From Bacteroidota bacterium (GTDB taxonomy: Bacteria; Bacteroidota; Ignavibacteria; SZUA-365), in contig DAOSDL010000005.1 in the NCBI GenBank assembly GCA_035362335.1, positions 12,708 to 76,707 of the forward strand: a stretch of 64,000 nt of DNA. Reading direction: 5' to 3'. The position numbers and the translations under genes were made by a program. A model generated the notes under the pieces. The model was not told the origin of the DNA and did not search any database. It saw only the letters and a program-made list of their open reading frames with translations. This document shows positions 1 through 64,000 of the stretch, piece after piece. The number at the start of each line of letters is the position of its first letter. Position 1 is the stretch's first letter.

Positions 1-307
1 TCATCGTCTCCAGAATACGCAATTGATCGATGAGCACTTTCTGAATTTCGATCACGCGCTGCAGGCGGTTGACGCACACGCCGATGTCGGTTTCGGGAAC
101 CCGCTCGCGCGAGAGCAAGGCGATGACGGAATCCATTTCAAACAACACCTGCTTGAACCACAGCTCGTAGGCCTGATGCACCACGATGAACAGCATTTCG
201 TCGTGCGCGGGTTTGCCGTACTCCTCGCTTTTTCTGTGTTGGCTGTCGAGCAGGGTGTCGAGGCGCAGATAATCGGCGTAGTATATCGAGGGATAGGGTT
301 TGTCCAT
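1..307 (-). CDS. kynA: Tryptophan 2,3-dioxygenase, N-terminal ~102 codons; the gene runs off the window edge at position 1
   Basis: ATG at 307 (complement of cat 305-307). Hand translation: MDKPYPSIYYADYLRLDTLLDSQHRKSEEYGKPAHDEMLFIVVHQAYELWFKQVLFEMDS..., which matches the conserved TDO N-terminus (YxDYLxLDxLL...HQxYELWFKQ). The reading frame continues past position 1. This ORF is not in the ORF track because it is truncated. Confidence 0.8.
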   Translation of the reverse strand, partial: MDKPYPSIYYADYLRLDTLLDSQHRKSEEYGKPAHDEMLFIVVHQAYELWFKQVLFEMDSVIALLSRERVPETDIGVCVNRLQRVIEIQKVLIDQLRILETM

Positions 308-322
308 GTGCGTTCTCTTTCT

Positions 323-1711
323 TCACATGCCCGCGTCATCGGCGAAGGGCGGGAGCGTTGCGGTGATGAGACGGCGTGCAGCGTCGAGATCGATATCTTC
401 GATGCGCGCGACGCCCTCGGTGAGTTGTTCGAGTATGCGCTGTTGCAGCAATCCCCGCCGCAGCGCGGTGGCATAGGGCAACAGATGGAAGGAGACCATC
501 GAATACATGGGCACGAAATAGTCGGGAAAATGCCGCTCCAGCACGAGACCGGCGCGCTTCATGAAGAGGAAGCGCGGGTCGGCGACGAGGTCGCGCATTT
601 CAATGAAATTCCGCAGTGCCATGTCCGCGATGGCGTCGGCATTGTCCTTGCGGCGATGCTGCACCTCGGCGAAGACGCGCGCCCAGTCGGCGCCGTGCCG
701 TTCGATGGCGTGGTCCAACGCCACGCAATCCTCGAAGGCGCAGTTCATTCCCTGCCCGAAGAACGGCACGATGGCGTGCGCGGCATCGCCCAGCAGCAGG
801 GCCTTGCCTTCCGCATGCCAACGGTCCACGCGCACAGTGCCCAGATGTCCGGTGGGATTGGCGAAAAACTCCTCCTCCAGTTGCGGCATCAAGGCGAGCG
901 CGTCGGGGAAGTACTGCGCGAAGAAGCTCCGTACGGTCGCCGCGTCGCGCAAGCTGTCGAAGGAGGTGTCGCCCTCACGTTGGAGAAACAGCGTGCAGGT
1001 GAAGGTACGGTCGGGATTGGGCAGGGCGATCATCATGAACGAGCTGCGCGGCCAGATGTGCAGCACATCCGCTTCCATGCGGAACGCACCGTCGGGTCCG
1101 GGATGAATGGTCAGCTCCTTGTACCCGTGCTCGAGCATGTCCTGCGTACACCGATGCCCGCCGCGTCGCAGCATGGCGTCGCGCAGCGCGGAGGCGGCGC
1201 CGTCGGTGCCGATCACGGTTGCTCCCGACACGTGCTGTTGTTCGCCGCTGCGCTCGTCCACGAACAGTGCGCCGCATGCGTCCACATCCACATCCTCGCA
1301 GCGCTGCGAGAAATGCAGGGCCACGGACGGCAGCGCTTCCGCGGCGCTCAACAGGCGCTTGTTCAATTCCGCGCGCGACACAGAGTGAATCACCTCCTCG
1401 GGCCGCTGACCGTAGGGTTGGAAGGTGCGTGTACCGTCCACCGCGTGCATCATGCGTCCACGCATGGGAATGGCGATGGAGAGAATGTCGCGGTCGAGCC
1501 CCACGCGCGCCAGTGCGTCGATACCGCGCGCCGACAGCGCGAGATTGATGGAGCGTCCCGCGCCTGGCGTGCCGCCACGAGGGTCGGGTCGCCGCTCGAA
1601 GGCCCGCACGGCGATGCCTCGGCGCGCAAGGAACACGGCGAGCAGCGAGCCGGCCAGGCCCGCGCCGATCAGGGTCACCGGTGCATGCTGCGTCATTCCG
1701 TTTGTCTCCAT
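323..1711 (-). CDS. kmo: Kynurenine 3-monooxygenase (FAD-dependent)
   Basis: 462 aa. N-terminal FAD GxGxxG motif (IGAGLAGSLLAVFLARRG). Conserved GDAAHAIVPFFGQGMNCAFEDC flavin-monooxygenase motif typical of KMO. Sits 16 nt upstream of kynA on the same strand. Confidence 0.88.
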   Translation of the reverse strand: METNGMTQHAPVTLIGAGLAGSLLAVFLARRGIAVRAFERRPDPRGGTPGAGRSINLALSARGIDALARVGLDRDILSIAIPMRGRMMHAVDGTRTFQPYGQRPEEVIHSVSRAELNKRLLSAAEALPSVALHFSQRCEDVDVDACGALFVDERSGEQQHVSGATVIGTDGAASALRDAMLRRGGHRCTQDMLEHGYKELTIHPGPDGAFRMEADVLHIWPRSSFMMIALPNPDRTFTCTLFLQREGDTSFDSLRDAATVRSFFAQYFPDALALMPQLEEEFFANPTGHLGTVRVDRWHAEGKALLLGDAAHAIVPFFGQGMNCAFEDCVALDHAIERHGADWARVFAEVQHRRKDNADAIADMALRNFIEMRDLVADPRFLFMKRAGLVLERHFPDYFVPMYSMVSFHLLPYATALRRGLLQQRILEQLTEGVARIEDIDLDAARRLITATLPPFADDAGM

Positions 1712-1732
1712 AGTTCTCTCATCCCGGCCATA

Positions 1733-3031
1733 TTACACGGCGCTATCGCGCCAGAAGGTGTGAAAGGCGTCCGCCAGGCGCCACACATCCTCGAAGGTGT
1801 TGTACATCGGTACCGGTGCGGCGCGTATCACATCGGGCTCGCGCCAGTCGCAGACAATGCCCTGCCGGTGCAGATGGTCGAAGCAGGCGCGGCCGCGTTC
1901 GTGCAGGCGGATGGAAAGCTGGCATCCCCGCTGTTCCGGATCGGCGGGTGTGATAATCGACCAGGTGTCGCGCTGCCCGGCGCGCAGGAGTTGTTCGAGC
2001 CAGCCGGTGAGGCGCAGGCTTTTCGCGCGCAGCGCGGGCATGCCCGCTTCCTCGAACAGCGCCAGCGAAGCGCGCAACGCGGCCATGGGCAGCACGGCCG
2101 GATTACTCAACTGCCACCCGTCGGCGCCCGGGGCGGGCATGAATTGCCGTGGCATGGCAAAACGCGTGGCGGGGTCGTGCCCCCACCAGCCGCTGAAGCG
2201 GGGGAGGTCCGGCGCATGCTCATGCCGCGCGTGCACGAAACATGCGGCTGTGCCGCCGGGGCCGGAGTTGAGGTATTTGTACGAACACCACACCGCGAAG
2301 TCCGCATTCCATTCGTGCAGGTGCAGGGGAACATTGCCCGCCGCATGGGCCAGATCGAGGCCGGCCACCATACCTGCCGCATGCGCCGCGTCGATCAGAG
2401 CGGGAATGTCGAACAACTGTCCGTTGTAATAATTCACACCGCCCAGCAACAGCATCGCCGCCTCGTCGCGATACAGATGGATGAGGTCCAGCGCACGCTG
2501 CCTGTCGAAGAGTCCATCCTCGCTGAGGGGAAGCTCGATCAGATCGTGCTCCGGATCGCAGCCGTGAAAGCGCAACTGCGACATCACCGCGTATTGGTCG
2601 GAGGGAAAGGCCTTTTCCTCGATGATGATTTTCCGCCGGCGGCCTTCGGGACGGTAGAAGGAAACGAGCAGCAAATGCAGATTCACCGTCAACGTGTTCA
2701 TCGCCACCACCTCCGAGGGCAGCGCGCCCACAATGCGCGCCAGCGGTGCGGCGACCTCCTCGTGCGTGCGCATCCACGGATGCGGGCCGTCGAAATGTCC
2801 GTCCACGGCCAGGCGCGCCCAGGTGTCGAGCTCGGTGAGAAGCTCAGCTTCGGTTGCCCGGGGTTGCAGGCCGAGAGAGTTGCCGCTGAAATAGGCGATC
2901 TCGCGTCCCTCCGCATCCAGCGGAACGTGGAAGCGCGGACGAAGCGTGGGAAAGGCGTCGCCGTGGTCGAGCATGCGGGCGTGTTCGAGCGTGGCGGTCG
3001 CGTGCGATGAATACGTGGGCGGTGCTGTCAT
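1733..3031 (-). CDS. kynU: Kynureninase (PLP-dependent)
   Basis: The track ORF 1733..3844 carries a spurious N-terminal extension. The real start is MTAPPTYSS at 3031, preceded by a GGAG ribosome-binding site. Kynureninase-like motifs are present, including SYKYLNSGPGG. The start overlaps the upstream gene stop as ATGA (3028-3031). Confidence 0.88.
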   Translation of the reverse strand: MTAPPTYSSHATATLEHARMLDHGDAFPTLRPRFHVPLDAEGREIAYFSGNSLGLQPRATEAELLTELDTWARLAVDGHFDGPHPWMRTHEEVAAPLARIVGALPSEVVAMNTLTVNLHLLLVSFYRPEGRRRKIIIEEKAFPSDQYAVMSQLRFHGCDPEHDLIELPLSEDGLFDRQRALDLIHLYRDEAAMLLLGGVNYYNGQLFDIPALIDAAHAAGMVAGLDLAHAAGNVPLHLHEWNADFAVWCSYKYLNSGPGGTAACFVHARHEHAPDLPRFSGWWGHDPATRFAMPRQFMPAPGADGWQLSNPAVLPMAALRASLALFEEAGMPALRAKSLRLTGWLEQLLRAGQRDTWSIITPADPEQRGCQLSIRLHERGRACFDHLHRQGIVCDWREPDVIRAAPVPMYNTFEDVWRLADAFHTFWRDSAV

Positions 3032-3849
3032 TGCTCCGGAGAAATGGGGTAGAGAATCGGACGGCTGGGTGTCGCATCGGAGACGAACGCGGCAATCTGC
3101 AAGTTGAGCAAATAACGGCCATCCGGTACATGATCCGGAATATAGACCATTTCCGTGATGGTGCGAAGCCGGGGCGCGCCAACGGCGACGCGCTGCTGAC
3201 CGACGGGCATTTGCCAGAACGCGTGATGCGCGAGCATCTCGCCGCCATCGTCGTCGCGGTCCAGCGATGGCACATCCACCAGCAGATGGCGCACGTCGCG
3301 TTCGACAAGGCATTGCACCGCCTCCACAGTGAAATACGGTGCGCGTTGCCGCGTGTAATGGCGCGTGCGCTTGCTCTCGGGATTGGGCAGCGTGCGAATG
3401 ATCACGGCCTGGCCGAAGGAAATGTCCTGCGACTCCAGCGCGTGCCGCAACGCGGTGGCCGTGATCAGCGTGTCGTCGGATGTGGCGTTGTGCGCGGCGC
3501 TTTCGTGCGAGGCGGCGGCGGGCACCAGCACGGCGCTGACGAGTGTCGCCGGAATGAGCGAGCCAGGCAACACATCGGTGACGGGGATGCGCTCGACGGT
3601 GAGATGCCCGACGCATTCGGTGTGCGTGCCGTTGCAATGCGGCGTGAGAACGAGGGTTTCGACGTTGCAGCTCCCGCCGAGACGGGTGTCGCCCACGAGC
3701 GATCCCGCGCGCAACGCCTCGGCATGCGCGTCCGCAACACCGTAGGCGTTGGGTTGCGCGCCGTGGAAGTCGAGCGGGATGGCGATGCTGATGCCGGCAT
3801 CGAGGTCGGCATCGAATCGCGCCTGGCCGATGGTGATGGTGCAAATCAT
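3028..3849 (-). CDS. Cyclase-family protein, putative kynurenine formamidase (divergent KynB-like)
   Basis: 273 aa. Cyclase-family hallmarks are TPHCNGTHTECVGH (a variant of HxGTHxDxPxH), LLVDVPSLDRDDDG, and a C-terminal PDGRYLLNLQ region. ATGA overlaps at both ends (3846-3849 and 3028-3031). Lies inside the kynurenine operon. Confidence 0.6.
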   Translation of the reverse strand: MICTITIGQARFDADLDAGISIAIPLDFHGAQPNAYGVADAHAEALRAGSLVGDTRLGGSCNVETLVLTPHCNGTHTECVGHLTVERIPVTDVLPGSLIPATLVSAVLVPAAASHESAAHNATSDDTLITATALRHALESQDISFGQAVIIRTLPNPESKRTRHYTRQRAPYFTVEAVQCLVERDVRHLLVDVPSLDRDDDGGEMLAHHAFWQMPVGQQRVAVGAPRLRTITEMVYIPDHVPDGRYLLNLQIAAFVSDATPSRPILYPISPEQ

Positions 3850-4862
3850 CGGATAAAACGCTCCTTGGTTAAGCCGAGCCAGTGGAGGGCGTTCTCGCCA
3901 AGCAACTTTTGCTTGACGGTGTTCGGAAGTTCATCCATGGATTCGATCAATGCGCCCGGAATGGCCTCGCCCAGAGGGAAGGGATAGTCCGAGCCGAGGG
4001 TGACGCGGTCTTCGCCCACGAGATCGATGATGTAGCGCAACATCACCGCGTCGTGCACGAGCGAATCGAGCCAGAAGCGCCCGAGGTAGGCGCGCGGCTG
4101 CACGGGGTTGTCGATGGCCACCAGGTCGGGCCGCACGTTGAAGCCGTGCTCAATGCGCCCGAGTGTTGCGGGGAAGGAGCCGCCGCCATGCGCGAAATTC
4201 ACGCGCAGACGGGGCAGGCGCTCGAGCACGCCGCCGAAAATCATCGAGCAAATCGCGAGCGAGGTTTCGGCCGGCATGGCCACCAGCCAGGGCAGCCAGT
4301 AGCGCTGCATGCGGTCGCGCCCCATCATGTCCCAGGGATGCACAAACACAGCGGCGCCCAGTTCCTGCGCCGCTTCGAAAAAGGGAAACAGTGCGGGTTC
4401 GTTGAGATTCCAGTCGTTGACATGCGTGCCGATTTCCACACCGGCCAGGCCGAGTTCCTTCACCGCGCGTTCGAGTTCGCGAATGGCGAGCGCGGGATCC
4501 TGCAAGGGCACGGTGCCGAGTCCCACGAAGCGCTGTGGATGCCCCGCCACCGTGGCCGCGATGTGATCGTTGAGATAGCGGGACAGATCATGACCGTGCT
4601 CGGGCTTGGCCCAGTAGCTGAACATCACGGGCACGGTGGACAACACCTGCACGTGTACTCCATGCGTGTCGCATTCGCCGATGCGCACGGCGGGATCCCA
4701 GGAATTCGGATGAAAGGTGCGGAAATGCTTGCAGTCCACGAACATGTCGGCCGCACCGTCGTCGCGCCGCTGCAACGCGGGGAAGCCGCCATACCCGTAG
4801 CGCTCGGCCAGATCGGGCCAGGACGGCGGGAGTATGTGAGTGTGTACGTCGACTTTCAGCAT
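3846..4862 (-). CDS. 2-amino-3-carboxymuconate-6-semialdehyde decarboxylase (ACMSD, amidohydrolase-2 family)
   Basis: 338 aa. Long stretches match ACMSD as I recall it from metazoan/Pseudomonas enzymes: MLKVDVHTHILPPSWPDL, STVPVMFSYWAKPE, YWLPWLVAMPAETSLAICSMIFGGV, FAHGGGSFP, LGSDYPFPLGE. Ribosome-binding site TGAGGA upstream of the ATG at 4862. Confidence 0.9.
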   Translation of the reverse strand: MLKVDVHTHILPPSWPDLAERYGYGGFPALQRRDDGAADMFVDCKHFRTFHPNSWDPAVRIGECDTHGVHVQVLSTVPVMFSYWAKPEHGHDLSRYLNDHIAATVAGHPQRFVGLGTVPLQDPALAIRELERAVKELGLAGVEIGTHVNDWNLNEPALFPFFEAAQELGAAVFVHPWDMMGRDRMQRYWLPWLVAMPAETSLAICSMIFGGVLERLPRLRVNFAHGGGSFPATLGRIEHGFNVRPDLVAIDNPVQPRAYLGRFWLDSLVHDAVMLRYIIDLVGEDRVTLGSDYPFPLGEAIPGALIESMDELPNTVKQKLLGENALHWLGLTKERFIR

Positions 4863-4937
4863 GCGTCCTCAGGTACTCGTTACAGGCGTGCGGGGAGTGC
4901 TTGGAAACGGGACCGGGCGGATGGCCGCGGCGAGCCC

Positions 4938-5462
4938 TCAGCGCGCGGGCACGGGCGCTTCCATCACCGCGCCGCATTGGCTGCAACGGCGCAGTTGTTC
5001 GGAGCCATAAAAACGCTCCATGATGGGTGGAAACTGCGTGACGATGTTTTCCAGCGTGAAATACTCCTCGTGCAACGGAGCATTGCATTGCTCGCAAAAC
5101 CAGAGAAATCCGTCCTGTTCACCCTCGCGGCGCTTGCGTTCGATTACCAGGCCCACGGTATTGGCCGGCCGTTGCGGCGAATGCGGCACGCGGGCGGGGA
5201 GGAGGAAGATCTCGCCCGGCCGCAGCTTCACCGCGCGACGCTCGCCATCCACGATGAGATGCAGCGTGATCTCGCCTTCGATTTGATAGAAAAACTCCTC
5301 GCCCTCGTTGTAATGGTAGTCCTTGCGGGCGTTGGGTCCGCCCACAATCATGACGATGAACTCCGCATTCTCGAACACCTGCAAGTTGCCCACCGGGGGT
5401 TTGAGCAAGTGGCGGTGTTCTTCTATCCATTGTTGAAGGTTGATGCCCTGTGATGTATACAT
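4938..5462 (-). CDS. 3-hydroxyanthranilate 3,4-dioxygenase (cupin)
   Basis: 174 aa. The cupin core (PNARKDYHYNEGEEFFYQIEGEITLHL) and the C-terminal Cys-rich rubredoxin-like segment (CEQC...CSQCG) are typical of HAAO/NbaC. Confidence 0.88.
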   Translation of the reverse strand: MYTSQGINLQQWIEEHRHLLKPPVGNLQVFENAEFIVMIVGGPNARKDYHYNEGEEFFYQIEGEITLHLIVDGERRAVKLRPGEIFLLPARVPHSPQRPANTVGLVIERKRREGEQDGFLWFCEQCNAPLHEEYFTLENIVTQFPPIMERFYGSEQLRRCSQCGAVMEAPVPAR

Positions 5463-5472
5463 GCGAACCTCG

Positions 5473-5886
5473 TCAAATCGTGGCGATACATTTCAACTCG
5501 ATGGCGATGGGGGTGGGGAGCGAGAGCACCTCCACGGTGGTGCGGCAGGGCCGGTTGTCCCGGAAATACTCCGCGTACACGCGGTTGAAGGTGGCGAAAT
5601 CCTTTTTCATGTCGGTGAGGAACACCGTCACATCCACAAGATTTTCCCAGGCCGCGCCGGCGTCCTCCAGCACGGCGCGCACATTGCGGAACACGCTGTG
5701 GCATTGCCGCTCGAAATCGTAGCTGATGACGCGGCCGTCCGCATCCACTTCCACGCCGGGCACGTCGTCGACGCCGCGTTCGCGCGGACCGATGCCCGAG
5801 AGAAACAGCAGATTGCCCACGCGACGCGCGTGCGGGTACAGGCCCACGGGCTCGGGAGCGGAGGAGGAGTGGATTTCCTCGTTCAT
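5473..5886 (-). CDS. RidA/YjgF-family protein, likely 2-aminomuconate deaminase
   Basis: RidA fold motifs are present (FLSGIGP, TVFLTDM, VEVLSLP). The ATG at 5886 overlaps the upstream ALDH stop as ATGA (5883-5886). The track start at 5910 is a GTG that lies upstream of this. Confidence 0.72.
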   Translation of the reverse strand: MNEEIHSSSAPEPVGLYPHARRVGNLLFLSGIGPRERGVDDVPGVEVDADGRVISYDFERQCHSVFRNVRAVLEDAGAAWENLVDVTVFLTDMKKDFATFNRVYAEYFRDNRPCRTTVEVLSLPTPIAIELKCIATI

Positions 5887-7397
5887 GGCGATGTTCCCAG
5901 ATGGATGCACACGTTGGTGGGTTCGGTGAAAAAGCGCAGCGCTTCCCAGCCGCCTTCGCGTCCGATGCCGCTCTGCTTCACGCCGCCGAAGGGCGTACGC
6001 AAATCACGCAGCATCCAGCAATTCACCCACACGATGCCCGCCTCCAGCGCGCCGGCAACGCGATGGGCGCGGAGCAGATCGCGCGTCCACAGCGACGCGG
6101 CGAGTCCGTAGGGCGTGGAGTTGGCGATGGCCAGCGCCTCTTCCTCGCTGTCGAAGGGCAGCAGCGTGACCACGGGACCGAAGATCTCTTCCTGATTCGT
6201 GCGGCACTGCGCCGACAGGCCGTCGATCACGGCGGGCGTGAGGAAGGCGCCACCGGCACAGCGGCCATCGGGCACGATGCGCTCACCGCCGCACAGCACC
6301 GTGCCACCCTCCTCGCGGGCAAGCTGCACATAGCTCAGGACTTTGTGGAGATGTTCCTCCGAAACCAAGGCGCCGATGCGCGTGTCGGGGTCCAGGGGAT
6401 CGCCCACACGCAGAGCGCGCACCTCGTCCACGAAGCGCGCGCGGAAGCGGTCGTACAAGCCGCGTTGCACGAGGATGCGCGAACCGCAAAGGCAGATTTC
6501 GCCCTGATTCGAGAAGGCCGAGCGCACGATGGTGGGCAGGATATCCTCCAGATCCACATCGTCGAAGACGATGGTGGGATTCTTGCCTCCCAGCTCCAGC
6601 GAGAGCTTTTTGAACATCGGCGCCGCCGTCGCGGCGATGGAGGCGCCGGTGCGCGTGCCGCCGGTAAAGGAAATAGCCGGCACATCCGGATGCGCGCAGA
6701 GGGGAGCGCCGACGTCCGCGCCGCGTCCATGCACGATGTTGAGCACGCCGGCGGGCAATCCGGCCTCGATGCACAGCTCCGCGAAGCGACCGGCGGTGAG
6801 CGGCGTCAATTCCGAGGGCTTGGCCACAACGCAACTGCCGGCGGCCAGCGCCGGGGCGATTTTCCAGGTGAAGAGGTACAGCGGCAGATTCCATGGTGAA
6901 ATGCAGGCCGCCACGGGTATGGGACGACGCAGCGTGTAGTTCAACGCCAGCGTATCGCTATGATGCGCCTCGTCGTGGTCGTGGAGAATGGCGGTGGCAA
7001 AAAATCGCAGATTGCGGGCCGCGCGCGGAATGTCCACCGTGCGCGCGAGCGTGAGCGGCTTGCCGTTGTCGCGCGATTCCAGCGCGGCGAGTTCTTCCAG
7101 ATGTTCTTCGACCAGGGTGGCGAGGCGCAGCAACAGCCGCGAACGCTGTTCCGCCGGTGTCGTGGCCCAGTGCCGTGCCTGTTGCGCCGCGCGGACGGCG
7201 GCGTCCACATCGCGGGCGTCGGATGCGGCCGCCATGGCGATGGTCGCGCCCGTCGCCGGCTCCAGCACGGGCAGCCAGTCGCCGCCTTCCGGATCCACCA
7301 ATGCGCCGCCGATGTAATTGCGAATGTAGTGCATGTCGTGCATCATGCGGACGCTTTCGCGACTGCGTTGCGCGCCGCCTGCTTTCTTTTGTGTCAT
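5883..7397 (-). CDS. NAD-dependent aldehyde dehydrogenase, likely 2-aminomuconate-6-semialdehyde dehydrogenase
   Basis: 504 aa. ALDH motifs present: ELGGKNP, FSNQGEICLCGSRILV, FGGVKQSGIGREGG. It is the first gene of the kynurenine operon. The N-terminus is uncertain (ATG at 7397 with no RBS, or an internal MM at about 7346). Confidence 0.85.
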   Translation of the reverse strand: MTQKKAGGAQRSRESVRMMHDMHYIRNYIGGALVDPEGGDWLPVLEPATGATIAMAAASDARDVDAAVRAAQQARHWATTPAEQRSRLLLRLATLVEEHLEELAALESRDNGKPLTLARTVDIPRAARNLRFFATAILHDHDEAHHSDTLALNYTLRRPIPVAACISPWNLPLYLFTWKIAPALAAGSCVVAKPSELTPLTAGRFAELCIEAGLPAGVLNIVHGRGADVGAPLCAHPDVPAISFTGGTRTGASIAATAAPMFKKLSLELGGKNPTIVFDDVDLEDILPTIVRSAFSNQGEICLCGSRILVQRGLYDRFRARFVDEVRALRVGDPLDPDTRIGALVSEEHLHKVLSYVQLAREEGGTVLCGGERIVPDGRCAGGAFLTPAVIDGLSAQCRTNQEEIFGPVVTLLPFDSEEEALAIANSTPYGLAASLWTRDLLRAHRVAGALEAGIVWVNCWMLRDLRTPFGGVKQSGIGREGGWEALRFFTEPTNVCIHLGTSP

Positions 7398-7600
7398 GAG
7401 AAATGAACAATCTCAAAATACACGACATGGCGAAAATCGCAAGCGTACGGGACGGATGAGGTCGCGGCATGTACTTCGCGATGCTACGGACTCCGTGGAG
7501 ATTGAATTCAAGCTCAAAACCACAGTCATTCATGTTCCTTCGTCACACCCGGGAGAATGAAAATGGTGCGGAGATTGGATTATTCGGATTCGACACGGTT

Positions 7601-8071
7601 TTAAAACCACGGATTTCGCAGATTATCCACAGATTAGCACAGATTATTCGTGGAAGTCCACAAGGATCCGAGCAGTAGCCGCAAGGAAAGCAATCCAACA
7701 CCTGTTGTCGAAAGTGACGCGAAACACGCGTACATTGCCTGCTGGGACAGCGGTGGTGCGGGTTGACTCCCGGCTACTACCGTCAAACTTTACTCTTTAC
7801 TCTTCACTCTTTACTCATCACCGCGCAGAAGCGCATGATGCAGGCAGCGACACTATTTTCAGAGCAGATTGCACGGATTGCACACAGATTAGCATAGATT
7901 ATTCGTGGAAGTCGGCGAGGTGCCGGGCGAATCGTCGCAGATGAAGCGATCAGACGCCCGCTGACAGCAGTGATGCGAATCGGCGTTTATTGCCTGCGGT
8001 GCCGGCGGGAGTACGGGTTGGCTCCTGCGACTACCGTCAAACTTTACTCTTTACTCTTCACTCTTTACTCA
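7601..8071. repeat. Imperfect tandem duplication (2 x about 215-245 bp) in a 700-bp ORF-free, AT-richer spacer
   Basis: Copy 1 is about 7601-7817 and copy 2 about 7861-8071. They share a near-identical head (cagattagcaYagattattcgtggaagtc) and an identical 41-bp tail (ctaccgtcaaactttactctttactcttcactctttactca). The tail on the other strand reads as four GAGTRAA heptads. An exact TTATCCACA sits at 7623-7631. Confidence 0.6.
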
Positions 8072-8109
8072 ACGCATCACTGCGCAACCGACATGCCGAT
8101 GCGGCAGGG

Positions 8110-8562
8110 TCACGAAATGAAGCGGATGCTCAGCGGGTAGCGATAGGCCTCGCCGCGGTAGCTGCGCACGGACGCCACGATGACGAGGACGAGATTGGTG
8201 ATGCCGAGCGCGATCATCAGCAACAGCGAGAGACCGGCCGTGACCCCGAGTCCGAACACGCTCTCCTGCACGGCTGCCGACAGCATGCCGGTGACAAACA
8301 CCACCATCAGCACGATGAAGTAGATGGTCATGCTGATCTGGAAATTCATGGATTCCTTGCCCTGATCGTTCACCAGCGGCATCTCATCCTTTTTCATCAA
8401 CCACACGGTGAGCGGACCGAAAATGTGACCGAAGGGAACGATCACCGATGCGAATGTGGACAGGTGGCAGAGCATGCCCCAGGTGTGGATTTGATCTTCG
8501 CGCATGCGTGCCAACTGTGCGGCGACATCCTGCGTCGCTTGTTCCTGCGTGCCGTCGTTCAT
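8110..8562 (-). CDS. Small membrane protein (DUF4870-like)
   Basis: 150 aa with about 3-4 hydrophobic helices. ATG at 8562. Confidence 0.55.
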   Translation of the reverse strand: MNDGTQEQATQDVAAQLARMREDQIHTWGMLCHLSTFASVIVPFGHIFGPLTVWLMKKDEMPLVNDQGKESMNFQISMTIYFIVLMVVFVTGMLSAAVQESVFGLGVTAGLSLLLMIALGITNLVLVIVASVRSYRGEAYRYPLSIRFIS

Positions 8563-8635
8563 GTCGATCTCCTTGTGCTATGTGAATTGCTGCCGCTTCC
8601 GAGCGTCAGTGCGGTCGAAGCGCCCGCGTGCATCG

Positions 8636-9379
8636 TCACGTTGCCACAGCATCGCTGTTCGCCATCACGTCAATCCAGGAGCGCACAATGGCCTCGAGTC
8701 CGTCCCGCCGTGGCAGTCCATCCGCGTCATTCAATCGTGTGATGTCGCCGTTGCGCAGCAGCTGCCGCACGCCCTCGACATTGGCCCAATAGTAGAATCC
8801 CCACTGTTCGAGACTCCAACGCGGATCATAGCCATTGACTTCGTAGTCAACATAGGTGAGCGCGCCATTGTGTACAACCATGTTCGCCGGAAACCAGTCG
8901 AGATTGTAGCCCGCTTCGCGGCAACGCCGCGAAAGGGAGAGCAGTTGGAGGATGATGTCACGCTCCGGAAGGCCGTCGGCCACGAGCCGCAGGCCGTCGA
9001 TGCCATCCACCCATTCCTTGAGCAGCGTGCCCCGCTCGTGATCCACATGCAGCAGACGCGGAAGCGGCACGCCGATGCGGAGCAAGGTTGCGTAATCGCG
9101 CTGCTCGGCAATGGTTTTTGCTTCATGAAAGGTGTAATACGGGCAGGGTTCGTCGTGCATGACTTTGAGCACGAAGCGGGCGCCGCCTTCCTCCACCAGC
9201 CAGGAAAGCGCGGATTTGCCCTTACCGAGCGCGCGCAGGAGTGTGAGTCGATGCGGGCCGCAGGAGAGTGTCATGCCGGCCGCGCATGCATCGGCCACAT
9301 TGTATTCCGGAGAAGGGGAGGGTGTTTCCTGCGCTGCGTCGCTCATGGCATTCAGGGAATGTGTATGTTGGGTGTACAT
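8636..9379 (-). CDS. Small protein-kinase-like-fold protein (Kdo/RIO/LPS-kinase-like, atypical)
   Basis: 247 aa. Gly-rich loop LGKGKSA, then VLKV (lysine), LLKEWVDG hinge, a catalytic-loop-like DWFPANMVV (D...N) and a DFG-like YVDYE. An alternative start is MSDAAQ at about 9346. Confidence 0.5.
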   Translation of the reverse strand: MYTQHTHSLNAMSDAAQETPSPSPEYNVADACAAGMTLSCGPHRLTLLRALGKGKSALSWLVEEGGARFVLKVMHDEPCPYYTFHEAKTIAEQRDYATLLRIGVPLPRLLHVDHERGTLLKEWVDGIDGLRLVADGLPERDIILQLLSLSRRCREAGYNLDWFPANMVVHNGALTYVDYEVNGYDPRWSLEQWGFYYWANVEGVRQLLRNGDITRLNDADGLPRRDGLEAIVRSWIDVMANSDAVAT

Positions 9380-9634
9380 CGGGCGACCGGGAGAGGGCCG
9401 AGGATTGTTTCGCTTCGTGCTATCGGTGGCCCGAATCTGTCACCGGGCAGAGTACGGGGGGAGTTGGACATGGTTGCGCGAAGGATTTTCATAAACTCTT
9501 TGAAATGAAACATTGATGCGCTATATTTACTTGCTCTGAATGGCACAACCACATTCAGTGCGGCGTACATTGTCCCGATTCGGATTACACACGGAAGTTA
9601 CACAGAAAATACAGGTTCATCGGAGCACAGAAGC

Positions 9635-10240
9635 ATGAAGTACAACGGCCCCAAGGTCAAACTTTCCCGCCAGCTTGGTATCCCCCTCACCCCCAAGGCC
9701 TCGAAGATCATGGAGCGCAAGCCGCATCCGCCCGGTGCGCATGGCCTGTCGCGCAATCGTCGCGCCAAGGTGTCGGATTACAAGCGTCAGCTTCTCGAGA
9801 AGCAGCGTCTGCGCTGGCAGTACAACATCAGCGAGAAGCAGATGCGCAATTACTACGAGAAAGCTTCGCGCAAGACGGGAAACACGGCCGACAACCTCGC
9901 GACCTTGCTTGAGACGCGCCTCGATGCCGTGGTCTTCCGTGGCGGCCTCGCCCGCACGATTCATGCCGCACGCCAGTATGTGACGCATGGACACGTGGAA
10001 GTGAACGGCCAGCGCGTGAACATTCCGTCGTACCATGTGCGCGTGAACGATGTGATCAGCGTGCGCCAGAAGAGCCGCAAGATCGCGATGTTCAACGATG
10101 CGGTCAAGCTGTCGCGTCCGCCCGAGTATCTGGACACCAACAAGCCCGAGCTTTCCATCACCGTGCTTGCGCAGCCCGATCGCGAGCGCATCCCTGTGGT
10201 GTGCGAGTTCCCGCTGGTGATCGAGTACTACTCGCGCTGA
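9635..10240 (+). CDS. rpsD: 30S ribosomal protein S4
   Basis: 201 aa. Full-length match to the bacterial S4 pattern (MKYNGPKVKLSRQLG...; S4 RNA-binding domain RLDAVVFRGGLARTIHAARQYVTHGHVEVNG). Confidence 0.95.
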   Translation: MKYNGPKVKLSRQLGIPLTPKASKIMERKPHPPGAHGLSRNRRAKVSDYKRQLLEKQRLRWQYNISEKQMRNYYEKASRKTGNTADNLATLLETRLDAVVFRGGLARTIHAARQYVTHGHVEVNGQRVNIPSYHVRVNDVISVRQKSRKIAMFNDAVKLSRPPEYLDTNKPELSITVLAQPDRERIPVVCEFPLVIEYYSR

Positions 10241-10252
10241 TCCCCGCGATAC

Positions 10253-10268
10253 CGGCATCGATGCCGGA
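10253..10268 (+). terminator. Perfect 16-bp palindrome 13 nt after the rpsD stop (candidate terminator, no T-tract)
   Basis: ccggcatcgatgccgg. Confidence 0.3.
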
Positions 10269-10412
10269 AGATATTCCACAAACGGCGGACCGATGGCCCG
10301 CCGTTTTCTTTTCGAAGGAAAAGACCCGCGACTCCCGCGTTTGCGGAGTATGCGGATTTCATCGCATCTTACCTGCGAATGCGTCTCTCCTGTCACACCC
10401 GCGGACTCGACC

Positions 10413-12482
10413 ATGCATCGTTACCCCACCTTCATTCTCACCGTGCTTCTCCTCTGCATCACCGTCCCCGCCTCATGGGCGCAACAGGACGTCAATCGCG
10501 CGCGCCTCGCGGCGGCGGGTGGCGCCTGGATCGGCACAGCGGATGTGCTTGTCGTGTATGACAGCACCTCCGTGGACGTGCAGGAAAGCGGCCTCAGTTA
10601 CGTGCACATGCACAAACTCACCAAAGTGCTCACCGCGAAGGGCGCCATGAGTCTGCGGACGGTGGTGTTCGACTACGATCCGCTGTCGGCAGCGGTGGAG
10701 CTGCTGCTCGTGCGCATCTACCGCGCCGATGGTTCGGTGGAAGTGGTGGCCGCCGACCGCGTGCATGACTATCCCGCGCCGGCGCGCGCCATTTACTGGG
10801 GCGCGCGGCAGAAGCTGGTGGACATCGGCCGTCTCGAGGTGGGCGACGCGGTGGAAACCGTGGCCTTTCGCAAGGGCTTCACCTATGCGCTGCTCGGGAG
10901 CGAGGAGGACGACAGCCGCTTCGTTCCACCCATGCGCGGGCATTTTTACGATATCGTGGAATTCTGGTCCGCCGTTCCCGTGGCGGAAAAAGTGTATCGC
11001 GTGTTCATGCCGGCGGACAAGCCCTTGCAGTACGAGGTGTACAACGGCGAGGTCGCTTCCTACATCCATTTCCATCCGCAGCATCAGCATCGCGTGAAGG
11101 TTGCGGTGAATCCCACCGGCGCGCAGGCACTCACAAGCGAGGATGCCCTGCATCCCACCTCGGGCATGGTGACGCGGCCGGGCAAGGTGACCTACTGTTG
11201 GTACAAGCGCAACATCACGCCGTTGCGGCGCGAGAGCGACATGGTCGATCCTTCGGATGTCGCGCCCAAGTTGCTGCTTTCCACTTCGCCGGACTGGTAT
11301 GCGAAGGCGGTGTGGTTTCACGGTGTAAACGAGGATTTCGGCAGCTTCGCCGTCACGCCCGAAGTGCAGGCGCAGACCGACAAGCTGCTGCACGGGGTAA
11401 GTGGAGAGCAGGAAAAAATCGCCGTGCTCAATCACTGGGTGGCCGAGGAAATCCGCTACTCCGGTATTTCCATGGGGCAGGGCGAGGGCTACACGTTGCA
11501 CACCGGGCAGATGACCTACCTCGATCGCTGCGGTGTGTGCAAGGACAAGGCCGGCATGCTCGTGACCATGCTGCGCGCGGCGGGCTTCGAGTCCTATCCC
11601 GCCATGACCATGGCAGGTTCGCGCATCGATCGCATTCCCGCCGATCAATTCAACCACAGCGTCGCCGCGGTGAAGCTGAGCACAGGCGAGTGGATGCTGC
11701 TGGATCCAACGTGGATTCCCGGCGTGCGCGAAATGTGGTCCAGCGCCGAGCAGCAGCAGGAATTCCTGCTCGGCATTCCCGGTGGCGCCGATGTGATGAG
11801 TACGCCGGTGTCGCCCGCCGAAAATCACTACTGGAAGGCCGTCAACCACGCCACGCTGGCCGAGGATGGCAGTCTCGAGGGCACGGTGACCATCGAAGCC
11901 GAGGGGCAGAGCGATTCCATGCTGCGCCGGGCATTCGCGCGTTCGTATCGCTCGTCGTGGGAGGATCAGTTCACCACGCTGTTCCTGCGGAAATTTCCGC
12001 AGGCCACGGTGGGCGTGAGCGCGATGACAAGAATCGAGGATTTGTCCGTCCCCTTTTCCATTACTCTCACGTATCGCATTCCCGCCTACGCGACGATTGA
12101 CGGGAAGAAGGTGCTGCTGCGCTCGCTGCTGCTGGACACGCCGTTCGACGACAGCTTCAACGCGGCGGAGCTGGGCATAGCCACGGCGCTGGAGAAGCGC
12201 GACTATGGTTTCCGGACGCGCTGCTCGAAACTCGTGCGTCTCGACGAGACGATCACGCTTCCGGCGTCGCTGCGTGCCGAGCGTTTGCCCGACCGCGTGC
12301 AGCACATCGCGGCGCCCGCCAGTTTCATCGCGGCGGTGACGATGGAGGGCAACGCGCTCAGCATTTCCGCCGAGCATCGTCTGGAGAAGCGCCTGTACGA
12401 AGCGGCTGAATGGCCGGCGTTCCGCGCCGCCTTGCTCGCGCGAAAGGAACTCTCGTCCACACCCATCATTCTCTCACGCTAG
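10413..12482 (+). CDS. Secreted DUF3857 / transglutaminase-like cysteine protease-fold protein
   Basis: The track ORF starts at 10293. A signal-peptide start MHRYPTFILTVLLLCITVPASWAQQ at 10413 is more likely. Transglutaminase-like core: GVCKDKAGMLVTMLRAAGF (Cys), NHSVAAV (His), LLDPT (Asp). Confidence 0.78.
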   Translation: MHRYPTFILTVLLLCITVPASWAQQDVNRARLAAAGGAWIGTADVLVVYDSTSVDVQESGLSYVHMHKLTKVLTAKGAMSLRTVVFDYDPLSAAVELLLVRIYRADGSVEVVAADRVHDYPAPARAIYWGARQKLVDIGRLEVGDAVETVAFRKGFTYALLGSEEDDSRFVPPMRGHFYDIVEFWSAVPVAEKVYRVFMPADKPLQYEVYNGEVASYIHFHPQHQHRVKVAVNPTGAQALTSEDALHPTSGMVTRPGKVTYCWYKRNITPLRRESDMVDPSDVAPKLLLSTSPDWYAKAVWFHGVNEDFGSFAVTPEVQAQTDKLLHGVSGEQEKIAVLNHWVAEEIRYSGISMGQGEGYTLHTGQMTYLDRCGVCKDKAGMLVTMLRAAGFESYPAMTMAGSRIDRIPADQFNHSVAAVKLSTGEWMLLDPTWIPGVREMWSSAEQQQEFLLGIPGGADVMSTPVSPAENHYWKAVNHATLAEDGSLEGTVTIEAEGQSDSMLRRAFARSYRSSWEDQFTTLFLRKFPQATVGVSAMTRIEDLSVPFSITLTYRIPAYATIDGKKVLLRSLLLDTPFDDSFNAAELGIATALEKRDYGFRTRCSKLVRLDETITLPASLRAERLPDRVQHIAAPASFIAAVTMEGNALSISAEHRLEKRLYEAAEWPAFRAALLARKELSSTPIILSR

Positions 12483-12493
12483 GAGGCAGTGTC

Positions 12494-14377
12494 ATGAAAT
12501 CCCTTTCCGCCATCCTGGCCATGCTGTTCTGCGCCGCTCCGCTGCTGGCGCAAACGCCATCCACCGCCGACGCCGAGTACCTGCTCGTCGAGCATCATTT
12601 CACGCTGCGCGACGACGGCAGCACGGTGTACACGTACCATCACAAACTGAAGTATCTCACGTCGTATGGATTCAGCCGCGCCTACGGCGAATCCTTCATC
12701 GTGTACAATCCCACCTGGCAGAAGCTGACCGTCGACAGGTCCGTGACCACCATGGCGAACGGGCAGGTGGTGTCCGCACCGTTCAATGCGTTCAACGAAG
12801 TGCTTCCCGGCTATGCCGCGCAGGCGCCCGCGTATTTGCATTTGCGTGAAATGGTGGTGACGCACACCGGCCTGGAAATCGGCGCGGTGGTGGATTTTTC
12901 CTACACCATCACCAGCAAGCCCGGCATGCTGCCCGGATTGATGGGCAAGGTGCTGTTCGGCGAGCGCAGTCCCATTGCCCGCATGGTGGTGACCGTGGAT
13001 ATTCCGGCCAAGGCCACGTTGAAATACGCCATGCTGCGCGATGCCGCGGTGCTTCCTTTCATCGCCGCGAAGGATGGCCGCCAGGTGTTCACCTGGGAGA
13101 AATCGGATCTCCCGATCTATGAAGTCGAAGCCATGCAGCCGGCCATGGACGAAGTATTGCCCGCGCTGGTGTTTTCCACCGTCACACTCAAGGATTGCGC
13201 CAGCCATGTCGCCGCCGGCATTGCCACGGGCAAGGCCACGCGCCGCATGAGCGATGTGGTGAAGGCCAACACGACAGGAAGCACCGACAAGCGCGACAAC
13301 GCTCTGAAGCTGCGCGGCTGGGTGGCGGACAACGTGGCACGCGCGCCGCTGCCGCTGGACATGCAGGGGTACATCCCGGCGAAAGCCGAGTTCACCTTCG
13401 AGAAGCGCTCGGGCTCGGATCTCGATCGCGCGGTGCTGCTCGCGCAACTCTGCCGCGAGGCGGGACTCGATGCCGTAGCCGCGCTGGCAAGCAGGGATCT
13501 CAGCGGCGCCATGTCGGCAACGGACGATGCGCTTGTGGCACAGGGCGTCGCGGGAATGCCGGATGTACCGGCGCTGCAACTGTTCACACGCGCTGTGGTG
13601 CTGTGCCGCGACGCATCCTTCGATGGCGGCATGCTTGTGCTGGATCCGGCCTCGGCGCAGAGCGGCCCACTCACCGCTGGCACCGCGGCCGCCATGCTGC
13701 TGCCGCTGGACAATACGGCTGCGATGAAGGATGTGCTGCCGCTGGCGCTGCCCAAGGCCATAGTGCGCATGACAAGCGATTGGACGCTGCGTGAGGATGG
13801 CACTGTGGCGGGAAAAACCCTGCTTCATGCGCAGGGCTATCGCAGCTACGCCTTCGATGGTGCCGCGATGCAGCGTGCTCTGCGTCAGGGCGTGCAGAGT
13901 GCCGCGCAAGGCCTGACCGTGACCCCCGGCGCGATGCAGTCCGCCAGCGCATTTGTCTCGACCTGTGAGGCGGATCTCGGAGCGGGCACGCCGTTGAAAG
14001 CCACGGCGGGTTACGCGCGTTTCGCCTTGCCGACGGTGCCCGGCGGGGTCGCCGAGCTGCGCTTCGTGCCCGCCGATGTGCGGCGGACCTCGCCGGTGCA
14101 GTTGCCGAGCGCAATGGTCGAGGAGCAGTTCCTGACGCTGCATCTGCCGTCGGGAGTGGAAGTGGTGGACGCCGCGGCGCAACGCGAGTTGAGCAACGCG
14201 GTGGGTTCGGTGCGCAGTGTGATCACCGTTGACGGAGAGAGCGTGGAAGTGAAGCGCACGCTGCGCATTGACGTGCAGCGCGTACAGCCCACGCAGTACG
14301 AGGATTTCGCCGCGCTGCTGCGCATCTGGCTCGATCCATCGCATACGCAGCTTCTGCTGCGCATGCCGACGAAGTAA
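12494..14377 (+). CDS. Secreted DUF3857-like paralog; the transglutaminase-like core appears to lack the catalytic Cys
   Basis: AGGAGG ribosome-binding site at 12481-12486, then ATG at 12494 (MKSLSAILAMLFCAAPLLAQT signal peptide). The equivalent of the GVCKDKA motif reads GSDLDRAVLLAQLCREAG, with Asp in the Cys position. Starts 11 nt after the upstream stop. Confidence 0.7.
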   Translation: MKSLSAILAMLFCAAPLLAQTPSTADAEYLLVEHHFTLRDDGSTVYTYHHKLKYLTSYGFSRAYGESFIVYNPTWQKLTVDRSVTTMANGQVVSAPFNAFNEVLPGYAAQAPAYLHLREMVVTHTGLEIGAVVDFSYTITSKPGMLPGLMGKVLFGERSPIARMVVTVDIPAKATLKYAMLRDAAVLPFIAAKDGRQVFTWEKSDLPIYEVEAMQPAMDEVLPALVFSTVTLKDCASHVAAGIATGKATRRMSDVVKANTTGSTDKRDNALKLRGWVADNVARAPLPLDMQGYIPAKAEFTFEKRSGSDLDRAVLLAQLCREAGLDAVAALASRDLSGAMSATDDALVAQGVAGMPDVPALQLFTRAVVLCRDASFDGGMLVLDPASAQSGPLTAGTAAAMLLPLDNTAAMKDVLPLALPKAIVRMTSDWTLREDGTVAGKTLLHAQGYRSYAFDGAAMQRALRQGVQSAAQGLTVTPGAMQSASAFVSTCEADLGAGTPLKATAGYARFALPTVPGGVAELRFVPADVRRTSPVQLPSAMVEEQFLTLHLPSGVEVVDAAAQRELSNAVGSVRSVITVDGESVEVKRTLRIDVQRVQPTQYEDFAALLRIWLDPSHTQLLLRMPTK

Positions 14378-14392
14378 GGAGCGTAACGCGAT

Positions 14393-15235
14393 ATGCTGTA
14401 TCTCGCGCTCGCGGTGTTCTGTTCGGTCGGCATTGCCACCACGTTCAAATTCGCCGAACGGCGCGGCTATCCCGATTTCGTACTCTTTGCGGTGAATTAC
14501 CTTGTCGCCACCATCGCGGCATTGATCGGTGGCGGCGGGCGCGTGGCACCGTTGGGCGATGCGTCGTTCCTGCTCTTCGCCATGGGCCTAGGTGCGCTGT
14601 TCATCTGGTGTTTTTTCATTCTGATGCTGGCGGTGCGCAAACTGGGCATGGTGCTTCCGGTTACGCTGATGCGCATCGCCGCCGTGCTTCCCACCCTGGG
14701 ATCCATGCTGCTGTACCGCGAAACCCCGGAAGGTCTGCAAGTCGTGGGCATAGTGCTCGCGTTCGCGGCCCTGCCCTTGGCCGCGCGGGGACCGTTGCGC
14801 AAGGACGATGTGCGGAATCTGTTCAGCAGCGGCTTCGGTTGGGGACTGCTGCTGTTTTTTTCCTACGGCGTCACGGACTTCATGTTCAAGCTGCAGAAAG
14901 AGGAGTTCCCCGTCGCGAATAATTACGAGGTGCTGGTGGTGATCTTCGGCACCGCCTTCCTCATCGCGGTGGTGACGGCGTTGGCGCGCAGGCAGAAGCC
15001 GGGCATGGGTGTGGCGCTGGCGGGCACCGTGCTGGGGTTGTTCAATGTGTTCGCGGCCTACTTTTTCATGCTTGCCATCGCGGAGCTGTCCGGCGTCGTG
15101 GTGTTTCCCCTCAATGGCATCGGCGTGATTCTGTTCTCCACACTCATCGGCGTGCTGGTGTGGAAGGAGAAACTCGCGCCGCGCAATTACATCGCGCTGG
15201 CCCTGGCGGTGGCGGCGCTGCTCTTCCTTGCCTGA
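14393..15235 (+). CDS. Integral membrane protein, about 10 TM (DMT/EamA-like)
   Basis: 280 aa, highly hydrophobic. First gene of a tightly packed five-gene plus-strand operon. Confidence 0.7.
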   Translation: MLYLALAVFCSVGIATTFKFAERRGYPDFVLFAVNYLVATIAALIGGGGRVAPLGDASFLLFAMGLGALFIWCFFILMLAVRKLGMVLPVTLMRIAAVLPTLGSMLLYRETPEGLQVVGIVLAFAALPLAARGPLRKDDVRNLFSSGFGWGLLLFFSYGVTDFMFKLQKEEFPVANNYEVLVVIFGTAFLIAVVTALARRQKPGMGVALAGTVLGLFNVFAAYFFMLAIAELSGVVVFPLNGIGVILFSTLIGVLVWKEKLAPRNYIALALAVAALLFLA

Positions 15236-15236
15236 C

Positions 15237-16256
15237 ATGCCGCGGTTGCCGGAGGTGTCGGTGGTGATTCCCGCGAGAAACGCGGAGGCGACCATCCTCC
15301 GGGCCATCGACAGTGTGGGACCCGGCGGCGGCGACTGCGAAGTGCTGGTGGTGAACGATGGTTCCACAGACTACAGCGCAGCGTTGCTCGACGATGCCGC
15401 CCTGCGGCGTCCCTGGCTGCGCGTACTGCATACACCGCATCGTGGCATTGTCGCCGCGCTGAACATGGGTATCGCCCATGCGCGTGCGGAACTGATCGCC
15501 CGCCTGGATGCGGACGACGAGGCCTTGCCCGGGCGCATCGATCTCCAGCGGACGTTTTTACACGACAATCCTGAAATCGGACTTGTGGGTGGTTTGGTGG
15601 AATTCGCCGGCGACGCCCACAGCGCTCGCGGGTATGCACTGCATGTGGAGTGGACGAACAGTGTGCGCAGCGAAGAGGAGATTTTCCTGCTGCGTTTCGT
15701 GGAGTCGCCCTTCCCGCATCCGTCGGTGATGTTCCGCCGCTGTCTGATCGAGCGCCACGGGGGCTACGTCGAAGGCGATTTGCCCGAGGATTACGAGCTG
15801 TGGCTGCGTTGGATGGACGCGGGCGTACGCATGGCAAAAATCGACGTGCCTGTTCTGCGCTGGCACGACTCGGCCGGACGGCTTTCGCGCAGCGACGCGC
15901 GCTATCGAGTGGAAGCGTTCTACGCCGTCAAAGCCCGTTACGCCGCTTCCTGGCTGCGGCGGCATAGCGCGCACTGGCCGCAGGTGATTGTCTGGGGTGC
16001 TGGACGCATCACCAGGCAACGCGCGGCGATGCTGCGGCAGCATGGCGCGCGGATCGAGGCCTGGGTGGACATCGACCCGAAGCGCATCGGGGCGCGCATC
16101 GACGGCGTGCCGGTGCTGTCGCCCGAGCAACTGCCCGCACCCTCGCGCTGTTTCGTGCTGCCGTTTGTGGGAAGCCGCGGCGCACGCGAGCGCATCGTCG
16201 ACTGGCTGGAGCGCCATGGCTACCACTGCGGAGAATCGTATCTTCCCATGGCATGA
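15237..16256 (+). CDS. Family-2 glycosyltransferase with a C-terminal NeuD/PglD-like Rossmann domain
   Basis: The GT2 N-terminus (VSVVIPARNAE...LVVNDGSTD) and DxD region (LDADDE) are present. The C-terminal about 100 aa (VIVWGAGRITRQRAAMLRQHGARIEAWVDIDPKRIGARIDGVPVLSPEQL) resembles the N-terminal domain of NeuD-family acyltransferases. ATG at 15237 (the track uses a TTG at 15228). Confidence 0.78.
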   Translation: MPRLPEVSVVIPARNAEATILRAIDSVGPGGGDCEVLVVNDGSTDYSAALLDDAALRRPWLRVLHTPHRGIVAALNMGIAHARAELIARLDADDEALPGRIDLQRTFLHDNPEIGLVGGLVEFAGDAHSARGYALHVEWTNSVRSEEEIFLLRFVESPFPHPSVMFRRCLIERHGGYVEGDLPEDYELWLRWMDAGVRMAKIDVPVLRWHDSAGRLSRSDARYRVEAFYAVKARYAASWLRRHSAHWPQVIVWGAGRITRQRAAMLRQHGARIEAWVDIDPKRIGARIDGVPVLSPEQLPAPSRCFVLPFVGSRGARERIVDWLERHGYHCGESYLPMA

Positions 16257-16283
16257 CAGCGCAGCATTCCCGAACCACCATGG

Positions 16284-17255
16284 ATGACCATGTCCCCGCT
16301 TCTTTCCCGCGAACAATTGCATGAGGCCGCCGAACGCATCCGGCCTTTCATCCATCGCACACCGGTGTTGACTTGTGGCACCATCGACCGCCTCCTGGGC
16401 GCCAGGTTTTTTTTCAAATGTGAAAATTTCCAGAAAGTCGGCGCCTTCAAGTACCGTGGCGCCACCAATGCCGTGCGCAGTCTTGACGGCATGCTGGCCG
16501 CGCGCGGCGTGGCCACGCACAGTTCCGGCAATCATGCGGCCGCGCTGGCGCTAGCGGCGGCCTTGCGAGGCATCCCCGCGCACATCGTCATGCCCGACAA
16601 CGCCCCCGCCATCAAGAAGGCCGCCGTGGCGGGCTACGGAGCACGCATCACCTTCTGCGCTCCGACACTCGCCGCGCGCGAGGAAACGCTTGCGGCAGTG
16701 ATTGCGGATAGCGGCGCAACGGAAGTCCATCCCTACAACGACGTGCGCATTATCGCGGGGCAGGCCACCGCGGCGCGGGAGCTGTTCGAGGACGTTCTGG
16801 ATCTTGATGTGGTGATGACGCCTGTGGGCGGCGGGGGGCTGCTGAGCGGAACGGCGCTATCGGCGCATTACCTCTCGCCCGGCACCGCGGTGATTGCCGC
16901 CGAGCCCGCCGGCGCCGACGATGCGTATCGCAGTTTCCACGCCGGACACATCATTCCTTCGGTACACCCGCGCACCATCGCCGATGGCCTGCTCACATCG
17001 CTGGGCGACAATACCTTTGCGGTGATACGCGATCATGTGCGGGACATTCTCGTCGTCGACGACGCGCATATCATCAAGGCGATGCGTCTGGTGTGGGAGC
17101 GCATGAAAATCGTGATCGAGCCCTCCGCCGCGGTACCGCTGGCCGCTCTTCTGGCCGGCGCGATGGATTGCGCCGGAAAACGCATCGGCATCATTTTCTC
17201 CGGAGGAAATTGCGATCTCGAGCAACTGCCATGGATGAAGGAGCGCGAGGCATGA
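16284..17255 (+). CDS. PLP-dependent beta-eliminating lyase (threonine dehydratase / serine racemase family)
   Basis: 323 aa. Lysine motif ENFQKVGAFKYRGA, plus HSSGNHA and the Gly-rich loop VGGGGL. Confidence 0.8.
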   Translation: MTMSPLLSREQLHEAAERIRPFIHRTPVLTCGTIDRLLGARFFFKCENFQKVGAFKYRGATNAVRSLDGMLAARGVATHSSGNHAAALALAAALRGIPAHIVMPDNAPAIKKAAVAGYGARITFCAPTLAAREETLAAVIADSGATEVHPYNDVRIIAGQATAARELFEDVLDLDVVMTPVGGGGLLSGTALSAHYLSPGTAVIAAEPAGADDAYRSFHAGHIIPSVHPRTIADGLLTSLGDNTFAVIRDHVRDILVVDDAHIIKAMRLVWERMKIVIEPSAAVPLAALLAGAMDCAGKRIGIIFSGGNCDLEQLPWMKEREA

Positions 17256-17950
17256 TCGACAACTACGACGCGATGTTTCTCGACGCCGACGAAACGCTGT
17301 TCGACTACGCCGCCGCCGAGCGCGCGGCTTTCACGCTGTGCATGCGCAGCTTCGGTCTGCCCGAGGACGAGGCCAGCTACGCATTGTATCGCAAGCACAA
17401 CGCCGATGTGTGGAGCGAACTCGAGCAGGGGAGCATCGATCCCGAAACACTGAAGGTCGAGCGCTTTCGGCGTTTGCTCGACGCGCTCGGTCGCAACGGT
17501 GTGCCGCTGCGCGAACTCAGCGCCTGCTACCTCGACATGCTTTCGCGGCAGGCCCAGCTCCTGCCCGGAGCCGAGAATGCGGTGCACACGCTGGCGCGCC
17601 ATCGACCTCTGGCCCTGATCACCAATGGCCTGTCGCTGGTGCAGCGGCGACGCTTCGCTGCGACGCCGTGCATCGCATTGTTTCGCCACATCGTGATTTC
17701 GGAGGAGGTGGGCATAGCCAAGCCCGATCCGGCGATTTTCGCATCCGCGCTGCACGCATTGCGGGTTGCCCCCGAGCGCGTGCTGTACGTGGGCGATAGT
17801 GTGAGCAGCGACATGCGCGCGGCGGCCAATGCGGGCATGGACTTTTGCTGGATCAATGCCGCGAACGCCGCGTTGCCCGAGGACGGGCAGGCGCGCTTCA
17901 TTGTGCGTTCGATCACCGATCTGCCGGCATTGCTGGGAGTGGCGGAGTGA
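17252..17950 (+). CDS. HAD-superfamily hydrolase (YjjG-like)
   Basis: Real start MIDNYDAMFLDADETLFD (DxDxT motif) at 17252, overlapping the upstream stop as ATGA. Late motif YVGDSVSSDMRAA. Confidence 0.8.
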   Translation: MIDNYDAMFLDADETLFDYAAAERAAFTLCMRSFGLPEDEASYALYRKHNADVWSELEQGSIDPETLKVERFRRLLDALGRNGVPLRELSACYLDMLSRQAQLLPGAENAVHTLARHRPLALITNGLSLVQRRRFAATPCIALFRHIVISEEVGIAKPDPAIFASALHALRVAPERVLYVGDSVSSDMRAAANAGMDFCWINAANAALPEDGQARFIVRSITDLPALLGVAE

Positions 17951-18702
17951 AGGACAACACCATCGTGATCATCGGTGCCTCGCGGGGCATAGGCGCGGCT
18001 CTGGTCCGCGAGTATCTGGCGCGGGGTTGCCACGTGTTGGCGGCGTCGCGCGATCTCGCCGCGCTCGAAGCGCTGCGTGGGGCGGCGCCGGAAGGCATGC
18101 TGGATGTCGTGCAATGCGATGCCGCGCAGCCGGGGGCAGTGCGTTTTGTGCTGGAGCGCGCCGAGGCACGGTGGCCGCGTGTGGACCTGCTGCTGTACAA
18201 TGCCGGCGCGGATCATGCCGCGTGGATGGATACCTTCACCGCCGAGGACTTCCGAGCCCTGCTGGCGGTGAACACCTCGGGATTGGCCGAGGCGCTGGAA
18301 TGTTCCTACGCACTGTTTCGTCGACAGGGCGGGGGCGTGTTTGCGGGAGTAAGCAGTCTTGCCGATGCGCGGGGATACCCCGGATCGGCGTCGTACTGCG
18401 CCTCGAAGGCCGCCGCTTCCACGCTGCTCGAGGCGGCGCGTGCGGAATTGCGCCAAGGGCCGATACACGTGCTCACGGTGCGCCCCGGCTTCGTCCGCAC
18501 GGACATGACGGCCAAGAACACCTTTCCCATGCCGCTGCTCATGGAAGCCGCGGAGGCGGCACGCATCATCGTGCGCGGTATCGAACGAAGGAAGTCCGTC
18601 ATCACCTTTCCCTGGCCCATCGCATTCGCCACGCGCATCATCCGTGTCCTCCCCGATCGTCTGTTCGCGGCTCTGGCCTTGCGTGGTCGTCGACGCCGAT
18701 AA
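17947..18702 (+). CDS. Short-chain dehydrogenase/reductase
   Basis: GTG start at 17947 overlapping the HAD stop (GTGA). IVIIGASRGIGAAL (TGxxxGxG), NAG motif, and the YxxxK motif in SYCASKAA. Confidence 0.72.
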   Translation: MKDNTIVIIGASRGIGAALVREYLARGCHVLAASRDLAALEALRGAAPEGMLDVVQCDAAQPGAVRFVLERAEARWPRVDLLLYNAGADHAAWMDTFTAEDFRALLAVNTSGLAEALECSYALFRRQGGGVFAGVSSLADARGYPGSASYCASKAAASTLLEAARAELRQGPIHVLTVRPGFVRTDMTAKNTFPMPLLMEAAEAARIIVRGIERRKSVITFPWPIAFATRIIRVLPDRLFAALALRGRRRR

Positions 18703-18840
18703 CAGGTAGGGTGGAAGCGGGGTGGGAGTTGTCAGCGGACAGGTAGGTCCGTTCTTCTTGTGTTCGCCGATTTGCGTATCTTGCAACGATGTTCCGCCGG
18801 GGGCGGAGCGCCTTCCATCGACCACCTACGAGGTTTTACC

Positions 18841-20022
18841 ATGAAACGTACCATCGTCGCGATGCCCGGTGACGGAATCGGGAAAGTCGTGCTTCCGGAA
18901 GCTATTCGCGTGCTCGATGCCGCGGGATTCGAAGCTGAATACGTCAACGGAGACATCGGCTGGGATTTCTGGTGCAGCGAGGGAAATCCGCTGCCGCAGC
19001 GCACCATCGATTTGCTCGAGCAGCACAAGATCGGCCTCTTTGGCGCCATCACTTCCAAGCCCAAGAACAAGGCGGCCGAGGAACTGTCCCCGGAACTGCG
19101 CGACAAGGGCTTCGTGTACTACAGCCCCATCGTGACCATGCGCCAGCATTTCGATCTGGACATCTGCATTCGTCCCTGCCAGACCTTTCCCAACAATCCG
19201 CTGAACTTCGTCCGCAAAACCCTCGCCGGCGGCTTCGAGGAGCCCACGGTGGATGTGGTGATTTTCCGGCAGAACACCGAAGGGCTGTACTCGGGTGTGG
19301 AGTGGACCAATCCGCCGCAGCAGGTGCGCGACGCGCTCGCAACGCACCCGCGCTTCAAGCCGTACAGCAATGTCCCGGGAGAGGACCTCGCCGTGTCCAC
19401 GCGCATTTTCACGCGGCATTACTGCCGCCGCATCGTCACCGCCGCTTTCGAGCATGCGAAGAAGTACGGGTATAAATCCGTGACGGTGTGCGAGAAGCCC
19501 AACGTGATTCGCGAAACCTCGGGCATGATGGAGCAGGAAGCCGCTCTTGCCGCGAAAAATTATCCGGGTATTTCGCTTTGGTCCACTAACATCGATGCGC
19601 AGATGATGTGGTTGACGAAAAATCCCGAGGACTACGGTGTGATCGTTGCGGGCAACATGTTCGGCGACATCGTGTCCGATGGTTTCGCAGGGCTGGTGGG
19701 CGGATTGGGTTTCGCTTGCAGCGCCAATATCGGCAGCGAAGTGGCGGTGTTCGAGCCCACGCACGGCTCGGCGCCGAAATACGAAAAGCTCGATCCCTCC
19801 ATCGTGAACCCCATCGCCATGATTCTCAGCGCCTGCATGATGCTGGATCATATCGGTGAAACGGAGAAGGCGCAGCGCATACGCGCGGCGATTTCCGCGG
19901 TGATCAGCGAAGGCGCGGTGCGCAGCTATGACATGCTCAAACTCGCGGGTGGCCCGGATGTGTTCGCCAAAGGCGCGGCCACCACACAGCAGATGACCGA
20001 CGCGATCATCGCACGATTGTAA
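18841..20022 (+). CDS. Isocitrate/isopropylmalate dehydrogenase-family beta-decarboxylating dehydrogenase
   Basis: About 394 aa from MKRTIVAMPGDGIGKVV (the track ORF starts earlier at 18760). Family signature NMFGDIVSDGFAGLVGGLGFACSANIG. Confidence 0.85.
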   Translation: MKRTIVAMPGDGIGKVVLPEAIRVLDAAGFEAEYVNGDIGWDFWCSEGNPLPQRTIDLLEQHKIGLFGAITSKPKNKAAEELSPELRDKGFVYYSPIVTMRQHFDLDICIRPCQTFPNNPLNFVRKTLAGGFEEPTVDVVIFRQNTEGLYSGVEWTNPPQQVRDALATHPRFKPYSNVPGEDLAVSTRIFTRHYCRRIVTAAFEHAKKYGYKSVTVCEKPNVIRETSGMMEQEAALAAKNYPGISLWSTNIDAQMMWLTKNPEDYGVIVAGNMFGDIVSDGFAGLVGGLGFACSANIGSEVAVFEPTHGSAPKYEKLDPSIVNPIAMILSACMMLDHIGETEKAQRIRAAISAVISEGAVRSYDMLKLAGGPDVFAKGAATTQQMTDAIIARL

Positions 20023-20057
20023 TCGGACGCCGCCGCAACGGCCCGCATTGAACGACG

Positions 20058-20096
20058 CAGCCCCCTGTACCACGTTGGTCCAGGGGGCTGTGCATG
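20058..20096. terminator. Bidirectional hairpin between convergent genes
   Basis: Stems cagccccctg (20058-20067) and cagggggctg (20081-20090), with a 13-nt loop and T-rich flank. Confidence 0.5.
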
Positions 20097-20139
20097 TTCT
20101 GACGGTGCGAGGCGCCGTGCGCCTGAGCCGCAGCCGCAA

Positions 20140-20808
20140 TCAGCGCGAGCCCTCCGATGCGACGCGCGAGGGTTGCGCGGCGATGGAGCGGGCGTAGTCC
20201 GTGCCGTCGCCGAAGGAGTCGGCGAATTTGTCGACGAAGGGCGCGAGCACCGCACGAAGGCCCGGCATGTGCAGTCCCCCGATCATCACTCGCGTGGAGG
20301 GGAGCAAGGCGCGCAGATCGCGCAACAGCTGCTCGGTGACCTCCATCGATCCCACGGACTTCATTGTGAAGCACACGAGATCGGGTTGCAGCGCCGAAGC
20401 GCTTTGGAGAATGTCGTGCGTGGGCACGGAGTTGCCGTAGTGGTACACTTCCCATCCCTCGCGCTCGAGAATGTTGGCGAGAATGGTGGAAGCCACATCG
20501 TGATACTCGTTGGGTACGCAGCCGATGAGTGCCTTTTTGCCGTTGCGTGCGGCGGGCTTGCCGCGAAAGGCCTTGTAGGCGAGTACCTGCTTGACGATTT
20601 GCGTCGCGATATGCTCGCTGACAATGCTCTGGCTGTTCTCTTCCCAGCCGGTGCCGACCTGCGCGAGCGCGGGGATGAGAATGTCATTGTAGAGCAATTC
20701 ATCCGGTAATTGCTGCTGTTCCCATTCCTCCACGAGCGCGAAACATCGGCGGCGGTCGCCGGCGAGCAGCGGCTCGGTGAACATCGAGAGTTGATCGTTG
20801 CGTGTCAT
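20140..20808 (-). CDS. Stand-alone cobalamin (B12)-binding domain protein (B12-binding_2 helical cap plus Rossmann B12-binding domain)
   Basis: Real start MTRNDQ at 20808 (GGAGG ribosome-binding site); the track ORF 20140..21516 is over-extended. The motif reads GCVPNEYHDVAS, a variant of DxHxxG, followed by a GG loop (MIGGLH). No DNA-binding domain. Confidence 0.78.
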   Translation of the reverse strand: MTRNDQLSMFTEPLLAGDRRRCFALVEEWEQQQLPDELLYNDILIPALAQVGTGWEENSQSIVSEHIATQIVKQVLAYKAFRGKPAARNGKKALIGCVPNEYHDVASTILANILEREGWEVYHYGNSVPTHDILQSASALQPDLVCFTMKSVGSMEVTEQLLRDLRALLPSTRVMIGGLHMPGLRAVLAPFVDKFADSFGDGTDYARSIAAQPSRVASEGSR

Positions 20809-21257
20809 GCTTCCGCCTCCATGCTCAGACTGTGTTCGCGTTGCTGCAATTGCCGCAGCGCCTCGGCGATGGCGTCGCTGTTGTACTGCTCCATGAAGGC
20901 ATGGGTCGCGGTGCGCGTGGCCGCAAGCAGATTGGGAATGAAGGAGGTGGGGAAATGCCGATGCGTGAGAAAATTCCGCAGCCAATCGAGATACTCGATC
21001 AGCGCGGCGGGCAATTGGTACTTCATGGTGGCCTGGAGATTTTCCACAAAAATCTTGGCGCACTCCCTTGCAAGACGCGCGCGCTCGGGATCGGCGATGA
21101 GATCGCGAAACGCCTCGTTGCACTCCAGCCTGTCGATCACGGCGGAGAGAATTTTTTCCTTCTGCTTCTGAAACTCCTCGACATCCGGCGCCGCGATCGC
21201 GCCAAAGGAGATGGGCTCGGCTACTGCTTCCATAACGAATCGCCCGAATGTGAACAA
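20805..21257 (-). CDS. Hypothetical all-helical protein, translationally coupled to the downstream B12-binding protein
   Basis: 142-150 aa. TTG at 21257 or ATG at 21233 (MEAVAEP...). Its stop overlaps the B12-protein start by 4 nt (20805-20808). No recognisable domain. Confidence 0.45.
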   Translation of the reverse strand: MFTFGRFVMEAVAEPISFGAIAAPDVEEFQKQKEKILSAVIDRLECNEAFRDLIADPERARLARECAKIFVENLQATMKYQLPAALIEYLDWLRNFLTHRHFPTSFIPNLLAATRTATHAFMEQYNSDAIAEALRQLQQREHSLSMEAEA

Positions 21258-21601
21258 TGAATGCTTGAGAACAACATGCGTCCCGAGTGGAAAGTTTCAC
21301 AGTTCTTCCGTGAAAATGGTATGGGTGCGATGATGTGCAACGGAGCGGATTTGACAGAGGGGGAAAACCACAGATAGCACGGATTTCACACGGATTTTCA
21401 CAGATGAATCGGAGAAGGGTGCGCGGGCAGCGGTTACTTTTCACCATTTTTCCTTTTGCCTCGTGATTGCGTGGTAGCATCGCGGCATCGCGATTATCCA
21501 AACCGGCGGGGCCCATTATCCACGGGGACTTCGTATATTAGTACATCCACGCCTTTTTATCGCGCGGATATCACGAAGTACTCATCGAAACAGAGATCAG
21601 C

Positions 21602-22822
21602 ATGAACAGCAGAGCCGAAGCCGGGAGGGGTGGCAAGAACGTGCGCTCGGATTGCCTCGTTGCCATCGAACTTCTCGATAGCGGCGGCATCACCATTGAT
21701 CTGCGCAGCAAGGTGGAGACCCTGTACGGGCGCTCCATCCGCGCTATGGTCGAGGAGATGCTCGCTTTTTATACCATCACCGATGCGCGCATCGTCGTCG
21801 AGGACAGCGGTGCGTTGCCCTATGTGCTGGCCGCGCGCATCGAGGCGGCCATCCGTCGACTGCGTCCCGAGGAGACGCGCGAGTTCCTTCTTCCCACGCG
21901 ACCCGGCATCGCATTGAGCACAGCGCGCGACCGTTTGCGCCGCTCGCGCCTCTATCTGCCGGGCAACGATCCGAAGCTGGCCATCAACGCGGGCATTCAC
22001 GAAGCGGATGCTATCATCCTCGATCTCGAAGACTCCGTCGCGCCCGCCGAAAAGGATGCCGCACGCCTGCTCGTGCGCAACACCTTGCGCGAGGTGGATT
22101 TCATGGGCGCCGAACGCATGCTGCGCGTCAATCAGGGGGCGCCGGGTATGGAGGATCTGCGCATGCTGATTCCCCAGGGACCCAATCTCGTGCTCATTCC
22201 CAAAGTGGAGGAAGCCGCGCAGGTGCGCGACGTGCATGCGCTCATCGAGGAATTGCGCCAGCGGCACGGCATTGCCCACGACATTCACCTGATGCCGATC
22301 ATTGAAAGCGCGCGAGGTGCGCTGTTCGCCTACGACATCGCGACGGCGGCTCCGAGCGTGGTTGCTCTCGCCATCGGTCTCGAGGATTACACGGCGGACA
22401 TCGGGGCCGAGCGCACGCTGGAAGGCCGCGAGAGTTTCTGGATGCGTGGCGCGGTGCTCAATGCCGCGCGTGCTGCCGGCGTGCAGGCCATCGACACGGT
22501 GTTTTCGGATGTCAATGATATGGACGGCCTGTACGCGAGTGTGCGCGAAGCCGCTTCGCTGGGCTTCGACGGCAAGGGCTGCATCCATCCCCGGCAGATC
22601 GCGGTGGTGCATCGTGGTTTCGCACCCACCGAGGCCGATATGGAAAAAGCCAAGCGCATCGTGCTGGCTTTCGACGATGCCACGCGGCGCGGTCTCGGCG
22701 TGGTGGCGCTGGGATCGAAAATGATCGACCCCCCTGTGGTCAAGCGCGCGCTGCGCACCATCGATCTGGCGGTGCGCTCGGGCGTGCTGTCGCAAACATG
22801 GAAAGAGGAGGTGCAGGCATGA
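21602..22822 (+). CDS. Citrate lyase gamma (acyl carrier, CitD) - beta (citryl-CoA lyase, CitE) fusion protein
   Basis: The N-terminal about 95 aa resemble CitD, including the prosthetic-group Ser region (RSDCLVAIELLDSGGI). The remainder is HpcH/HpaI-fold CitE (YLPGNDPKLAINAGIHEADAIILDLEDSVAP...). Confidence 0.78.
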   Translation: MNSRAEAGRGGKNVRSDCLVAIELLDSGGITIDLRSKVETLYGRSIRAMVEEMLAFYTITDARIVVEDSGALPYVLAARIEAAIRRLRPEETREFLLPTRPGIALSTARDRLRRSRLYLPGNDPKLAINAGIHEADAIILDLEDSVAPAEKDAARLLVRNTLREVDFMGAERMLRVNQGAPGMEDLRMLIPQGPNLVLIPKVEEAAQVRDVHALIEELRQRHGIAHDIHLMPIIESARGALFAYDIATAAPSVVALAIGLEDYTADIGAERTLEGRESFWMRGAVLNAARAAGVQAIDTVFSDVNDMDGLYASVREAASLGFDGKGCIHPRQIAVVHRGFAPTEADMEKAKRIVLAFDDATRRGLGVVALGSKMIDPPVVKRALRTIDLAVRSGVLSQTWKEEVQA

Positions 22823-24372
22823 GCGCGGAACGCGTCATCAATGCGGCGGGACGCGAAGTTCTCACCGAGATCAACGGTGTGCCCGCCGTTCCCTATCAGG
22901 GCGTCGGCGCATACAAACCCTCTGGCCGCAAGGCCGCACCGCCGGTGTCGTCCTGTGCGGACTATCCGTCCGACGGCAACAAGGTGCTCCCGGGTTTGCG
23001 CGAAGCCCTGATCAACGCCGGACTGCGCGATGGCATGACCATTTCCAGTCATCATCATTTCCGCAACGGCGACCTGGTGGCGAATCAGGTGTTCGACATC
23101 GCGGCGGAACTGGGCGTGAAGGATTTGCGCTGGTTTCCTTCGGCCGCCTTCCCCTGCCACGAACCGCTGATCAAGCATCTCGAAAGCGGCGTGATCCATC
23201 ACATCGAGGGCTCGATGAATGGGCCGCTGGGCGATTACGCAAGCTCGGGCAGGATGCGCGGGCTGGGCGTACTGCGTTCGCACGGCGGCCGCTACCAGGC
23301 CATTCAGGATGGAGAAGTCCATATCGACATCGCGGTCATCGCCGCACCCACCTCCGATCCCTTCGGCAACTGCAATGGCGTGAACGGTCCCTCGGCCTGC
23401 GGAGGGTTGGGCTTCGCGCTGGCGGATTCGCAGTATGCGGACAAGGTGATTGTGGTCACGGACAACCTTGTCCCCTTCCCCTGTGTACCCTGGCAGTTGC
23501 ACGGCAATCATGTGGACAGCGTGGTGGTGCTGGACAAGATCGGCGAGCCCGAAAAAATCGTGAGTGGCACAACGGCCATCACGAAAAGTCCCGACCGTCT
23601 GCTCATCGCCGAACTCACCGCGCGTTTCTGCGATGCCGCCGGCATCGTGCGCGACGGCTTCTCCTTTCAGGCGGGTGCGGGTGGCACCGCCCTGTCCTTC
23701 GCCATCTTCCTGCGCGACATGATGCGCGAACGCCGCATCAAGGCGCGCTTCGTGCGCGGTGGAAGTACGCGCTACCTGGTCGACATGCTGGAGGAAGGGC
23801 TGACGGACTACATCCTCGACGGTCAGACCTTCGACCTCGCGGGCGTGCAATCCATGCGCGACAATCCGCGCCATATTCACAGCAATCCCTTCGTCAGCTA
23901 CAACTACCATGGCAAGGGCAATGTGGCCTCCATGCTCGATGTGGTGGTGTTGGGTGCGACGGAAGTGGATGTGCAATTCAACGCGAATGTGGTGTCGCAC
24001 AGCGATGGACGCTTGCTGCATGGCATCGGCGGATGGCAGAACTGTCTGTTCTCCAAATGCACCATTCTGCCCATCCCCAGCTTCCGCGACCGCATACCGG
24101 TGATTGTGGACCAGGTCACCACGCTGTGCGGTCCCGGAGAACTGATCGATGTGATCGTGACCGAGCGCGGCATCGCCATCAATCCCTTGCGTCAGGATCT
24201 CATCGACGCAACGCGGAACTCCGGGCTGCCCATTCGTCCGATCGAGGCCATCAAGGATGAAGTGGAATCGATGTGCGGCGGAGCGCCGGACAAGCCGCGC
24301 TTCATCGACAACTACATCGCCGCCATCAAATGGGTGGACGGTACGGTCATCGACATGGTGAAGCAGGTGTAG
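22819..24372 (+). CDS. citF: Citrate lyase alpha subunit (citrate CoA-transferase)
   Basis: About 517 aa from MSAERVINAAGREV. GAGGAGG ribosome-binding site, then an ATG at 22819 that overlaps the upstream stop as ATGA. CitF-family length and motifs. Confidence 0.88.
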   Translation: MSAERVINAAGREVLTEINGVPAVPYQGVGAYKPSGRKAAPPVSSCADYPSDGNKVLPGLREALINAGLRDGMTISSHHHFRNGDLVANQVFDIAAELGVKDLRWFPSAAFPCHEPLIKHLESGVIHHIEGSMNGPLGDYASSGRMRGLGVLRSHGGRYQAIQDGEVHIDIAVIAAPTSDPFGNCNGVNGPSACGGLGFALADSQYADKVIVVTDNLVPFPCVPWQLHGNHVDSVVVLDKIGEPEKIVSGTTAITKSPDRLLIAELTARFCDAAGIVRDGFSFQAGAGGTALSFAIFLRDMMRERRIKARFVRGGSTRYLVDMLEEGLTDYILDGQTFDLAGVQSMRDNPRHIHSNPFVSYNYHGKGNVASMLDVVVLGATEVDVQFNANVVSHSDGRLLHGIGGWQNCLFSKCTILPIPSFRDRIPVIVDQVTTLCGPGELIDVIVTERGIAINPLRQDLIDATRNSGLPIRPIEAIKDEVESMCGGAPDKPRFIDNYIAAIKWVDGTVIDMVKQV

Positions 24373-24397
24373 GCCCGATCCATAACCGATGGGGAAT

Positions 24398-24431
24398 ATG
24401 CCCGCTCCGAAAGGATGCGGGCATCTTTTTT
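24398..24431. terminator. Rho-independent terminator (bidirectional; overlaps the 3' end of the convergent NlpC/P60 gene)
   Basis: atgcccgc-tccgaaaggat-gcgggcat followed by cttttttac. Confidence 0.65.
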
Positions 24432-24930
24432 ACTTGATGATTTTTCGCGCTCCGGCGTAGTGGCTGCGGTAGTAGGCATCCTCCAGCGAGGAGGTGATGA
24501 CGCCGGCCTGTGTGGAAGCGTGCAGGAAATCCGTACCCCCGAGAAAAATTCCCACGTGGGTGATCCCGCGACCCGCCGTGTTGGAGAAGAACACCAGATC
24601 GCCCGGCAGCATGGTGCCACGGTTTACCGCGCGTCCCTCGCCGAACATATCGCGCGCTGTGCGCGGAAGCTTCACGCCGAATTTGCCATACACGGCGTAC
24701 ACCAAACCCGAACAATCGATGCCATTGCGGCTGTTGCCGCCGAAGGCGTAGGGAACGCCCAGCCAGGTCCGTGCTTCCTTGAGCAATACCTGCCGCGCCT
24801 TGCTGATGCCTTCGGTGGACGGCTGCGGCCGCACCGTTTCTTCCGTGCCACTGCACGCGGCGAAGAGCAGCGCAATGCCCAGAACGGGGAGGAGGCGGTA
24901 CGTTGGTTTCAACAGCATGGTATTACTCAC
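24430..24930 (-). CDS. NlpC/P60-family lipoprotein peptidase
   Basis: Lipobox LLFAAC. Catalytic Cys context GIDCSGLVYAVY, with His in ITHVGIFLG. Confidence 0.85.
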   Translation of the reverse strand: MSNTMLLKPTYRLLPVLGIALLFAACSGTEETVRPQPSTEGISKARQVLLKEARTWLGVPYAFGGNSRNGIDCSGLVYAVYGKFGVKLPRTARDMFGEGRAVNRGTMLPGDLVFFSNTAGRGITHVGIFLGGTDFLHASTQAGVITSSLEDAYYRSHYAGARKIIK

Positions 24931-25118
24931 GTTACGCCGGAAATATAAAGCGAAACATGAAAGGATTCAACGCGGAGCGCGCCTGCCTTCTCCGCGGTAG
25001 CAGCGCGCCGTGCCCACAGGCGGTAGAGCGAGGTGGCGTGGCTGCGGAGGCGGTTTTTCCGGCGTCCGGCGATGTGGTATATTTCAGGATTGAAGTGGCT
25101 TGAACATTTGGTGGAATC

Positions 25119-26891
25119 ATGATATTTGCACAACGAACCCATACTTGCGGCCAACTCCGCGCCTCCCATGTCGGCAGCACGGTAACACTCAACGGCTGGG
25201 TGAATGTCCGGCGCGATCTCGGCGGCATGATCTTCATTGATTTGCGCGACCGCTACGGCATCACCCAGGTGGTGTTCGCGCCGCAGCACAACGCCGAGGT
25301 GCACGAACGCGCGCATGACCTGCGCTCAGAGTTTGTGCTGTCAATCACCGGCACTGTGGGACACCGTCCCGATGGCATGACGAATTCCTCCATGCCCACA
25401 GGTGAGGTGGAGGTGGTGGTGGATTCCTTCCAGATACTCAATGCTTCGGAAATCACGCCCTTCGAGATCAAGGACGATGTGGATGCGAACGAGGATTTGC
25501 GGCTCAAGTATCGCTTCCTCGATCTTCGTCGTCCGGTGCTGCAGAAGAATCTGCTGCTGCGCCATCGCGTGTATCAGATCGTCCACCGCTACTTCGACGC
25601 ATTGGATTTCGTGGAAGTGGAAACGCCCGTGCTGATGAAAAGCACGCCCGAGGGTGCGCGCGATTATCTGGTTCCCAGCCGCGTACATCCCGGACGCTTC
25701 TACGCGCTGCCGCAATCGCCGCAGCAGTACAAGCAATTGCTGATGGTGGCTGGTCTCGATCGCTATGTGCAAGTCGTGAAGTGTTTCCGCGACGAGGATT
25801 TGCGCGCCGACCGTCAGCCCGAATTCACACAGATCGATGTGGAAATGTCCTTTGTCACCGCCGAGGATGTGTACGGCGTGATAGAAGGATTCGCGCAACA
25901 GCTGCTGCGCGAAACCGTGGGAACGGAATTGACGCTGCCGTTGCCGCGGCTCGATTACTTCGAAGCGCTGGAGCGCTATGGTTCGGACAAGCCCGATCTC
26001 CGCTTCGGCATGGAGATGCGCACGCTCAACGATGCTGTCGCCGGTTGTGAATTCAAGGTCTTCAGCGCCGCGCTGGAACAGGGTGGTATTGTTACCGGTC
26101 TCGCGGTAAAAGGCGTGGCTGCGGATTTCAGCCGGAAGAAATTCGATGAACTGACCGAGCGCGCCAAAACACTGGGCATGGGCGGACTCGTGTGGTTGAA
26201 ATTCACCGAAGGCGCGCTGCAAGGACCTTCCGCGAAATTCCTCGATGAGAGCGTGCAGCATCGCCTCATCGACGCGTTGCAAGCGGAGGAGGGCGATGTG
26301 CTGTTGATTCTCGCCGATGCGCGGAAACGCGCCGCCCTGCTCGCCATGGGTACGCTGCGCCTGGAACTGGGGCGCGAACTCGGCCTGGTGGACAGCACGA
26401 AGCATGCGCTGCTCTGGGTCACGGACTTCCCGCTGTTCCAATGGGATGATGAAACGCAGCGCTACTACGCCGAGCATCACGCGTTCACTTCGCCGAAGCC
26501 GACGGATATTCCCTTGCTCGACAGCGATCCCGCGGCCGCGCGTGCGGATTGCTACGATCTCGTGTGGAACGGCAACGAAGTAGGCAGCGGCAGCATTCGC
26601 ATCCACGACAGCGCGTTGCAGGCGAAGATTTTCTCCATTCTGGGTTTTTCTCCGGAGGAAATCGAGGAGAAGTTCGGCTTTCTCATCAACGCGTTTCGTT
26701 ACGGCGCGCCGCCGCACGGTGGTGTTGCGCTCGGCCTCGATCGCATCGTCACCATTCTCGCCGGACTCTCGTCCATACGCGATGTGGTGGCCTTCCCGAA
26801 AACGAACAGCGCGTTGTCGCTGATGGACAACGCACCTTCGCTCGTGGCCGAGGAACAGCTCCGCGAACTGCATATCAGCATACGCGGGTAA
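25119..26891 (+). CDS. aspS: Aspartate--tRNA ligase
   Basis: 590 aa with the full-length bacterial AspRS pattern: OB-fold N-terminus, class II motifs, and the C-terminal GLDRIV motif. Confidence 0.95.
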   Translation: MIFAQRTHTCGQLRASHVGSTVTLNGWVNVRRDLGGMIFIDLRDRYGITQVVFAPQHNAEVHERAHDLRSEFVLSITGTVGHRPDGMTNSSMPTGEVEVVVDSFQILNASEITPFEIKDDVDANEDLRLKYRFLDLRRPVLQKNLLLRHRVYQIVHRYFDALDFVEVETPVLMKSTPEGARDYLVPSRVHPGRFYALPQSPQQYKQLLMVAGLDRYVQVVKCFRDEDLRADRQPEFTQIDVEMSFVTAEDVYGVIEGFAQQLLRETVGTELTLPLPRLDYFEALERYGSDKPDLRFGMEMRTLNDAVAGCEFKVFSAALEQGGIVTGLAVKGVAADFSRKKFDELTERAKTLGMGGLVWLKFTEGALQGPSAKFLDESVQHRLIDALQAEEGDVLLILADARKRAALLAMGTLRLELGRELGLVDSTKHALLWVTDFPLFQWDDETQRYYAEHHAFTSPKPTDIPLLDSDPAAARADCYDLVWNGNEVGSGSIRIHDSALQAKIFSILGFSPEEIEEKFGFLINAFRYGAPPHGGVALGLDRIVTILAGLSSIRDVVAFPKTNSALSLMDNAPSLVAEEQLRELHISIRG

Positions 26892-26895
26892 CGGC

Positions 26896-28164
26896 ATGAT
26901 GGACCTGGTGATATACAACGCCTCGCAGGTGGTGACCGTGGCCGCCCACGGTGAGCGCTGCAAGCGGGGACGTGACATGCGGGACATCGGCGTGATCGAA
27001 GACGGCGCCGTGGCGATAAAGGATGGGCGCATCGTGTTCGTGGGTCCGTCCGATGACATCGACATCGCCGACGCCGAACGCAGCATCAACGCCTGGGGAA
27101 AAACCGTGTTGCCCGGCTTTGTCGACAGTCATACGCATCTCGTGTTCGCCGGAGCGCGCGAAGAGGAATGCGCCCGCCGCATCGCGGGAGCCACCTATGC
27201 GGAGATCGCGGCGTCGGGCGGCGGCATCAACACCACGGTGAAGGCCACGCGTGCCGCAACAGCGATCGAACTTATCGAATACGCGCTGCATCGGCTCGAC
27301 AGCTGCCTCGGCTTTGGCAGCACCACGGTTGAGATTAAAAGCGGCTATGGTCTGGACGTGGCCAACGAGATCAAAATGCTCGAGGTCATTGCCGAACTCA
27401 AGCAATTACACGTCGTCGACATCGTACCCACCTTTCTTGGCGCGCATACCATTCCCTTCGATTACAAGGAGCGGCGCGAGGAGTACCTGCGCATGGTACT
27501 GGAGGAGATGCTGCCCGTCGTCGCCGAGCGCCGGCTGGCGGAATACTGCGATGTGTTCGCCGAGCGCGGGGCCTTCAGCATAGACGAGGCCCGCATGATA
27601 TTCGAGCATGCGAAAGCCCTCGGACTCCGTCCGCGCCTGCACGCCGATCAGATCACCGCTGGCGGCGGTTCGGAACTCGCCGCCTCGATGGGTGCGGCCT
27701 CGGCCGATCATCTCGATCATATCAGTCCCGATGGCATCGCCGCAATGCGCGAGGCGGGCACCATCGCCACGCTGCTCCCCGGTGTGTCGCTGTTCCTCGG
27801 TGAACGCATGCCCGACGCGCGCGCATTGATCGACGCCGGCCTGCCGGTGGCGGTGGCCACGGATGCCAATCCCGGTTCGTGCATGAGCGAGAACATTCAA
27901 CTCATGATGAGTCTCGCCTCCCTGCAGATGCGCATGACCATGGAGGAGACGATCACCGCGGTCACACTCAATGCCGCGGCGGCGCTGGATCGCTCGGATC
28001 GTCTCGGCAGTCTCGAAGTGGGCAAGCAGGCGGATGTGCTGATATTCGATGTACCGAATTACCATCGCATCATGTACCATTTCGGTGTGAATCATCTCGG
28101 CACGGTGATCAAGAACGGCAAGGTGGTGCTCGAACGGCATTATGCCGAGGAGCGCCCCGCGTGA
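26896..28164 (+). CDS. hutI: Imidazolonepropionase
   Basis: 422 aa. Amidohydrolase metal-binding motif VDSHTHLVFAG, with HAD...H and a D in GLPVAVATDANPG. Confidence 0.88.
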   Translation: MMDLVIYNASQVVTVAAHGERCKRGRDMRDIGVIEDGAVAIKDGRIVFVGPSDDIDIADAERSINAWGKTVLPGFVDSHTHLVFAGAREEECARRIAGATYAEIAASGGGINTTVKATRAATAIELIEYALHRLDSCLGFGSTTVEIKSGYGLDVANEIKMLEVIAELKQLHVVDIVPTFLGAHTIPFDYKERREEYLRMVLEEMLPVVAERRLAEYCDVFAERGAFSIDEARMIFEHAKALGLRPRLHADQITAGGGSELAASMGAASADHLDHISPDGIAAMREAGTIATLLPGVSLFLGERMPDARALIDAGLPVAVATDANPGSCMSENIQLMMSLASLQMRMTMEETITAVTLNAAAALDRSDRLGSLEVGKQADVLIFDVPNYHRIMYHFGVNHLGTVIKNGKVVLERHYAEERPA

Positions 28165-28282
28165 CGACGCGGGAGCCGAAGCACGCTCACGGATCGTGGG
28201 AAGGCCCGGCAAGAATAAAGTAGCAACGGTGGATTTTTCTTTTCCCTGACATACAACCACCACCAACAGAAGGATGAGAACA

Positions 28283-28948
28283 ATGAAACGCATGATCATG
28301 GCATCGCTCGCACTGCTGTGCGGCATGACCCTGCTTAGCAGTTGTGGCGAAAAGGCCGCCGAGACCAAAGACGCAGCCGGCAGCGCACTGACGGTTGCAC
28401 AGCTCTTTGCCGACCCGACACCGTACGCGGAAAAGGAAGTCACGCTTACCGGCACCGTTACCCACGTGTGCAAGCATGGCGGCAAGCGCCTGCACATCAC
28501 CGACACCAAAACCAACGAACGCATCAAAGTGGAATCGGGCGAGGACATGGCCGCCTTCGCGCGCGAGTTGGAAGGTTCGGATATCGTTGTGACCGGTGTG
28601 CTGCACGAGACGCGCATCGACAAGGCGTATCTTGACGAATGGGAGCAGGAAGTCCGCGATGCCGCAGCCGCCGAGGCGAAGGAAGCCAAGGAAGCGAAGA
28701 AGCAGAGCAAGAAGGGCGCCGAACAGGCCGACGCCGAACACGTGGCGCAGGGTGGCAACGGTGGTCATGTCGAGCCGCAGGGCATGGACGCGGTGAATGA
28801 GAAGCGCGCCGAACTCGAGAAAAGCGGCAAGCCCTATCTCTCGCAGTGGCATCTCGTCGCCAAGAGCTATTCGATGAAGGACGGCTCGGCCGCTCCCGTG
28901 GCCAAGGATGTTCCCGCCGAGGAAGGCCACGAAGGACATCAGCACTGA
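28283..28948 (+). CDS. Hypothetical lipoprotein with an Ala/Glu/Lys-rich middle region and a His-rich C-terminus
   Basis: AAGGA ribosome-binding site, then ATG at 28283 (MKRMIMASLALLCGMTLLSSCGE lipobox). An alternative ATG is at 28274. Confidence 0.6.
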   Translation: MKRMIMASLALLCGMTLLSSCGEKAAETKDAAGSALTVAQLFADPTPYAEKEVTLTGTVTHVCKHGGKRLHITDTKTNERIKVESGEDMAAFARELEGSDIVVTGVLHETRIDKAYLDEWEQEVRDAAAAEAKEAKEAKKQSKKGAEQADAEHVAQGGNGGHVEPQGMDAVNEKRAELEKSGKPYLSQWHLVAKSYSMKDGSAAPVAKDVPAEEGHEGHQH

Positions 28949-28979
28949 TTTCCGAGGGTCCGGCCCGCAAACGCTTCAT

Positions 28980-29012
28980 GGCAGGGAGTCTTCCGGCTCC
29001 CTGCCACGTTCT
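28980..29012 (+). terminator. Hairpin terminator after the lipoprotein gene
   Basis: ggcagggag-tcttccgg-ctccctgcc, followed by a T-containing tail. Confidence 0.4.
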
Positions 29013-29089
29013 TGCCCCGCTCGAAAAGGTAGTGATTGGAGCGGGATGCTCTCCGCACACAGCATGTTCCATCGCAGCACATCCGACGC

Positions 29090-29656
29090 ATGAAACTCTC
29101 GACACGCATACGACTTTGGAATCAGGCCATACACCGCGATCTCGGCTATCTGTTCGCAGGTATGACGATCATTTACGCGCTCTCGGGCATCGCCCTGAAT
29201 CATCTCAAGGAATGGGATCCCAATTACATCATCGAGGCGAAGGACGTGACGTTCGCCGCACCCATCGAAGCGGAAGGATTGACACAGGAAAAGGTCGAAG
29301 CCCTGCTCGCCACCATCGATGAGGACGGGAATTACAAAAAGCATTACATGCCCGAAGAGGGCGTGCTGAAAGTGTTTCTCCACGGAGGATCGGTCACCAT
29401 CGACATGGCCACGGGTGAGGGACTGTTCGAATCCGTCCGTCGCAGGCCGGTATTTTTCGAGGTGAACTTCCTGCATTACAACACTCCCAAGAAGTTGTGG
29501 ACCTGGTACGCCGACATTTTCGCCGGCGCGTTGATCGTGCTCGCGTTGTCCGGCCTGTTCATTCTCAAAGGCAGCAAGGGCATCACACGCCGTGGCGCCT
29601 GGCTCACGTCCATCGGTCTGATCATCCCCGCCATTTTCCTCATTCTCTATCTCTGA
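29090..29656 (+). CDS. PepSY-associated TM-helix-like small membrane protein
   Basis: About 188 aa from MKLSTRIRLWNQAIHRDLGYLFAGMTIIYALSGIALNH, with two terminal TM segments. Confidence 0.5.
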   Translation: MKLSTRIRLWNQAIHRDLGYLFAGMTIIYALSGIALNHLKEWDPNYIIEAKDVTFAAPIEAEGLTQEKVEALLATIDEDGNYKKHYMPEEGVLKVFLHGGSVTIDMATGEGLFESVRRRPVFFEVNFLHYNTPKKLWTWYADIFAGALIVLALSGLFILKGSKGITRRGAWLTSIGLIIPAIFLILYL

Positions 29657-29664
29657 GGTGCGGC

Positions 29665-30594
29665 ATGTCCGACGCGGAAATCGTTCTCTCCACGCATCAG
29701 CTCTCGAAGCGCTTCGGCAAGCGCGATGCGGTGCTGAATCTGAATCTCGAAGTGCATCGCGGCGATGTGTTCGGTTTCCTCGGGCCGAATGGCGCGGGCA
29801 AAAGTACCACCATCCGCATGGCGCTGTCGCTGATTCAGCCCACGGCGGGATCGGTGCGAATATTCGGTGCGGATGTGGCGCGAGACCGCGGCGTGCTCGC
29901 GCGCGTGGGGGGATTGGTGGAGCGCCCGGATTTTTACCTGTATCTCAGCGCGCGCCGCAATCTCGAGATCGTCTCGGCGCTGTATGGCGCGGTGAATCAC
30001 GCGCGCATCGACGAAGTGCTGGACATTGTGGGACTGAGCGATCGCGCGAACGATCGCGTCAAGGCCTATTCACACGGCATGAAGCAACGGCTCGGCATCG
30101 CACAGGCGCTGTTGCCCAATCCGGAGTTTCTCATCCTCGATGAACCCACCAACGGACTCGATCCCCAGGGCATGAAGGAAGTGCGCGAGTTGATCCTGCG
30201 CCTCAACCGCGAACAGGGTATGACCATTCTGCTCTCGTCACATTTGCTCCACGAAATCGAACAGGTGGCCACCCGCATGTGCATACTGCATCGCGGTGAA
30301 CTCGTGGTGCAGGGCAGTGTGGGCGATTTGCTCGGGCGCGACAGTATCGCGGTGCGCATCAGCATGGAGCCGATGGAGGAGGGCATGCAGGTGCTGCGCG
30401 CGATGGAGTGGGTGAGCGATCTGCGCGCGGTGGATGGGCAATGCGCCTGTGCCATGCCCGAGGCGGATCTCGCGCGCACCAATGCCGCGCTGGTGCAGGC
30501 CGGCATCGCCGTTTCGGGTTTCGCGCCGCGTCGCTCGCTTGAGGATTATTTCCTCAGCATCACGGAGGCACCGGAAGGAGGGAAGCAGGCATGA
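29665..30594 (+). CDS. ABC transporter ATP-binding protein
   Basis: Walker A GPNGAGKST, ABC signature loop YSHGMKQRLGIAQAL, Walker B LILDEPTNGLD. Real ATG at 29665. Confidence 0.88.
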   Translation: MSDAEIVLSTHQLSKRFGKRDAVLNLNLEVHRGDVFGFLGPNGAGKSTTIRMALSLIQPTAGSVRIFGADVARDRGVLARVGGLVERPDFYLYLSARRNLEIVSALYGAVNHARIDEVLDIVGLSDRANDRVKAYSHGMKQRLGIAQALLPNPEFLILDEPTNGLDPQGMKEVRELILRLNREQGMTILLSSHLLHEIEQVATRMCILHRGELVVQGSVGDLLGRDSIAVRISMEPMEEGMQVLRAMEWVSDLRAVDGQCACAMPEADLARTNAALVQAGIAVSGFAPRRSLEDYFLSITEAPEGGKQA

Positions 30595-32546
30595 TGTCCA
30601 TACGAATGCAGCGCTTACTGGCGGCGGCTGGCACCGCCACGCTCGCCCTCATCGTGTACATCATCACGCTGGCGCCGTCGGTGGATTTCATCGACGCGGG
30701 TGAGCTGGCGGCTGTGGCGCATAGTTTCGGCATCGCGCACCCCACCGGCTATCCGCTGTTCACCATGCTTGCCGGGGTATGGGCATGGCTGCCGCTCGGC
30801 GATGGCATCGTGCGTTTGAATCTGCTTTCGGCCGTGCTCGCGGCCACGGGTGTCGGCTTTCTCGTGGATGCCCTGTGGATGCTGCTGGGCATGCAGACGA
30901 GAAAAAGCGTCGGCAAGGGCGGGAAAAAAGCCGCAGCCGAGCAACGCGGCAGCTCAAGCGGATGGACGCGTAGCGCCGCCGCCGTGATCGGTGCCCTGGT
31001 CGTAGCGCTATCGCGCACGTACTGGCGCACGGCGCTTTCCATCGAAGTGTACGCCCTGCACATGTGCATGCTTGGTGTGCTGTTCTGGGCGATGCTGCAC
31101 CTGCTGACCGCGCTGTCGCGGGAGGAACAGACGCCGACGGGCACGCGCAACGCGGTACTGCTGTTGGCCTTTCTGCTCGGCCTGTCGTTCAGCAATCACA
31201 TGAGCACGATTTTCCTCTTACCGGGATTGCTGCTGGTATTCGCGCTGCTGCGGTCCAAGGGTCTGCTGCGCGTTCGACTGCTGCTCATGGCGGCGGGGGT
31301 ATTCGTGCTCGGATTGCTACCGTACCTGTACCTTCCGCTGCGCGCGGCGGCGGAGCCGGCGTTGAATTGGGGCAATCCTTCGAGTCTGGAACGTCTGCTC
31401 TGGCATGTGAGCGGCAAGCAGTACAGCGTGTGGATGTTTTCCAGCTCCGATGCCTGGCAGGAGCAATTCTCGAACATCGCCACGCTGCTGCCGCAGTCCG
31501 TGGGCTATGTCGCGCTGCTCCCCGCGCTGTTCGGCGCGGTGCTGCTGTTCCGCAGGCATGCCGTGGTGGCGGGCGGACTGCTGCTGTTTTTCGCGACCTG
31601 CATATTCTGGGCCTCGGGGTATGATATTCACGACATCGATTCCTATTTGCTGCTCGCCATTGTGGTCATCGGCTGCTGGACGGCGGTAGGCATCGATGCC
31701 TTCGTGCGAATGGCTCAGCGGCGATGGTCGCTCGCTCCGCGCTACGGTGTACTGGCGGGGGCACTGTTGATAATACCGCTTGCATTGCACGCTTCCAGCG
31801 TGTCGCAGCGCGGCAATTATCTGGTCGAGGACTACACCAAGGCCATGTTCGCTTCCTTCGAACCCGGCTCCTTGGTGCTGTCGTATCAGTGGGATCACTG
31901 GGTGTCGGCGGCGTTGTATTTTCAAATGGTGGAAGGCTGGCGCCCCGATGTGATCGTACTGGACAAGGAGTTGTTCCGGCGTTCCTGGTATCTCGACCAA
32001 CTGCGTGTGAATCATCCCGATATCTACGAAACGTCGCGTCGCGAAATCGAGGCCTTCCGCGTGCATCTCGACCGCTTCGAACGCGATCTTCCCTACGATC
32101 CAACGGCGATCGAGAACGCATTCAACGCGATGATCAACAGCTTCATCGACAGGCACATGTCGCGCGGTCCGGTGTATCTCACGCTGGAAATCGAACAGCA
32201 ATTTGCACAGGGCTATGTGCGGGTTCCGGAAGGCCTGGCCTTCCGGCTCTTCGCTCCGGATTCGCTTCCCGCGGCTGCCACGCGGAAGTTGCCCGAGCTG
32301 CGCTTCCGTCCGTTCGCCAGCGAGGAGCGCCTGGCGAAGGACATGTGGTCGATGCTCGCTTCGATGCTGGTGAATCACGGCGTGTTTCAGCACAGCAGCG
32401 GGGAATTCGACAGGGCGGACGCGGCCTTCGATGCGGCGCTGCGATATTCGCCCAGGGACGCGCGCATTCTCGAGTGGAAGCGGCGCAATACCGCGGCGAG
32501 GGCGCAGGGCGCGGCGCCGCCAATGCCGGTACCCGGCGCACCCTGA
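30591..32546 (+). CDS. Large polytopic membrane protein (DUF2723 / PMT-like glycosyltransferase-fold N-terminus) with a C-terminal TPR-like region
   Basis: 651 aa with about 11 TM segments. ATGA overlap with the ABC ATPase stop. Confidence 0.65.
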   Translation: MMSIRMQRLLAAAGTATLALIVYIITLAPSVDFIDAGELAAVAHSFGIAHPTGYPLFTMLAGVWAWLPLGDGIVRLNLLSAVLAATGVGFLVDALWMLLGMQTRKSVGKGGKKAAAEQRGSSSGWTRSAAAVIGALVVALSRTYWRTALSIEVYALHMCMLGVLFWAMLHLLTALSREEQTPTGTRNAVLLLAFLLGLSFSNHMSTIFLLPGLLLVFALLRSKGLLRVRLLLMAAGVFVLGLLPYLYLPLRAAAEPALNWGNPSSLERLLWHVSGKQYSVWMFSSSDAWQEQFSNIATLLPQSVGYVALLPALFGAVLLFRRHAVVAGGLLLFFATCIFWASGYDIHDIDSYLLLAIVVIGCWTAVGIDAFVRMAQRRWSLAPRYGVLAGALLIIPLALHASSVSQRGNYLVEDYTKAMFASFEPGSLVLSYQWDHWVSAALYFQMVEGWRPDVIVLDKELFRRSWYLDQLRVNHPDIYETSRREIEAFRVHLDRFERDLPYDPTAIENAFNAMINSFIDRHMSRGPVYLTLEIEQQFAQGYVRVPEGLAFRLFAPDSLPAAATRKLPELRFRPFASEERLAKDMWSMLASMLVNHGVFQHSSGEFDRADAAFDAALRYSPRDARILEWKRRNTAARAQGAAPPMPVPGAP

Positions 32547-32554
32547 AATGGAAG

Positions 32555-32590
32555 CGGCCATTCCCCGGCAAGGGAATGGCCGCTGTGTTT
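32555..32590. terminator. 12-bp-stem hairpin between convergent genes
   Basis: gcggccattccc-cggcaa-gggaatggccgc, then tgtgtttc. Confidence 0.5.
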
Positions 32591-32606
32591 CATACCGCCG
32601 CGTCGA

Positions 32607-32972
32607 TTATTCGGCTTTGCCCGGAATGGGATCCACGGCGTAGCTGGCGACCGCGCGCTCGACGGAGTCGAAGCTCTTGAACACTTTCACAAGCTGCGTG
32701 ATCATGAAGAGACTGTTGATTTTCTCGGTTACGTTGGCAATGCGCATGTCCCCACCCCCATTGTTCACCGTGGCGAGTGCGGAGATCAATGCGCCGAGTC
32801 CGGAGCTGTTCACCCATTTCAGTTTGCCGACGTCGAGCACGATTTTCAGAAAACCGTCACGCACGAGATGCTTGACGGCATCGCGAAGTTCCGTGGTGTC
32901 CGGCTCGCCCATGAGGTTTCCCTTCATCTCGAGAACGACGACGTCCCCGCGGAATTCCTCCTTGATATTCAT
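32607..32972 (-). CDS. STAS-domain anti-sigma-factor antagonist (SpoIIAA-like)
   Basis: ATG at 32972 (MNIKEEFRGDVVVLEMKGNLMG...). AGAGGAA ribosome-binding site. The conserved phosphorylatable Ser region is in NSSGLGALI. Confidence 0.8.
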   Translation of the reverse strand: MNIKEEFRGDVVVLEMKGNLMGEPDTTELRDAVKHLVRDGFLKIVLDVGKLKWVNSSGLGALISALATVNNGGGDMRIANVTEKINSLFMITQLVKVFKSFDSVERAVASYAVDPIPGKAE

Positions 32973-32997
32973 GGTGTTCCTCTGTTGTGAAAAAGAT

Positions 32998-33213
32998 CTA
33001 CTGATTGTGTCGTTTGTTGGATTGCGCGAGTTGCGCGAATTCGCAATTGCCCTGATGGGTGCAGCTGCCACAATGCGCCACTTCGCGGGGCACGGCACCG
33101 AAGCAACGTGGGCATCGGTCCGAGAGCGGATTCAGGATGAGGTAATCGCAGTGGGGACAATGCCGCTGTTCAGAGCGCAATTGTTCTTCATGCGCGCGCA
33201 GTTCGTCGCTCAT
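32998..33213 (-). CDS. Small Cys-rich zinc-ribbon-like protein (71 aa)
   Basis: CPHC...CPRC...CGSC...C pattern. Codon usage is consistent with coding sequence. No clear ribosome-binding site. Confidence 0.35.
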   Translation of the reverse strand: MSDELRAHEEQLRSEQRHCPHCDYLILNPLSDRCPRCFGAVPREVAHCGSCTHQGNCEFAQLAQSNKRHNQ

Positions 33214-33515
33214 GCGTGCGTCGGGGAGTCCAGACGCGCCCGTATGCGTCGGAGGGCTTCAGCCGCATCGATGCGCAATCTCGGTTGTGCGATGCGCAGC
33301 GCTTCGTCCAGCGAAGAGAGCTCGCCCCGCAGGTACAGCCACACATGGTATCCGAGCCGATTCCTGTCGTTCATATCCACTGTCGGGATATCCTCGACAG
33401 CGGCGTATGCCCGCGCTTCCAACGTATGTTCTGGCCATTTCCGTATGCTGGCCGCCATGATCGTGCTCCATTCCTCGCGATGGTCGCGATGGTTCAACCT
33501 CTGTGGACGAAGCAA
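33210..33515 (-). CDS. Hypothetical small protein (about 82-101 aa)
   Basis: ATGA overlap with the downstream zinc-ribbon ORF. GC3-rich codons. No recognisable domain. Confidence 0.25.
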   Translation of the reverse strand: MLRPQRLNHRDHREEWSTIMAASIRKWPEHTLEARAYAAVEDIPTVDMNDRNRLGYHVWLYLRGELSSLDEALRIAQPRLRIDAAEALRRIRARLDSPTHA

Positions 33516-33602
33516 TATGGCAGTTTTTCGGCACTATTTCAACGTGCCTCGCGCACAGCGGCGATGCATGGGACTGTGGAGCAGTGCGGGGATGGCCGGG
33601 TG

Positions 33603-34376
33603 TCACGGATCGAGACGGAATTTCGGATGCAGCAACTCCGCGATGTCCTTGAGGGGGAGGAGGATCTCGGTGGGACCCTGTGCGTAGGAAGCCACCTCGT
33701 AATTGTTGTAGTACAGCAGCAGGCCCTCGTCGGTAAGGGCCATGTTGTCGGGCAGCGTGAAGCGATCCCCGTCGAACCAATAGCCCGCATCACGCAGGGA
33801 TTGCTGATCGGGCACTCCGCGGATCGAGCGGAACGCTTTTTCCGCGAGCCGCAGAAGTTGATCCCGTCCGGAATCGTCGATAAGATGCCGTGGTGAGACG
33901 CTGGAGCCGTCACGGCTGTCGCACATCAGAAGTATGGAAGTGCTGTTGGGATGCGCGCCACCGGAATACACGGATTCATCCAGGCGCAGCGTCACTATGG
34001 AGGAGGATGAGAGGAGCACGCTGGTGGCGCGTTCGAGAAACCAGCCGTTGCCGAGGTCGGGGATTTCCTCGCGTGCGGCGAGGTAAGCCTCGCCCCACGC
34101 TTTGCACAGCGTGGCCGCGTCGGGATAGCCGCTGCCTTCCGAGAACGTGGCGAAGGTCAATGCACGCACCTGCGCCCGAAGGGAATCCGCCACCGCTCCT
34201 TGTCCATCGAAGCGCGGATAGCTCAACGTGATAACGGCGCCGGAGGATTGTTCGCCTCCGCAATCACCGTAGCAGGCGGTGGTGTCGGCAAGTTCGTAGG
34301 AGAAAGATGTTCCGCCATGTGGGGAGCATTGCACGAGGCCGATGGCGAGGCAAAGGGTAATGTAGAAGCGTAGCAT
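33603..34376 (-). CDS. DUF3298/DUF4163 (RsiV/PdaC-like) lipoprotein
   Basis: Lipobox LVQCS. The SGGAHP motif is typical of DUF3298. Confidence 0.68.
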   Translation of the reverse strand: MLRFYITLCLAIGLVQCSPHGGTSFSYELADTTACYGDCGGEQSSGAVITLSYPRFDGQGAVADSLRAQVRALTFATFSEGSGYPDAATLCKAWGEAYLAAREEIPDLGNGWFLERATSVLLSSSSIVTLRLDESVYSGGAHPNSTSILLMCDSRDGSSVSPRHLIDDSGRDQLLRLAEKAFRSIRGVPDQQSLRDAGYWFDGDRFTLPDNMALTDEGLLLYYNNYEVASYAQGPTEILLPLKDIAELLHPKFRLDP

Positions 34377-34505
34377 AACAGATCCCTCCGTTCAAAAAAG
34401 TGAGTAAGGAAGGGATCCGATCGGGTTGCGTGCGGGCACGCAACCCGATCGATGGCGATCGTGAATCTATGTATGGCGGACGGCGTGGGAAAGCCGCCGC
34501 AGGTG

Positions 34506-34965
34506 CTACTTCTTCTTCGAGGCGGCTTTCTTCGGGGCAGCGGCCTTCGGGGCAGCGGCCTTCGGGGCAGCGGCCTTCTTCGGAGCGGCGGCCTTCTTCG
34601 GAGCAGCAGCGGCTTTCGGCGCAGCGGCTTTCTTCGGGGCAGCGGCCTTGGGAGCAGCAGCTTTCTTCGGAGCGGCAGCGGCCTTGGGAGCAGCAGCCTT
34701 TTTCGGAGCAGCAGCGGCCTTGGGAGCAGCGGCTTTCTTCGGAGCGGCAGCGGCCTTGGGAGCAGCAGCTTTCTTCGGAGCGGCAGCAGCCTTGGGAGCG
34801 GCGGCCTTCTTCGGAGCAGCGGCGGCCTTGGGAGCGGCGGCCTTTTTCGGAGCAGCGGCGGCCTTGGGAGCGGCGGCTTTCTTCGGGGCAGCGGCCTTGG
34901 GGGCGGCGGCCTTCTTGGGAGCAGCAGCTTTCGGCGCCGCGGCGGGTTTTGCCGCTACCGTGGCT
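34506..34965. repeat. In-frame tandem nucleotide repeat (15/27/42-nt periodicity) encoding the AAAPKK tail
   Basis: Reiterated units ggcagcggccttcggggcagcggcc / cttcttcggagcggcagcggccttgggagcagcagc. Confidence 0.8.
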
Positions 34966-35534
34966 TCTTTTTTGGTTGCCTTCGCGTCTGCCATTTTGTG
35001 TTTCTCCGCTTTGTGTTTGGGGGTAGTGGATTTACCCTTGGTGGGTGTTGTCGCGTTATTGGTGTTTGCTGTGGTTGCAGAAGTTTCAAACAATGAAGCA
35101 TGGGCGTCCACCGCGCGGAGGCCGCCGGCCATCTTCCGGATAACGTCGTCGGTTTCGTCGGCCACGTAGGCCACCGTGCCGATGGTCATGCGCAATTCAT
35201 TCTTGTCAAGATTCGCGCCGGCGATGCTGTGGCTGAAGACAATCGTGTCGTCGAACAGCAATCCGTACGCACCCACGCTCTGTGTGGCATTCTGCCGCAT
35301 GAGCCATGCGAGTACTTTCGGACCGATTTTCGCGTTCTGCACGACATAGGCGAGGGCGGTGACCATGGATTCGCCGTCGCCCCAGGGACGCACGGACACG
35401 TGCACCGCCGCGGATCCGCGACGGATGATGAACACATCATCGATTTCCTGGACGACATCCTTGTAATGTTTGCCATGAATGTCCTTGAGAAAGGCCTTGA
35501 CCTTGGTACGGGTGGATTTCACTATACTGGCCAT
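34506..35534 (-). CDS. YbjN/DUF2170-like domain protein with a C-terminal histone-H1/AlgP-like Ala-Pro-Lys repeat tail
   Basis: AAGGAG ribosome-binding site, then ATG at 35534. The N-terminal about 160 aa form a globular domain. The C-terminal about 150 aa are made of (A)AAAPKKAAAPKA repeats ending in KKK. Confidence 0.72.
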   Translation of the reverse strand: MASIVKSTRTKVKAFLKDIHGKHYKDVVQEIDDVFIIRRGSAAVHVSVRPWGDGESMVTALAYVVQNAKIGPKVLAWLMRQNATQSVGAYGLLFDDTIVFSHSIAGANLDKNELRMTIGTVAYVADETDDVIRKMAGGLRAVDAHASLFETSATTANTNNATTPTKGKSTTPKHKAEKHKMADAKATKKEATVAAKPAAAPKAAAPKKAAAPKAAAPKKAAAPKAAAAPKKAAAPKAAAAPKKAAAPKAAAAPKKAAAPKAAAAPKKAAAPKAAAAPKKAAAPKAAAAPKKAAAPKAAAPKKAAAPKAAAAPKKAAAPKKAAAPKAAAPKAAAPKKAASKKK

Positions 35535-35564
35535 GCTGCAAGCTCCTTGGAATGATGTCGTGCG

Positions 35565-36233
35565 TTATTCTTTGTTCGCCGCGGCCTTCAGCAGCGCAAG
35601 CTCATCCTCGACGGAACTGCCGGCCTCCAATTTTTTGAACTCGTCATCGAGCGACGTGCTTTCGCCGGCGAGCTCCGAAAAGGCCTCGGCCTCGGATTCC
35701 ACCTTGAGCACTTTCTGCTCGTATTTATCGAAGTTGGCGAAGGCGCCATCGCCGATGCCGGCGAGACTCTGCGAGATCTGCTTCTTCGCTTTCGCCGCCT
35801 GATGCCGCGCGATGAGTGTTCCTTGGCGCACACGGGCCTCGTCGAGCTTGGCCTTGAGCTGATCGAGCTGTTGACGCATGACCACGGAAGCTTTCTTTGC
35901 CTCGGCCAGGGGCGCCTCGATATCGCTCGCAGCGCGGTCGAACATGTTCTTCTTCTCCAGCGCCTGACGGGCGAGATCGTCGCGTCCCGCATTGACGGCC
36001 TTCACCGCGCGTTCGTGCCATTCGCCCGAGAGTTTCTTCTTCTCGGCGTACTGGCGCTCGAGCTGCTTCTCGTTGGCAATGGCGGAGCCCACGGCGGTTG
36101 TCGCCTTGTTCACCGCTTCCTCCATCTCGATGACCATTTGCTTGATCATCTTCTCGGGGTCTTCCGCGCGATCAAGCAAATCGTTGATGTTCGCTTTCAC
36201 CATGTCGGAAATGCGACCGAATATACCTGCCAT
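35565..36233 (-). CDS. pspA: PspA/IM30 (phage-shock protein A / Vipp1) family protein
   Basis: 222 aa coiled-coil. N-terminus MAGIFGRISDMVKANINDLLDRAEDPEKMIKQ matches the family. AGGAGGAA ribosome-binding site. Confidence 0.9.
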   Translation of the reverse strand: MAGIFGRISDMVKANINDLLDRAEDPEKMIKQMVIEMEEAVNKATTAVGSAIANEKQLERQYAEKKKLSGEWHERAVKAVNAGRDDLARQALEKKNMFDRAASDIEAPLAEAKKASVVMRQQLDQLKAKLDEARVRQGTLIARHQAAKAKKQISQSLAGIGDGAFANFDKYEQKVLKVESEAEAFSELAGESTSLDDEFKKLEAGSSVEDELALLKAAANKE

Positions 36234-36572
36234 ACGTTCCTCCTGTGTTGGCTGCTGTCCAGCATTATTCAGAATGATACGAATATAAGGATTTCAATCG
36301 TGAATGCAACGCCTATCGCATTTCGATCAATGTTTACAGGCCTTCGCAACAGGTGCGTGCAATGCGCGCCGCGCGTACCCCACGGTGCATTGCATGGAAC
36401 GCATATAGGTGCTCACGCATCGCATGCATGTGTTACGGCCGTGGGGCAGGAAAAATGATAAGCGATAAAAATTTCCGTATCTTGCCGATGTGATCCACGG
36501 AACCCTTCAGCACGCGTCCGGGTTGTTGAGAAGCAACCGGACGTCGCACCTCCACCTTTGCGTTACACCTGT

Positions 36573-38003
36573 ATGACTCGTCCCACGCTCTTCATTATCC
36601 TCGCCCTTCTGCAAGGCGCTCCCGCATGCATGGCCCAGGGACATGCCGACCTCAACGCGACAGACGTGGCAGTCTCACAACGCGATCTGCTGCTGCATGT
36701 GCAGTGGCTCGCCGACGATGCGCGCGAGGGACGCGAGGTGGGTTCACCGGGCAACGATTCCGCCGCGTTGTACATCGAAAAGGTCTTCGCTCGTCATGGT
36801 CTGTTGCCCGCAGGTGCCGCCGGCTACACGCAGGACTTCGAATTTCAGTCGCCGACCCGACTGTTTGAACACGCGCTGAGCCAGTTGCTCTCCGATTCTT
36901 CGGGTGATGGCGCATCGGTGAATACCGAGGCACTGCAGGCCACGCTTTCGAATCTGCTGAATCCCACGGCCTCCGCGGTCGCACATGCGCCATCGTACGA
37001 AGGTTCGACATCGGGTCCCACCGCCACCATCGACGGAATACCGTCGCTGCGTGCGCGCAACGTCCTCGGTTTGATCCGCGGTACGGACGCGCTGCGGCGC
37101 GACAGCGTAATAGTGATCGGTGCGCATTACGACCATGTGGGCTGGGGAGGAATGAGTTCGCGCAATCCTGGAGGTCCCCCGGAAATTCACAACGGCGCCG
37201 ACGACAATGCTTCGGGCGTGGCGGCGATGCTTGAATTGGCGGAATACTTCGCCGCCAAACCCACGGGTTACTCGCTGCTCTTCATCGCATTCAGCGCGGA
37301 GGAGCACGGACTCATCGGCTCGAGATTCTGGGTGGCCAATCCCACCATTCCGCTCGGGCGCGTGGTCGCGATGCTGAACCTCGACATGATCGGACGTCTT
37401 TCGGAAGACAAGCGCGCGCTTACCGTGTACGGCATGCACAGCTCGTCCCGCTGGTCGCCACTGCTGGATCAGGTCAACACGGCGCATCGTTTCACCCTGC
37501 GGCGCCTTGCCGCGGGAGGCAGCAGCGATCACAGCTCGTTCATCGACGGCGGCATACCATCACTCTTCCTGTTTACCGGCTTGCATAAGGATTATCACAC
37601 GCCCACCGACGATGTGGAGAAATTGAACGTCGAGGGTCTGGAGCAGGTGAGTCGTTTCGCCGCCGACGTCCTCGCCGCCATTGATCGTGGGCCACGCCCG
37701 ACATTCAATACGGCGTCCACAGCAACCGCTTCTCCGGCGAGAAAGCCAGGGCTCGGCATTCGTCTCGATCATGCCTGGGCTGGCGAGGGGGTGCGCGTGT
37801 TCGCTGTGAAAAAGAACAGCCCCGCCGACAGCGCCGGACTGCGCGCGGGCGATGTGCTGCTCCGCGTGGGTTTCGAAGAAGTGGGAACGGTGGCCGAGTA
37901 CCTCCGGGCGATCGGGCAGGCGAGAGAAGACGCACCGCTTCCGTTGCGCATCAAACGTGGCGACGAGATCATCGTGCTGTCCATTCCGCAAGGGCAGCAT
38001 TGA
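36573..38003 (+). CDS. M28-family aminopeptidase with a C-terminal PDZ domain
   Basis: Zn ligands in GAHYDHVGWGG and NGADDNASG, plus FSAEEHGLIGS. PDZ motifs GIRLDHAWAGEGVRVFAV...GLRAGDVLL. ATG at 36573 (the track uses TTG at 36558). Confidence 0.85.
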   Translation: MTRPTLFIILALLQGAPACMAQGHADLNATDVAVSQRDLLLHVQWLADDAREGREVGSPGNDSAALYIEKVFARHGLLPAGAAGYTQDFEFQSPTRLFEHALSQLLSDSSGDGASVNTEALQATLSNLLNPTASAVAHAPSYEGSTSGPTATIDGIPSLRARNVLGLIRGTDALRRDSVIVIGAHYDHVGWGGMSSRNPGGPPEIHNGADDNASGVAAMLELAEYFAAKPTGYSLLFIAFSAEEHGLIGSRFWVANPTIPLGRVVAMLNLDMIGRLSEDKRALTVYGMHSSSRWSPLLDQVNTAHRFTLRRLAAGGSSDHSSFIDGGIPSLFLFTGLHKDYHTPTDDVEKLNVEGLEQVSRFAADVLAAIDRGPRPTFNTASTATASPARKPGLGIRLDHAWAGEGVRVFAVKKNSPADSAGLRAGDVLLRVGFEEVGTVAEYLRAIGQAREDAPLPLRIKRGDEIIVLSIPQGQH

Positions 38004-38140
38004 CGCTGCCACCGGCGCGAGCCCCACTCCGCGAGTTTGAAGGAGTATTCGCAAGCTCCCGGGATTTTCGTACCAACGCATTGAAAAAAACTTGCTACAT
38101 TATTGAATTGCTGTTGTCACACATCATAGTTCGACATACC

Positions 38141-39913
38141 ATGAAGCGCGTTCTCCTGACACTCGGCTTGCTCGCCTCCTTCGCAATGACCCTTCACGCG
38201 CAGTCGGAGGAATCCCCCGAAATCACCGTGGAGGAACTCCGCCAGCATGTCGGTCGGCTGGCCTCCGACGACTGGATGGGACGCAAGCCCGGGCACAGCG
38301 GCTGTGACGAAGCCGCCGAGTACCTGCGCGATCATCTGCGCACGGCGGGAGTGACAATGCTGGGTGAGGACGGCTTTCAGAATTTCGATATCACCACCGA
38401 CATGCTGCCTTCGCCCGATTGCGCCGCGCGCGTGGGCGACGCCGCGTTGGTAATGGACAAGGATTTTCGGCCCGTGGTGTTCTCGGGCAATGCAACGCTC
38501 AAGGCGCGTGTGCTGTGGGTGGGCTACGGTTTCGATTTTGAAAAGGATAAAAGCACGTGGCGGGATTACGAAGGCCTCGATGTGAAAGGTGCCTGGGTGC
38601 TGATTCTGCGCGGAAGCCCCGACGATAAGAGTGGTGATTACGATCCGTGGTCGTCGCTGCGCGCCAAGGCGCTCGCCGCGCGCGACAAGGGCGCCGCCGG
38701 CGTACTCTTCGTGTCCGGCCCCGTCGGCGACAAGGACGACAAGCTGGTCGATGTCCGCTGGCAGATGCAGGACACACCGATGGATATTCCCTTGTTGAGT
38801 ATTTCGCGCGGCGTTGCCGATCGGCTGCTCGATGGCGCAACCGTCGCCGAGTTGGAGGCGCGCCTCATCGCCGGCAAGCAGCCCGTGCGCTGCGCCACCA
38901 AGGGCGAGGTCGATGCCACCGTGCGCATGCTGCCCAAGACCATCACGACGCGCAATGTCATCGGCGTGGTGGAGGGAAGCGACGCCGCGTTGAAGGACGA
39001 GTACGTGCTCATCGGCGCGCATTACGATCATCTGGGCATGGGCGGTCCGGGCAGCGGCTCGCGCCGTCCCGACACCGTGGCAGTGCACAATGGCGCCGAC
39101 GACAACGCCTCCGGCACCGCAGCCGTGATGGAAATTATGGAACGGGTCGCCGCCTACAGGAATGAATTCCGTCGCAGCGTACTGGTGGCATTGTTCAGCG
39201 CCGAGGAAATGGGGTTGGTCGGATCGAAGGAGTATGTGAACAATCCGCCGGTGGATCTCAAGAAGGTCACGCTCATGTGCAATCTCGACATGGTGGGACG
39301 CCTCGACACCGCCCGCGCGATCAGCGTTGGAGGCACGGGCACGGCCAAGGATTTGAACATCATCGTCGAGGCCGCGGCGCGGCAGCATCAACTGCGCGCG
39401 ACCATGTCGCCCGAGGGCTTTGGGCCCTCCGATCATGCCGCATTTTATTCAAAGGACATCCCGGTGCTGTTTTATTTCACCGGCGTGCACGACGACTACC
39501 ATACGCCGTTCGACGACGCGGAGTTGATCAATTACGACGGACAGAAAATCGTGGCCGACATGGTCTTCGATGTGCTGCGTGATGCGGGCGGCCGCGATAG
39601 CCGACTCGTCTTCCAGGAAGCGGGCCCCAAGTCGCGTCCGCAAGGCGCGGCACGCTACAAGGTGACGCTCGGCATCATGCCCGATGTGTCTGGTGGCGAC
39701 GGCAAGGGCTTGCGCGTGGACGCGGTGATGAAGGATAGGCCCGCCGAGCGCGCGGGTTTGAAGAAGGGCGATGTGATCGTCAGCATGGAAGGAAAAAGTG
39801 TCACCGGCGTGTACGACTACATGGCGCGGCTCGGTGAATTCAAGGTGGGGCAGCGCATCAGCGTCGAGGCCCTGCGTGACGGCAAGCGTCACGTGTTTAT
39901 TGTCGAACTCTAA
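38141..39913 (+). CDS. M28-family peptidase with a PA-like insert and a C-terminal PDZ domain (paralog of the upstream gene)
   Basis: ATG at 38141 (MKRVLLTLGLLASFAMTLHAQ signal peptide). Motifs GAHYDHLGMGG, HNGADDNASGTA, FSAEEMGLVGS. PDZ segment GIMPDVSGGDGKGLRVDAV...GLKKGDVIV. Confidence 0.85.
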   Translation: MKRVLLTLGLLASFAMTLHAQSEESPEITVEELRQHVGRLASDDWMGRKPGHSGCDEAAEYLRDHLRTAGVTMLGEDGFQNFDITTDMLPSPDCAARVGDAALVMDKDFRPVVFSGNATLKARVLWVGYGFDFEKDKSTWRDYEGLDVKGAWVLILRGSPDDKSGDYDPWSSLRAKALAARDKGAAGVLFVSGPVGDKDDKLVDVRWQMQDTPMDIPLLSISRGVADRLLDGATVAELEARLIAGKQPVRCATKGEVDATVRMLPKTITTRNVIGVVEGSDAALKDEYVLIGAHYDHLGMGGPGSGSRRPDTVAVHNGADDNASGTAAVMEIMERVAAYRNEFRRSVLVALFSAEEMGLVGSKEYVNNPPVDLKKVTLMCNLDMVGRLDTARAISVGGTGTAKDLNIIVEAAARQHQLRATMSPEGFGPSDHAAFYSKDIPVLFYFTGVHDDYHTPFDDAELINYDGQKIVADMVFDVLRDAGGRDSRLVFQEAGPKSRPQGAARYKVTLGIMPDVSGGDGKGLRVDAVMKDRPAERAGLKKGDVIVSMEGKSVTGVYDYMARLGEFKVGQRISVEALRDGKRHVFIVEL

Positions 39914-39955
39914 ATGAAGAAAGGCGACGGTCTCGCTCCCGTCGAATAGATACGT

Positions 39956-42148
39956 ATGAAGCTGGGATGTACCGCGTCGGCGCGACGCGGAGCGTGCGCC
40001 GTGGCGCTGCTCGTCCTTCTCGCACCTCTTCTCCACGCGCAAACAGGCAGCATACACGGCACGGTCGTGCTCGAGGATCTGCCTCGCGGCGTGGCGGGTG
40101 TGAATATCGTCATTCCCGGCGGCACGCACGGGACTATCACCGACACGCGCGGTGCCTTCACCATCCCTGATGTGCCCGAAGGTGTGTACCGCGTCCGTGC
40201 TTCCTATATCGGCTACGCTCCGGTGCTGCGCGACAGCGTGCGCGTCCGTGCCGGCGAACGCACGGAGTTGCGCATCGTGCTCACCTCCTCGCCCTTCCTT
40301 CTCGACGAAGTAGTGGTGACGGGTACGCTCAATCAGCATTTGCTCAAAGACAGCCCGGTACTGACCGAGGTGATGTCGTCGCGGGATTTGCGCATGGTGG
40401 GCAGTTCCGATCTCGCGGATATCATGCGTTCGCACACGGGCATCGAAATCGGCACAGGCATCGGACAGACGCAGAGTGCGCAGTTGCACGGCCTGAGCGA
40501 CAATCACGTCCTTGTGTTGGTGGATGGCGAACGGGTGACGGGCAAGGTGGATGGCGCGGTGGATCTCGGGCAGATTCCCGTGCAGGCCATTGAAAAAATC
40601 GAAGTGGTGAAAGGCCCGTTGTCCGCGAAGTACGGCACCGATGCCATCGGTGGTGTGATCAACATCATCACACGCAAGGCGGGCGAGGGTAGCCGCGCAA
40701 CAGTGGCCGCGCATGTGGGCGGCTACGAGCGCCGCGATATCGAGGCGAGTGCTTCGCACAGCGTGACGGACGCGTTCGGCGCGGGCAGCATGCTCGGCGT
40801 ATTCGTGAATGCCGCGTGGAATTCCTTCGGCGGCGTGGATTACAACGCGTCCGACAATTTCATGGAAATGCCCGAGCGCGACCGCAAGCATGTGGGAGTA
40901 AAAACGGACATGCGCATCTCGGATGCGCTGTCCTTCGATTTGCGTGGCGAGTACTACCGCGACCGCAGCGAATGGCTCGCCGGCAATCCGAGCGTGTTCT
41001 TCCGCGACATCGCCGGAAATGACAAATGGACCGGCACGGCGTCGGCCCGTTACGCATTCTCGCCCCTGACCTCGCTTTCCGCCACGGCGCATGTTTCCAC
41101 CAACGACCACAGTTCCATCGAGGAATCGCGTTCGGGCAACAGATTGCGCGATGATGCTTCCAAGGAGCGGATAGAAACCGCACGCCTGCAATTCGCGACA
41201 GCGCCGTACGGCAACAGCATCGTCACCCTTGGCTATGAATACACCGCCGAGCGCGCCGAAAGCGACCGGCTCGACAATCGCAGCAAGGCGTATTACAACA
41301 ACGTGCTCTACGCGGAGGACGAATGGTCGATGGGACCGGTGATGATTTCGGTGGGCGGGCGCTTTTCGCACAACAGCGTGTACGGCAACTTCTTCGCGCC
41401 GCGTGTGAGCGGCGTGTGGAAGGTGGATGAACAACTCACCTTGCGCGCTTCGTACGGACGCGGTTTCCGCGCGCCGAGCATCAACGAACTGTACATCGAT
41501 TTTCCCAACAACGGCGTGGGTTATATCGTGAAGGGCGAACCCACGTTAAAAGCTGAATCCTCGCACGGCTACAACGCCGGACTGCAATACGCGCGCGACA
41601 ACCTGGTGTGGCTGCGTGTGAACGCGTACCGCAACGACCTGACCAATCTCATCGACTACTACGTGCGCTCGGGTAATCCCATCACGCTGTCGTACCGCAA
41701 CATCGCCACCGCCGTCACCATGGGGGTGGATGTGGACATCGACATGCAACTGCACTCCTCGCTGCTGCTCGGCGCGGGGTATGGCTATACGGTGGCGGAG
41801 GATGGGGCCGGGCGCGACCTGCCGTTCCGCACGCCGCATTCCCTGACGCTGCGCCTGCGGCACGACTGGGCGATGACGGGACTGCGCACCTTCGTACGCG
41901 CGCGGTGGTTCGACCGCAAACTCGTGACCGACGAGCAGATCAACCTTTCCATTTACACTGGAGGCGGGGATGCGAAATTCTTCCATACGCCCGCATACGC
42001 CGTGGTGGATGTGCGCTTCTCCCGCGTGCTCTTCGACCGCCTCGAAGTTTCGGCGGGCGTACACAATGCCACCGATCAAACCTTCTATCCCTTCGGGCAG
42101 ATCAAGGGACGCGAATGGTTTGCCGGCGCGACCTGGACCATCGAATGA
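39956..42148 (+). CDS. TonB-dependent outer-membrane receptor with an N-terminal carboxypeptidase-regulatory-like domain
   Basis: Signal peptide. CarbopepD_reg-like segment (GSIHGTVVLED...GVYRVRASYIGY). Plug domain, beta-barrel, and a C-terminal aromatic residue. Confidence 0.85.
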   Translation: MKLGCTASARRGACAVALLVLLAPLLHAQTGSIHGTVVLEDLPRGVAGVNIVIPGGTHGTITDTRGAFTIPDVPEGVYRVRASYIGYAPVLRDSVRVRAGERTELRIVLTSSPFLLDEVVVTGTLNQHLLKDSPVLTEVMSSRDLRMVGSSDLADIMRSHTGIEIGTGIGQTQSAQLHGLSDNHVLVLVDGERVTGKVDGAVDLGQIPVQAIEKIEVVKGPLSAKYGTDAIGGVINIITRKAGEGSRATVAAHVGGYERRDIEASASHSVTDAFGAGSMLGVFVNAAWNSFGGVDYNASDNFMEMPERDRKHVGVKTDMRISDALSFDLRGEYYRDRSEWLAGNPSVFFRDIAGNDKWTGTASARYAFSPLTSLSATAHVSTNDHSSIEESRSGNRLRDDASKERIETARLQFATAPYGNSIVTLGYEYTAERAESDRLDNRSKAYYNNVLYAEDEWSMGPVMISVGGRFSHNSVYGNFFAPRVSGVWKVDEQLTLRASYGRGFRAPSINELYIDFPNNGVGYIVKGEPTLKAESSHGYNAGLQYARDNLVWLRVNAYRNDLTNLIDYYVRSGNPITLSYRNIATAVTMGVDVDIDMQLHSSLLLGAGYGYTVAEDGAGRDLPFRTPHSLTLRLRHDWAMTGLRTFVRARWFDRKLVTDEQINLSIYTGGGDAKFFHTPAYAVVDVRFSRVLFDRLEVSAGVHNATDQTFYPFGQIKGREWFAGATWTIE

Positions 42149-42221
42149 TTCGACAACGGCGCCGCTGTGTGCGCCGAGGCATGCATGTTCATTCTCATCG
42201 TTTCACTGAAAGGATCGTTCC

Positions 42222-43202
42222 ATGAAATACTTCCGTACACTGCTCCTGTTGGGGCTGACTCTCACGCTGTTTTCGGCGTGCAGCGACGACGACGACAGCG
42301 GCAACAATCCGCAGCCCACACAGAACCCAAGCTACACCTCGGGGAATGTGAAGAGCGGCGCCATCTACTATAGTTTCGATCAGGAGAAGGAAAGCATCCA
42401 GTGGGATGTGAAATTCGGCTCCTACACCATGCCCGGCTCTCCCGTGGCCATTCCGATGTTTCTGCTCAACGATGCGAAACTCGGTAACAGTTACGTGCGC
42501 ATTTACAACAGCGAGGCCACCGCACTCGATGCCGTGACCACGGTGGATGCCGGCAAACTCGGCACTGATGTGCAACGGCTTGTGCAGGGCGCCAATTGGT
42601 TCGATTATAATCCACTCACGCATCAGGTGTCGTCCAAAGGCCAGGTGTATGTGGTCGAAGCGTCGAACGGCCACATGGTGAAATTCCGCATCGACAGTTT
42701 CGATCAGACGCAGAACAGCTTTGCCTTGTCCTATGCGCATTACGACATGAGCACCAGCACCTGGGGCATGGTGATGCAGTCCACGGTGAACATCGCCGCC
42801 GGTGAGAAACTGTTCAGTTTCGCGAAAGGCGAAGTTGCCGTGCAGCCCTGGGATGTGAAGCTCACCGTGCTTTCCGTACCCACGCCCATTGGTCCGATGA
42901 ATTTCCCCGGCATCGTGCTCAACGGCGCCGCCGGCGTGAAAGCCGCAATCGTCAACGGCACACCCTTTGCCGATGTGAATGCCGCCACAGTCGCGCCCCT
43001 GCTTGCCGACGGTGATACCACCTACGTGATCGGTACGACCTGCCTGAACTACGACGAGAATTCTCATCGCCTGTCGCCGTTCACCGATCGCACCTTCGTT
43101 GTGCAGAGCACATCCGGCAAGCGGTACAAATTCCGTATGCTCGGCTACTACAACGATCAGGGTCTGAGTGGTTTCATGAAATTCGAGTATGTGAAACCCT
43201 GA
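42222..43202 (+). CDS. HmuY-family-like lipoprotein (putative haem/tetrapyrrole-binding partner of the flanking receptors)
   Basis: Lipobox LTLFSAC followed by DDDDSGNN. 326 aa. Sits between two TonB-dependent receptors. The family assignment is by context and composition only. Confidence 0.5.
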   Translation: MKYFRTLLLLGLTLTLFSACSDDDDSGNNPQPTQNPSYTSGNVKSGAIYYSFDQEKESIQWDVKFGSYTMPGSPVAIPMFLLNDAKLGNSYVRIYNSEATALDAVTTVDAGKLGTDVQRLVQGANWFDYNPLTHQVSSKGQVYVVEASNGHMVKFRIDSFDQTQNSFALSYAHYDMSTSTWGMVMQSTVNIAAGEKLFSFAKGEVAVQPWDVKLTVLSVPTPIGPMNFPGIVLNGAAGVKAAIVNGTPFADVNAATVAPLLADGDTTYVIGTTCLNYDENSHRLSPFTDRTFVVQSTSGKRYKFRMLGYYNDQGLSGFMKFEYVKP

Positions 43203-43222
43203 CCCTCGGCGGACAATGAAGC

Positions 43223-43279
43223 ATGGAGGGATGTGCCGCGCTCGATGCGCACGGCCATCCCTCCATTCGATTTTTCTCG
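43223..43279 (+). terminator. Hairpin plus T-tract after the lipoprotein gene
   Basis: atggagggatg ... catccctccat (22-nt loop with an inner stem), then tcgatttttctcg. Confidence 0.5.
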
Positions 43280-43492
43280 ACATAGCGCCGGATCCTTGTA
43301 AATGGGATATTGGGTGTCTGAAAAAGATTTCGTAGGTTGTTACAGGCATGGCCGCCTGGAGAACGGCCGTGATGGGAGAGGCAGGATGTCACAGCAACCC
43401 TGTGCCCACGGGTGCGGGGCGAAGCCGGATCACGCGCGTTGTGCTTTCCGCGTGTCCCTGTGTACATTCACTGCAACAAGGTGTTGATTGCC

Positions 43493-45781
43493 ATGCGTAC
43501 CCTTTCCATTGTCATGCTGATACTGTTCGCCACGAGTTCGCGCGCCCTGTTGGCGCAGCACGCGGCGATTTCCGGTACCGTCACTTCGTCGGATGGCGCG
43601 CCGCTGTCTGCGGCGCATGTTGCGCTGCCGGATGCGCTGCGCGGCGTGGTGGCGGACGAGCAGGGCAGGTTTTACATTTCCGGCGTCGAAGCCGGGCGGC
43701 AGCGCCTGCGCGTGACGCATGTAGGTTTTCGCGTCGAGGAACGCGAAATCGTTGTGGAGCAGGGCGCGACGCTGCGCCTGACCATTACGCTGCAACCGAC
43801 AACAGTCGACATGGGCGAAGTGCGTGTGAGCGCCACGCGCTCGGAAGAACTCGTGCGCAATGTGCCCTTGCCCATGCAGGTCGCCGTGTCCGAACAGCTC
43901 CTGCGCGCCCCCTCGGTGGGCATCGCCGACGCGCTGGACGCGCAACCGGGTGTGGCGTTGATTCGCGATGGCGTGTGGGGTACGGATGTCAGCATACGCG
44001 GACTTGGGCGCAGCAATGTGGTCACACTCGTGGATGGCGCCCGCATCGAAACCGCCACCAATCATGCCGCCGGCCTGAGTCTGGTCGACATCAACGATGT
44101 GGATCGCGTGGAGGTGATTCGCGGCGCGGCGTCCACGCTGTACGGAAGCGGCGCCACCGGCGGTGTGGTGAACATCATCAGCGGCAGCGGACATTACAGC
44201 GACGCATTCCGCTTCAGTGGCGCGCTTGGATCCGGTTACGGCAGTGCAAACAACGGCGCTACTGGAACGCTGGCACTTGATGCCTCGGCCACGCAGTGGT
44301 TCGCGCGGCTGAGCAGTACACTGCGCAGCGCCGAAGACGTGCGCACACCGCTCGGCACGCTGCGCGACAGCCGGTATCACGACCATGCGCTGTCCGCTTC
44401 GGCGGGCTTGCGCCCATGGGATGGGCAGGAAGTGAGCGCACGCTATCAACGCGTCCGCGCCGAGGATGTGGGCATTCCGGGAGGAGCATCCTTTCCGGCG
44501 AACGCCAGCGCGCGCTATCCGATGGAGGAACGCGAACTCTTCACCGCCGCATGGACGTCCACCGCGCCTCTGCCGGCCGTGCGGCAACTCACGCTGCGCT
44601 ACGTGCATCAGCTCATCGAGCGCGATGTGGAACTGCGCTCCTCTCCCGTGGTGACGCTGCGTCCCTCGGCCGAGCACAGCATGCACGGTGTGCAGCTCCT
44701 CGGCAATCTGCGCTTCGGCGAGCGCCACAACATCAGCAGCGGCGTGGATGCCTGGCAGCGCCGCTACACCGGACGACGTCTGCGCGAGAATGCGGCTACC
44801 AAGACCACGGTGGCCGACATGCCTCTTCCCAACGCCACATTCCGCAGCATCGGTGTGTTCGCGCAAGATGAAATCGCGCTGTTCGACGGCGCAACGCGCA
44901 TCACCGTTGGCGGCCGCGCCGATCTGATCCATGTGTGGAACGACGAGGCCTACAACATTCTCTACATCGAAAGCAATGGCGTGCGCAACACCGCTCCGCC
45001 TTCGCGCGTGCTGCGATGGACCGCCGCGGAAGGGCAGGATGTGTCCTGGAGCGCCTATGCTGGCGTGCTGCACCGTGTGAGCGGCGCGTTGGATCTCACG
45101 CTCAACCTCGCGCGTTCCTTCCGCGCACCCGCGCTGGAGGAGCGCTACCAGTACATCGAGCTGGGCGGATCGACGTATATCGGTGATCCCGATCTGGCAT
45201 CCGAACAGGCCACCGCGCTGGATCTCGGCGTGCGTTTGCGCCACGAGCGCGTGAGTGTCACCGCCAATGCCTTCGCGAATTTCATGAACGATCTCGTGGT
45301 GGATCGGCAAGTACTCGACACGCTGTACGTGAAAGACAACGTGGGCGAAGCGCGATTGCTGGGTGGAGAACTTGGCGTGGAGTACAATCCCGTCGCGCGC
45401 TTCGTGCTCTACGGTACGCTCTCGTACGTGCGTGGTCGTGACACAGGCAAGGACAGCGATCTGCCGGCGATTCCGCCGCTCACCGCCGTCGCCGGACTGC
45501 GCCTGCCGCTGTGGGATCTGGGACATGCGGACGTATCACTTATGGCGACGGATGATCAGGAGCACGTGGCGACGGGAGAGAAGAGCACGCCGGGCACCGC
45601 GGTGGTAAACGCACGTCTGCGGTCGAACACCCTGCGCTTCGCCGGGTTGGGCGTGCAACTGTTCGCCGGTGTGGAGAATCTCTTCGATCGCGCCTGGCGT
45701 CGACATATTTCGACGCTGCGCGGATTGGTGAATGTGGAGCCCGGGCGCAATGTGTATGTTCGCGTGCGCATGCTGTGGTGA
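43493..45781 (+). CDS. TonB-dependent outer-membrane receptor
   Basis: ATG at 43493 (MRTLSIVMLILFATSSRALLAQ). CarbopepD_reg-like N-terminus, plug (IRGLGRSNVVTLVDGARIE), barrel, and terminal W. Confidence 0.85.
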   Translation: MRTLSIVMLILFATSSRALLAQHAAISGTVTSSDGAPLSAAHVALPDALRGVVADEQGRFYISGVEAGRQRLRVTHVGFRVEEREIVVEQGATLRLTITLQPTTVDMGEVRVSATRSEELVRNVPLPMQVAVSEQLLRAPSVGIADALDAQPGVALIRDGVWGTDVSIRGLGRSNVVTLVDGARIETATNHAAGLSLVDINDVDRVEVIRGAASTLYGSGATGGVVNIISGSGHYSDAFRFSGALGSGYGSANNGATGTLALDASATQWFARLSSTLRSAEDVRTPLGTLRDSRYHDHALSASAGLRPWDGQEVSARYQRVRAEDVGIPGGASFPANASARYPMEERELFTAAWTSTAPLPAVRQLTLRYVHQLIERDVELRSSPVVTLRPSAEHSMHGVQLLGNLRFGERHNISSGVDAWQRRYTGRRLRENAATKTTVADMPLPNATFRSIGVFAQDEIALFDGATRITVGGRADLIHVWNDEAYNILYIESNGVRNTAPPSRVLRWTAAEGQDVSWSAYAGVLHRVSGALDLTLNLARSFRAPALEERYQYIELGGSTYIGDPDLASEQATALDLGVRLRHERVSVTANAFANFMNDLVVDRQVLDTLYVKDNVGEARLLGGELGVEYNPVARFVLYGTLSYVRGRDTGKDSDLPAIPPLTAVAGLRLPLWDLGHADVSLMATDDQEHVATGEKSTPGTAVVNARLRSNTLRFAGLGVQLFAGVENLFDRAWRRHISTLRGLVNVEPGRNVYVRVRMLW

Positions 45782-45817
45782 GCGCATGAATGAGCTTGCG
45801 ATGCGAAGGAGGGTGAA

Positions 45818-46693
45818 GTGAGCTGGTTCTGGCTGGCGCTGCTCTCCGCCGCCTTGTCGGCGGCCGCGGCCATCACGCAGAAAAAGGTACTCTTCCGCAT
45901 GGAAGCCCTGGATTTTTCCTGGCTGCTGTCGCTGTTGACCTTGCTGCTGTCGTTGCCCTTGTTCGTGCTGGTGGACTACAGCCGCGTCACGCCGGAGGCG
46001 CTGTTCGTGCTGTTCGGGAAAAATATACTCGGCGCGCTGGCCTTTTACTGCGTGATGCAATCCATTCGACGACTCGAGCTGAGCAGTGCGCTGCCCATGA
46101 TGACGCTCACGCCGGGCATCGTCGCTGTGGCTGCATGGCCGCTGCTCGGGGAGGCCTTGCGCGGCATGGAGTTGCTGGGCATGCTGCTGTTGCTGATCGG
46201 CACCTATCTGATGGAGATGGTGAAAGGAAAAAGCATCTGGCATCCGTTTTCCGTGTATCTGCGTTCGCCGCATCACAAGTACATCACCGCGGCCTTGCTG
46301 CTGTTTGCCGCCACCTCGATACTGGACAAAGTGCTGCTCACCGATCTCCGCATGGGTCCCGTGCCGCTGGTAGCGTTTCAACATGCGTTCAACGTGCTGG
46401 TATTCGCGGCCTTCATGCTGATCATGCGCAGGCCTCTGCGTCCTGCACGCGCGGTGGTGGCGCCCGTGCTACCCTGGATCGCGCTGGTGGGCGTGATGAC
46501 GCTTGGTTATCGTTTCGCGCAGGTCGAAGCCGTGGCGCTCGCGCCGGTGGCACTGGTATTGGCCGTGAAACGCACCTCGGTGTTCATGGCCGCCATGGTG
46601 GGTGGCTCGCTGTTCGAGGAGAGCGCGCTCGCGCGCAAGGCCGTCGCAATTGTGCTGTTACTGGCCGGCGCGTTGTGCATCGTGGGACTGTGA
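45818..46693 (+). CDS. EamA/DMT-family transporter (10 TM)
   Basis: GTG start at 45818 with an AAGGAGGG ribosome-binding site 5 nt upstream. 291 aa. Confidence 0.72.
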   Translation: MSWFWLALLSAALSAAAAITQKKVLFRMEALDFSWLLSLLTLLLSLPLFVLVDYSRVTPEALFVLFGKNILGALAFYCVMQSIRRLELSSALPMMTLTPGIVAVAAWPLLGEALRGMELLGMLLLLIGTYLMEMVKGKSIWHPFSVYLRSPHHKYITAALLLFAATSILDKVLLTDLRMGPVPLVAFQHAFNVLVFAAFMLIMRRPLRPARAVVAPVLPWIALVGVMTLGYRFAQVEAVALAPVALVLAVKRTSVFMAAMVGGSLFEESALARKAVAIVLLLAGALCIVGL

Positions 46694-46741
46694 GGCGAGA
46701 GGCACCGGCGTACGGTGTTGAAGCGTGCATGAGAGTGGCGT

Positions 46742-47734
46742 ATGTTAGGGCAGTGGTTTTCTCTCGCGCGGAAAGGAGTTGTTGCATCGCCCATGGGTGA
46801 CGGGCACCATCATCATCATCACCATCACGAGCGTGACAGCGCTCGCGACATCGGGTTGGCGTTTTTCCTCAACCTCGGTTTCGCGATAGCGGAGATCATC
46901 GGCGGCATACTCACCAACAGTCTCGCCATACTCTCCGACGCGTTGCACGATTTTGGCGACAGTCTGATTCTCGGTGTGAGTTGGTTGCTGGAGCGCCGCG
47001 CGCGGCGTGCGCCCACCGCGAGGTACAGCTATGGCTATCGCCGCGTGTCGCTGCTCGGCGCGTTCGTGAATGTGGTGGTGCTCGTGGCGGGTTCGGTGTA
47101 CATCATCACCGAAGCCATACCGCGAATCCTGCATCCGCAGGACACCGATGCGGTGGGCATGATGTGGTTCGCCATCGCCGGTGTGCTGATCAACGGTCTG
47201 GCGGCGTTACGCCTCCGCGGCTCGGGATCGATGAACGCACGCGTGGTGGCCTGGCATTTGCTCGAGGATGTGCTGGGCTGGACCGCCGTGCTGGTGGTGA
47301 GTATTGTCATGCAGTTCACCTACCTGCCCGTGCTCGATCCGCTGCTTTCGCTGCTCATCGCCACGTACATTCTGTACTACAATGTGGCGGTGAATTTGTA
47401 CCGGACTGTGCGTCTGTTCTTGCAGGCGGTGCCCGAGAGCATTGATCTCGACGAGTTGCGGCGACGCATTCTCGCCATCGACAAGGTGCGCGCGGTACAT
47501 CACGCGCATGTGTGGTCGCTCGACGGCGCGCAGCATGTGCTGTCGGCGCATGTGGTGGTGGCCGCCGGAGTGGACAAAGCCGAGGTCATCGGCATCAAGC
47601 AGCGCATCAAGCAGGATTTGCTCGGTGAACACATCGAGCATCTCACCATCGAGATCGAGTACGAGGACGAGGACTGCATCATGGGTTCGACCTGGAACGG
47701 TGCCGCAGCCGGCACCACGACGAGCGAGGAATAA
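46742..47734 (+). CDS. Cation-diffusion-facilitator (CzcD/ZitB-like) metal efflux transporter with an N-terminal His8 tract
   Basis: CDF signature ([15 protein letters not shown]). HHHHHHHH at the N-terminus. An alternative start MGDGHHHH at 46793 follows a GAAAGGAG ribosome-binding site. Confidence 0.82.
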
Positions 47735-48546
47735 TGGATACGACGCATCTCTTTTTCGCCTTCGGGCTCACGGTGTTTGCCGGCCTGTCCACCGGCATCG
47801 GCAGTGCCCTGGCGTTTTTCGCAAAGCGCACCAACACCCGCTTTCTCTCCCTGTCCATGGGATTTTCCGCGGGTGTGATGATTTACGTGTCGATGGTGGA
47901 AATCTTCGTCAAGGCCAAGGATTCGCTTATCGAAGCGCTGGGCGTGACGGGCGGCAACTGGGCCACTGTCGGCGGATTTTTCGGAGGCATCGCTCTCATT
48001 GCGGTCATCGACAAGCTCGTGCCTTCCGGCGATAATCCGCATGAGATGCGCATGGTGGAGGAAATTCCCGCGGCCGGAGCGCAGCCCGACATGCGCCGGC
48101 TTATGCGCACGGGCATGTTCTCGGCCATCGCCATCGCCATACACAATTTTCCCGAAGGGCTGGCCACCTTTCTCTCCGCCATGAAGGATCCCACGCTCGG
48201 CATTCCCATCGCCGTGGCCGTGGCAATTCACAATATTCCCGAGGGTATCGCGGTGAGCATTCCGGTGTTCTACGCCACCAACAACCGCAAGCGCGCCTTT
48301 CTGCTTTCCTTCGGTTCGGGGCTCGCCGAACCCGTAGGCGCCATCCTCGGCTATTTCATCCTGCTGCAATTCTTCAGCGACGTCGTCTTCGGCATCGTCT
48401 TCGCTTCCGTGGCGGGCATCATGGTTTTCATTTCCCTGGACGAACTACTCCCCGGCGCCCGCGAGTACGGCGAACATCACCTCGCGATCTACGGTCTCAT
48501 TGCCGGCATGGTGGTGATGGCGATCAGCTTGCTGCTCTTTGTCTGA
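47734..48546 (+). CDS. zupT: ZIP-family zinc transporter
   Basis: 270 aa. Repeated HNFPEGLA / HNIPEGIAV metal-binding motifs. The start overlaps the CDF stop (TAATG). Confidence 0.88.
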
Positions 48547-48570
48547 GTGGCGAAGCGTTGAGTGCAGCTG

Positions 48571-48875
48571 GCTGAGTGCGTGATACATTCGAAGAGCGCG
48601 GAGAGCGCAGGGCGCGGAGGATGGGTTGAGGTCGCATCCCGCTCAGATCATGCCAGCGAGCTGAGTGCGGGATACATTTGAAGAGATGAAAGAGAGTGGA
48701 GAGAGCGGAGAGGAATTGTTGAGGTTGCTTCCCGCTCGATCCGTGCGCCACGCCGCAATCGAATCAACGCAAGGACGCCGAGCCGCTTAGCCGCGAACCC
48801 TCTGGGCCCTCGGTGTTCGCGAAGCGCTCTGGGTTCTCCGTGTTCCCGCGAAGCGCTCTGGGTACTCCGTGTTCC
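48571..48875. repeat. Cluster of direct repeats in a 500-bp non-coding spacer
   Basis: Two copies of a roughly 75-bp unit are at 48571-48644 and 48660-48737; each begins gctgagtgcgKgatacattYgaagag and ends cccgctc. A roughly 27-bp unit (gcgaagcgctctgggtWctccgtgttc) occurs three times at 48792-48873, followed by a polypyrimidine tract (48885-48925). Confidence 0.6.
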
Positions 48876-49056
48876 ACAATTCCTCCTTACCCTCCTTTCC
48901 TCCTTACTCTCATTCTTCACTGTATTACACGATCACGCTCACCCCACCACACTGAATCGGCGCACGGATCACTCCTCGTCTGATAAAAATCCCGTTTCTT
49001 TCGCAACGCTGCGGATAATATATTCCGGTATCTTGTTCCATTCCCGGAGAAGTAGC

Positions 49057-50781
49057 ATGCGTTACCCGCTGGAGGAGTACCCGTTGTACACCGTGCCGGA
49101 GCTGCGAACGTTTCAGGACATTCTCCGCAACGGCTTCACCGCGCATCCCGATCGTATCGCGCTGTCCGATCTCGCGCCCACGCCGATTCAGCAGGTCACC
49201 TACGCCCAGCTCTTCCGGCACGTGGTGCGTTTCGGACAGGCGTTGCGCGGCATGGGACTGAAGGAGCGCGACCATATCGCGCTCATCGCCGAGAATCGCG
49301 TGCAATGGGCCATCGCCTATCTCGCTATCACCAGCTTCAACTTCGTTGTGGTGCCGATCGACCGCAATCTCAAGGAGAACGAGATTCTCACGATTCTCCA
49401 TGCATCCGATGCGCGCGCCGCCGTGTTTTCGGAGAGTTTCCGCGAAATGTTCGACGAATTCTCCCGCTCGGTGCGGCAACTCGAATTTCTGGTGGACATG
49501 GATTTACCCGCGCGACGCGACAATATGCATGCGATGCGCGAAGTGATCGAAGCGCAGCCGTTGCCCGCCGCCGGAGATCCTTTTCCAGTGCTTACACCCG
49601 AGGACATGGCCGTGATCGTCTTCACCTCCGGATCCATGGGACATGCGAAAGGGGTGATGCTGTCGCAGAAAAACATCTGCGCCAATCTTCGCGCCATGCT
49701 GCAGATGGTGGAGATCGTGGCGGAGGACCGCTTCCTCTCGGTGCTGCCTATGCATCACACCTACGAATGCACCTGCGGCTTTCTCTGTCCGCTGGTCACC
49801 GGCGCTTCCACGCATTTCGCGCGCTCGCTGAAAACCGTGGCCGAAGACATGCTCTCGGTTCGGCCCACGGTGCTGCTGGGCGTACCGCTGTTGTTCGAGA
49901 AAATGTACCGCCGCATCAGCAAGGCCATCGAGGAAAAGAAAATCGCCTCGGCCATCATGAAGCCGCTGCAGGCCATGATCACCGTGCTCGAAGTGGCAGG
50001 CGTGAAGGGCGCGCGGAAGAAGGTGTTCCACGAAGTGCACGATCGCTTCGGCGGAGCCATTCGTCTGCTCATCGTCGGTGGAGCCGCGCCCGAACCCTCG
50101 GTGGCCGCCGGTTTCCAGGCTTTGGGTTTCGCCTTTCTCCAGGGCTATGGCCTCACCGAATGTTCGCCCATTCTCGCGCTCAATCGCGAGCGCAAATTCA
50201 AGAACGAAGCCGCCGGCCTCCCACTGCCGGGTGTGGCGATACGCATCGAGGATCCGGACGAGGAGGGGCGCGGCGAGATCGTTGCCAAAGGCGACAGCAT
50301 CATGCTCGGCTATTACCGCAACGAGCAGGCCACCAAGGCCGTGCTCGCCGACGGCTGGTTCAACACAGGCGACTACGGCTTCATCGATGCGGATGGTTTT
50401 CTCCACATCAATGGACGCAAGAAAAATGTGATCATCGCGCGCAACGGCAAGAATGTGTTTCCCGAGGAACTCGAAGAGCAAATCACACGCTTGCCCTTCG
50501 TGCTCGAATGCGTGGTGCACGGCGTGAAGTCCGCAAACGGCGACGAGTACATCGCAGCGATGATCGTGCCCGATGCGAACGCAGTGTACGAACACGCCAA
50601 CGCGCAGGGCAAGGAGGTCACCTCCGATTTCGTGCAGGCGCTGCTCGACGAGGAAATACGCAAGCTCAACCGCAAGCTGCCCGTGTACAAGCAGATCCGC
50701 CATGTGGCGCTGCGCGACAGCGAATTTGAAAAAACCACCACGCAGAAAATCAAACGCTACCTGGTGGAAGGCCACGCGTAG
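49057..50781 (+). CDS. Long-chain-fatty-acid--CoA ligase (AMP-binding superfamily)
   Basis: GGAGAAG ribosome-binding site, then ATG at 49057. AMP-binding motif VFTSGSMGHAKGVMLS, with GYGLTE and a late GDxG/K motif. Confidence 0.85.
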   Translation: MRYPLEEYPLYTVPELRTFQDILRNGFTAHPDRIALSDLAPTPIQQVTYAQLFRHVVRFGQALRGMGLKERDHIALIAENRVQWAIAYLAITSFNFVVVPIDRNLKENEILTILHASDARAAVFSESFREMFDEFSRSVRQLEFLVDMDLPARRDNMHAMREVIEAQPLPAAGDPFPVLTPEDMAVIVFTSGSMGHAKGVMLSQKNICANLRAMLQMVEIVAEDRFLSVLPMHHTYECTCGFLCPLVTGASTHFARSLKTVAEDMLSVRPTVLLGVPLLFEKMYRRISKAIEEKKIASAIMKPLQAMITVLEVAGVKGARKKVFHEVHDRFGGAIRLLIVGGAAPEPSVAAGFQALGFAFLQGYGLTECSPILALNRERKFKNEAAGLPLPGVAIRIEDPDEEGRGEIVAKGDSIMLGYYRNEQATKAVLADGWFNTGDYGFIDADGFLHINGRKKNVIIARNGKNVFPEELEEQITRLPFVLECVVHGVKSANGDEYIAAMIVPDANAVYEHANAQGKEVTSDFVQALLDEEIRKLNRKLPVYKQIRHVALRDSEFEKTTTQKIKRYLVEGHA

Positions 50782-50809
50782 TCCTTCACATTCTTTGTGA
50801 TGAGAAAGG

Positions 50810-50843
50810 AAACGCCGTGCGCAGATCGTGCACGGCGTTTTCA
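50810..50843. terminator. Bidirectional hairpin between convergent genes
   Basis: aaacgccgtgc-gcagatcgt-gcacggcgttt. Confidence 0.6.
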
Positions 50844-50887
50844 CAACTTTTCCCCGTTCACTCCTTCACTTTTACCCCGGATTGCTC

Positions 50888-51868
50888 TTACTGCTTTCGC
50901 AGCATGACGAGCGGTATTGTTCGCATGCTGCGCTCTGTCAGAGCGGTGCAATAATATTGGCCGTTCGCAAGGCCGCGAGTGTCGAAGCGGATATCGTGCA
51001 CGCCGGTGCCGAGGCGTCCATTGTGAAGAATTCGCAGCACCCGACCCTGCACGTCGTGGACGAACAGTCGCAATGATGCTCTTTCCACAGCATCGACATG
51101 TATCACTGCATCCGCGCTCGATGGATTTGGATAGCATGACAGATGGACGCCGTACGGCGGAGCTTCGGGCTTGTCAACCGCAGGCGTAGCGGTAAGAATG
51201 TAGCGCTCATCCGAACTCCAGTCGAAGAAATTGAAGGTGTACAAGCGGATTTCGTGCAGTCCCCCGTGTCGAGAGACAAGCAATTCCCTGCTTACAGCGT
51301 TGTCCAGGCAATCCGTCCACAGCGTACGCAGATGCAGGTACCCGTCGCGCTCATCCATCGAATCCGCCGGGGTGGGTGAGTAGTAGCGATACATGCGGGC
51401 GTAAGGATAGAGGAGAGCGGTATCCGGTATGTCCGGACAGGGCGGCGAGTTCCACACCGTATCCGGAAACATCCAACCGCGCAACGAATTCGTTCCCGCA
51501 CCCTCGCCGTCGCCCACGGTCTCGATGATGGTGTCCCGCGTCACGACGTCCACCATTTGTTGAGAAACAATGCGCCGCGAGGTCCTGATGGTTTCCACAC
51601 CGCGCTTCCTGAGTTCCAGACCGTGGATAATCGCCGATCCGTCCGGTGTGGCATGTTCTTCGCTTCGAATCAGGACTGTCCCGTCAAACTCTGTAAACTG
51701 CGACACTGTATCACCTCCCATGAATGTCGAAGGGATGCCAGCACGAGTCAGACGAAAGGTGCGTTCATCTCCCCAACCAGGTCCCAGCAGATCATAGCTC
51801 TGTGCCGCGCCGGGCCTCGGCAGCAGGAGAAACGCAAGTAGCGCGGGAAGAAGGGGCATCTTCTTCAT
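50888..51868 (-). CDS. Secreted protein with a type-IX-secretion C-terminal sorting domain
   Basis: Signal peptide MKKMPLLPALLAFLLLPRPGAAQ. The C-terminal about 80 aa (LSCYPNPSSADAVIHVD...GVHDIRFD...GQYYC...) fit the T9SS C-terminal domain pattern. Confidence 0.7.
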   Translation of the reverse strand: MKKMPLLPALLAFLLLPRPGAAQSYDLLGPGWGDERTFRLTRAGIPSTFMGGDTVSQFTEFDGTVLIRSEEHATPDGSAIIHGLELRKRGVETIRTSRRIVSQQMVDVVTRDTIIETVGDGEGAGTNSLRGWMFPDTVWNSPPCPDIPDTALLYPYARMYRYYSPTPADSMDERDGYLHLRTLWTDCLDNAVSRELLVSRHGGLHEIRLYTFNFFDWSSDERYILTATPAVDKPEAPPYGVHLSCYPNPSSADAVIHVDAVERASLRLFVHDVQGRVLRILHNGRLGTGVHDIRFDTRGLANGQYYCTALTERSMRTIPLVMLRKQ

Positions 51869-52185
51869 TTCAGCTCCTGGGATGTGTCATCAGCTTGCAC
51901 AAATATAGGGACGCCATGGTCCGCTTGCATCAGCATCGAACGATGCGGCGTTCCGGGCGATCCGCGCAGGAATGACACTTCAGCATGCCCATGCATTCCT
52001 TCGTCCGATAACAATGTTGCTTCGGGACTCGATGCTGTCTGCTCGGCAACGTCCTCGGTGATACAGGGAGATCGGCACTGCTAAGTCCATCGGCATCCCG
52101 GAAAAACAAAGCGCGGACGAAATCGCCCGCGCTTTGTGAAAAATCCGCATTTCGCTATCCGCGAAATGAGATCCGGAATCCGCAA

Positions 52186-53778
52186 TTACCGCACGACCAT
52201 CATGCTGCGCGTTTCCACGGCGCTCGAAGTTTCGAGGCGGTACAGATACGTGCCCGCCGCGAGTTGCGTGGGGGAGAAACGCACCTGATGCGCACCCGGC
52301 GGCAGCACTCCGTCCACCAGCGTTTTCACCAGCTTGCCCTGTATGTTGTACACGGCGAGACGCGTCTGTCCGCCCGTCACCTGGAAGCCGATGGTCGTCC
52401 CGCCGTCGCGCGATGCTGCGAACGGATTCGGATAATTCTGCTCCAGAGCGAAGCCCGCCGGCAAGCCGCGGCCGCTCACGCCCACCGGCGCCTGTACGAA
52501 CAGCGGCAGGGGATCCCACTCGCCTTTGAGAATCAGCGCCGCGTCGCTCTGCTTCACGCCGAACCATTGCCGCAGCACGCTGGCGTAGGTCTGCTTGAAA
52601 TCGTATTGCTGCTTGATATCGCCGTTGCGATCCAGATCCGCGAGATCCGGATTGTGCCCGTACACACCGCCGTGTACTTCGGGACCCACGAAGAGCATAG
52701 GCGCGGCAGTGCCGTGATCGGTGCCCGCGGTGCCGTTGGCCTCCACACGTCGACCGAATTCGGATATCGTCATCAGCGCCACGCGTTGATCGAGGCCGAA
52801 GCGCTTGAGGTCCTCGAAAAACGCGCCGATGGCCGAGGACAAGGCGCCGAGCAATTGCGTGTGCCGCGGCGTCGCCCCGTTGTCCTGCTGCGCATGCGTA
52901 TCGTAGCCCTTTTGCGACACCACGTAAATGGGTGTGTCCAGGCCGCCCGCGATCAGTCGCGCCACGATTTTCAAACGCTCGGCCACATCATTGCCCGTCG
53001 GATACACATCGTTGTTCTGCACTGTGTTTGCCGCGTCGCGCACCGGCTTGGCGTAGTGATTGGCCTCCAGAGCGATGTTGCGAATGTACTCCAGCTCGAG
53101 CCCGGCCGGGGTGCTGGTGTCGGGCGGGTCGCCACCGCTGATGTCCGTGCCGGAGATGATGCGGTAAAATGTTTCGGGATCGTAAATCGCCATGCTCATG
53201 CCCACCTCCGGACCCTGCATCATCAGCGAGGTGGTGGTGCCGATCTCGATGGCCAGAGGATGCGCCGGCGTGGCCGAGGGATCGGGGTAACCGGGGAAGC
53301 GGTGGTCGAGATAGCGGCCGAGCCAGCCGTCCTCGAGAAAGGTGTACTGGTCGGACGGCGACTTGTTGTTGCTCCCCGTGAACCAGATGTCGGTCGAACG
53401 GAAGTGGCTGCGATTCGGATTCTCGTATCCCACATTCTGCACCACCGCTAATTTGCCTTCGCCGTGCAGCGCGTGCAGATGGCTGAGCGCGGGATGCAAA
53501 CCCAAGGTATCATTGAGCTTCAGCGGATTGGCGATGGCCAGGCTTCCGCGCGCGTTCTGATACAGACTGTCTTCGAAGGGCACGACGGTGTTGAGGCCGT
53601 CGTTGCCGCCGTCGAGTTGAATCACCACCAACACACGCCCCGTGCCCGCGCTCATGGCGGCGCGCGCCAGCGAAGGAGCGTTCGCGTACGCCTTGGCCGC
53701 GAAGGGACGGGAGAGGCCGATGGTGCTCGTCACGATACCGGCGGTGACGCCGGACTTTACGAAATCTCTGCGTTTCAT
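52186..53778 (-). CDS. DUF1501 (sulfatase-like) protein with an N-terminal twin-arginine signal and a C-terminal T9SS sorting domain
   Basis: Tat-like motif MKRRDFVKSG. DUF1501 core. The C-terminal about 90 aa (EQNYPNPFAASRD...LAVYNIQGKLVKTL...GTYLYRLET) are T9SS C-terminal-domain-like. Confidence 0.82.
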   Translation of the reverse strand: MKRRDFVKSGVTAGIVTSTIGLSRPFAAKAYANAPSLARAAMSAGTGRVLVVIQLDGGNDGLNTVVPFEDSLYQNARGSLAIANPLKLNDTLGLHPALSHLHALHGEGKLAVVQNVGYENPNRSHFRSTDIWFTGSNNKSPSDQYTFLEDGWLGRYLDHRFPGYPDPSATPAHPLAIEIGTTTSLMMQGPEVGMSMAIYDPETFYRIISGTDISGGDPPDTSTPAGLELEYIRNIALEANHYAKPVRDAANTVQNNDVYPTGNDVAERLKIVARLIAGGLDTPIYVVSQKGYDTHAQQDNGATPRHTQLLGALSSAIGAFFEDLKRFGLDQRVALMTISEFGRRVEANGTAGTDHGTAAPMLFVGPEVHGGVYGHNPDLADLDRNGDIKQQYDFKQTYASVLRQWFGVKQSDAALILKGEWDPLPLFVQAPVGVSGRGLPAGFALEQNYPNPFAASRDGGTTIGFQVTGGQTRLAVYNIQGKLVKTLVDGVLPPGAHQVRFSPTQLAAGTYLYRLETSSAVETRSMMVVR

Positions 53779-53806
53779 GGCTGTGTCCTCATTCCTTGTG
53801 CGTGGA

Positions 53807-55402
53807 TCAACAGAGCTGCGATTCGCTCAACCGCAACACGGCCTTGAGCAAATCCTTGATGCGGCCATCGGCGCCGGGGAGGTTGACATTCCACTCGTAC
53901 TCCGGTGCGCCCGCGAGGAGCTTGTCGAGCAGAATCTCGAATTGATTTGTGCTGAGCTTCAGCGGCACAAGGTAGGCGATGAGGTCCGCGATCATCTGCC
54001 GCGCATTGTTCGGATCGGGGAGCGAAGACACGAAGGGGATGGGATCCACGCTGAACTTGGGTGTGGTGCGCATAGTGCCCAGCACCAGTTCGTCGGACAC
54101 CGACCAGCGATTGGCCAGGCGACTCGCGCTGATCCAGTTGCGATACCCCGGCCAGCCTTTCACATTGGGCGCTTCCAGCAACTGGCAGCCCAGCGCCGAG
54201 CACACCTGATAGAGGTAGCGCACGTTGGTGGTGCTGATGTTGAGCTGGCGAATGCTTCCGATGTAAAATTCCAGCGGCGAGGTGATGTGCGCGCCGATGT
54301 TGGCACTCTCGAAGAAATGCTCGCTCTTGAGCAGCGTATCCATCACTGGCCGTATCGACCAATTGTTGGCAATGAGTATGCCGGCGAGTTCATCGATGAT
54401 GGTTTCGTCGGCGATTTCATACACGAATTCGCGATAGAGTTTGCGGCAAATGAAACGCGCCACTTCGCGCTCATGCACTTCGAAAATGATGTTGAGAATG
54501 TCCTCGTAACCGAAGGTCCCCGTGCGGCCCATGAAGGTTTTGCTCGTGGCATCGTGTCTGTTGGCAATGAACACGGCCTCGCGGGGATGATACATCTTCG
54601 TGCCGGCGGGACTGGTGCCGGTTTCCTTGATAGTCCAACCGGACAGTGCCCGGGCGGCCTCCTTGATGTCCTGCTCGGTGTAGCCGTTTCCCTCGCCCAG
54701 CGTGTGCAGTTCCATCAACTCGCGTGCGTAGTTCTCGTTGGGACGCTGCCGCGTGTTATACCAGCCATCGAGGTAAATCAACATCGCCGGTGCGATGGTG
54801 ACGTCCTTGACCATCTGCTTGAAATTGCCGAGGAAATTCCGACGGAAAAGATCCACGAACCAGTAGTTGAAATGCGGCTGCCGTACCGTGGTGGATTCGG
54901 TGGCCCAGTGGTCGGACCAGAAAAACGTCATCTTCTCGCGAATCGACCTGTCCTGGTTGAGCATCAATCCCGTCCACCAATCGCGCAAGGCGGCGAGGCG
55001 CTCGACATTCGTGCGATCATTGTTCGAGTTGTCGTACCAGTAATCTTCGTCCACCCATGGCCCGGGAGCCGAGGGGAGGGACGAGTCCGCGAGGAGAATG
55101 TCCACCATCTCGGAAGGTGTTTTGCTCAGCGCGAAATCGATGTCCGCGCGCGTTGCGCCGAACATGCAGCGCCGTAACAGATACCCCGCGCGCTGCCGGT
55201 CCCAGGGTTTCTGCGCCGAAGGGATGTAGGGTGTCAATCCCGCCAGAATCAAACGGGGCAGGGGCACGGGTTCGGGCAGTCCCTTCAGACTTGCCTCGCG
55301 CTCGGCCAGCGCGCTTTTGTGCAGACGCGCCGCGGCCGCCCTTGCGGCGCCGGGACTGTCATGTCGAGACCGCATGGCATCGTTGGTAACGGAACGTTCC
55401 AT
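53807..55402 (-). CDS. DUF1800 protein (partner of DUF1501)
   Basis: AAGGA ribosome-binding site, then ATG at 55402 (MERSVTNDAM...). The track ORF extends spuriously to 55600. Conserved WFWSDHWATE and ELHTLG motifs. Confidence 0.78.
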   Translation of the reverse strand: MERSVTNDAMRSRHDSPGAARAAAARLHKSALAEREASLKGLPEPVPLPRLILAGLTPYIPSAQKPWDRQRAGYLLRRCMFGATRADIDFALSKTPSEMVDILLADSSLPSAPGPWVDEDYWYDNSNNDRTNVERLAALRDWWTGLMLNQDRSIREKMTFFWSDHWATESTTVRQPHFNYWFVDLFRRNFLGNFKQMVKDVTIAPAMLIYLDGWYNTRQRPNENYARELMELHTLGEGNGYTEQDIKEAARALSGWTIKETGTSPAGTKMYHPREAVFIANRHDATSKTFMGRTGTFGYEDILNIIFEVHEREVARFICRKLYREFVYEIADETIIDELAGILIANNWSIRPVMDTLLKSEHFFESANIGAHITSPLEFYIGSIRQLNISTTNVRYLYQVCSALGCQLLEAPNVKGWPGYRNWISASRLANRWSVSDELVLGTMRTTPKFSVDPIPFVSSLPDPNNARQMIADLIAYLVPLKLSTNQFEILLDKLLAGAPEYEWNVNLPGADGRIKDLLKAVLRLSESQLC

Positions 55403-55666
55403 CGCAATCGTCCTTGTTGTGAATGCCGGGAAGATTTCAGATAGGACATGATATGTCCGAAAAGGTTGAATGTCAAGATGCACCCGGGAGATCGCAGTGG
55501 GCACAGAGGCGGGCAACTCCCGGGGCGAGAGGTATGCACCGTACGCACGCGCGCACAACGCCGCCACTGCCGCGATGTGCGGAAAAAGCGTAGATTTCAC
55601 TCATGAGCACCGTTCGCATTGTTCCACAATAGCGGCACGCAGCACACCCGCAACACCGTCACACTC

Positions 55667-56833
55667 ATGATCATCGCCGCCGACAGCAACATTCCCTTCA
55701 TCACCTACGCCTGCGCGGAACTCGGTACCGTGCTTCGTTTCGACGCGCGCGACGCCAGCGGCGTGCGCGATGCCGTTGCCCAGGCCGACGTAGTACTCTG
55801 CCGCTCCACTCTGCGCGTGGATGACGCGCTACTCGCGGGCAGTGCCGTTCGCTTTGTCGCCACCGCCACCTCCGGCACCGAGCATATCGACATCGCGGCG
55901 CTGGAGGCGCGCGGCGTCGCGGTGGCTTCGGCCGCGGGCAGCAATGCGCGCTCCGTGGCCGAGTGGGTGATGACGGCGCTCTTTCACCTCGCCCTGCAAC
56001 AGCGGCGATCGCCGCACGATCTGCGACTGGGAATCGTTGGCGTGGGGCACGTGGGCACGGCGGTGCTGCATCTCTCGCGTGCGGTCGGGATGTCGGCGCT
56101 CCTGAACGATCCCCCGCGATCCGAGCGCGGCGACGCGCCACCGCCGGGCGCCGCCGGAGGCTGGCAGCCGCTCGAACAACTGCTTGCCGCGAGCGATGCG
56201 ATCACCGTGCATACTCCGCTTCAGAGCGAAGGGCCACATCGCAGCGCCGGGCTGCTGAACAGCGGAAATCTCTCGCGGCTGGCCCGAACCCCGATGCTGC
56301 TCAACGCCGCGCGCGGCGAGGTGGTGGATATGGATGCCGTACGCGCATTTCGCGGCTCGCTGTCCGCTGTCGCCCTCGATGTGTTCCCGGGCGAGCCGGA
56401 AGTGGATCCCGACCTGCTCGCCTTGGCCGACGTGGTCACGCCGCATGTGGCCGGTCATTCACTCGATGGAAAGCTTCTGGGAACGCAGATGGTTTACGAC
56501 GCGCTGTGTGCCTTCTTGGGTGTGCCGCCGCAGTGGCGTCACGAACAGCATTTGCCGGAGGATGCGCTCATCGAGATGCAGGCCGGCGAGCTGCGTGCTG
56601 CGACGCCCGAGGAACAGGTCGCGGAGGTGCTGCTGCGGGCCTGCCCCCTCCTGCGCGATGACGCGGCATTGCGAGCCGTCGGCGCGTTGCCCGGCGTGGA
56701 ACGCGCGCGCGCCTTTGGCACATTGCGTGCGGAGTATCCGGTTCGGAGGGAATTCCATCGCACACGCGTGTACGCGTCGGGATTCGACGAACAGGCGCTG
56801 GCGATGTTGGGAGCGCTGGGATTTCTCCTTTGA
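55667..56833 (+). CDS. pdxB: Erythronate-4-phosphate dehydrogenase-like D-2-hydroxyacid dehydrogenase
   Basis: ATG at 55667 (MIIAADSNIPFITYA...). The N-terminal layout resembles PdxB (VGTATSGTEHIDIAAL). NAD-binding GIVGVGHVG. Catalytic R/E/H region ...AARGEVVDMDA...HVAGHS. Confidence 0.75.
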   Translation: MIIAADSNIPFITYACAELGTVLRFDARDASGVRDAVAQADVVLCRSTLRVDDALLAGSAVRFVATATSGTEHIDIAALEARGVAVASAAGSNARSVAEWVMTALFHLALQQRRSPHDLRLGIVGVGHVGTAVLHLSRAVGMSALLNDPPRSERGDAPPPGAAGGWQPLEQLLAASDAITVHTPLQSEGPHRSAGLLNSGNLSRLARTPMLLNAARGEVVDMDAVRAFRGSLSAVALDVFPGEPEVDPDLLALADVVTPHVAGHSLDGKLLGTQMVYDALCAFLGVPPQWRHEQHLPEDALIEMQAGELRAATPEEQVAEVLLRACPLLRDDAALRAVGALPGVERARAFGTLRAEYPVRREFHRTRVYASGFDEQALAMLGALGFLL

Positions 56834-56910
56834 CCCACGCCAGCGCGCCGCGACCTTTTGCCTGCCCGGCGCATCCTACGCGACATGTACCACAGTGTTC
56901 GACGAAGGAC

Positions 56911-57126
56911 ATGGACATTTCACGCGACAGCATCATCGAGGACCTCGTCAACGACCATCCGAAAGCCGTGGTGTTTCTCATGGAAAAGGGCATCCGCTGC
57001 CTGCGTTGCGGCGAGCCGATCTGGGGAACACTCGGATCCGCGATGGACGAGAAGAGTATTCCGTCCGACGAACAGCAGCGTCTGGTCGAGCAGTTGCGCG
57101 AGTATCTCGCGGCGCACGCGGTGTGA
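56911..57126 (+). CDS. DUF1858-like small redox protein (71 aa)
   Basis: GAAGGAC ribosome-binding site, then ATG at 56911. MDISRDSIIEDLVNDHPKAVVFLMEKGIRCLRCGEP... carries a CxxC motif. Confidence 0.55.
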   Translation: MDISRDSIIEDLVNDHPKAVVFLMEKGIRCLRCGEPIWGTLGSAMDEKSIPSDEQQRLVEQLREYLAAHAV

Positions 57127-57162
57127 AACACGAATGGAAACGTCACCAGGAAAGGATAACGC

Positions 57163-57762
57163 ATGAAGAAGAACCCAACCACCACCAAGCCCGGTAACAC
57201 GGGATTCCGTGTCAGCCCCTTCGCCTGGGTCATCACCGGTTTCGCGGTGATTATTGTGGGCATTCTCATCATCAACCGCATGCACGAGCCCGATCCGGTT
57301 GCCATCCCCGCGCAGCAGCTAGGCGCGGAAGCCGGTACCACCGGCGGCATGGGCGCGGCGCCGGAGTTTTCGCTCAAGGATATTGCCGGCGAAAGCAAAT
57401 CGCTCGACAATTACAAGGGCAAGGTGGTGATGCTGAATTTCTGGGCCACCTGGTGCGGACCCTGCAAGCGCGAGATTCCCGATTTCATCGAGTTGCAGGA
57501 GGAGTATCGGGAAAAGGGTTTCGAGATTGTTGGCATCTCACTCGATGAACCCGGCAAGGAAGAGGAAGTGCGCAGCTTTGTCGACCAGCAGGGCATCAAC
57601 TACGATGTGCTCTTCGGCGACAGCGGCGTGGCCACCGCCTATGGAGGTGTGCGCAGCATTCCCACCACGTTCATCATCGACCGCGATGGCAACATCGTCG
57701 ACACGAAAATGGGTTTGCAGCCCAAGGATGTTTGGCGGCAGGCGATTGAAGCCGTGCTGTAA
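57163..57762 (+). CDS. TlpA/ResA-like thiol-disulfide oxidoreductase (membrane-anchored thioredoxin fold)
   Basis: AGGAAAGGA ribosome-binding site. One TM helix, then FWATWCGPCKRE (WCxxC motif). Confidence 0.85.
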   Translation: MKKNPTTTKPGNTGFRVSPFAWVITGFAVIIVGILIINRMHEPDPVAIPAQQLGAEAGTTGGMGAAPEFSLKDIAGESKSLDNYKGKVVMLNFWATWCGPCKREIPDFIELQEEYREKGFEIVGISLDEPGKEEEVRSFVDQQGINYDVLFGDSGVATAYGGVRSIPTTFIIDRDGNIVDTKMGLQPKDVWRQAIEAVL

Positions 57763-57856
57763 GCGAGCGATGTGAGCGCCGCTGCCTGGAACGCGCCGTG
57801 GAGCGCGTGAATCGCAGCGTCAATGGCCGTGCAGAGAAGCGGTAGCTGTGAAGTGG

Positions 57857-57894
57857 AAAAAAGGTGAAGATGATCCGTCATCTTCACCTTTTCG
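57857..57894. terminator. Rho-independent terminator (13-bp stem, A-tract and T-tract flanks)
   Basis: aaaaaaggtgaagatga-tccg-tcatcttcaccttttcg. Confidence 0.65.
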
Positions 57895-57992
57895 CATTGC
57901 GGGCCAGAGCCCTGGAGTGTGGATGCCCGGCCCGCGCATTCTGTCCGAGCGCTCACGCGCCGATGGCGAATCGCCTGTGGCGATACAAACGC

Positions 57993-58020
57993 AAAAGGAC
58001 GCCCCGCGGGACGTCCTTTT
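57993..58020. terminator. Second hairpin, likely the terminator of the minus-strand acyltransferase gene
   Basis: aaaaggacg-ccccgcggga-cgtcctttt. Confidence 0.5.
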
Positions 58021-58042
58021 GCGTGATAGCATCGTTCTCGGC

Positions 58043-59185
58043 TTACGCGAACATCAGCACGGTGAGCAGCAGCACGGCGGCCGCGTACGGCAGATACCGG
58101 TAGGTCAGCGAGCGTTCCTGCTTCATCTGATGCACGGTCATTGCCGCCCAGCTTGTCGTGATGAGCAGTATCGTGATGATGGCGAGCACGGGTCCGAGTT
58201 CCAGCGTCTTGCCGAACATCTGGCGAAGTCCGGGCATCCACGCCGAGCCGTAGAGAACAACGATATGTGACACGTAGATAAGCAGCGAGTGCTGTCCCGC
58301 GATGGTGATGACGCGCGGCACGCGTTTGACGAAAGTCAGCAATCCGCCCACAGTAGCCCAGAGCAGCAGCACCCAGCCGAGGCGGCTGAACGTCAGCCAG
58401 ATGCTCGCGGCGCCGTCGTTGAACGGCAGCTTCCACCCGAAGATCAAACGCGGCACGAAGCTGATGAGCAGGATTGCTGCGGCGCCGTAGAGGAAATACA
58501 GCGGGAGACGCGACTCGCGGCCCTTTTCCTTCCAGCGCATATACAGCGCGGCCGACGTGGCGCCGGCGAACATATAGCCGGAGAAGGGGAAGAGCGGGAA
58601 CCAGGAACCGGTCTTTGTATTCAGATACGCCGCCAGCCAGTTCGGCACATGCGCCGTCCAATCCACCATGGCGGTGAACGGAGCCGCCACCATAAACAGC
58701 AGTGCGAGCGTGGACGCGCCCACGAGCAAACGCGTGTTCGTGCGCGCGACGAGGAAGAGCAGGAACATGCCAAACAAGGTCACCGCCATCAAGCGCAGCA
58801 CATCAACCTGGAAGAAGCGCTCCCAACTCGCGGAGGAGATGCTTGTCAAATCGCCGAGCGTACCCGCGGGTAAATGCATCAGCGCGCCCATGGCAAAAAG
58901 CACCGCGATCCAGCGCAGACGCTTTGCTACGAGCGACAGCGGGAGACTCGTGCCTTCCATCTTGCGGAAGGTGGCGATGACATAGGCGAAACCGGAACCG
59001 AAAAGGAAAATGGGCGCCGTCAGACCACGATTGAACTGCCAGATGTTGAACAGCGTCGAATCGTTATTGTAGTACACGTCGGACAGCAGGGCGTCGATGC
59101 TGTGTCCCTGAATCATCATGAACACCGCCCAGGCGCGCATGACATCCAACAACACGAGACGACTTTTGTTCTGCACTGTTTCCAC
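58043..59185 (-). CDS. Acyltransferase-3 / DUF1624-like polytopic membrane protein
   Basis: 380 aa with about 10-11 TM segments. GTG start at 59185 (the first in-frame ATG is Met16). Family assignment by topology and length. Confidence 0.6.
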   Translation of the reverse strand: METVQNKSRLVLLDVMRAWAVFMMIQGHSIDALLSDVYYNNDSTLFNIWQFNRGLTAPIFLFGSGFAYVIATFRKMEGTSLPLSLVAKRLRWIAVLFAMGALMHLPAGTLGDLTSISSASWERFFQVDVLRLMAVTLFGMFLLFLVARTNTRLLVGASTLALLFMVAAPFTAMVDWTAHVPNWLAAYLNTKTGSWFPLFPFSGYMFAGATSAALYMRWKEKGRESRLPLYFLYGAAAILLISFVPRLIFGWKLPFNDGAASIWLTFSRLGWVLLLWATVGGLLTFVKRVPRVITIAGQHSLLIYVSHIVVLYGSAWMPGLRQMFGKTLELGPVLAIITILLITTSWAAMTVHQMKQERSLTYRYLPYAAAVLLLTVLMFA

Positions 59186-59500
59186 GATCTCCTGACCAAT
59201 TGAATCTTACAGAAATCTTACAAAGTTACCGAGAAGTTTTGGTGATAGCAAGAACGCCGAAGCGGGCCCTCAAATTGTTGTTGTATTTCTCGAATTATCC
59301 GTGTACATTCATTGATGCCACAAGAAATGTGGCGCCCGCCTCTGATCCACAGGTTTCGGAAGCGGACCATTCGAGAATCGCTTTCCGTATCCCGTGTGAC
59401 CCTCCTGTAACGCGCTGACCGCTGCAAGTCGGACACATGACATCGCCACGATGCGGTGTCGGTAGAGTGCGTCTCCCCATAGATTTTTCAAAGGAACTCC

Positions 59501-61198
59501 ATGAGTTTTGATCTCCTCGGTCTGTCCGAGCCCCTGCTTCGTGCAGTGCAATCGGCCGGATATACCACCCCCACGGACATTCAGCGTCTGGCCATTCCTC
59601 CCGCACTTACCGGCGAGGACGTGCTCGGCCGTGCGAAAACCGGTTCGGGTAAAACCGCCGCTTTTGTCCTTCCCGTGCTCGACCGTCTGTTCATGACGGC
59701 CACCACGACCCATCGCGCAGCGCGCCCCGTGCCGGGACGCATCCGCGCGCTCGTGCTCGCGCCCACGCGCGAATTGGCACAGCAAATTCACCAATCCGCG
59801 CGCACCTACGGCCGCTACGTGCGCCTGCGCAGCGATGCGCATTTCGGTGGCGTGTCCATCGAACCGCAGATCGACCGTCTGCGCCAGGGCGTGGACTTGC
59901 TCGCCGCCACACCGGGCCGCCTGCTCGACCATCTCATGCGCGGCACCGTCGATCTCAGCGCCTGCGAAGTGCTGATTGTGGACGAAGCCGACCGCATGTT
60001 CGACATGGGCTTTATCAACGATGTGAAGCGCATCATCGCCCAGCTTCCCGCGAAGCGGCAGACGCTGCTCTTCTCCGCCACCATCAACGACGATGTGCGC
60101 AAGCTCGCCGCCGTGGTCATGCGCGATCCCGTGCGCATCGAGGTGGGTGTCGAGCGCAATCCGGCCGAGTCGGTGCGCCAGCGCTTCCTCGCTGTGGAAA
60201 AAGAAGAGAAAATCGATTTGCTGAGCGATTTCCTTGCCAAAGAGCAGGGCAGCACGGTGCTGGTGTTCTCGCGTACAAAGCATGGCGCGGATAAAATTTC
60301 CAAGCGCTTGCAGCGACTGAATATCAACACCGCGGTGCTGCATTCGAATCGCTCGCAGAATCAGCGCACCGTGGCACTCGACGCATTCAAGAGCGGACGT
60401 ATCCGCGTGCTCATCGCCACGGATATCGCCGCGCGCGGCATCGATGTGCACGGCATCACCTACGTGATCAACTACGACACGCCGACCTTTGCCGAGGATT
60501 ACATCCACCGCATCGGCCGCACGGGTCGTGCCGAACTCACCGGCGACGCAATTACGTACGTCTCGCGCGACGAGCGCGTCTATCTCAAGCGCATCGAGTC
60601 GTTCACCGGCTTGCGCTTCCACCTCGAAACTTCGGACGGCACACGTCTGCCCGATCGCACCTTCCAGCACCGTCAGGCGGCAGGCGCCGCGCAGGCGAGT
60701 GAGGGCGCGGCCGGCACGACGACGTCGGAGCGCTCCTTCGAGCAGCGCCGCGACAATGGTGGCAGGCGCGCTCCCGAGCGTCGCAACGGTGGCGACAGCC
60801 GCCGCGGTAAAGGCGATGCGCGCGGCGGACAGCGTCAGCGAGGCGAACGCCGCGAGAGCTTCTCTCCCGGAGCCATCGAGGAATTGTTCGAACCGCGCGC
60901 TTTCCGTACCGAGGATACCTCTTCCGACGGCCGTGGTTTCGGTCGCCAGTTCGAAACCTCGCCCGATCCTCGCGGTCGTCGCGGTGCTCCGGGCAAGCGG
61001 ACGAACGGACATGGAGCACCCAATGCTGCGAAGCGCGAACGCAAGAACGGCGGCGCCTTTGAAGTGCGCGGCGAAACACCTCGTGGCGCCACGCGACCGA
61101 GCGGTACGTCCGAGGGTGGCCGCAAGCGCGATCCGCGCACGGTCTCGGGCAGCTGGCGTGGAGCCCCCAAATCCGGAGGCAAGCGCGGCAAGCGCTGA
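59501..61198 (+). CDS. DEAD-box ATP-dependent RNA helicase with a roughly 190-aa Arg/Gly-rich C-terminal tail
   Basis: AAAGGAA ribosome-binding site. Q motif, GSGKT, DEAD, SAT, HRIGRTGRAE. The tail is rich in RGG/RRG/GGRR. Confidence 0.9.
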   Translation: MSFDLLGLSEPLLRAVQSAGYTTPTDIQRLAIPPALTGEDVLGRAKTGSGKTAAFVLPVLDRLFMTATTTHRAARPVPGRIRALVLAPTRELAQQIHQSARTYGRYVRLRSDAHFGGVSIEPQIDRLRQGVDLLAATPGRLLDHLMRGTVDLSACEVLIVDEADRMFDMGFINDVKRIIAQLPAKRQTLLFSATINDDVRKLAAVVMRDPVRIEVGVERNPAESVRQRFLAVEKEEKIDLLSDFLAKEQGSTVLVFSRTKHGADKISKRLQRLNINTAVLHSNRSQNQRTVALDAFKSGRIRVLIATDIAARGIDVHGITYVINYDTPTFAEDYIHRIGRTGRAELTGDAITYVSRDERVYLKRIESFTGLRFHLETSDGTRLPDRTFQHRQAAGAAQASEGAAGTTTSERSFEQRRDNGGRRAPERRNGGDSRRGKGDARGGQRQRGERRESFSPGAIEELFEPRAFRTEDTSSDGRGFGRQFETSPDPRGRRGAPGKRTNGHGAPNAAKRERKNGGAFEVRGETPRGATRPSGTSEGGRKRDPRTVSGSWRGAPKSGGKRGKR

Positions 61199-61235
61199 TC
61201 CGCATGACTGTCCGCTTTGTGGCGGAAAATTTGGA

Positions 61236-61262
61236 GAAACGAGGCGCAGCGCGCCTCGTTTC
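61236..61262. terminator. Bidirectional hairpin between convergent genes
   Basis: gaaacgaggcgc-agc-gcgcctcgtttc. Confidence 0.55.
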
Positions 61263-61264
61263 CG

Positions 61265-62029
61265 TTATAGGCGATGAAGTGGGCGCGAGAGCTGCATCGT
61301 CACCATCCAGGCGAAGTCTCGCGTGAATGGAAGGAAACGGAACAGCGCATCATCAACGCGTCGGAGAGCGTTGTAGAGTGTGGTGAACACAGGCGTCGAG
61401 CGCAGTGGCACGGCGCACAACGTGGTGAGATTGTGAAATGTGCAACGCACCTCACCGAAATATTCGCCGGCAATGCGCAGGTCGTTCGCGCACAACGGGT
61501 GTTCGTCCGCCGAGCGCATGGATGGGGTCAGCTTGCGATAAAGGTTGATCAGCGGATTCCGACCCAATGGTTCGATGAACACCGCGCAGCCGTCGCTGCG
61601 CAGCACGCGCGCGATTTCACAGAACGCGTTGCGCACATTCAGATGGTGGAGTATGCCAGTGCCTACAACCACGCCGAACGTCCCGTCGCGGAAATACAGC
61701 TTCTCGGCGTTCATCACCAGCAGCTTCGCAGCAAGGCCTTCGCGGGCGACACGTTTGTTTGCGATGCGTATCGCTTCGGGCGAGAGATCGATGCCCGTGG
61801 TGTCGATACCATGGCGCGCCCAGAACACCGCGCTCTCGCCCGTCGAGCAGCCGTAATCCAGCAACGGCGCGTGACGCGCTGATGCGAGGACGGCTTGCTC
61901 GAGCTTGCTACGCGGACGTTGCATCAGCGCATAAAACTTGTCCGCACGACGCCGCGCCGCGTCGTTTCCACCGAAACGCTCGTCGTGAAACTGCCGCTCC
62001 CTCCGCAGACGATCGGATTGAGACTTCAT
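61265..62029 (-). CDS. Class I SAM-dependent methyltransferase (type 11)
   Basis: ATG at 62029 (MKSQSDRLRRERQFHDERF). Motif I LLDYGCSTGESAV. The track ORF extends to 62101. Confidence 0.72.
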   Translation of the reverse strand: MKSQSDRLRRERQFHDERFGGNDAARRRADKFYALMQRPRSKLEQAVLASARHAPLLDYGCSTGESAVFWARHGIDTTGIDLSPEAIRIANKRVAREGLAAKLLVMNAEKLYFRDGTFGVVVGTGILHHLNVRNAFCEIARVLRSDGCAVFIEPLGRNPLINLYRKLTPSMRSADEHPLCANDLRIAGEYFGEVRCTFHNLTTLCAVPLRSTPVFTTLYNALRRVDDALFRFLPFTRDFAWMVTMQLSRPLHRL

Positions 62030-62378
62030 GGCATCATTCCATCGCGGAGCAAACTCCGCAGGTTGTCGAAGGACAGGCGATGACGTGTCACGCATCCACA
62101 ATGATGTTCCGGGCAGCCGGAACAGGTGGGTGAGTGTGTTCTTTCAGACAAACATATCACGAGGCAGCATAACGGTACAATATGCTGATAACATTATCCC
62201 GGAATTGGTCGTTTGGAACGTAGGATGGATAGATGCGGGAAAGACGCAGCGTGTGCGGAGGGGTTGCGTATACACGCGCTTCAGATGCACATCGCTGCGT
62301 TGTCAATTCCGCGCGTAGCTCATCGCCTCGATACTCCTGCGCGGAAGCCCGCCACCCGTCAGGTGCTGTTGCGTGCTA

Positions 62379-63269
62379 TCAATCGTTGGAAGGCCGCCGG
62401 GCGAGAATCACGCGCTCGATACTGGAGTAATCCCTCTGCACGCGGATGTCGGTCAATCCTGCGGCGGTGAGAATATCGCACACCGCGGCGGCCTGGCCGA
62501 AGCCGATTTCCAACCCGAGCAAGCCGCCTGGTTTGAGCAGCCGCTCGATGCGTCGCGCGATGGTGCGGAAAAAACGCAGACCATCGCCTTCGTCGGTCAG
62601 CGCATGCCGCGGCTCGTGCACGCGCACTTCGGCTTGCAGCTCCGGCATGTCGGCTTTGCCGATGTAGGGGGGATTCGACACCACGATATCGAAGGGCGCG
62701 CCGGGAAGGTCGGCCTCGTTGGCCAGAATATCCAGATGCGCGAAGGCGATGCCACCGCGCGGATCGTGGCGTTCGGCGTTGCGGCGGGCCACTTCCAGCG
62801 CTTCGGGACTGACATCCACCGCGGTGATATGCGCCTGCGGTACATGCTGGGCCAGCGCCACGGCAATGCAGCCACTGCCCGTGCCGATGTCGAGAATGCC
62901 GGGTCCGCTACCGCTGTTCGCGCTCCACTCCGCGCGCACATGATCGATCACGGCTTCAACCAAATGCTCGGTTTCGGGTCGGGGGATGAGCACGGCCGGG
63001 GTGACCTCGAGTTCGAGTGCGTAGAACTCCGTCGTGCCCACGATGTACTGCACGGGCTCACGAGCCAGCCGCCTGCGCACCAGATCCCGGAAGTGCTGCA
63101 ATTCCTCGTCGCCCACAGGTTGATCGAAGCGGAGGTACAGTTGAATGCGCGGCACGCCGAGCGCGTGGGCGAGCAAATGCTCCGCCGAGCGCTTCGGCTC
63201 GTCGATGCCTTTTTCCTCGAAAAATTCCGTGGCCTTGCGCAGCAGCGAGAGTACGGTATCCGGGTTCAT
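62379..63269 (-). CDS. prmC: Release-factor glutamine N5-methyltransferase
   Basis: 296 aa. NPPY motif (VVSNPPYIG) and the GTGSGCIAVALA SAM-binding motif. Confidence 0.85.
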   Translation of the reverse strand: MNPDTVLSLLRKATEFFEEKGIDEPKRSAEHLLAHALGVPRIQLYLRFDQPVGDEELQHFRDLVRRRLAREPVQYIVGTTEFYALELEVTPAVLIPRPETEHLVEAVIDHVRAEWSANSGSGPGILDIGTGSGCIAVALAQHVPQAHITAVDVSPEALEVARRNAERHDPRGGIAFAHLDILANEADLPGAPFDIVVSNPPYIGKADMPELQAEVRVHEPRHALTDEGDGLRFFRTIARRIERLLKPGGLLGLEIGFGQAAAVCDILTAAGLTDIRVQRDYSSIERVILARRPSND

Positions 63270-64000
63270 GAGCGGGGAGACTTCCTCTGCTTTTTCGCCG
63301 TCGGTGCTCCGAAGACGTGGGGGATGGCCTCGTCGATGGTCGCCACGGGAATAATGCGCAGCCCTTTGAGAATGCGCTTCGGCACTTCGGCCAAATCCTT
63401 CTCGTTGTCGCGCGGGATAATCACGCGCTGAATACCATGGCGTTGTGCCGCGAGAAGCTTCTCGTTGAGACCACCGATGGCCAGCACGTCGCCATGCAGC
63501 GTGATCTCGCCCGTCATGGCGATGTCTCCCGCCGGTGCGATGCCTTTCAGCGCCGACAGCATGGCCAGCGTCATCGTGATGCCTGCTGAGGGACCGTCCT
63601 TGGGGATGGCGCCCTCGGGCAGGTGAATGTGGATTTCGCGCTTCTCGAACGCGTGCTCGGCGATACCCAGACGCGCAGCGTTGGAACGCAGGTAGCTCAG
63701 CGCGGCCTGCGCCGATTCCTTCATCACCTCGCCCAGTTGTCCGGTCAGGGTCAGCTTCTCCGCGCCGGGCATCACGGTCACGCCCACATGCAGGATGTCG
63801 CCGCCCACGCTGGTCCAGGCCAGACCGACGATGGAGCCGATTTTACCGATGGGCTGAAGGGCCTTGCTGCGGAATTTCGGCACACCGAGAAATTTCTCGA
63901 CCATGGCCGGTGTGACGACGCGACTGCTGTCGGGCGTAGCCTTGCCGCGCGTGGTGGCCACCACGATATCGCGCGCGAGTTTTCGGCACATGGTGGCGAT
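63266..64000 (-). CDS. lon: Lon protease, C-terminal proteolytic domain (the gene continues beyond the window end)
   Basis: [18 protein letters not shown] (catalytic Ser), with Lys in [20 protein letters not shown]. Its stop abuts the prmC start. Coordinates follow the ORF track. Confidence 0.85.

Follow-up and report, generated by a model that had tools for sequence, protein, structure and literature searches.

The window, that is the whole 64 kb stretch of DNA that was analysed, carries on its plus strand a citDE fusion gene (21602..22822) encoding a protein of 406 aa, which was delimited using the ORF list, Pfam and NCBIfam matches, an AF2 model and family alignments. In the protein, a CitD-like ACP domain (aa 1-87) is joined by a linker (aa 88-113) to a CitE lyase domain with a TIM-barrel fold (aa 114-392), and the short tail at the C-terminus contains Trp400, which is invariant in the family alignments. 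Two Pfam matches, PF06857 (ACP/CitD; aa 16-86, E 8.6e-19) and PF03328 (HpcH_HpaI/CitE; aa 114-330, E 3e-54), fall within this single ORF, confirming the claim of an earlier sequence-only reading that the gamma subunit is in-frame with the beta subunit, and the former match together with a score of 66 bits to the citD model PRK13253 identified the N-terminal region as CitD-like. The other top NCBIfam models were citD TIGR01608 (58.5 bits) and citE TIGR01588 (276 bits); the N-terminal domain matched the CitD models at or near their cutoffs, and the CitE part was under equivalog level (cutoff 443 bits). The AF2 model had a pLDDT of 92.8 and a pTM of 0.90, its best structural matches were CitE-like lyases (TM about 0.85-0.9 on target), and a Foldseek search with the whole CitDE model returned CitE-like lyases as sole matches. 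An assembly or frameshift artefact was ruled out as the origin of the fusion, because thousands of CitDE homologues have the same domain architecture and identical CitDE and CitF gene calls are present on public contigs with the identical protein.

The citF gene (22819..24372, plus strand) encodes the alpha subunit (acyl-ACP:tricarboxylate acyl-transferase) of 517 aa, as identified by Pfam, NCBIfam and PDB matches. Its start codon ATG (22819-22821) overlaps the citDE stop codon TGA (22820-22822), and positions 22819-22822 were read as ATGA, in agreement with the overlap described earlier. GGAGG is located 8 nt upstream of the ATG, and citF is predicted to be translationally coupled to citDE via the overlap. 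CitF matched PF04223 (E 2e-138) and the solved citrate-lyase alpha chains PDB 2hj0 and 1xr4 (E 1e-113 to 1e-119), and scored 500.1 bits with TIGR01584, the citrate-lyase alpha equivalog, which is only 1.4 short of the cutoff (501.45). These CitF matches, the citE model as the best match of the CitE part and the CitD models at or near cutoff all favour an ordinary citrate lyase (citrate -> acetate + oxaloacetate), in which the fusion would be harmless, and citG and citX for making and attaching the prosthetic group, as well as citC for acetylating the enzyme, would be encoded elsewhere in the genome; we consider this explanation possible but somewhat unlikely.

Upstream of citDE on the plus strand is the IsoDH gene (18841..20022), encoding a dehydrogenase of the IDH/HICDH/IPMDH superfamily of 393 aa (Pfam Iso_dh; AksF as best NCBIfam model), and directly upstream of it a short-chain dehydrogenase gene (17947..18702, plus strand; Pfam, gene call on the identical public contig). 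The short-chain dehydrogenase (cluster 23) also recurs in a few loci beside the conserved module described below. Between IsoDH and citDE, Pfam and gene calls placed a divergent pair on the minus strand, encoding a B12-binding protein of 222 aa (20140-20808) and a 142-aa protein without family match (20805-21233). This pair (20140..21233) is conserved in the closest relatives L005, L007 and L009 only; it might have a regulatory function and most likely does not belong to the enzyme system. The 64 kb window contained no HacAB, PrpD or HD genes, leaving only IsoDH (and an SDR) near citDE-citF. An aldehyde dehydrogenase at 5883-7397 was considered as a P6C dehydrogenase and rejected, as it is HpaE- or betaine-aldehyde-like and its L048 homologue is a P5C dehydrogenase. 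An Rfam scan of the window gave no match, and a promoter/terminator scan of the window gave nothing over background.

Absence of linked citC, citX and citG

The window and 160 related loci (80 genome and 80 metagenome loci), the latter read with flanks up to ~10 kb where contigs allow, were searched by tblastn with eight CitC, CitX and CitG queries using E. coli, E. faecium and S. equi sequences. No homologue was found at E<=0.05 in the whole 64 kb window (21.6 kb upstream and 39.6 kb downstream), which extends the earlier claim that none lies within 15 kb, and the 160 related loci gave 0 matches at the same threshold. The cross-phylum positive control of this search gave E 1e-14 to 1e-54, and E. 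coli CitX recovered Firmicutes CitX in a 7.3 Gb database. The lack of linked citC, citX and citG is supported as a trait of the whole fused family, within the 160 loci and the window.

Among the canonical operons compared, citC, citX and citG are found with citDEF in E. coli and E. faecium, and citC and citX in S. equi. That all three accessory genes are unlinked in 161/161 loci, whereas these operons keep them with citDEF, speaks against an ordinary citrate lyase, although the K. pneumoniae citX is itself unlinked, which is in its favour.

The same absence from all 161 loci favours loss of the prosthetic group, in which case CitF would function as a tricarboxylate:acetyl-CoA CoA-transferase, CitE would be an acyl-CoA lyase, and free acetyl-CoA would be used in catalytic amounts, the fused CitD-like domain being a surviving structural or CoA-binding module. 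Isolated canonical citrate-lyase subunits act on free acetyl-CoA and acyl-CoA in such a manner. Further points for this explanation are that the structural neighbours of the lyase domain are all free-CoA-ester lyases (CLYBL, malyl-CoA lyase and citramalyl-CoA lyase) and that acetyl-CoA synthetase recurs as a neighbour in 12 loci, mostly in related genomes. It concerns the carrier and not the substrate, is compatible with either substrate hypothesis, and is in our estimation unlikely.

Serine motif of the carrier domain

Direct reading of the sequence and alignments identified a family-specific motif, R15-S16-D17-C18 (21644..21655, plus strand), located where a loop of the ACP domain passes into a strand. 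Ser16 (codon 21647-21649) is the sole candidate attachment residue in the CitDE ACP domain; the R-S-D-C region Ser16 motif was invariant in 65/65 aligned homologues, and in 150 representatives the motif was R/K-S-D-[C/L/V/A]. Columns were assigned by anchoring on an invariant Gly and Asp, which have equal spacing in canonical and fused proteins. With this anchoring, the canonical Ser14 column (E-S14-[S/G]-D) is occupied by Arg15 in CitDE and Ser16 aligns with canonical position 15; the earlier description of the RSDC Ser as the canonical prosthetic-group Ser context was therefore one residue off. A longer loop was ruled out as the cause of the shift, since the anchor spacing is identical, and a sequence search found no solved CitD or MdcC structure with which to place the Ser. 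Cys18 was also rejected as a direct acyl-carrier thiol. Its position is C, L, V, A, M or I in the 150 representatives and lies inside strand 17-24 of the AF2 model, and this variation marks it as a hydrophobic strand residue.

The Arg in the column of the canonical attachment Ser counts against an ordinary citrate lyase and in favour of prosthetic-group loss, whereas the invariant Ser in the ACP loop favours the former and counts against the latter. In addition, the ACP domain is kept in every member with a confident fold (AF2), and a modified Ser is the simplest explanation for the near-invariance of R/K-S-D precisely where the attachment loop lies; both points argue against loss. The carrier domain may run without CitG, CitX and CitC, relying either on another installer for the shifted Ser or on free acetyl-CoA; its thiol would be provided either by a prosthetic group on Ser16, attached by unlinked or non-homologous installers, or through priming by free acetyl-CoA. 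The altered motif and the absence of the known holo-ACP genes at the locus make carrier activation directly testable.

Carriers of the CitD/MdcC type with phosphoribosyl-dephospho-CoA are also found in the multi-subunit citramalate lyase of Clostridium tetanomorphum and in malonate decarboxylase (MdcC ACP), and PF06857 spans both CitD and MdcC carriers. These enzymes require homologues of CitG/MdcB and of CitX/MdcG, and their carriers have S-G-D, with the Ser two residues before the Asp, whereas the fused family has no linked installer genes and its Ser is one residue before the Asp.

Relationship to canonical citrate lyase and CitE-like lyases

The fused family is large and was found in Ignavibacteria, Bacteroidota, Cloacimonadota, KSB1, Gemmatimonadota and Anaerolineales. 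The canonical E. coli, Streptococcus and Enterococcus subunits share 52-67% (CitE) and 58-60% (CitF) identity inter se, whereas the fused family shares 39-45% (CitE) and 38-42% (CitF) with them. Sequence comparison showed the fused family as a clade separate from the canonical citrate lyases, and its position as an outgroup to a canonical clade already spanning Proteobacteria and Firmicutes is a further point against an ordinary citrate lyase. Canonical citrate (pro-3S)-lyase, encoded by citCDEFXG in E. coli and K. pneumoniae and by the cit operons in lactic acid bacteria, is built from homologous parts in the order D-E-F, and by homology the same two-step chemistry, acyl exchange followed by Claisen cleavage without ATP, would be expected of the fused family. 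The canonical enzyme differs in having a separate gamma subunit (CitD, ~98 aa) instead of one fused to beta and the motif E-S-[S/G]-D instead of R-S-D, and its operons carry oxaloacetate decarboxylase and citrate transporters where the fused family has HICDH-like, Hac and PrpD genes.

The CitD-CitE fusion as such is not new, having been noted in Ignavibacterium album in 2012 (PMC3362086). The I. album genes IALB_1147 (CitE-CitD fusion) and IALB_1146 (CitF) belong to the same family (~60% identity; P0090, P0095), with the same fusion and gene pair, and in the passages concerned Liu et al. read them as an ordinary ATP-independent citrate lyase serving citrate fermentation or the reverse TCA cycle; those passages mention neither the lack of accessory genes nor the changed Ser motif nor the conserved operon partners (PMC3362086). 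Their interpretation favours an ordinary citrate lyase, which would likewise serve in fermenting citrate or in an unconventional reductive branch of the TCA cycle. What seems to be new is the lack of linked citC, citX and citG, the shifted Ser motif, the conserved partners, the linkage to lysine genes and the IsoDH loop.

Stand-alone CitE-like lyases (human CLYBL, M. tuberculosis CitE, Ccl/RipC and malyl-CoA lyases) have the TIM-barrel lyase fold in common with CitDE, but they act on free CoA esters with neither CitF nor an ACP domain, both of which the window system has. CitDE scored 165 bits with the RipC/Ccl model NF038242 (cutoff 375) and 79 bits with the malyl-CoA lyase model NF041626 (cutoff 500), and the suggestion of the sequence-only reading that citramalyl-CoA, itaconyl-CoA or malyl-CoA is the substrate was not borne out by these scores or by the retention of CitF and the ACP domain. 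Both scores are also under that of citE, and they weigh against a wider alternative in which the substrate is another hydroxy acid (citramalate, malate, an itaconate-derived ester or 2-methylcitrate) and the neighbouring genes belong to a citramalate/2-oxobutyrate or methylcitrate route. Citramalate and 3-methylmalate are likewise accepted by enzymes of the LeuCD and LeuB types, and this wider substrate range favours the alternative, as do the fold resemblance of the lyase domain to CLYBL and citramalyl-CoA lyases and the PrpD family being best known for 2-methylcitrate dehydration. However, PrpB, PrpC, glutamate mutase and methylaspartase were all absent from the 160 loci, the IsoDH loop is unlike the E-x-G-L-L loop of Thermus IPMDH, and the lysine genes described below would be left unexplained; we consider another hydroxy acid very improbable.

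Conserved module around the fused lyase

Partners of citDE in the 160 loci were CitF (144), HacAB (66), PrpD (58), IsoDH (49) and HD (44), which shows the fused lyase to be the lyase arm of a conserved module. The module also comprises a dehydrogenase of the IDH/HICDH type, a PrpD-like dehydratase and an HD protein, along with one or two fused hydro-lyases of the homoaconitase family. HacAB scored over the threshold of the homoaconitate-hydratase family (473 bits vs 385.7). The specificity loop sought in the Hac small-subunit region is a YLRT-type motif, and no clear assignment of it was obtained. The isomerisation genes occur in pairs, either PrpD with HacAB or, where PrpD is absent, two tandem HacAB paralogues, which parallels the two enzymes needed by fungi between homocitrate and homoisocitrate (PMC3556520).

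The specificity loop of IsoDH is Y-Y-S-P-I-V-T-M-R, of which Y-[YF]-S-P-I-V is near-invariant in the family, and it matches that of the S. pombe homoisocitrate dehydrogenase 3ty3 (Y-S-S-P-I-V-A-L-R). It lacks Asn115 of IDH (E. coli S-L-N-V-A-L-R), which binds the isocitrate gamma-carboxylate, and Arg85 of Thermus HICDH (G-A-I-R-Y-L-R). An ordinary citrate lyase would imply that the dehydrogenase, hydro-lyase and PrpD genes form a set of the aconitase/IDH type that connects citrate with 2-oxoglutarate; the missing isocitrate-binding Asn and the fungal HICDH loop argue against this, whereas the 76-90% conservation of IsoDH across phyla would suit such a central enzyme. The best NCBIfam models of IsoDH were the homoisocitrate dehydrogenases AksF2/AksF (254/250 bits vs cutoffs of 540/500). 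All NCBIfam equivalog cutoffs were missed, global PDB similarity was non-discriminating (fungal HICDH E 1.6e-36, NAD-IDH 3e-50, Thermus HICDH 9e-49), and JGI names the enzyme isocitrate dehydrogenase in some cases and isopropylmalate dehydrogenase in others. The lack of a closer global similarity to fungal HICDH, the missed cutoffs and the divided names count against homocitrate as the substrate.

Lysine-catabolic genes were found in or beside the module in 8 of the 160 loci, in at least four lineages, and none in the window. The L076 operon encodes an L-piperidine-6-carboxylate dehydrogenase at equivalog level (801 bits vs cutoff 730), homologues of which (57-58% identity) are present in L073 and L018, and in Cloacimonadota a saccharopine dehydrogenase and an AlaDh/LKR-type enzyme are encoded directly upstream of citDE. 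Saccharopine-pathway genes embedded in the module count against an ordinary citrate lyase, which is in turn favoured by the presence of malic enzyme in 3 loci and of a CitT-like DASS transporter in 1 locus; these two would suit citrate and oxaloacetate and count against homocitrate. LysW or Lys2-type genes were not seen, and a 1356-aa neighbour in L008, considered as a Lys2-type aminoadipate reductase, is actually an Eco57I-type methylase. Further large neighbours of the module were unrelated (Pol III, UvrD, histidine kinases and secreted proteins). Peptidase and CstA neighbours fit amino-acid catabolism.

Proposed function of the fused lyase

The conserved neighbours point to a homologue of citrate as the substrate, and homocitrate rather than citrate appears most likely. 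The more general idea of the sequence-only reading, that the fused enzyme works differently or on another substrate, gains support from the 0/160 loci with citC, citX or citG, the separate clade, the sub-cutoff CitE score and the citrate-homologue neighbours. We tentatively propose, at somewhat less than an even chance, a citrate-lyase-type enzyme that would split homocitrate to acetate and 2-oxoglutarate and thereby close a reversed alpha-aminoadipate route; with a little more reserve, the fused CitDE/CitF might be a homocitrate lyase that supplies a reversed alpha-aminoadipate pathway with its missing last step, independent of ATP and O2; such a pathway would be widespread among anaerobic and facultative bacteria of the FCB group and others. 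The main rival to homocitrate is citrate itself, as set out above.

By homology, CitF would exchange the acetyl on the carrier thiol for the tricarboxylate with release of acetate, and the CitE domain would convert the bound acyl to acetyl-thioester and a 2-oxoacid, the cycle needing no ATP and using the CitD-like domain fused to CitE as carrier. In the proposed route, lysine would be converted via saccharopine to aminoadipate semialdehyde, then to 2-aminoadipate and 2-oxoadipate; reductive carboxylation would give homoisocitrate, which would be isomerised via homoaconitate to homocitrate and finally cleaved to acetate and 2-oxoglutarate. In this way the first half of the alpha-aminoadipate pathway would run backwards without O2, with a lyase in place of the irreversible homocitrate synthase, and the reverse direction is implied by the catabolic nature of the linked lysine genes (P6C dehydrogenase, saccharopine pathway). 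The first half of that pathway (homocitrate synthase, homoaconitase with aconitase, and homoisocitrate dehydrogenase Lys12) resembles the module, which likewise has an S-P-I-V HICDH-like dehydrogenase, homoaconitase-family hydro-lyases and a two-enzyme isomerisation, but has a citrate-lyase-type enzyme at the place of the synthase.

Counting against homocitrate are the CitF score, which is nearly at the citrate-lyase alpha cutoff with no homocitrate-lyase model for comparison, and the lack of HacAB, PrpD and HD in the window together with lysine genes beside so few of the loci. In natural (R)-homocitrate the acetyl-derived arm is opposite to the position cut by citrate (pro-3S)-lyase, so that cleavage would require either a changed stereochemistry of the enzyme or the (S)-isomer as its substrate. 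A literature search found no description of a homocitrate lyase or of a reverse AAA route, nor a discussion of missing citXG in Ignavibacteria.

If the enzyme is simply a citrate lyase, the locus represents the fusion known from I. album and an annotation puzzle over the location of the cofactor genes. A homocitrate lyase, on the other hand, would be a new enzyme specificity and would provide a new anaerobic breakdown of lysine and 2-oxoadipate to central metabolites, filling the gap after 2-aminoadipate in saccharopine-pathway bacteria that lack the O2-dependent HglS route or glutaryl-CoA enzymes. [quoted passage not shown]

The citDE fusion gene and citF

The citDE gene (21602-22822, + strand) was found to encode a 406-aa protein in which a CitD/MdcC-type acyl-carrier (ACP) domain (PF06857, aa 16-86, E 8.6e-19) precedes a CitE/HpcH aldolase domain (PF03328, aa 114-330, E 3e-54). 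The citF gene (517 aa, + strand; PF04223, E 2e-138) starts at an ATG at 22819 that overlaps the citDE stop codon (ATGA), with GGAGG located 8 nt 5' of the start, and ends at 24372. The in-frame CitD-CitE fusion and the ATGA overlap with citF, both proposed in the sequence-only reading, were thus borne out by the ORFs, the Pfam matches and the start codon, and identical gene calls were present on public contigs encoding the identical protein. Among the NCBIfam models, citE (TIGR01588) was the top match of CitDE with 276 bits (cutoff 443), followed by the citD models PRK13253 (66 bits, cutoff 65) and TIGR01608 (58.5 bits, cutoff 63.5). CitF scored 500.1 bits on TIGR01584 (cutoff 501.45) and aligned with the two solved structures of citrate-lyase alpha chains with E-values of 1e-113 to 1e-119.

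The structure of CitDE was modelled using AlphaFold2 with 65 homologues, and a single, confident model was obtained (pLDDT 92.8, pTM 0.90). In the model, the ACP domain is a small alpha/beta fold (strands 4-8, 17-24, 30-36 and 62-70; helices 39-56 and 73-87), joined to the TIM barrel by an ordered linker (aa 88-113). At the C-terminus (aa 400-406, window 22799-22819), Trp400, embedded in W-[K/R/E]-E, was invariant in the family alignment. Canonical CitD proteins close with P/N-W-[E/K]-[E/D], a tail that canonical CitE proteins lack; this CitD motif seems to have been relocated to the new C-terminus of the fusion, where it may serve for docking.

Distribution of the fused family and absence of linked helper genes

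The CitDE fusion itself is already known. Ignavibacterium album carries a CitE-CitD fusion (IALB_1147) beside CitF (IALB_1146), for which a role in fermenting citrate or in an unconventional reverse TCA cycle was proposed; the available portion of that account of I. album makes no mention of accessory genes (Liu et al. 2012, PMC3362086). More than 8000 database proteins matched CitDE, and the best 120 all had the ACP+CitE architecture (54-100% identity). In one-genome-per-species and metagenome collections, the fused family was seen in Ignavibacteria, Melioribacteraceae, Bacteroidales, Cloacimonadota, KSB1, Krumholzibacteriota, Eisenbacteria, Gemmatimonadota, Anaerolineales, WOR-3 and others. 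Canonical proteins from one proteobacterium and two Firmicutes shared 52-67% (CitE) and 58-60% (CitF) identity among themselves, whereas the window and Melioribacter proteins were 59-68% identical to each other and only 39-45% (CitE) and 38-42% (CitF) identical to the canonical ones. Judged by these identities, the fused family is a clade separate from canonical citrate lyase.

No homologue of CitC, CitX or CitG was detected by tblastn in the whole 64 kb window with E. coli, Enterococcus faecium and Streptococcus equi queries, even at E 0.05; the earlier observation of a citDE-citF pair without helper genes nearby was thereby confirmed. The search was extended to 80 genome and 80 metagenome loci carrying citDE, each read with as much as 10 kb of flanking sequence as its contig permitted (~2 Mb in total), and eight queries gave 0 matches across the 160 loci at E<=0.05. 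The search was judged sensitive enough because the E. coli queries recovered CitX, CitG and CitC of Firmicutes, with E-values from 1e-14 to 1e-54; in a plasmid database of 7.3 Gb, E. coli CitX also picked up CitX proteins that were 29-36% identical. In the canonical operons compared, citDEF is accompanied by helper genes: E. coli and E. faecium have all three, and S. equi has citC and citX. K. pneumoniae shows that citX alone can be unlinked. The absence of linked citC, citX and citG is a trait of the whole fused family, so that the original premise for this one locus holds family-wide.

The attachment loop of the carrier domain

In MAFFT and HMM alignments, the canonical CitD loop reads G-[T/S]-L-E-S14-[S/G]-D16 and that of the fusion G11-x-x-V-R15-S16-D17. 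The invariant Gly and Asp flanking the loop are equally spaced in both; therefore the column of Ser14, the attachment residue in E. coli and K. pneumoniae CitD, is occupied by Arg in the fusion, and Ser follows one residue later. The same +1 register was obtained from the NCBIfam coordinates. Of the earlier assignment of an attachment Ser within a CitD-like domain, the domain stood and the position did not, as Arg15 lies in the canonical column and Ser16 beyond it.

R15-S16-D17-C18 was invariant in 65/65 homologues, and among 150 representatives (50% clustering) the motif was R/K-S-D, with C, L, V or A at the next position. This variation led us to reject Cys18 as a carrier thiol, the position being a mere hydrophobic strand residue. 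The strict R-S-D conservation argues for an attachment loop that is still functional. The shifted register and the missing linked helpers leave two options, namely a repositioned, modified Ser served by other installers, or a covalent cofactor that has been lost. Whether a covalent cofactor or free acetyl-CoA is used is a question separate from that of the substrate, and the two possibilities appear evenly balanced.

Conserved operon partners

Clustering of all ORFs of the related loci identified a recurrent operon comprising an IDH/HICDH-superfamily dehydrogenase (IsoDH), a small HD-domain protein, a fused large- and small-subunit hydro-lyase of the aconitase superfamily (HacAB), an MmgE/PrpD protein (PrpD), citDE and citF. 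HacAB scored 473 bits on the 'homoaconitate hydratase family' model, above its threshold of 385.7. CitF was encoded 3' of citDE at 144 of the 160 loci, those without it being mostly contig ends; HacAB was present at 66, PrpD at 58, IsoDH at 49 and HD at 44. In Bacteroidales and Cloacimonadota without PrpD, two different fused HacAB paralogues occur in tandem, which suggests one enzyme per half-reaction. The tandem paralogues (L061, L067, L075, L076, L048) are ~602 and 592 aa long, and their small-subunit loops differ (R-Y-L-T-I-T-D and G-N-L-T-Y-K-V).

The order IsoDH-HD-Hac-PrpD-CitDE-CitF was also found on a 1.1 Mb metagenome contig (L170), beside a divergent gene (6134-9760, - strand, 1208 aa) for an OdhA/Kgd-like enzyme in which a 2-oxoacid dehydrogenase E1 is fused to an E2 catalytic domain and whose substrate could be 2-oxoglutarate or 2-oxoadipate. 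The HD/HDIG protein (177-190 aa) always lies between IsoDH and HacAB (L017 4354-4887 and 43 other loci); in the L017 copy, read by eye, the usual H-D doublet is I-D. Small genes of the '23S rRNA intervening sequence protein'/bAvd-like type repeatedly interrupt the operon in Ignavibacteria and Melioribacter (17 copies, 13 loci), as do SIR2_2 and RhuM genes at some loci; the loci concerned are L011, L012, L015, L017, L030, L033, L034, L039, L041, L045, L055 and L078, with the genes inside the operon, and L013 and L030.

In the window, only IsoDH (18841-20022) and an SDR gene remain near citDE-citF, and HacAB, PrpD and HD were not found within the 64 kb. Both are split off from it by a divergent gene pair (20140-21233, - strand) encoding a 222-aa B12-binding_2+B12-binding protein and a 142-aa protein without a Pfam match. 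Outside the closest relatives (L005, L007, L009) the pair is not conserved; it may regulate the flanking genes in response to cobalamin or light.

Candidate substrate of the module

With a lyase for a tertiary-alcohol tricarboxylate, two isomerising enzymes and a beta-decarboxylating dehydrogenase, the module is complete and interconverts a 2-oxoacid and acetate with the next-longer 2-oxoacid and CO2. Citrate would link the candidate pair oxaloacetate/2-oxoglutarate, and homocitrate the candidate pair 2-oxoglutarate/2-oxoadipate. We tentatively favour homocitrate/2-oxoadipate, at somewhat less than even probability; an ordinary citrate lyase is somewhat less probable, and other substrates are improbable.

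Almost throughout the family, the specificity loop of IsoDH reads Y-[Y/F]-S-P-I-V-x-[L/M]-R. The corresponding loop is Y-S-S-P-I-V-A-L-R in 3ty3, a strict homoisocitrate dehydrogenase from S. pombe, S113-L-N115-V-A-L-R in E. coli IDH, S-V-N-V-T-L-R in a bacterial NAD-IDH (6lky) and G-A-I-R85-Y-L-R in Thermus HICDH. The top NCBIfam models for IsoDH were AksF homoisocitrate dehydrogenases, with every cutoff missed, and globally the protein is equidistant from NAD-IDH and HICDH, a point against homocitrate. IsoDH is also unusually conserved: its best 120 homologues (P0271-P0390) share 76-90% identity across phyla, which could reflect recent spread or a central role, the latter suiting citrate. 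Named members belong to Bacteroidota, Ignavibacteria, Phycisphaerae, Myxococcota, KSB1 and one Thermoplasmatota MAG, and annotation pipelines call them either isocitrate dehydrogenase or 3-isopropylmalate dehydrogenase.

Lysine-catabolic genes accompany 8 of the 160 loci. A Bacteroidales operon carries an equivalog-level L-piperidine-6-carboxylate (P6C; aminoadipate-semialdehyde) dehydrogenase 3' of HacAB, followed by a gene similar to the saccharopine-pathway enzyme LKR; homologues of this dehydrogenase (57-58% identity) follow PrpD in an Anaerolineales chromosome and lie beside citF in another MAG; and four Cloacimonadota-type loci have saccharopine dehydrogenase and an AlaDh/LKR-type enzyme directly upstream of citDE. 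Further neighbours of the module are peptidases (M1, M20, S9) and CstA transporters. Together with the IsoDH loop and the HacAB/PrpD context, these genes fit a single route, in which lysine would be converted via saccharopine to aminoadipate semialdehyde, 2-aminoadipate and 2-oxoadipate, then through homoisocitrate and homoaconitate to homocitrate, which would be cleaved to acetate and 2-oxoglutarate. Two isomerising enzymes are needed in the fungal pathway (PMC3556520), and those of the module (PrpD and HacAB, or the HacAB pair) mirror it.

Several further observations count against homocitrate: lysine genes are few among the loci and none lies in the window, CitF falls only 1.4 bits short of the citrate-lyase equivalog cutoff, and the neighbours include malic enzyme at 3 loci and a CitT-like transporter at 1 locus, both of which would suit citrate. 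In natural (R)-homocitrate, moreover, the acetyl-derived arm is opposite to the position cut by citrate (pro-3S)-lyase, a stereochemical argument against homocitrate. No description of a homocitrate lyase, or of a lysine-homocitrate-acetate and 2-oxoglutarate route, was found in the literature searched. What seems new, on genomic grounds, is the combination of four features, namely the altered attachment motif, the systematic absence of linked citC/citX/citG, the separate clade, and the conserved HICDH-like/Hac/PrpD context with lysine-catabolic links; this combination brings with it a concrete, testable hypothesis on homocitrate.

At one MAG locus (L073, 17439-20084), a P6C-dehydrogenase-like Aldedh domain and an FtsH fragment (AAA + Peptidase_M41) share a single 881-aa ORF, probably owing to a frameshift or misassembly in that chromosome.

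Follow-up and report, generated by a model that had tools for sequence, protein, structure and literature searches.

A chaperone-fold protein with a long Ala/Lys/Pro tail encoded in a two-gene pspA operon of a Bacteroidota bacterium

Results and Discussion

The pspA operon and its surroundings

The DNA analyzed here (the window) is a stretch of 64,000 nucleotides from a Bacteroidota contig. Its minus strand carries a two-gene operon, consisting of a pspA gene and, as second cistron, a gene for a chaperone-fold protein with a long basic tail (the chaperone gene). The two genes share strand and reading frame and are 30 nt apart. This operon, which was absent from the first-pass annotation of the locus, is the main clue to the function of the tailed protein. 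The features of the locus are:

35565..36233, minus strand: pspA, PspA/IM30 family (PF04012), 222 aa, first of the two operon genes
35535..35564, minus strand: intergenic spacer of 30 nt, with AGGAG 8 nt before the ATG of the second gene
35097..35534, minus strand: N-terminal TY-Chap1/YbjN domain with the type-III-secretion-chaperone fold, about aa 1-146 (PF22551, E 6e-13; Foldseek)
34965..35096, minus strand: linker rich in Thr, Asn and Lys, aa 147-190 (pLDDT below 50 from residue 147)
34509..34964, minus strand: polycationic Ala/Lys/Pro tail of 152 aa, aa 191-342 (Tandem Repeats Finder, composition, self-identity)
34506..34508, minus strand: stop codon TAG
34418..34451, minus strand: perfect 15-bp GC-rich hairpin, 55 nt past the stop codon, with no adjacent U-tract (folding)

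The PspA protein of the window matches the PF04012 profile with 161.5 bits (cutoff 33.9, E 3e-47) and the NCBIfam PspA model TIGR02977 with 170.9 bits, which is under the equivalog cutoff. A Shine-Dalgarno sequence, AGGAGG, precedes its ATG, and the chaperone gene has a Shine-Dalgarno sequence of its own in the spacer. No terminator-like site was found in the scan between the two genes, and scanning for canonical promoters and terminators gave nothing above shuffle expectation. The 15-bp hairpin does not match the canonical terminator pattern. Folding of the region 34377..34512, which includes it, yields -57.9 kcal/mol (z = -5.45), and the hairpin is possibly the end of the operon transcript. 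A second hairpin is predicted directly past it (34381..34417, minus strand), in which CCCUUCC pairs with GGAGGG, the Shine-Dalgarno sequence of the downstream DUF3298/PdaC-like gene (33603..34376); the ribosome-binding site of that gene may be occluded in read-through transcripts.

Upstream of pspA, a perfect 8-bp inverted repeat, TGCAATGC-N21-GCATTGCA, is located at 36358..36394. Only loci L001 and L002, the window's own population, carry it, and it is missing in the nearest relative, L003; thus, it is probably not a conserved operator. Further upstream (36558..38003 and the next gene; 5622-7394 and 7532-8905 in L001) are two adjacent paralogous genes for M28 peptidases, divergent from pspA, both with C-terminal PDZ domains and one with a weak PA-domain match. 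Past these lie two TonB-dependent receptor genes, with a gene that has a faint HmuY match between them. On the other side, the region 30591..33098 encodes a homologue of the TMEM260-like protein O-mannosyltransferases (651 aa) and a STAS-domain protein (a domain of the anti-sigma-factor-antagonist type), neither of which is conserved beside the pspA pair in other genomes.

Chaperone domain

The open reading frame 34506..35534 encodes 342 amino acids followed by a TAG stop codon, with the repeat making up the 3' third of the gene. The first-pass annotation described the globular part of the protein as a YbjN/DUF2170-type domain. The YbjN side of this assignment is supported both by profile and by fold, which place the domain in the TY-Chap1/YbjN superfamily. 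It belongs to Pfam family TY-Chap1 (PF22551, entitled 'T3SS (YopN, CesT) and YbjN peptide-binding chaperone 1'), scoring 45.9 bits as part of the full protein and 49.0 bits alone, against a cutoff of 27. For the YbjN profile itself (PF10722, cutoff 22), the score is 23.8 bits for the domain alone and 21.0 bits for the full protein. The DUF2170 side has to be dropped: the profile (PF09938) gives no match even at E<=10, and the DUF2170-family structure BacA (8q8o) is similar at the level of fold only, with 11% identity.

An AlphaFold2 model of the domain, built on an alignment of 26 sequences, has a pLDDT of 89.5 and a pTM of 0.81, and the order of its elements (H-E-E-E-E-H-E-E-H) is that of the chaperone topology. 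Foldseek assigns a probability of 1.00 to matches with 2plg, ExsC, BacA, DR_1245, YbjN, AmyR, SycE and CesT. The matches in the PDB include 2plg (Tll0839), 3kxy (ExsC), 8q8o (P. aeruginosa BacA/PA14_16140), 4h5b and 6vu7 (YbjN). Among these structures, 2plg alone can be detected by sequence, and weakly so.

TY-Chap1 is the sole globular domain of the protein. An identity as a linker histone or as Hc2 was rejected, as the Pfam linker_histone domain has no match in the protein, and HC2 (PF07382) matches neither the full protein at E<=0.01 nor the tail alone at E<=10. Several relatives carry precomputed PF07382 matches, which probably reflect composition. A surface adhesin resembling HBHA was also considered and rejected, since the protein begins with the first helix of the chaperone fold and lacks a hydrophobic signal segment, and since its operon partner resides in the cytoplasm. 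We regard the architecture, a chaperone-fold domain followed by a tail, and the operon with pspA as practically certain.

The linker contains an internal ATG, corresponding to Met181 (34992..34994), with GGAG 10 nt upstream. A 37-nt sequence of the linker is present exactly in the window and in five of the retrieved loci.

Repeat structure and composition of the tail

An in-frame Lys/Ala/Pro repeat ending in KKK had been recognized in the first-pass annotation, with no strand stated. It lies on the minus strand and comprises 84 Ala, 40 Lys and 25 Pro among 152 residues (55%, 26% and 16%), so that 149 of the 152 residues are A, K or P. The remaining three are T, V and S, and the C-terminal end is SKKK. 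Acidic residues are absent and the net charge is +40. When scanned alone, the tail matches no Pfam family at E<=10. No regular secondary structure is predicted for it in a single-sequence AlphaFold model of the full protein, which is a low-confidence model with a pLDDT of 41 throughout. The tail is a positively charged and probably floppy segment.

The tail is built from the subunits AAAPK (15 nt), AAAPKK (18 nt) and AAAAPKK (21 nt). The main period of the DNA is 36 nt, which corresponds to AAAPK+AAAAPKK. Tandem Repeats Finder describes the region 34522..34928 as 11.6 copies of a 36-nt unit with 83% matches (score 485), and gives an equivalent description with an 18-nt unit. Self-identity of the array at an offset of 36 nt is 0.72, compared to 0.30 +/- 0.02 in 1000 shuffles. 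Among the units of 15, 27 and 42 nt proposed earlier, that of 15 nt is real, being the AAAPK subunit, while offsets of 27 and 42 nt give self-identities of 0.28 and 0.31, which is chance level.

Since the array is open in all six frames, three spurious open reading frames extend across it on the plus strand (34400..35026, 34452..35096 and 34648..35169; 208, 214 and 173 aa). Gene callers could mis-annotate plus-strand frames spanning 34400..35169.

Translation of the tail and selection on it

The array is uninterrupted in the window, with neither a stop nor the frameshift that had been named beforehand as a possible flaw. The longest exact repeat inside the array is 42 nt and all of its 55-mers are unique; thus, short reads can resolve the array, and collapse during assembly is unlikely. 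Gene calls on at least six contigs, among them contigs from two different JGI metagenome samples, give the identical 342-aa protein. A metagenome-assembled genome from a separate study (L003, JAMIQH010000021) is about 89-91% identical to the window in DNA over 8.5 kb and encodes a homologue of 333 aa. Its array differs from that of the window by indels of +3 and -30 nt, both in frame.

The tail codons of the window and L003 differ by 29 synonymous and at most 5 nonsynonymous changes, where 27% of the possible single-base changes in the tail would be synonymous by chance. In the globular domain, the differences are likewise mostly synonymous (29, against 3 nonsynonymous). The synonymous excess and the in-frame indels together show that the tail is translated in the minus-strand frame and is under purifying selection. 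This frame is the only one to extend the conserved domain and to agree with the basic tails found in 58 relatives. Selection would apparently act on charge and composition, not on sequence, with the length of the tail set by slippage or unequal recombination of the 36-nt unit.

Conservation of the operon

We sampled 80 loci from species-representative genomes and 80 from metagenomes, and gathered strain variants from metagenomes by a protein-pattern scan. Most of the source records bear the labels Ignavibacteria, Kapabacteria/Kapaibacterium, Chlorobiota or Bacteroidota. The gene immediately upstream, on the same strand, is pspA in 77 of the 80 genome loci and 71 of the 80 metagenome loci (148 of 160 in total). 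At all 12 exceptions, the match is at a contig edge with too little upstream sequence. Downstream neighbours vary, and no conserved third gene, such as one that the tail might replace, was found near the pair; in the tail-less clade described below, the commonest downstream neighbour is convergent. The near-invariant linkage and the lack of a conserved third gene define a stand-alone pair of pspA and TY-Chap1.

A search with the family profile retrieved 1039 cluster representatives (E<=1e-3) among 1.84 billion proteins. Linkage to pspA is not a general trait of TY-Chap1 proteins: distant members adjoin other genes, and the linkage is specific to the subfamily. One distant TY-Chap1/YbjN member (protein P0075; L165 927-3477 and L166) is not beside pspA, and its gene overlaps by 26 nt the end of a gene for a 699-aa ClpB-like AAA+ protein (Clp_N, AAA_2 and ClpB_D2-small domains). 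The TY-Chap1/YbjN fold may partner different remodelling machines in different lineages. Other architectures are seen at L168 1584-2611 (P0200) and in proteins P0089 and P0091, namely a tandem TY-Chap1 gene pair and a fusion of TY-Chap1 with a Cys-rich (CPKCG...C) segment. In P0091 (496 aa), the Cys-rich segment is followed by a long C-terminal extension that resembles WD40 repeats by eye.

Evolution and length variation of the tail

We compared the C-terminal ends of 142 unique sequences on a neighbour-joining tree, counting a tail as basic if it contains at least five K or R. All 58 sequences with a basic tail fall within one clade of 62, which indicates that, on this tree, the basic tail arose once. 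The other 84 sequences, from records mostly labelled Kapaibacterium/Kapabacteria, Ignavibacteria or Chlorobiota, have ends of 0-11 aa that are mostly acidic, and retain the same operon; thus, the tail is dispensable for the core function. The two groups also differ in the GC content of their loci (L001-L164), with a mean of 57.6% (range 42-64%) in the tailed clade and 41.9% (27-62%) in the tail-less one, and in the spacer between pspA and the chaperone gene, which is 13-88 nt in the former and mostly 30-290 nt in the latter. PspA at these loci has a net negative charge (-3 to -6) and an acidic C-terminal segment, and neither its net charge nor its C-terminus differs clearly between the clades.

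Within the tailed clade, the repeat units vary (PAAKK, PVAKK, SATRK, AAPAKK and KKKPAA) and the composition is kept, with means of 41% K+R, 27% A, 12% P and 0.45 acidic residues per tail. Two basic residues stand at the C-terminal end in 46 of the 58 tailed sequences. The charge density of the window tail (26% K) is below the clade mean. Measured from the conserved GGxRxxD motif, tails are 22-199 aa long (median 54.5), and that of the window, at 3.6 times the median, exceeds all others. The nearest sister group (72-77% identity) has tails of 22-29 aa, the shortest in the clade, which makes the 152-aa Ala-rich array a lineage-specific expansion.

The suggestion that tail length varies between strains agrees with this range across the clade, and comparison of repeat copy number among relatives revealed three close pairs that differ by whole units, always in frame: the window and L003, L086 and L088 (SATRK x3 and x4), and L089 against L094 and L020 (KKKPA[AV] x7 and x3). 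However, the tail is not hypervariable, given that the window and L003 differ by only 9 aa (152 and 143 aa) at about 10% DNA divergence and that the protein is identical across samples.

A 96%-identical strain, found in two Logan assemblies (L083 3391-3685 from SRR28237300, and L084 from SRR28237301), has a +1 frameshift in the linker, caused by one extra A (CCAAATAAC against CCAATAAC) at a position corresponding to about 35040-35070 of the window. The chaperone reading frame of this strain ends at 159 aa and the K/A/P tail runs on in the +1 frame; both contigs break inside the repeat. To judge from the sequence, the tail of this strain could be made separately from the internal ATG (Met181 in the window). 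The frameshift variant, the short-tailed sister group and the tail-less clade together argue that a long tail is not essential to the core function.

Proposed function and alternative explanations

The best explanation overall, to which we assign a probability of roughly 0.45, is that the protein serves as an adaptor, which binds PspA and is tethered to a polyanion through its polycationic tail. The globular domain, which would probably be dimeric like other proteins of this fold, would hold a segment of PspA, a mode of action also suggested for the BacA-BacB pair of P. aeruginosa and the YjfI-YjfJ pair of E. coli. The tail would act as a disordered electrostatic tether, parking or concentrating the chaperone and any bound PspA on a cytoplasmic polyanion, with nucleoid DNA, RNA or polyphosphate as the favoured candidates. 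Binding of PspA by the chaperone domain is likely, in view of the near-invariant operon and the published precedent pairs discussed below. The tail, by its composition and by analogy with comparable tails, is likewise expected to bind a polyanion. A nucleic acid or polyphosphate is a more tentative choice of target, with somewhat less than even odds; it is favoured because the experimentally studied bacterial A/P/K tails cited below (AlgP, PhaF and Ku) bind these. Several observations count against the adaptor explanation. The operon is retained in the tail-less clade, the nearest sister group has short tails only, the frameshift strain has tail and domain uncoupled, and the net charge of PspA does not differ clearly between the clades. 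In addition, the AAAPK/AAAAPKK motif of the window tail differs from the KPAA motif found in AlgP and PhaF, the charge density of the window tail is below the clade mean, and a lipid target would be favoured by the action of PspA at the membrane. A bolder form of the proposal, in which a histone-H1-like tail parks the ESCRT-III-like PspA, via its chaperone, on the nucleoid or on RNA/polyphosphate condensates, seems quite improbable. If true, it would amount to a PspF-independent storage or silencing of PspA off the membrane, or to a coupling of membrane-damage sensing to the chromosome, and the size of the parked pool would be tuned by tail length.

The main rival explanation takes the tail as a membrane tether, which would bind the anionic phospholipids of the inner leaflet (phosphatidylglycerol and cardiolipin) and deliver or retain the chaperone-PspA complex at the site of PspA action, in place of anchors such as PspB/C, LiaI or PspM. 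This would fit a protein family that acts on membranes, a PSP literature that stresses membrane-recruiting partners, and an operon with no membrane-protein partner, none being conserved beside the pair. Moreover, 40 positive charges would bind acidic bilayers electrostatically. However, the tail lacks the hydrophobic or aromatic residues that usually accompany polybasic membrane anchors, and nucleic acid or polyphosphate is the ligand of every characterized bacterial A/P/K tail considered here. Since the stand-alone pair also occurs in the tail-less clade, the protein can evidently do without a membrane anchor. Overall, we consider a membrane tether unlikely.

Other explanations seek the role of the tail nearer to the protein or to the repeat itself. 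The tail could act on the protein complex, either as an entropic bristle or solubility tag that limits polymerization of chaperone-bound PspA, as a charge partner of the acidic segments of PspA, or as a condensate driver. The net acidic PspA with its acidic C-terminal segment is consistent with such a role, as are the length of the tail, its lack of regular secondary structure in the low-confidence model, and the conservation of composition rather than sequence. Nevertheless, the charge and C-terminus of PspA are essentially equal in tailed and tail-less clades, and a ninefold range of length with the same partner argues against a tuned intramolecular function, making this role very doubtful. 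It is also quite unlikely that the array is a near-neutral low-complexity expansion, in which a short basic C-terminus grew by slippage of a GC-rich Ala/Pro/Lys repeat and the extra length adds little specific function beyond that of the 20-50 aa tails of relatives. The excess over the clade median, the short tails of the nearest sister group, the higher GC content of tailed loci, the recurrent repeat-number differences among close relatives and a natural variant in which a frameshift splits the tail from the domain all agree with this explanation; the predominance of synonymous over nonsynonymous changes, the modest length change between the window and L003 with an identical protein across samples, and the absence of acidic residues from 152 aa speak against it. 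That the array was collapsed or expanded in assembly, or that its true frame or strand is different, is barely credible. The breaks of the two Logan contigs within the repeat and the six open frames, with their three spurious plus-strand reading frames, could be cited in its favour, but the unique 55-mers, the short exact repeats, the recovery of the same protein from independent samples and of a near-identical one from a separate study, and the agreement of the minus-strand frame alone with the conserved domain and the tails of 58 relatives contradict it.

The regulation and positioning of PspA are poorly understood beyond proteobacteria, firmicutes and actinobacteria. The present analysis defines a stand-alone pspA + TY-Chap1 operon that is essentially invariant over 160 loci, one clade of which gained a polycationic tail once. 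Tails of 0, about 25, about 55 and 152 aa occur naturally and provide a ready-made set for tests of length against binding. If the tail is only a compositional expansion, it is ordinary low-complexity sequence.

Among the ten papers ranked highest in our literature search, none names YbjN or TY-Chap, and thus none reports such a protein with a lysine-rich or histone-like tail. The pspA + TY-Chap1 pair is not described in two PSP surveys either: neither YbjN nor DUF2170 is mentioned by Popp et al. 2022, the main text of Ravi et al. does not contain YbjN, and within one supplementary file of the latter survey the only Ignavibacteria entry found is in a Lia/Toastrack context.

Comparison with known systems

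Pairs of genes for a CesT/Tir-type chaperone and PspA are described in the text of Ravi et al. 2024 (PMC11237479). The pair reported here is of this kind, being adjacent, co-directional and conserved at 148 of 160 loci. Its closest counterparts are BacA (PA3732/PA14_16140)-BacB of P. aeruginosa and YjfI-YjfJ of E. coli, in which a gene for a chaperone-fold protein also lies beside a co-directional PspA-family gene. BacA (PDB 8q8o) has the chaperone fold and is encoded beside the PspA homologue BacB, to which strong binding was reported from unpublished data (PMC10948618). It is among the best structural matches to the window domain, with TM scores of 0.62-0.68. A role as partner or regulator of PspA is proposed for these systems in the texts of both papers (PMC10948618, PMC11237479). 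Nevertheless, the window protein belongs to TY-Chap1/YbjN, whereas BacA and YjfI belong to DUF2170. The pspA gene comes first here, while in the BacA and YjfI systems the chaperone gene precedes the pspA homologue. BacA and YjfI usually occur in a larger operon, whereas the pair here stands alone, without polyamine or band-7 genes, and neither of them has a basic tail. The lack of a profile match, the reversed gene order and the different operon led us to reject membership in the DUF2170/YjfI family.

Short Lys-rich repeats like those of the window tail are also found in chlamydial Hc2 and in the PAKKA tails of mycobacterial Ku and HupB. Hc2 (hctB) is 165-237 aa long and its repeat copy number varies between strains (PMC2848022); the PAKKA repeats of mycobacterial Ku modulate DNA binding (PMC3553676). 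However, these are nucleoid or DNA-repair proteins, whereas the window tail is attached to the chaperone-like partner of a membrane-stress protein.

A similar tail occurs in AlgP (AlgR3) of Pseudomonas aeruginosa, a protein that likewise consists of a folded N-terminal domain of about 125-150 aa and a K/A/P tail of about 150 aa. The AlgP-like composition noted in the first-pass annotation is borne out, as the K/A/P content and the rough length correspond to those of the AlgP C-terminal domain (154 aa). The AlgP tail is disordered and very highly positively charged; the window tail has a charge of +40 and is predicted to be disordered. KPAA, by contrast, had been listed as a repeated motif in error: it occurs once among the AAAPK/AAAAPKK units of the window tail, compared to 25 perfect repeats in AlgP, where the repeat DNA is mutation-prone (PMC9239181). 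The N-terminal domain of AlgP is helical and unrelated to TY-Chap1, and AlgP is not linked to pspA. DNA binding by the KPAA domain of AlgP has been demonstrated, as has its association with polyphosphate granules, whose position and spacing it sets (PMC9239181).

The adaptor logic proposed here has a parallel in the Pseudomonas phasin PhaF, one domain of which sits on PHA granules while its K/A/P tail engages nucleic acid. The disordered KPAA region of PhaF binds RNA (PMC12818456), DNA binding having been proposed, and its repeat number varies strongly between species, with 9 versus 22 copies (PMC9239181, PMC12818456). PhaF differs from the window protein in its partner-binding domain, its cargo and its motif (KPAA). 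Since motif and N-terminal domain differ, the window protein is not a homologue of AlgP or PhaF, and the likeness lies in the adaptor-plus-tail logic only. Should one of the favoured polyanions (nucleoid, RNA or polyphosphate) indeed be the target of the tail, the membrane-stress machinery would become a further case of the 'adaptor plus H1-like tail' logic of AlgP and PhaF. The window protein is an unusually long example of a known tail type, in a setting for which we found no previous description, and the combination of familiar parts makes a coherent and testable result.

Follow-up and report, generated by a model that had tools for sequence, protein, structure and literature searches.

A classical pspA gene and a chaperone-fold gene, here with a polycationic tail, form a conserved two-gene module in Ignavibacteria/Kapabacteria-like bacteria

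Within the 64,000-nt stretch of DNA analysed here (the window), a gene for a classical-type PspA/IM30 protein is directly followed on the same strand by a gene that joins a YbjN/TY-Chap1 chaperone-fold domain to a long polycationic tail. The pairing of pspA with the chaperone-fold gene is conserved across a whole lineage of Ignavibacteria/Kapabacteria-like bacteria, where a compact, operon-like module represented by hundreds of sequence clusters links a classical PspA to one chaperone-fold protein. On balance, and by analogy with known proteins of this fold and tail type, we favour the interpretation that the partner is a dedicated PspA-binding adaptor, which its tail would tether to a polyanionic surface. 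To our knowledge, the regulation and targeting of PspA/Vipp1-type ESCRT-III proteins outside Proteobacteria and Firmicutes are largely unknown, and the widespread, poorly understood YbjN family here gains a concrete candidate client.

An earlier note on this DNA had described a pspA gene and, 30 nt further on, a YbjN-like gene with a tail rich in Ala, Lys and Pro (AKP), each with a strong ribosome-binding site; both ORFs and both Shine-Dalgarno sequences were confirmed (Table 1). We regard the two genes as a stand-alone, operon-like unit because the gaps in homologous loci are short or replaced by 4-nt overlaps, no terminator separates the genes and a strong hairpin lies beyond the partner gene. 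A simple scan found no minus-strand terminator-like site between pspA and the partner gene, while the generic sigma-70 and terminator scans gave counts equal to those of shuffled sequence and were thus uninformative. The hairpin, with a folding energy of -49.7 kcal/mol (z = -5.4) that none of 200 shuffled sequences equalled, was missed by the simple terminator scan. With its U-run ~15 nt further downstream, it departs from a canonical intrinsic terminator, so that transcription may continue into the lipoprotein gene that comes next; the hairpin probably marks the operon end or acts as an RNA-stability element.

Upstream of pspA, aligned sequences from five tailed-clade loci are best conserved over a block that we regard as a candidate promoter or operator, a putative function suggested by its conservation. 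The simple scan reported no sigma-70 promoter within this block, and no match to a sigma-54 -24/-12 (PspF-type) promoter was found within positions 36234-36560. The pair is flanked in the window by genes for M28 peptidases and a DUF3298 lipoprotein. A small ORF of 82-85 aa also lies downstream of the pair; it was considered as a third gene of the module and rejected, its synteny being limited to the tailed clade and the lipoprotein gene lying between it and the pair in the window.

Table 1. Features of the pspA-partner locus, in order of transcription (window positions)
Feature	Position	Strand	Basis
Conserved block ATTGAAATCCTTATATTCGTATCATTCTGA, candidate promoter/operator of the operon	36269..36298	-	upstream alignment
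Shine-Dalgarno AGGAGG of pspA, 5 nt 5' of the ATG	36239..36244	-	sequence
pspA, classical-type PspA/IM30 (ESCRT-III-like membrane-stress protein), 222 aa	35565..36233	-	PF04012
Intergenic spacer, 30 nt, with Shine-Dalgarno AAGGAG (35543-35548), 8 nt 5' of the partner-gene ATG	35535..35564	-	sequence; no terminator seen
Partner ORF, 342 aa: YbjN/TY-Chap1 domain and 190-aa disordered Ala/Lys/Pro tail	34506..35534	-	
YbjN/TY-Chap1 domain (residues 1-143), T3SS class-I chaperone fold	35106..35534	-	PF22551, AlphaFold2, Foldseek
Disordered polycationic tail (residues 154-342): T/N/K-rich linker, then AAAPKKAAAPKA-type repeats	34509..35075	-	composition, AlphaFold2
36-nt tandem repeat array, 11.6 copies, encoding the AKP repeats	34522..34928	-	Tandem Repeats Finder
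Strong RNA hairpin, 15-bp perfect stem at 34418-34451, ~45 nt after the stop codon	34414..34460	-	RNA folding

The pspA product matched the Pfam model PspA_IM30 (PF04012) over its full length, with residues 3-220 covering model positions 1-219 of 220 (E = 3e-47; 161.5 bits, cutoff 33.9). In a BLASTP alignment spanning residues 3-217 it showed 38% identity with E. coli PspA across 217 aa (E = 1e-43), and this alignment included both the N-terminal amphipathic helix, where GIFGRISDMVKANINDLL pairs with GIFSRFADIVNANINALL, and the C-terminal helix. The C-terminal SLDDxF...LKA motif is present, SLDDEFKKLE of the window protein standing opposite SLDDQFAELK. The scores against the two equivalog models stayed below their cutoffs (TIGR02977, 170.9 bits against 242.95; NF007974, 139.7 against 336), and we class the protein by its sequence as of the PspA type, without certified equivalog status. 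YjfJ gave no significant BLASTP alignment with it (E = 1.0), which points to the classical type rather than the YjfJ subfamily. The E. coli Psp system (pspF / pspABCDE) thus has the same type of effector, with the same length and the same termini, whereas its pspB/C/D/E and pspF genes and its sigma-54 promoter are absent beside the window pspA.

The N-terminal part of the partner matched TY-Chap1 (PF22551) over residues 9-143 (E = 5.6e-12; 45.9 bits, cutoff 27) and scored slightly under the cutoff for YbjN (PF10722; 21.0 bits against 22). Both models were matched by 20/20 tail-less relatives (E<=0.01), in which the Pfam search found no DNA-binding domain; NCBI labels relatives of the partner 'YbjN domain-containing protein'. 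An AlphaFold2 model of the N-domain (pLDDT 87.9 and ~96) has the topology alpha-beta3-alpha-beta2-alpha, and Foldseek matched it with a probability of 1.00 to 2PLG, 3KXY (ExsC), 8Q8O, 4H5B, 1XKP and 6VU7. ExsC was among the best structural matches, 8Q8O (P. aeruginosa BacA/PA14_16140, of the DUF2170 family) reached a TM score of 0.63-0.67, and the matches included YbjN, AmyR, DR1245, Tll0839 and many T3SS chaperones; the proteins matched are peptide-binding chaperones and regulators. By sequence and fold together, the YbjN family (YbjN 6VU7, Erwinia AmyR, Deinococcus DR1245 and Tll0839 2PLG) is closest to the partner, and 2PLG was also matched by the profile of the partner family (E = 0.0086).

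Proteins with the T3SS class-I chaperone fold are dimeric and hold stretches of extended peptide from a single, specific client; examples are the pairs ExsC-ExsE, CesT-Tir/CsrA and DR1245-DdrB. The partner differs from the CesT/SycE type of this class, small acidic proteins encoded beside a T3SS effector, in that its N-domain has a pI of 8.0 and no T3SS genes occurred in any neighbourhood examined. In most tail-less members the chaperone domain is acidic, with a net charge of -5 to -15, whereas in tailed members it is close to neutral. YbjN-family proteins are encoded by orphan genes or have other clients, and we know of no report that places one of them in an operon with PspA or gives one an H1-like tail.

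Conservation of the adjacency, the check proposed in the earlier note, was assessed in metagenome loci; roughly 40 dyads were collected, out of 586 chaperone clusters and 1294 PspA clusters available. Within one clade of the chaperone tree pspA lay directly upstream on the same strand in 34/34 loci with >=750 nt of upstream DNA, against 0/27 loci of the sister clades, so that PspA linkage coincides exactly with one clade (trees were computed by neighbour-joining, without support values). Gene spacing in homologous loci had a median of 10 nt and extremes of -44 and +109 nt, with a 4-nt overlap in 7 cases; the refuting observation named in the earlier note, an adjacency lost in related genomes, was thus not made. 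When the search was started from PspA, a TY-Chap1 gene was found downstream in 5/6 look-ups, in unrelated surroundings, and independent gene calls with Pfam searches confirmed the dyad in loci L084-L087, L094 and L095. Conserved across loci as it is, the adjacency seen in the window far exceeds what chance would give. Exceptions occur on both sides: one locus (L093) encodes a 69%-identical PspA without the chaperone, and in another (L096) an N-tailed TY-Chap1 gene adjoins queG instead of pspA, which ruled out the proposition that every cationic-tailed member adjoins pspA. A search of genome contigs with the single N-domain returned one locus, from a 98%-identical MAG. No further same-strand gene was conserved beside the dyad in the loci examined, and a Band_7 gene occurred, in divergent orientation, in L089 only. 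The conserved adjacency, the overlaps and this lack of another conserved same-strand partner argue for a functional link between the chaperone-fold protein and PspA.

The tail of the partner has the features of a histone-H1-like AKP tail, namely long, disordered, Ala/Lys/Pro-rich tandem repeats of high positive charge. Of residues 151-342, 91 are Ala, 49 Lys and 27 Pro, and this segment has a net charge of +46 and a pI of 11; AlphaFold2 predicted coil (pLDDT 50-57), and the underlying DNA repeats have a period of 36 with 83% matches. No other ORF of the window is AKP-rich. Homologous tails of 25-95 aa were found in ~48/58 close relatives, and some relatives of the partner matched PF07382 (HC2). 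Among representatives at 50% identity, cationic extensions were present in 7 of the ~15 full-length members of the top-scoring clade, five of them C-terminal (up to 156 aa, +62) and two N-terminal, but in 0/131 more distant relatives. Cationic tails are thus restricted to the clade in which PspA linkage is the rule, even though most members of the PspA-linked clade have none.

The N-tailed and C-tailed proteins fell into separate subclades of a neighbour-joining tree without support values, and their sequences indicate that tails were gained independently at the C-terminus in the window clade and at the N-terminus in another. What is conserved among the tails is charge density only, both sequence and terminus being variable. 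PspA itself showed no difference in charge or length between tailed and tail-less clades and was mildly acidic in both. The suggestion that the tail could serve as a tether, made in the earlier note, is strengthened because the top-scoring, PspA-linked clade is the only one with cationic tails and because these arose at both termini. Repeated gain at either end within this clade amounts to a natural experiment and suggests that the location of the partner matters for PspA function.

AlgP and PhaF of Pseudomonas have a near-identical bipartite plan, with a folded N-domain of ~125-150 aa followed by a disordered Ala/Lys/Pro repeat tail of ~150-195 aa and a net tail charge of +55 and +35, respectively. 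Homology between low-complexity tails of this kind is not demonstrable, and the N-domains of AlgP and PhaF, helical or phasin, are unrelated to the chaperone fold. Their tails bind DNA, polyphosphate (polyP) or RNA and have a role in granule positioning (PMC9239181, PMC3574117, PMC12818456): the cargo, granules of polyP or PHA, is tethered by the tail to the nucleoid (PMC9239181, PMC3574117). The proposed adaptor would be such a cargo-to-polyanion tether for an ESCRT-III-like membrane-repair protein.

According to the adaptor interpretation, the partner would bind a segment of PspA directly, as the known behaviour of the fold, with its dimers and client peptides, leads us to expect, and this binding would control the polymerisation or the location of PspA. 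The partner would thereby take the role of PspB/C/F or LiaI in other lineages; none of these has its gene beside the window pspA. The tail, by analogy with AlgP and PhaF, would hold the partner, together with any PspA bound to it, on a polyanionic surface by electrostatic attraction, in the first place the nucleoid or polyphosphate as a storage or positioning platform, in the second place anionic phospholipid. We infer the PspA binding, the segment bound and the tail ligand alike from such analogies. Why a cell would keep a protein for membrane repair on its nucleoid is not obvious, and anionic lipids are an equally plausible target for a polybasic tail. Only tentatively, and with clearly less confidence, do we extend the proposal to the lineage as a whole, such that a YbjN-fold adaptor would have replaced PspB/C/F throughout, at least two clades would independently have gained an H1-like tail (C-terminal in one, N-terminal in another), and this tail would park PspA on the nucleoid, polyP or anionic membrane patches and release or position it on envelope stress.

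The alternative that deserves most attention, although we think it somewhat unlikely, is that the partner recruits PspA to the membrane, its tail binding anionic phospholipids (PG, cardiolipin) and its chaperone domain bringing PspA to the inner membrane face as a soluble analogue of LiaI or PspB/C. PspA acts at membranes, no membrane-anchor gene (PspB/C, LiaI) adjoined the dyad in any locus examined, and a tail that conserves charge density only is what non-specific electrostatic binding would produce. However, Ala/Lys/Pro repeat tails of this type bind DNA, polyP or RNA, not membranes, PspA has a membrane-binding amphipathic helix of its own at the N-terminus, and most members of the linked clade would have to recruit it without a tail.

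Less probable again is a regulatory role, with the YbjN-like protein as a partner-switching regulator of psp expression, after the manner of ExsC, CesT-CsrA or the role proposed for BacA, that would be titrated by PspA and, in tailed forms, would control transcription or translation through direct binding of the tail to DNA or mRNA. The structural match to ExsC would fit such a role, as would the proposal that BacA regulates the bac operon (PMC10948618) and the finding that the similar tail of PhaF is an RNA-binding translation activator (PMC12818456); moreover, a locus with no PspF/sigma-54 system needs another feedback mechanism, and a conserved upstream block exists. Yet a tail that is without sequence specificity and absent from most of the family is not a core regulatory device, and the tail-less members have no DNA-binding domain.

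The earlier note had likened the pair to yjfI-yjfJ of E. coli, and the E. coli arrangement is real: in MG1655, yjfI (DUF2170) precedes yjfJ (PspA family) by 18 nt. The likeness holds for the fold superfamily, which the partner shares with DUF2170 as judged from the match to 8Q8O, and for the adjacency of both chaperone-fold genes to a PspA-family gene; it does not make the two the same pair. Orthology, that is, divergence of both from one ancestral dyad, is very improbable and was rejected at the family level: the partner had no match to PF09938 (DUF2170) at E<=0.01, whereas YjfI itself scored 151.6 bits, the partner family profile gave an hhalign probability of 0.3% against YjfI, and the window PspA belongs to the classical type, with no similarity to YjfJ by BLAST. 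Besides, the gene order is reversed, with the chaperone upstream of PspA in E. coli and downstream of it in the window, the chaperone belongs to YbjN/TY-Chap1 (PF22551) and not to DUF2170, and the yjfKLM/polyamine genes are absent around the window pair. That the partner is a generic histone-H1-like nucleoid protein without functional link to PspA, as the wider synteny shared by many loci from related lineages might suggest, is hardly credible, given that the pair persists as all surrounding genes change, 4-nt overlaps are common, the linkage tracks one chaperone clade exactly and most members are tail-less.

A conserved link between PspA and proteins of the YbjN fold, also put forward in the earlier note, thus stands as regards the adjacency, but the principle is not new. 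In 2024, Ravi et al. (mSystems; PMC11237479) described CesT/Tir-PspA dyads, including DUF2170/YjfI, in which a gene with the T3SS-chaperone fold beside a PspA-family gene forms a conserved core, and proposed a chaperone-like role in PspA function. Measured against the available part of that article, the module, whose adjacency held in the 34/34 loci and 5/6 look-ups given above, is a real variant of the published theme and not a new kind of system, and our result is incremental to that comparative genomics. The dyads described there lie in Band-7/flotillin/AAA+ or spermine-synthase/ATP-grasp operons, whereas the window dyad has no such conserved same-strand neighbours; the Dokdonia type (ANH61662/ANH61663) was compared by its published description only. 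Within the same part of the article we found no mention that TY-Chap1 proteins accompany PspA in Ignavibacteria/Kapabacteria-like bacteria, nor a description of the cationic tail and its independent C- and N-terminal gain.

BacA (PA3732/PA14_16140, 8Q8O) offers a further parallel, as its gene adjoins that of the PspA-like BacB, so that a chaperone-fold protein and a PspA_IM30 protein are paired as in the window. It differs in belonging to the DUF2170 family, with 11% identity to the partner, in being encoded first in a four-gene operon and in having no tail. [quoted passage not shown]

A 99%-identical protein of 159 aa (P0001) was considered as a natural tail-less allele of the partner and rejected, since it reflects a 1-nt frameshift or a homopolymer error and the tail coding persists in another frame. 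The MAG contig JAMIQH010000021 carries nearly the same repeat array, with a tail of 181 aa compared to 190 aa in the window, although the DNA of the region is only ~89% identical.

Both genes of the dyad were found as the earlier note had described them, on one strand at the coordinates listed in the table, 30 nt apart and each with a ribosome-binding site (Shine-Dalgarno motifs AGGAGG for pspA and AAGGAG for the chaperone gene, read from the sequence). Residues 1-143 of the chaperone match PF22551 TY-Chap1 (45.9 bits against a cutoff of 27), a family described as 'T3SS (YopN, CesT) and YbjN peptide-binding chaperone 1', and the score of this N-domain for PF10722 YbjN lies slightly below the cutoff. 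In an AlphaFold2 model built on a 50-sequence alignment, the N-domain reaches a pLDDT of ~96 and the tail is modelled as coil (pLDDT 50-57). The tail (residues ~154-342) contains 91 Ala, 49 Lys and 27 Pro, and carries a net charge of +46; 11.6 copies of a 36-nt tandem repeat encode most of it. A terminator scan found no terminator-like site between the two genes on the minus strand. The hairpin beyond the chaperone gene is very stable (-49.7 kcal/mol for a 126-nt segment, z=-5.4); it is not a textbook terminator, because its U-run is displaced by ~15 nt.

Features of the window at and around the pspA-chaperone dyad
Feature	Position	Strand	Remarks
TMEM260-like protein O-mannosyltransferase homologue	30591-32546	+	syntenic with the dyad in the tailed clade
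STAS-domain (anti-sigma antagonist-like) gene	32607-33098	-	syntenic with the dyad in the tailed clade
Small protein	33210-33458	-	~82-85 aa in relatives and window; no Pfam match
DUF3298/PdaC lipoprotein gene	33603-34376		between chaperone gene and small-protein ORF
Hairpin	34414-34460	-	15-bp perfect stem; between chaperone and lipoprotein genes
TY-Chap1/YbjN-like gene	34506-35534	-	342 aa
pspA	35565-36233	-	222 aa, full-length PspA/IM30; PF04012, E=3e-47
Conserved block ATTGAAATCCTTATATTCGTATCATTCTGA	36269-36298	-	~30 nt, upstream of pspA
M28-peptidase-PDZ gene, first of tandem	36558-38003	+	divergent from pspA
M28-peptidase-PDZ gene, second of tandem	38000-39913	+	4-nt overlap with the first

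To assess the pairing in related genomes, as the earlier note had proposed, 80 metagenome loci with N-domain relatives at 31-75% identity were gathered, an HMM derived from the hits was used to seek PspA in each, and the chaperone domains were placed on a neighbour-joining tree to group the loci. A single clade of this tree holds the PspA-linked chaperones, and there PspA lies immediately upstream on the same strand in all 34 loci whose upstream DNA spans at least 750 nt; linkage was seen in 0/27 loci of the other chaperone clades. The distance between the two genes lies between -44 and +109 nt (median 10), with a 4-nt overlap in seven loci. Independent gene calls with precomputed Pfam annotation likewise gave PspA_IM30 followed by TY-Chap1 in loci L084-L087, L094 and L095. 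The reverse test began from homologues of the window PspA at 67-74% identity, and TY-Chap1 lay directly downstream in five of the six look-ups, in five otherwise unrelated neighbourhoods; the exception, locus L093, has a PspA 69% identical to that of the window without a chaperone. No further same-strand gene conserved beside the dyad was found among the loci compared. Since the linkage recurs in both directions and no other same-strand partner is conserved, the dyad is a conserved, stand-alone operon-like unit. The earlier note had set non-conserved adjacency with independent promoters and terminators against a link; we found the dyad conserved across loci. At the exceptional locus (L093:1-3163), PspA directly follows CP_ATPgrasp_2 and GCS2 (glutamate-cysteine-ligase-like) genes, an order that recalls published PspA/ATP-grasp peptide-ligase associations.

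Named relatives are MAGs labelled Bacteroidota, Ignavibacteria/Ignavibacteriae, Chlorobi or Candidatus Kapabacteria, and 586 clusters (90% identity) match the profile of the tail-less linked clade at E<=1e-10. In an alignment of five tailed-clade loci, ATTGAAATCCTTATATTCGTATCATTCTGA is the best-conserved stretch of the intergenic region upstream of pspA and a candidate promoter or operator of the dyad. In contrast to E. coli pspA, no sigma-54 promoter was found upstream of the window pspA, and a Pfam search found no PspB/C/F genes at the window locus.

The earlier note had likened the pair to E. coli yjfI-yjfJ. The adjacency it cited holds in MG1655, where yjfI (DUF2170) immediately precedes yjfJ (PspA family), and the yjfIJKL operon is co-regulated (PMC12492005). 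The window PspA, however, is of the classical type (38% identity to E. coli PspA along the whole protein, E=1e-43), with no BLAST similarity to YjfJ; the chaperone has no DUF2170 match in Pfam and aligns to YjfI with an hhalign probability of 0.3%; and pspA precedes the chaperone gene, whereas yjfI precedes yjfJ. PspA type, partner family and gene order together rule out that the two pairs are the same. What stands of the likeness is the fold: Foldseek matched the N-domain model to Tll0839 (2PLG), ExsC (3KXY), DR1245, SycN/YscB, AmyR and YbjN, and to P. aeruginosa BacA (DUF2170, 8Q8O; TM 0.63-0.67, 11% identity). Judged from this model, the kinship is real at the fold level only.

The principle of a CesT/Tir-fold-PspA dyad is already known. 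'CesT/Tir-PspA dyads' have been described as a conserved core with a proposed chaperone-like role for the CesT/Tir proteins, which fall into two families: DUF2170/YjfI, and a previously uncharacterised one, e.g., Dokdonia ANH61662.1, whose gene precedes a yjfJ-type pspA, with YqiJ/YuaF, Band-7/flotillin and AAA+ genes coming after (Ravi et al., 2024; PMC11237479). A crystal structure exists for the DUF2170 member BacA, and a strong BacA-BacB(PspA) interaction has been cited as unpublished evidence (PMC10948618); this paper was the sole relevant result of a full-text literature search for PspA and YbjN. The definition of TY-Chap1 comes from ADP-ribose conflict systems and not from PSP systems (PMC9503650). 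The main text and one supplementary file of PMC11237479 contain neither a PspA-then-chaperone dyad from Ignavibacteria/Chlorobi nor a mention of a cationic tail. The TY-Chap1 partner family, the PspA-then-chaperone arrangement and the tail thus appear to be undescribed, with Dokdonia ANH61662.1 compared by its description only. The window dyad is therefore a variant of the published one, to which the polycationic tail adds an apparently new feature.

A Lys/Ala/Pro-rich C-terminal tail of 25-95 aa occurs in ~48 of the 58 close relatives, among which that of the window (~190 aa) is the longest. The nearest relative, the MAG JAMIQH010000021 ('Bacteroidota bacterium', ~89% DNA identity), has the same dyad, and its tail measures 181 aa (window, 190 aa), so that the long tail is not an assembly artefact. 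Tails are missing from the more distant PspA-linked members, which have short acidic C-terminal ends; the chaperone domain itself is mostly strongly acidic in tail-less members (net -5 to -15) and near-neutral in tailed ones. Two low-GC loci (L088 and L092, 28-34%) encode a PspA-adjacent chaperone with a Lys-rich N-terminal tail of 47-55 aa, preceded by a good ribosome-binding site. Rooting the tree with an outgroup places the C-tailed proteins in one clade and the N-tailed pair elsewhere, among tail-less lineages. When 1.84 billion representatives at 50% identity were searched exhaustively with a profile, 19 matched at E<=1e-30; of the ~15 that are full length, five carry C-terminal cationic tails, reaching 156 aa and net +62, and two carry N-terminal ones, and a cationic extension of at least 30 aa was found in 0/131 of the more distant representatives listed. 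These sequence comparisons indicate that the polycationic tail is an independent acquisition at both termini. One of the N-tailed representatives, an Arg/Lys-rich TY-Chap1 (201 aa) at a MAG locus (L096:1436-3106), is encoded downstream of a QueG-like epoxyqueuosine reductase gene (queG) and without an adjoining pspA; the link between tail and PspA therefore has exceptions. Only charge density and disorder are common to all tails, with sequence, length and terminus varying, which argues for a non-specific electrostatic function. In P0001, a 159-aa relative with an N-domain 99% identical to that of the window (L094:2900-3185 and L095, from two Logan assemblies), a 1-nt insertion in the T/N-rich linker (CCAAATAAC vs CCAATAAC in the window) leads to a stop after 159 aa, and tail coding runs on in another frame to the contig end with a possible restart at MADAKATKK. 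The insertion may be a homopolymer error in sequencing, or domain and tail may really be split.

On the best-supported reading, the YbjN-fold protein would act as a dedicated PspA-binding adaptor or chaperone, because this fold is known to grip a single client by extended segments and the operon linkage is tight; both PspA binding and the bound segment are inferred by analogy. The bipartite architecture is shared with PhaF and with AlgP (124-aa N-domain, 195-aa KPAA tail, net +55), whose tails bind DNA, polyP or RNA and position granules (PMC9239181, PMC3574117, PMC12818456). By analogy, the tail might anchor the adaptor, together with its PspA, on a polyanion, for which the nucleoid or polyP would be the first choice and the anionic membrane the second.

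The small protein, with counterparts at L086:4870-5127 and L087:4870-5127, is 60-64% identical between genomes and, across the tailed clade, its gene is found downstream of that of the chaperone. At L084, L085 and 17 tail-less-clade metagenome loci, the dyad is divergent from ybaB-recR (nucleoid-associated and recombination proteins) and followed by a convergent OmpA-like 650-aa gene, a case of lineage synteny that is probably without functional meaning. Genes of two membrane-associated families also adjoin the dyad: a divergent Band_7 gene upstream on a marine TARA contig (L089:1103-2581) and a GIDE-domain gene directly downstream in a low-GC genome (L088:4853-5647). The tandem M28-peptidase-PDZ arrangement is kept in the tailed-clade loci L086, L087 and L094.

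Follow-up and report, generated by a model that had tools for sequence, protein, structure and literature searches.

The DNA between zupT and the acyl-CoA synthetase gene downstream of it raises the question of why a spacer of 510 bp (48547–49056) between two co-oriented genes is filled with repeats, and whether these repeats form a structured RNA, a regulatory array or a piece of repetitive genomic DNA. We addressed this question in a contiguous stretch of 64,000 nucleotides (the window). A sequence-only reading had described three layered structures in this spacer and had proposed that they possibly constitute an ncRNA or an iteron-like regulatory array. The left neighbour, zupT (47734–48546, plus strand), encodes a ZIP-family zinc transporter (Pfam PF02535, E = 4e-31) whose product is identical to HOJ03148.1, which NCBI names ZupT. 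The right neighbour (49057–50781, plus strand; ATG at 49057) encodes an AMP-binding, long-chain acyl-CoA synthetase-like protein (Pfam PF00501, E = 6e-74) and is referred to as acs in the following. Upstream of zupT lies a CDF-family cation efflux gene (46742–47734) whose product has eight consecutive histidines in its N-terminal part; the stop of this gene and the start of zupT overlap (ATGA). Judged from this arrangement, the adjacent genes for zinc efflux and zinc uptake are probably co-transcribed.

We performed a genome scan with the synthetase protein, and the closest genomes, L001 and L002, share only 70–71% amino acid identity with it. Both keep the order CDF–zupT–synthetase, with spacers of 148 and 117 bp, respectively, that do not contain the repeats. 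The last ~85 bp before the acs ATG (48971–49056, plus strand) align with these two spacers, with the ATG and a GGAG at 49046–49049 invariant, and represent the native region upstream of acs. A short native spacer (48547–48570, plus strand), delimited by comparison of left flanks at 34 sites, separates the zupT stop from the first repeat unit. Since the spacers of L001 and L002 are short and alignable, ~400 bp of the spacer in the window are extra. Comparison of the three genomes shows that an ancestral spacer of ~110–150 bp has been lengthened to 510 bp by a repeat element, which left the acs-proximal ~85 bp intact. The spacer sequence is not an assembly artefact, because independent assemblies (JGI, ENA and NCBI) agree: five longer JGI/ENA contigs are 100% identical to the window over the full spacer, and two Logan contigs agree with it across the 92 nt covered.

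The repeats in the spacer are ordered modules of one composite element (window ~48571–48941, with a subfamily-specific extension to 48970). Nhmmer profiles of four modules, denoted U (unit), T (tail), m (27–29-bp unit) and R (CT-rich end), resolve the architecture U U T m m m R between 48571 and 48942. The repeats that had been read as three layered structures are real, but they belong together as modules of this single element. The unit U1 (48571–48659, plus strand; E = 2.5e-18 over 48571–48654) has an X-type core of GAGAGCGCG 9-nt subrepeats, small deletions relative to the family consensus and an atypical linker, TCAGATCATGCCAGCGA, which is also found in L110, L091 and L121. U2 (48660–48737, plus strand; E = 3.1e-24 over 48660–48749) has a Y-type core (GATGAAAGAGAGTGGAGAGAGCGGAGAGGAATTG); both E-values derive from a profile built on other copies. 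A repeat search recovers the same pair of units, noticed previously as ~75-bp repeats, from the direct repeats 48565–48596/48654–48685 (88%) and 48609–48644/48702–48737 (78%) at a spacing of 89–93 bp. Two features had escaped the sequence-only reading. The interval between the repeats is itself a conserved module, the 57-bp tail T (48738–48795, plus strand; GATCCGTGCGCC...CGCAATCGAATCAACGCAAGG...GCCGCGA; tail profile E = 1.9e-16), which always follows the last unit and lies between U and m (42 matches in fetched loci), and the CT tract is an inverted 75-bp unit.

The m array (48791–48875, plus strand) consists of three units of 27, 29 and 29 bp (CGCGAAGCGCTCTGGGTACTCCGTGTTCC), detected both by Tandem Repeats Finder (48791–48875, period 29, 3.0 copies, 84% matches, score 114) and by the r29 profile (E = 8e-14, 9e-13 and 9.5e-06), in agreement with the threefold 27-bp unit previously placed at 48792–48873. 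It is followed by R (48873–48941, minus strand; right-module profile E = 2.8e-16), an inverted, 3′-truncated unit of a divergent (Z/W) subtype that is CT-rich on the plus strand and ends in GCTCA (reverse complement TGAGC). R contains CCTCCTTTC, whose complement holds AAGGAGG three times, and it covers the polypyrimidine tract noted earlier: positions 48885–48925 are indeed 85% pyrimidine, a level matched only once more in 64 kb, at a coding Lys/Glu stretch. The extension (48942–48970, minus strand) is common to a subfamily, as seen from the same 24 nt in other loci and from the inverted repeat I2. Its positions 48942–48965 read VRRFSVVG on the minus strand, followed by TGA at 48939–48941, and 48959–48970 (GGCGCACGGATC) repeats the first 12 nt of T in inverted-complement form. 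The GC content across the spacer is 49–66% in 100-nt windows. The left edge of the element is fuzzy; in other copies it falls ~13 nt before GCTGAG (34 left flanks compared).

Family units measure ~84–102 bp, typically 93 bp, and combine conserved ends with a purine-rich core of 9-nt subrepeats, so that unit length varies in steps of 9. The 5′ end is well conserved (GCTGAGTGCGKGATACATTYGAAGAG), and the 3′ end consists of GTTGAGGNNGCWTCCCGCTC plus the linker. Among 63 aligned units, TACAT in the 5′ end is invariant and 19 columns are invariant and a further 34 nearly so, values that are inflated by ascertainment since an exact 23-nt match was the criterion for fetching the loci. The cores fall into two discrete types, X, with three to four GAGAGCGCG-like subrepeats, and Y, GATGAAAGAGAGCGGAGAGAGCGGAGAGGAATTG. 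We accept R as an inverted unit without its 3′ end, with homology that is transitive and runs through intermediates: (i) a Z unit in the normal unit slot of L091 and L110 is matched in reverse by the R profile (E = 2.5e-11), and (ii) the R slot of L104 and L103 holds an inverted unit (unit profile E = 1.8e-10 and 6.7e-08), whereas the direct comparison of the unit profile with the reverse complement of R is not significant, shuffled controls scoring as well. With R as an inverted unit, the element possesses imperfect terminal inverted repeats formed by U1 and R.

Neither self-BLAST of the spacer nor the module profiles found another copy within the 64-kb window, and dispersal is therefore seen only through a pattern scan of metagenome contigs. 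We scanned for the exact 23-nt pattern GAGTNCGNGATACATTNGAAGAG, the conserved 5′ part of the unit, and obtained 49 matches in 38 stretches; 46 of the 49, distributed over more than 25 contigs, are family units additional to those of the window, often in tandem at a spacing of 93 bp and sometimes of 102 bp. In the fetched loci, the profiles match U 86 times, T 42 times, m 138 times and R 34 times. Every complete locus has the form U(1–4)–T–m(2–9)–R, co-oriented and 258–589 bp long, and this order and orientation are found in 39 elements, with 34 distinct left and 30 distinct right flanks after flank clustering. The family occupies at least 30 distinct intergenic sites, mostly just 3′ of genes, with a copy number estimated from metagenomes that may mix strains. 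No module match was found in 909 kb from 80 relatives or in viral contigs and plasmid and phage collections, and three module sequences are absent from the literature searched by sequence. The family is apparently undescribed and, as far as these comparisons reach, unrelated in sequence to anything searched. In kind it is a new family within a known class, the bacterial interspersed modular repeats (BOX/MIRU/MITE-like); to our knowledge, no repeat families have been described for this uncultured, GC-rich Bacteroidota/Ignavibacteriota-like lineage.

We conclude that the stretch ~48571–48941 of the window is very probably a single copy of a repeat element that is modular, non-coding and interspersed in many copies in an uncultured Bacteroidota/Ignavibacteriota-like lineage. 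Because the same element occurs at at least 30 sites, it represents genomic repeat DNA and not a zupT- or acs-specific regulator, and at the zupT–acs locus it is most likely a passive passenger. The proposal of an iteron-like regulatory array is not supported: the same ordered array is found at at least 30 unrelated sites and is absent from the syntenic spacer of L001 and L002, the closest genomes beyond this lineage. An iteron or origin-type array was also rejected on the grounds that plasmid and phage collections gave no match and that the neighbours encode a zinc transporter and an acyl-CoA synthetase, and a CRISPR array was rejected as the m and U units stand head-to-tail without spacers.

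The gene context of the family is convergent at ~17 sites, co-oriented in tandem at ~11 (including the window) and anti-oriented at 4, with no divergent site. Read in the orientation of the element, the U end usually lies 8–110 bp past the stop of a co-oriented gene. The R end adjoins the stop of a convergent gene at ~17 sites; at ~11 others, a co-oriented gene follows 68–345 bp downstream of it. This distribution is that expected for repeats tolerated at gene 3′ ends.

Comparison of strains and loci shows three arrays that change length, in steps of 9, 27–29 and 84–102 (typically 93) nt. In L086 (99% ANI), ~10% of positions differ in the first 56 nt of the spacer. L091 (98% ANI) carries three units and four 29-bp m repeats compared with three m repeats in the window, and the identical loci L089 and L090 (90% ANI) have a 414-bp spacer with the units in reversed order (Y–X) and no 29-bp array. 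Between the window and L089, the Y unit shows 96% identity and the flanks, mostly coding, 90–91%, a difference that fits either gene conversion or constraint. The locus L110 comes from a metagenome that also yielded a contig identical to the window. Its copy of the element and the window copy have nearly the same X–Y units, atypical linker included. L091 (GCA_036770555.1, DAIPIY010000046.1), between positions 1793 and 6789, connects the TonB-receptor locus known from L110 (97% identity) with the synthetase locus of the window, and the switch point lies inside the shared repeat element. This junction reflects either a real rearrangement mediated by the repeat or a chimera of the assembly, with a mis-join in the metagenome-assembled genome (MAG) as the likely case. 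These data show arrays that expand and contract and modules that are exchanged between loci. Several short-read contigs end inside the array, and Logan contigs from this strain or close relatives start or end in the element at window positions 48600, 48638 and 48892, consistent with assemblers breaking on a multi-copy repeat. The multi-copy nature of the element explains the short-read contig breaks at this spacer, and repeats of this kind cause mis-joins in MAGs, of which L091 is a likely example.

Colonisation of at least 30 unrelated sites requires some transposition, and we infer that the element was dispersed in this way. The element would have spread to new sites in the manner of a MITE, without autonomy of its own and moved in trans by way of the imperfect inverted units at its ends; we consider this the most likely dispersal route, at about an even chance. 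Present upkeep and homogenisation would rely mainly on replication slippage or unequal crossing-over and on gene conversion between copies. Several results argue against the explanation as a whole. No target-site duplication was found for any offset pair at the 21 sites with both ends, at most 3 of these 21 sites share any flank–flank direct repeat of ≥4 nt, and both the left and the right edges are fuzzy among copies. No partner transposase with matching ends was found in the ~0.4 Mb of genome covered, the R-unit homology is reached only via intermediates, and the 96% identity of the Y unit against 90–91% in the flanks could reflect functional constraint rather than selfish DNA. In L111 (contig OFEK01000301), an IS110-family IS (9430–11432; Pfam DEDD_Tnp_IS110 and Transposase_20) sits inside a Y-type unit, with the junctions GAAGAGAT|ACTACGG... 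and ...ACATACC|AGAGCGAAGAG and with ends unrelated to those of the element. From its position inside the unit, the repeat unit serves as an IS110 target.

We weighed the repeat-element explanation against readings in which the spacer is functional as RNA, as protein-coding sequence or as a binding array. The element could act in cis on the RNA level, as a 3′ UTR stabiliser, an attenuator or an anti-Shine-Dalgarno mimic that tunes zupT or acs, for example if the CCUCCUU repeats of R paired with the acs ribosome-binding site or with unit cores rich in GGAG. It lies between co-oriented genes, and neither a sigma-70-like promoter nor an intrinsic terminator is predicted within the spacer; because no terminator was found after zupT, the element is probably co-transcribed with it. 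Family members prefer sites after gene 3′ ends, R contains the sequence complementary to AAGGAGG ×3, and co-transcribed BOX, ERIC and Correia repeats alter expression (PMC3049150). Against these points stands the absence of a recognisable structure. Rfam gives 0 matches at the gathering score in 64 kb and nothing relevant at E up to 10 between 48300 and 49300. Dinucleotide shuffles fold as stably as the whole element, whichever strand is taken (z = +0.58 and −0.65); z ranges from −1.5 to +1.0 for single units and the m array and averages −0.65 and −0.71 over eight other elements. For 63 distinct units, RNAalifold yields −0.28 kcal/mol, essentially no consensus structure. The pairing proposed from the letters, between the end of the first unit (tcccgctcag) and the start of the second (ctgagtgcggga), is present in the sequence. 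Across the 63 units this stem (CTGAGTGCGGGA/TCCCGCTCAG) pairs in 72.7% of cells, but none of the changes is compensatory and 489 of 500 shuffles reach as much; the best single-sequence 3′ hairpin pairs in ~72% of cells with three doubly changed pairs, again no better than shuffles. A structured RNA gene, and with it the suggestion of an ncRNA, is not supported, given the lack of an Rfam match, near-zero z values and no covariation in the two stems. Relatives also regulate the same gene pair without the element, and a cis-acting RNA is quite unlikely. The zupT–acs spacer can be dropped as a candidate regulatory RNA or iteron. Two open reading frames on the minus strand, of 90 aa (48648–48920) and 75 aa (48524–48751), could in principle encode a small protein, as the CT-rich strand of the element has no stop codons and both frames are open. 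The longer frame had been recognised earlier and dismissed for its low GC3 and repetitive sequence, a judgement that we share: GC3 is 0.55 in this frame (0.54–0.55 in the two) vs 0.77–0.78 in the flanking genes, neither has a Pfam match, their exact sequences are absent from a 15-billion-protein collection although the contig has been gene-called several times, and the frames are not kept among copies. A protein product is hardly conceivable, and the region is non-coding as first read.

A binding array at the DNA or RNA level is an unlikely explanation, but one that several data would fit. Under this reading, a nucleoid-associated or RNA-binding protein would recognise the GAG-N6 cores with their 9-nt period, which U carries on its top strand and m and R on the bottom one, and selection would act on sequence and not on structure. 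The strongly conserved unit 5′ end in 63 units devoid of structural covariation, the Y unit at 96% across lineages with flanks at 90–91%, and the two discrete core types in place of a mutational continuum all speak for it. However, the conservation is inflated by the exact 23-nt fetch, gene conversion and recent spread also explain these observations, there is no known candidate for the binding protein, and copy number and module content vary freely among sites and strains. The remaining readings start from gene C-termini. The 24 nt encoding VRRFSVVG form the last eight codons of ORFs in L100, L104, L110, L119, L121 and L122 as well as in L116 and L131. Three unrelated ORFs end in this way. 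One is a multi-copy ORF, another codes for a BNR/sortilin-domain protein and the third for a class-V aminotransferase, in which 17 residues separate the end of the Pfam domain from the stop. In each, the stop is the TGA of the unit's CTGAG end. The 27-nt m repeat lies in frame, as NTENTEGFA ×2, inside the multi-copy ORF that adjoins several elements (L100 11084–11144, L104 12727–12773, L119 12702–12743, L122 133–179 and L110 182–223). All five contigs checked end 0.4–1.1 kb into this ORF, which suggests a repeated gene of high identity. The C-terminus of the ORF resembles a T9SS sorting domain by eye; Pfam does not support this assignment, with or without the repeat insert. The spacer could be decayed coding sequence, derived from duplicated 3′ parts of the multi-copy gene, with m originating from a 9-residue linker and the last eight codons at 48942–48965. 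The in-frame m repeats, the VRRFSVVG stop beside R in the window and repeat periods that are all multiples or near-multiples of 9 nt agree with such an origin, which is nevertheless very unlikely: the U and T profiles do not match the multi-copy ORF, periods of 29 nt and indels of 1–2 nt break every frame, no such ORF is found near most sites, and the eight-codon extension also occurs on the class-V aminotransferase and the BNR protein, which fits element-borne sequence better. The family might instead be active rather than inert, its 9-nt-periodic modules, conserved in sequence and devoid of structure, serving as a protein-recognised cassette that remodels gene 3′ ends and drives, through its repeats, diversification or exchange of protein C-terminal regions. 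This reading draws on the stops and last eight codons (VRRF[S/T]VV[G/R/E]) that the element supplies to unrelated genes and on the 9-residue repeats in frame in the multi-copy ORF, with recombination between loci promoted; we consider it highly improbable.

As an interspersed repeat, the element can be compared with known systems. Closest in working is BOX of Streptococcus pneumoniae and S. suis, with the arrangement boxA–boxB(n)–boxC (PMC3049150). Both are composite, modular, non-coding, intergenic interspersed repeats with tens to more than 100 copies, in both a variable tandem module is enclosed by terminal modules of which one is in part an inverted copy of the other, and both can form or extend ORFs and have no clear target-site duplication or active transposase. 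BOX is predicted to form extensive stem-loops, whereas the element has no excess stability and instead combines two independent variable arrays (units of typically 93 bp and of 27–29 bp) and a fixed tail with cores of 9-nt subrepeats. The host here is GC-rich and belongs to a different phylum, and homology is not expected; the analogy is functional only. With MITEs such as Correia of Neisseria and Nezha of cyanobacteria, the element shares its small size (258–589 bp), its non-coding and intergenic nature, its many dispersed copies and the imperfect terminal inverted repeats. It differs from them in having no target-site duplication, no tight fold-back, no AT-richness (49–66% GC) and no cognate IS identified, and in its internal variable-number arrays. 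The MIRU, or intergenic VNTR, loci of Mycobacterium tuberculosis, reportedly described by Supply et al. in 1997, are likewise said to be tandem units of 40–100 bp found at numerous intergenic loci, where most share the orientation of the upstream gene, with array lengths that vary by strain and ends that can overlap neighbouring stop codons. In the family described here, unit arrays of 1–4 occur at many sites, and the number of m repeats is 3 vs 4 between strains of 98% ANI; MIRU sequences are unrelated, and MIRU has one unit type without a tail, a second array or an inverted terminal unit. REP/BIME elements of enterobacteria and pseudomonads share the mosaic of direct and inverted units and a location past gene 3′ ends, for the most part where the neighbouring genes converge or point the same way. 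REP elements are insertion targets of IS621 (PMC11208160), which parallels the IS110-family insertion in one copy of our family, that in L111. REP units are imperfect palindromes of 20–40 bp that form stable hairpins, in contrast to units of typically 93 bp with no conserved hairpin. Two internal variable-number arrays, 9-nt periodic cores, the lack of a stable hairpin, the use as an IS110 target and ends that can become gene C-termini are the unusual traits of the family. Such repeats are usable as strain-typing loci and are natural targets for bridge-RNA recombinases.

A different repeat family is found elsewhere in the window. The polypyrimidine tract had been taken to echo the CT-rich tail of the spacer at 7398–8109, with shared ancestry as a possibility to be checked. 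The two are separate: BLASTN gives no match between the two spacers, and the profiles of the U, T, m and R modules reach only E = 0.05–0.09 on the 900-bp target, with high bias. The spacer at 7398–8109 consists of two tandem copies of ~250 bp (76% identical) of this second dispersed family (CACAGATTAGCACAGATTATTCG... with a TTTACTCTT-type tail), and further copies are found in L118, L129, L106 and L104, with a fragment at window 21371–21417. At the zupT end of the spacer, the stop TGA (48544–48546) lies within a CTGAGTG motif, and its context TGTCTGAGTG (48540–48549) resembles the unit start TGGCTGAGTG (48569–48578) located 29 nt downstream. TGAG is also present at the zupT stop in the relatives lacking the element, as CTGTGAGTC in L001 and CTCTGAGGC in L002. 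The likeness between stop context and unit start may be due to chance or may hint at a target preference.
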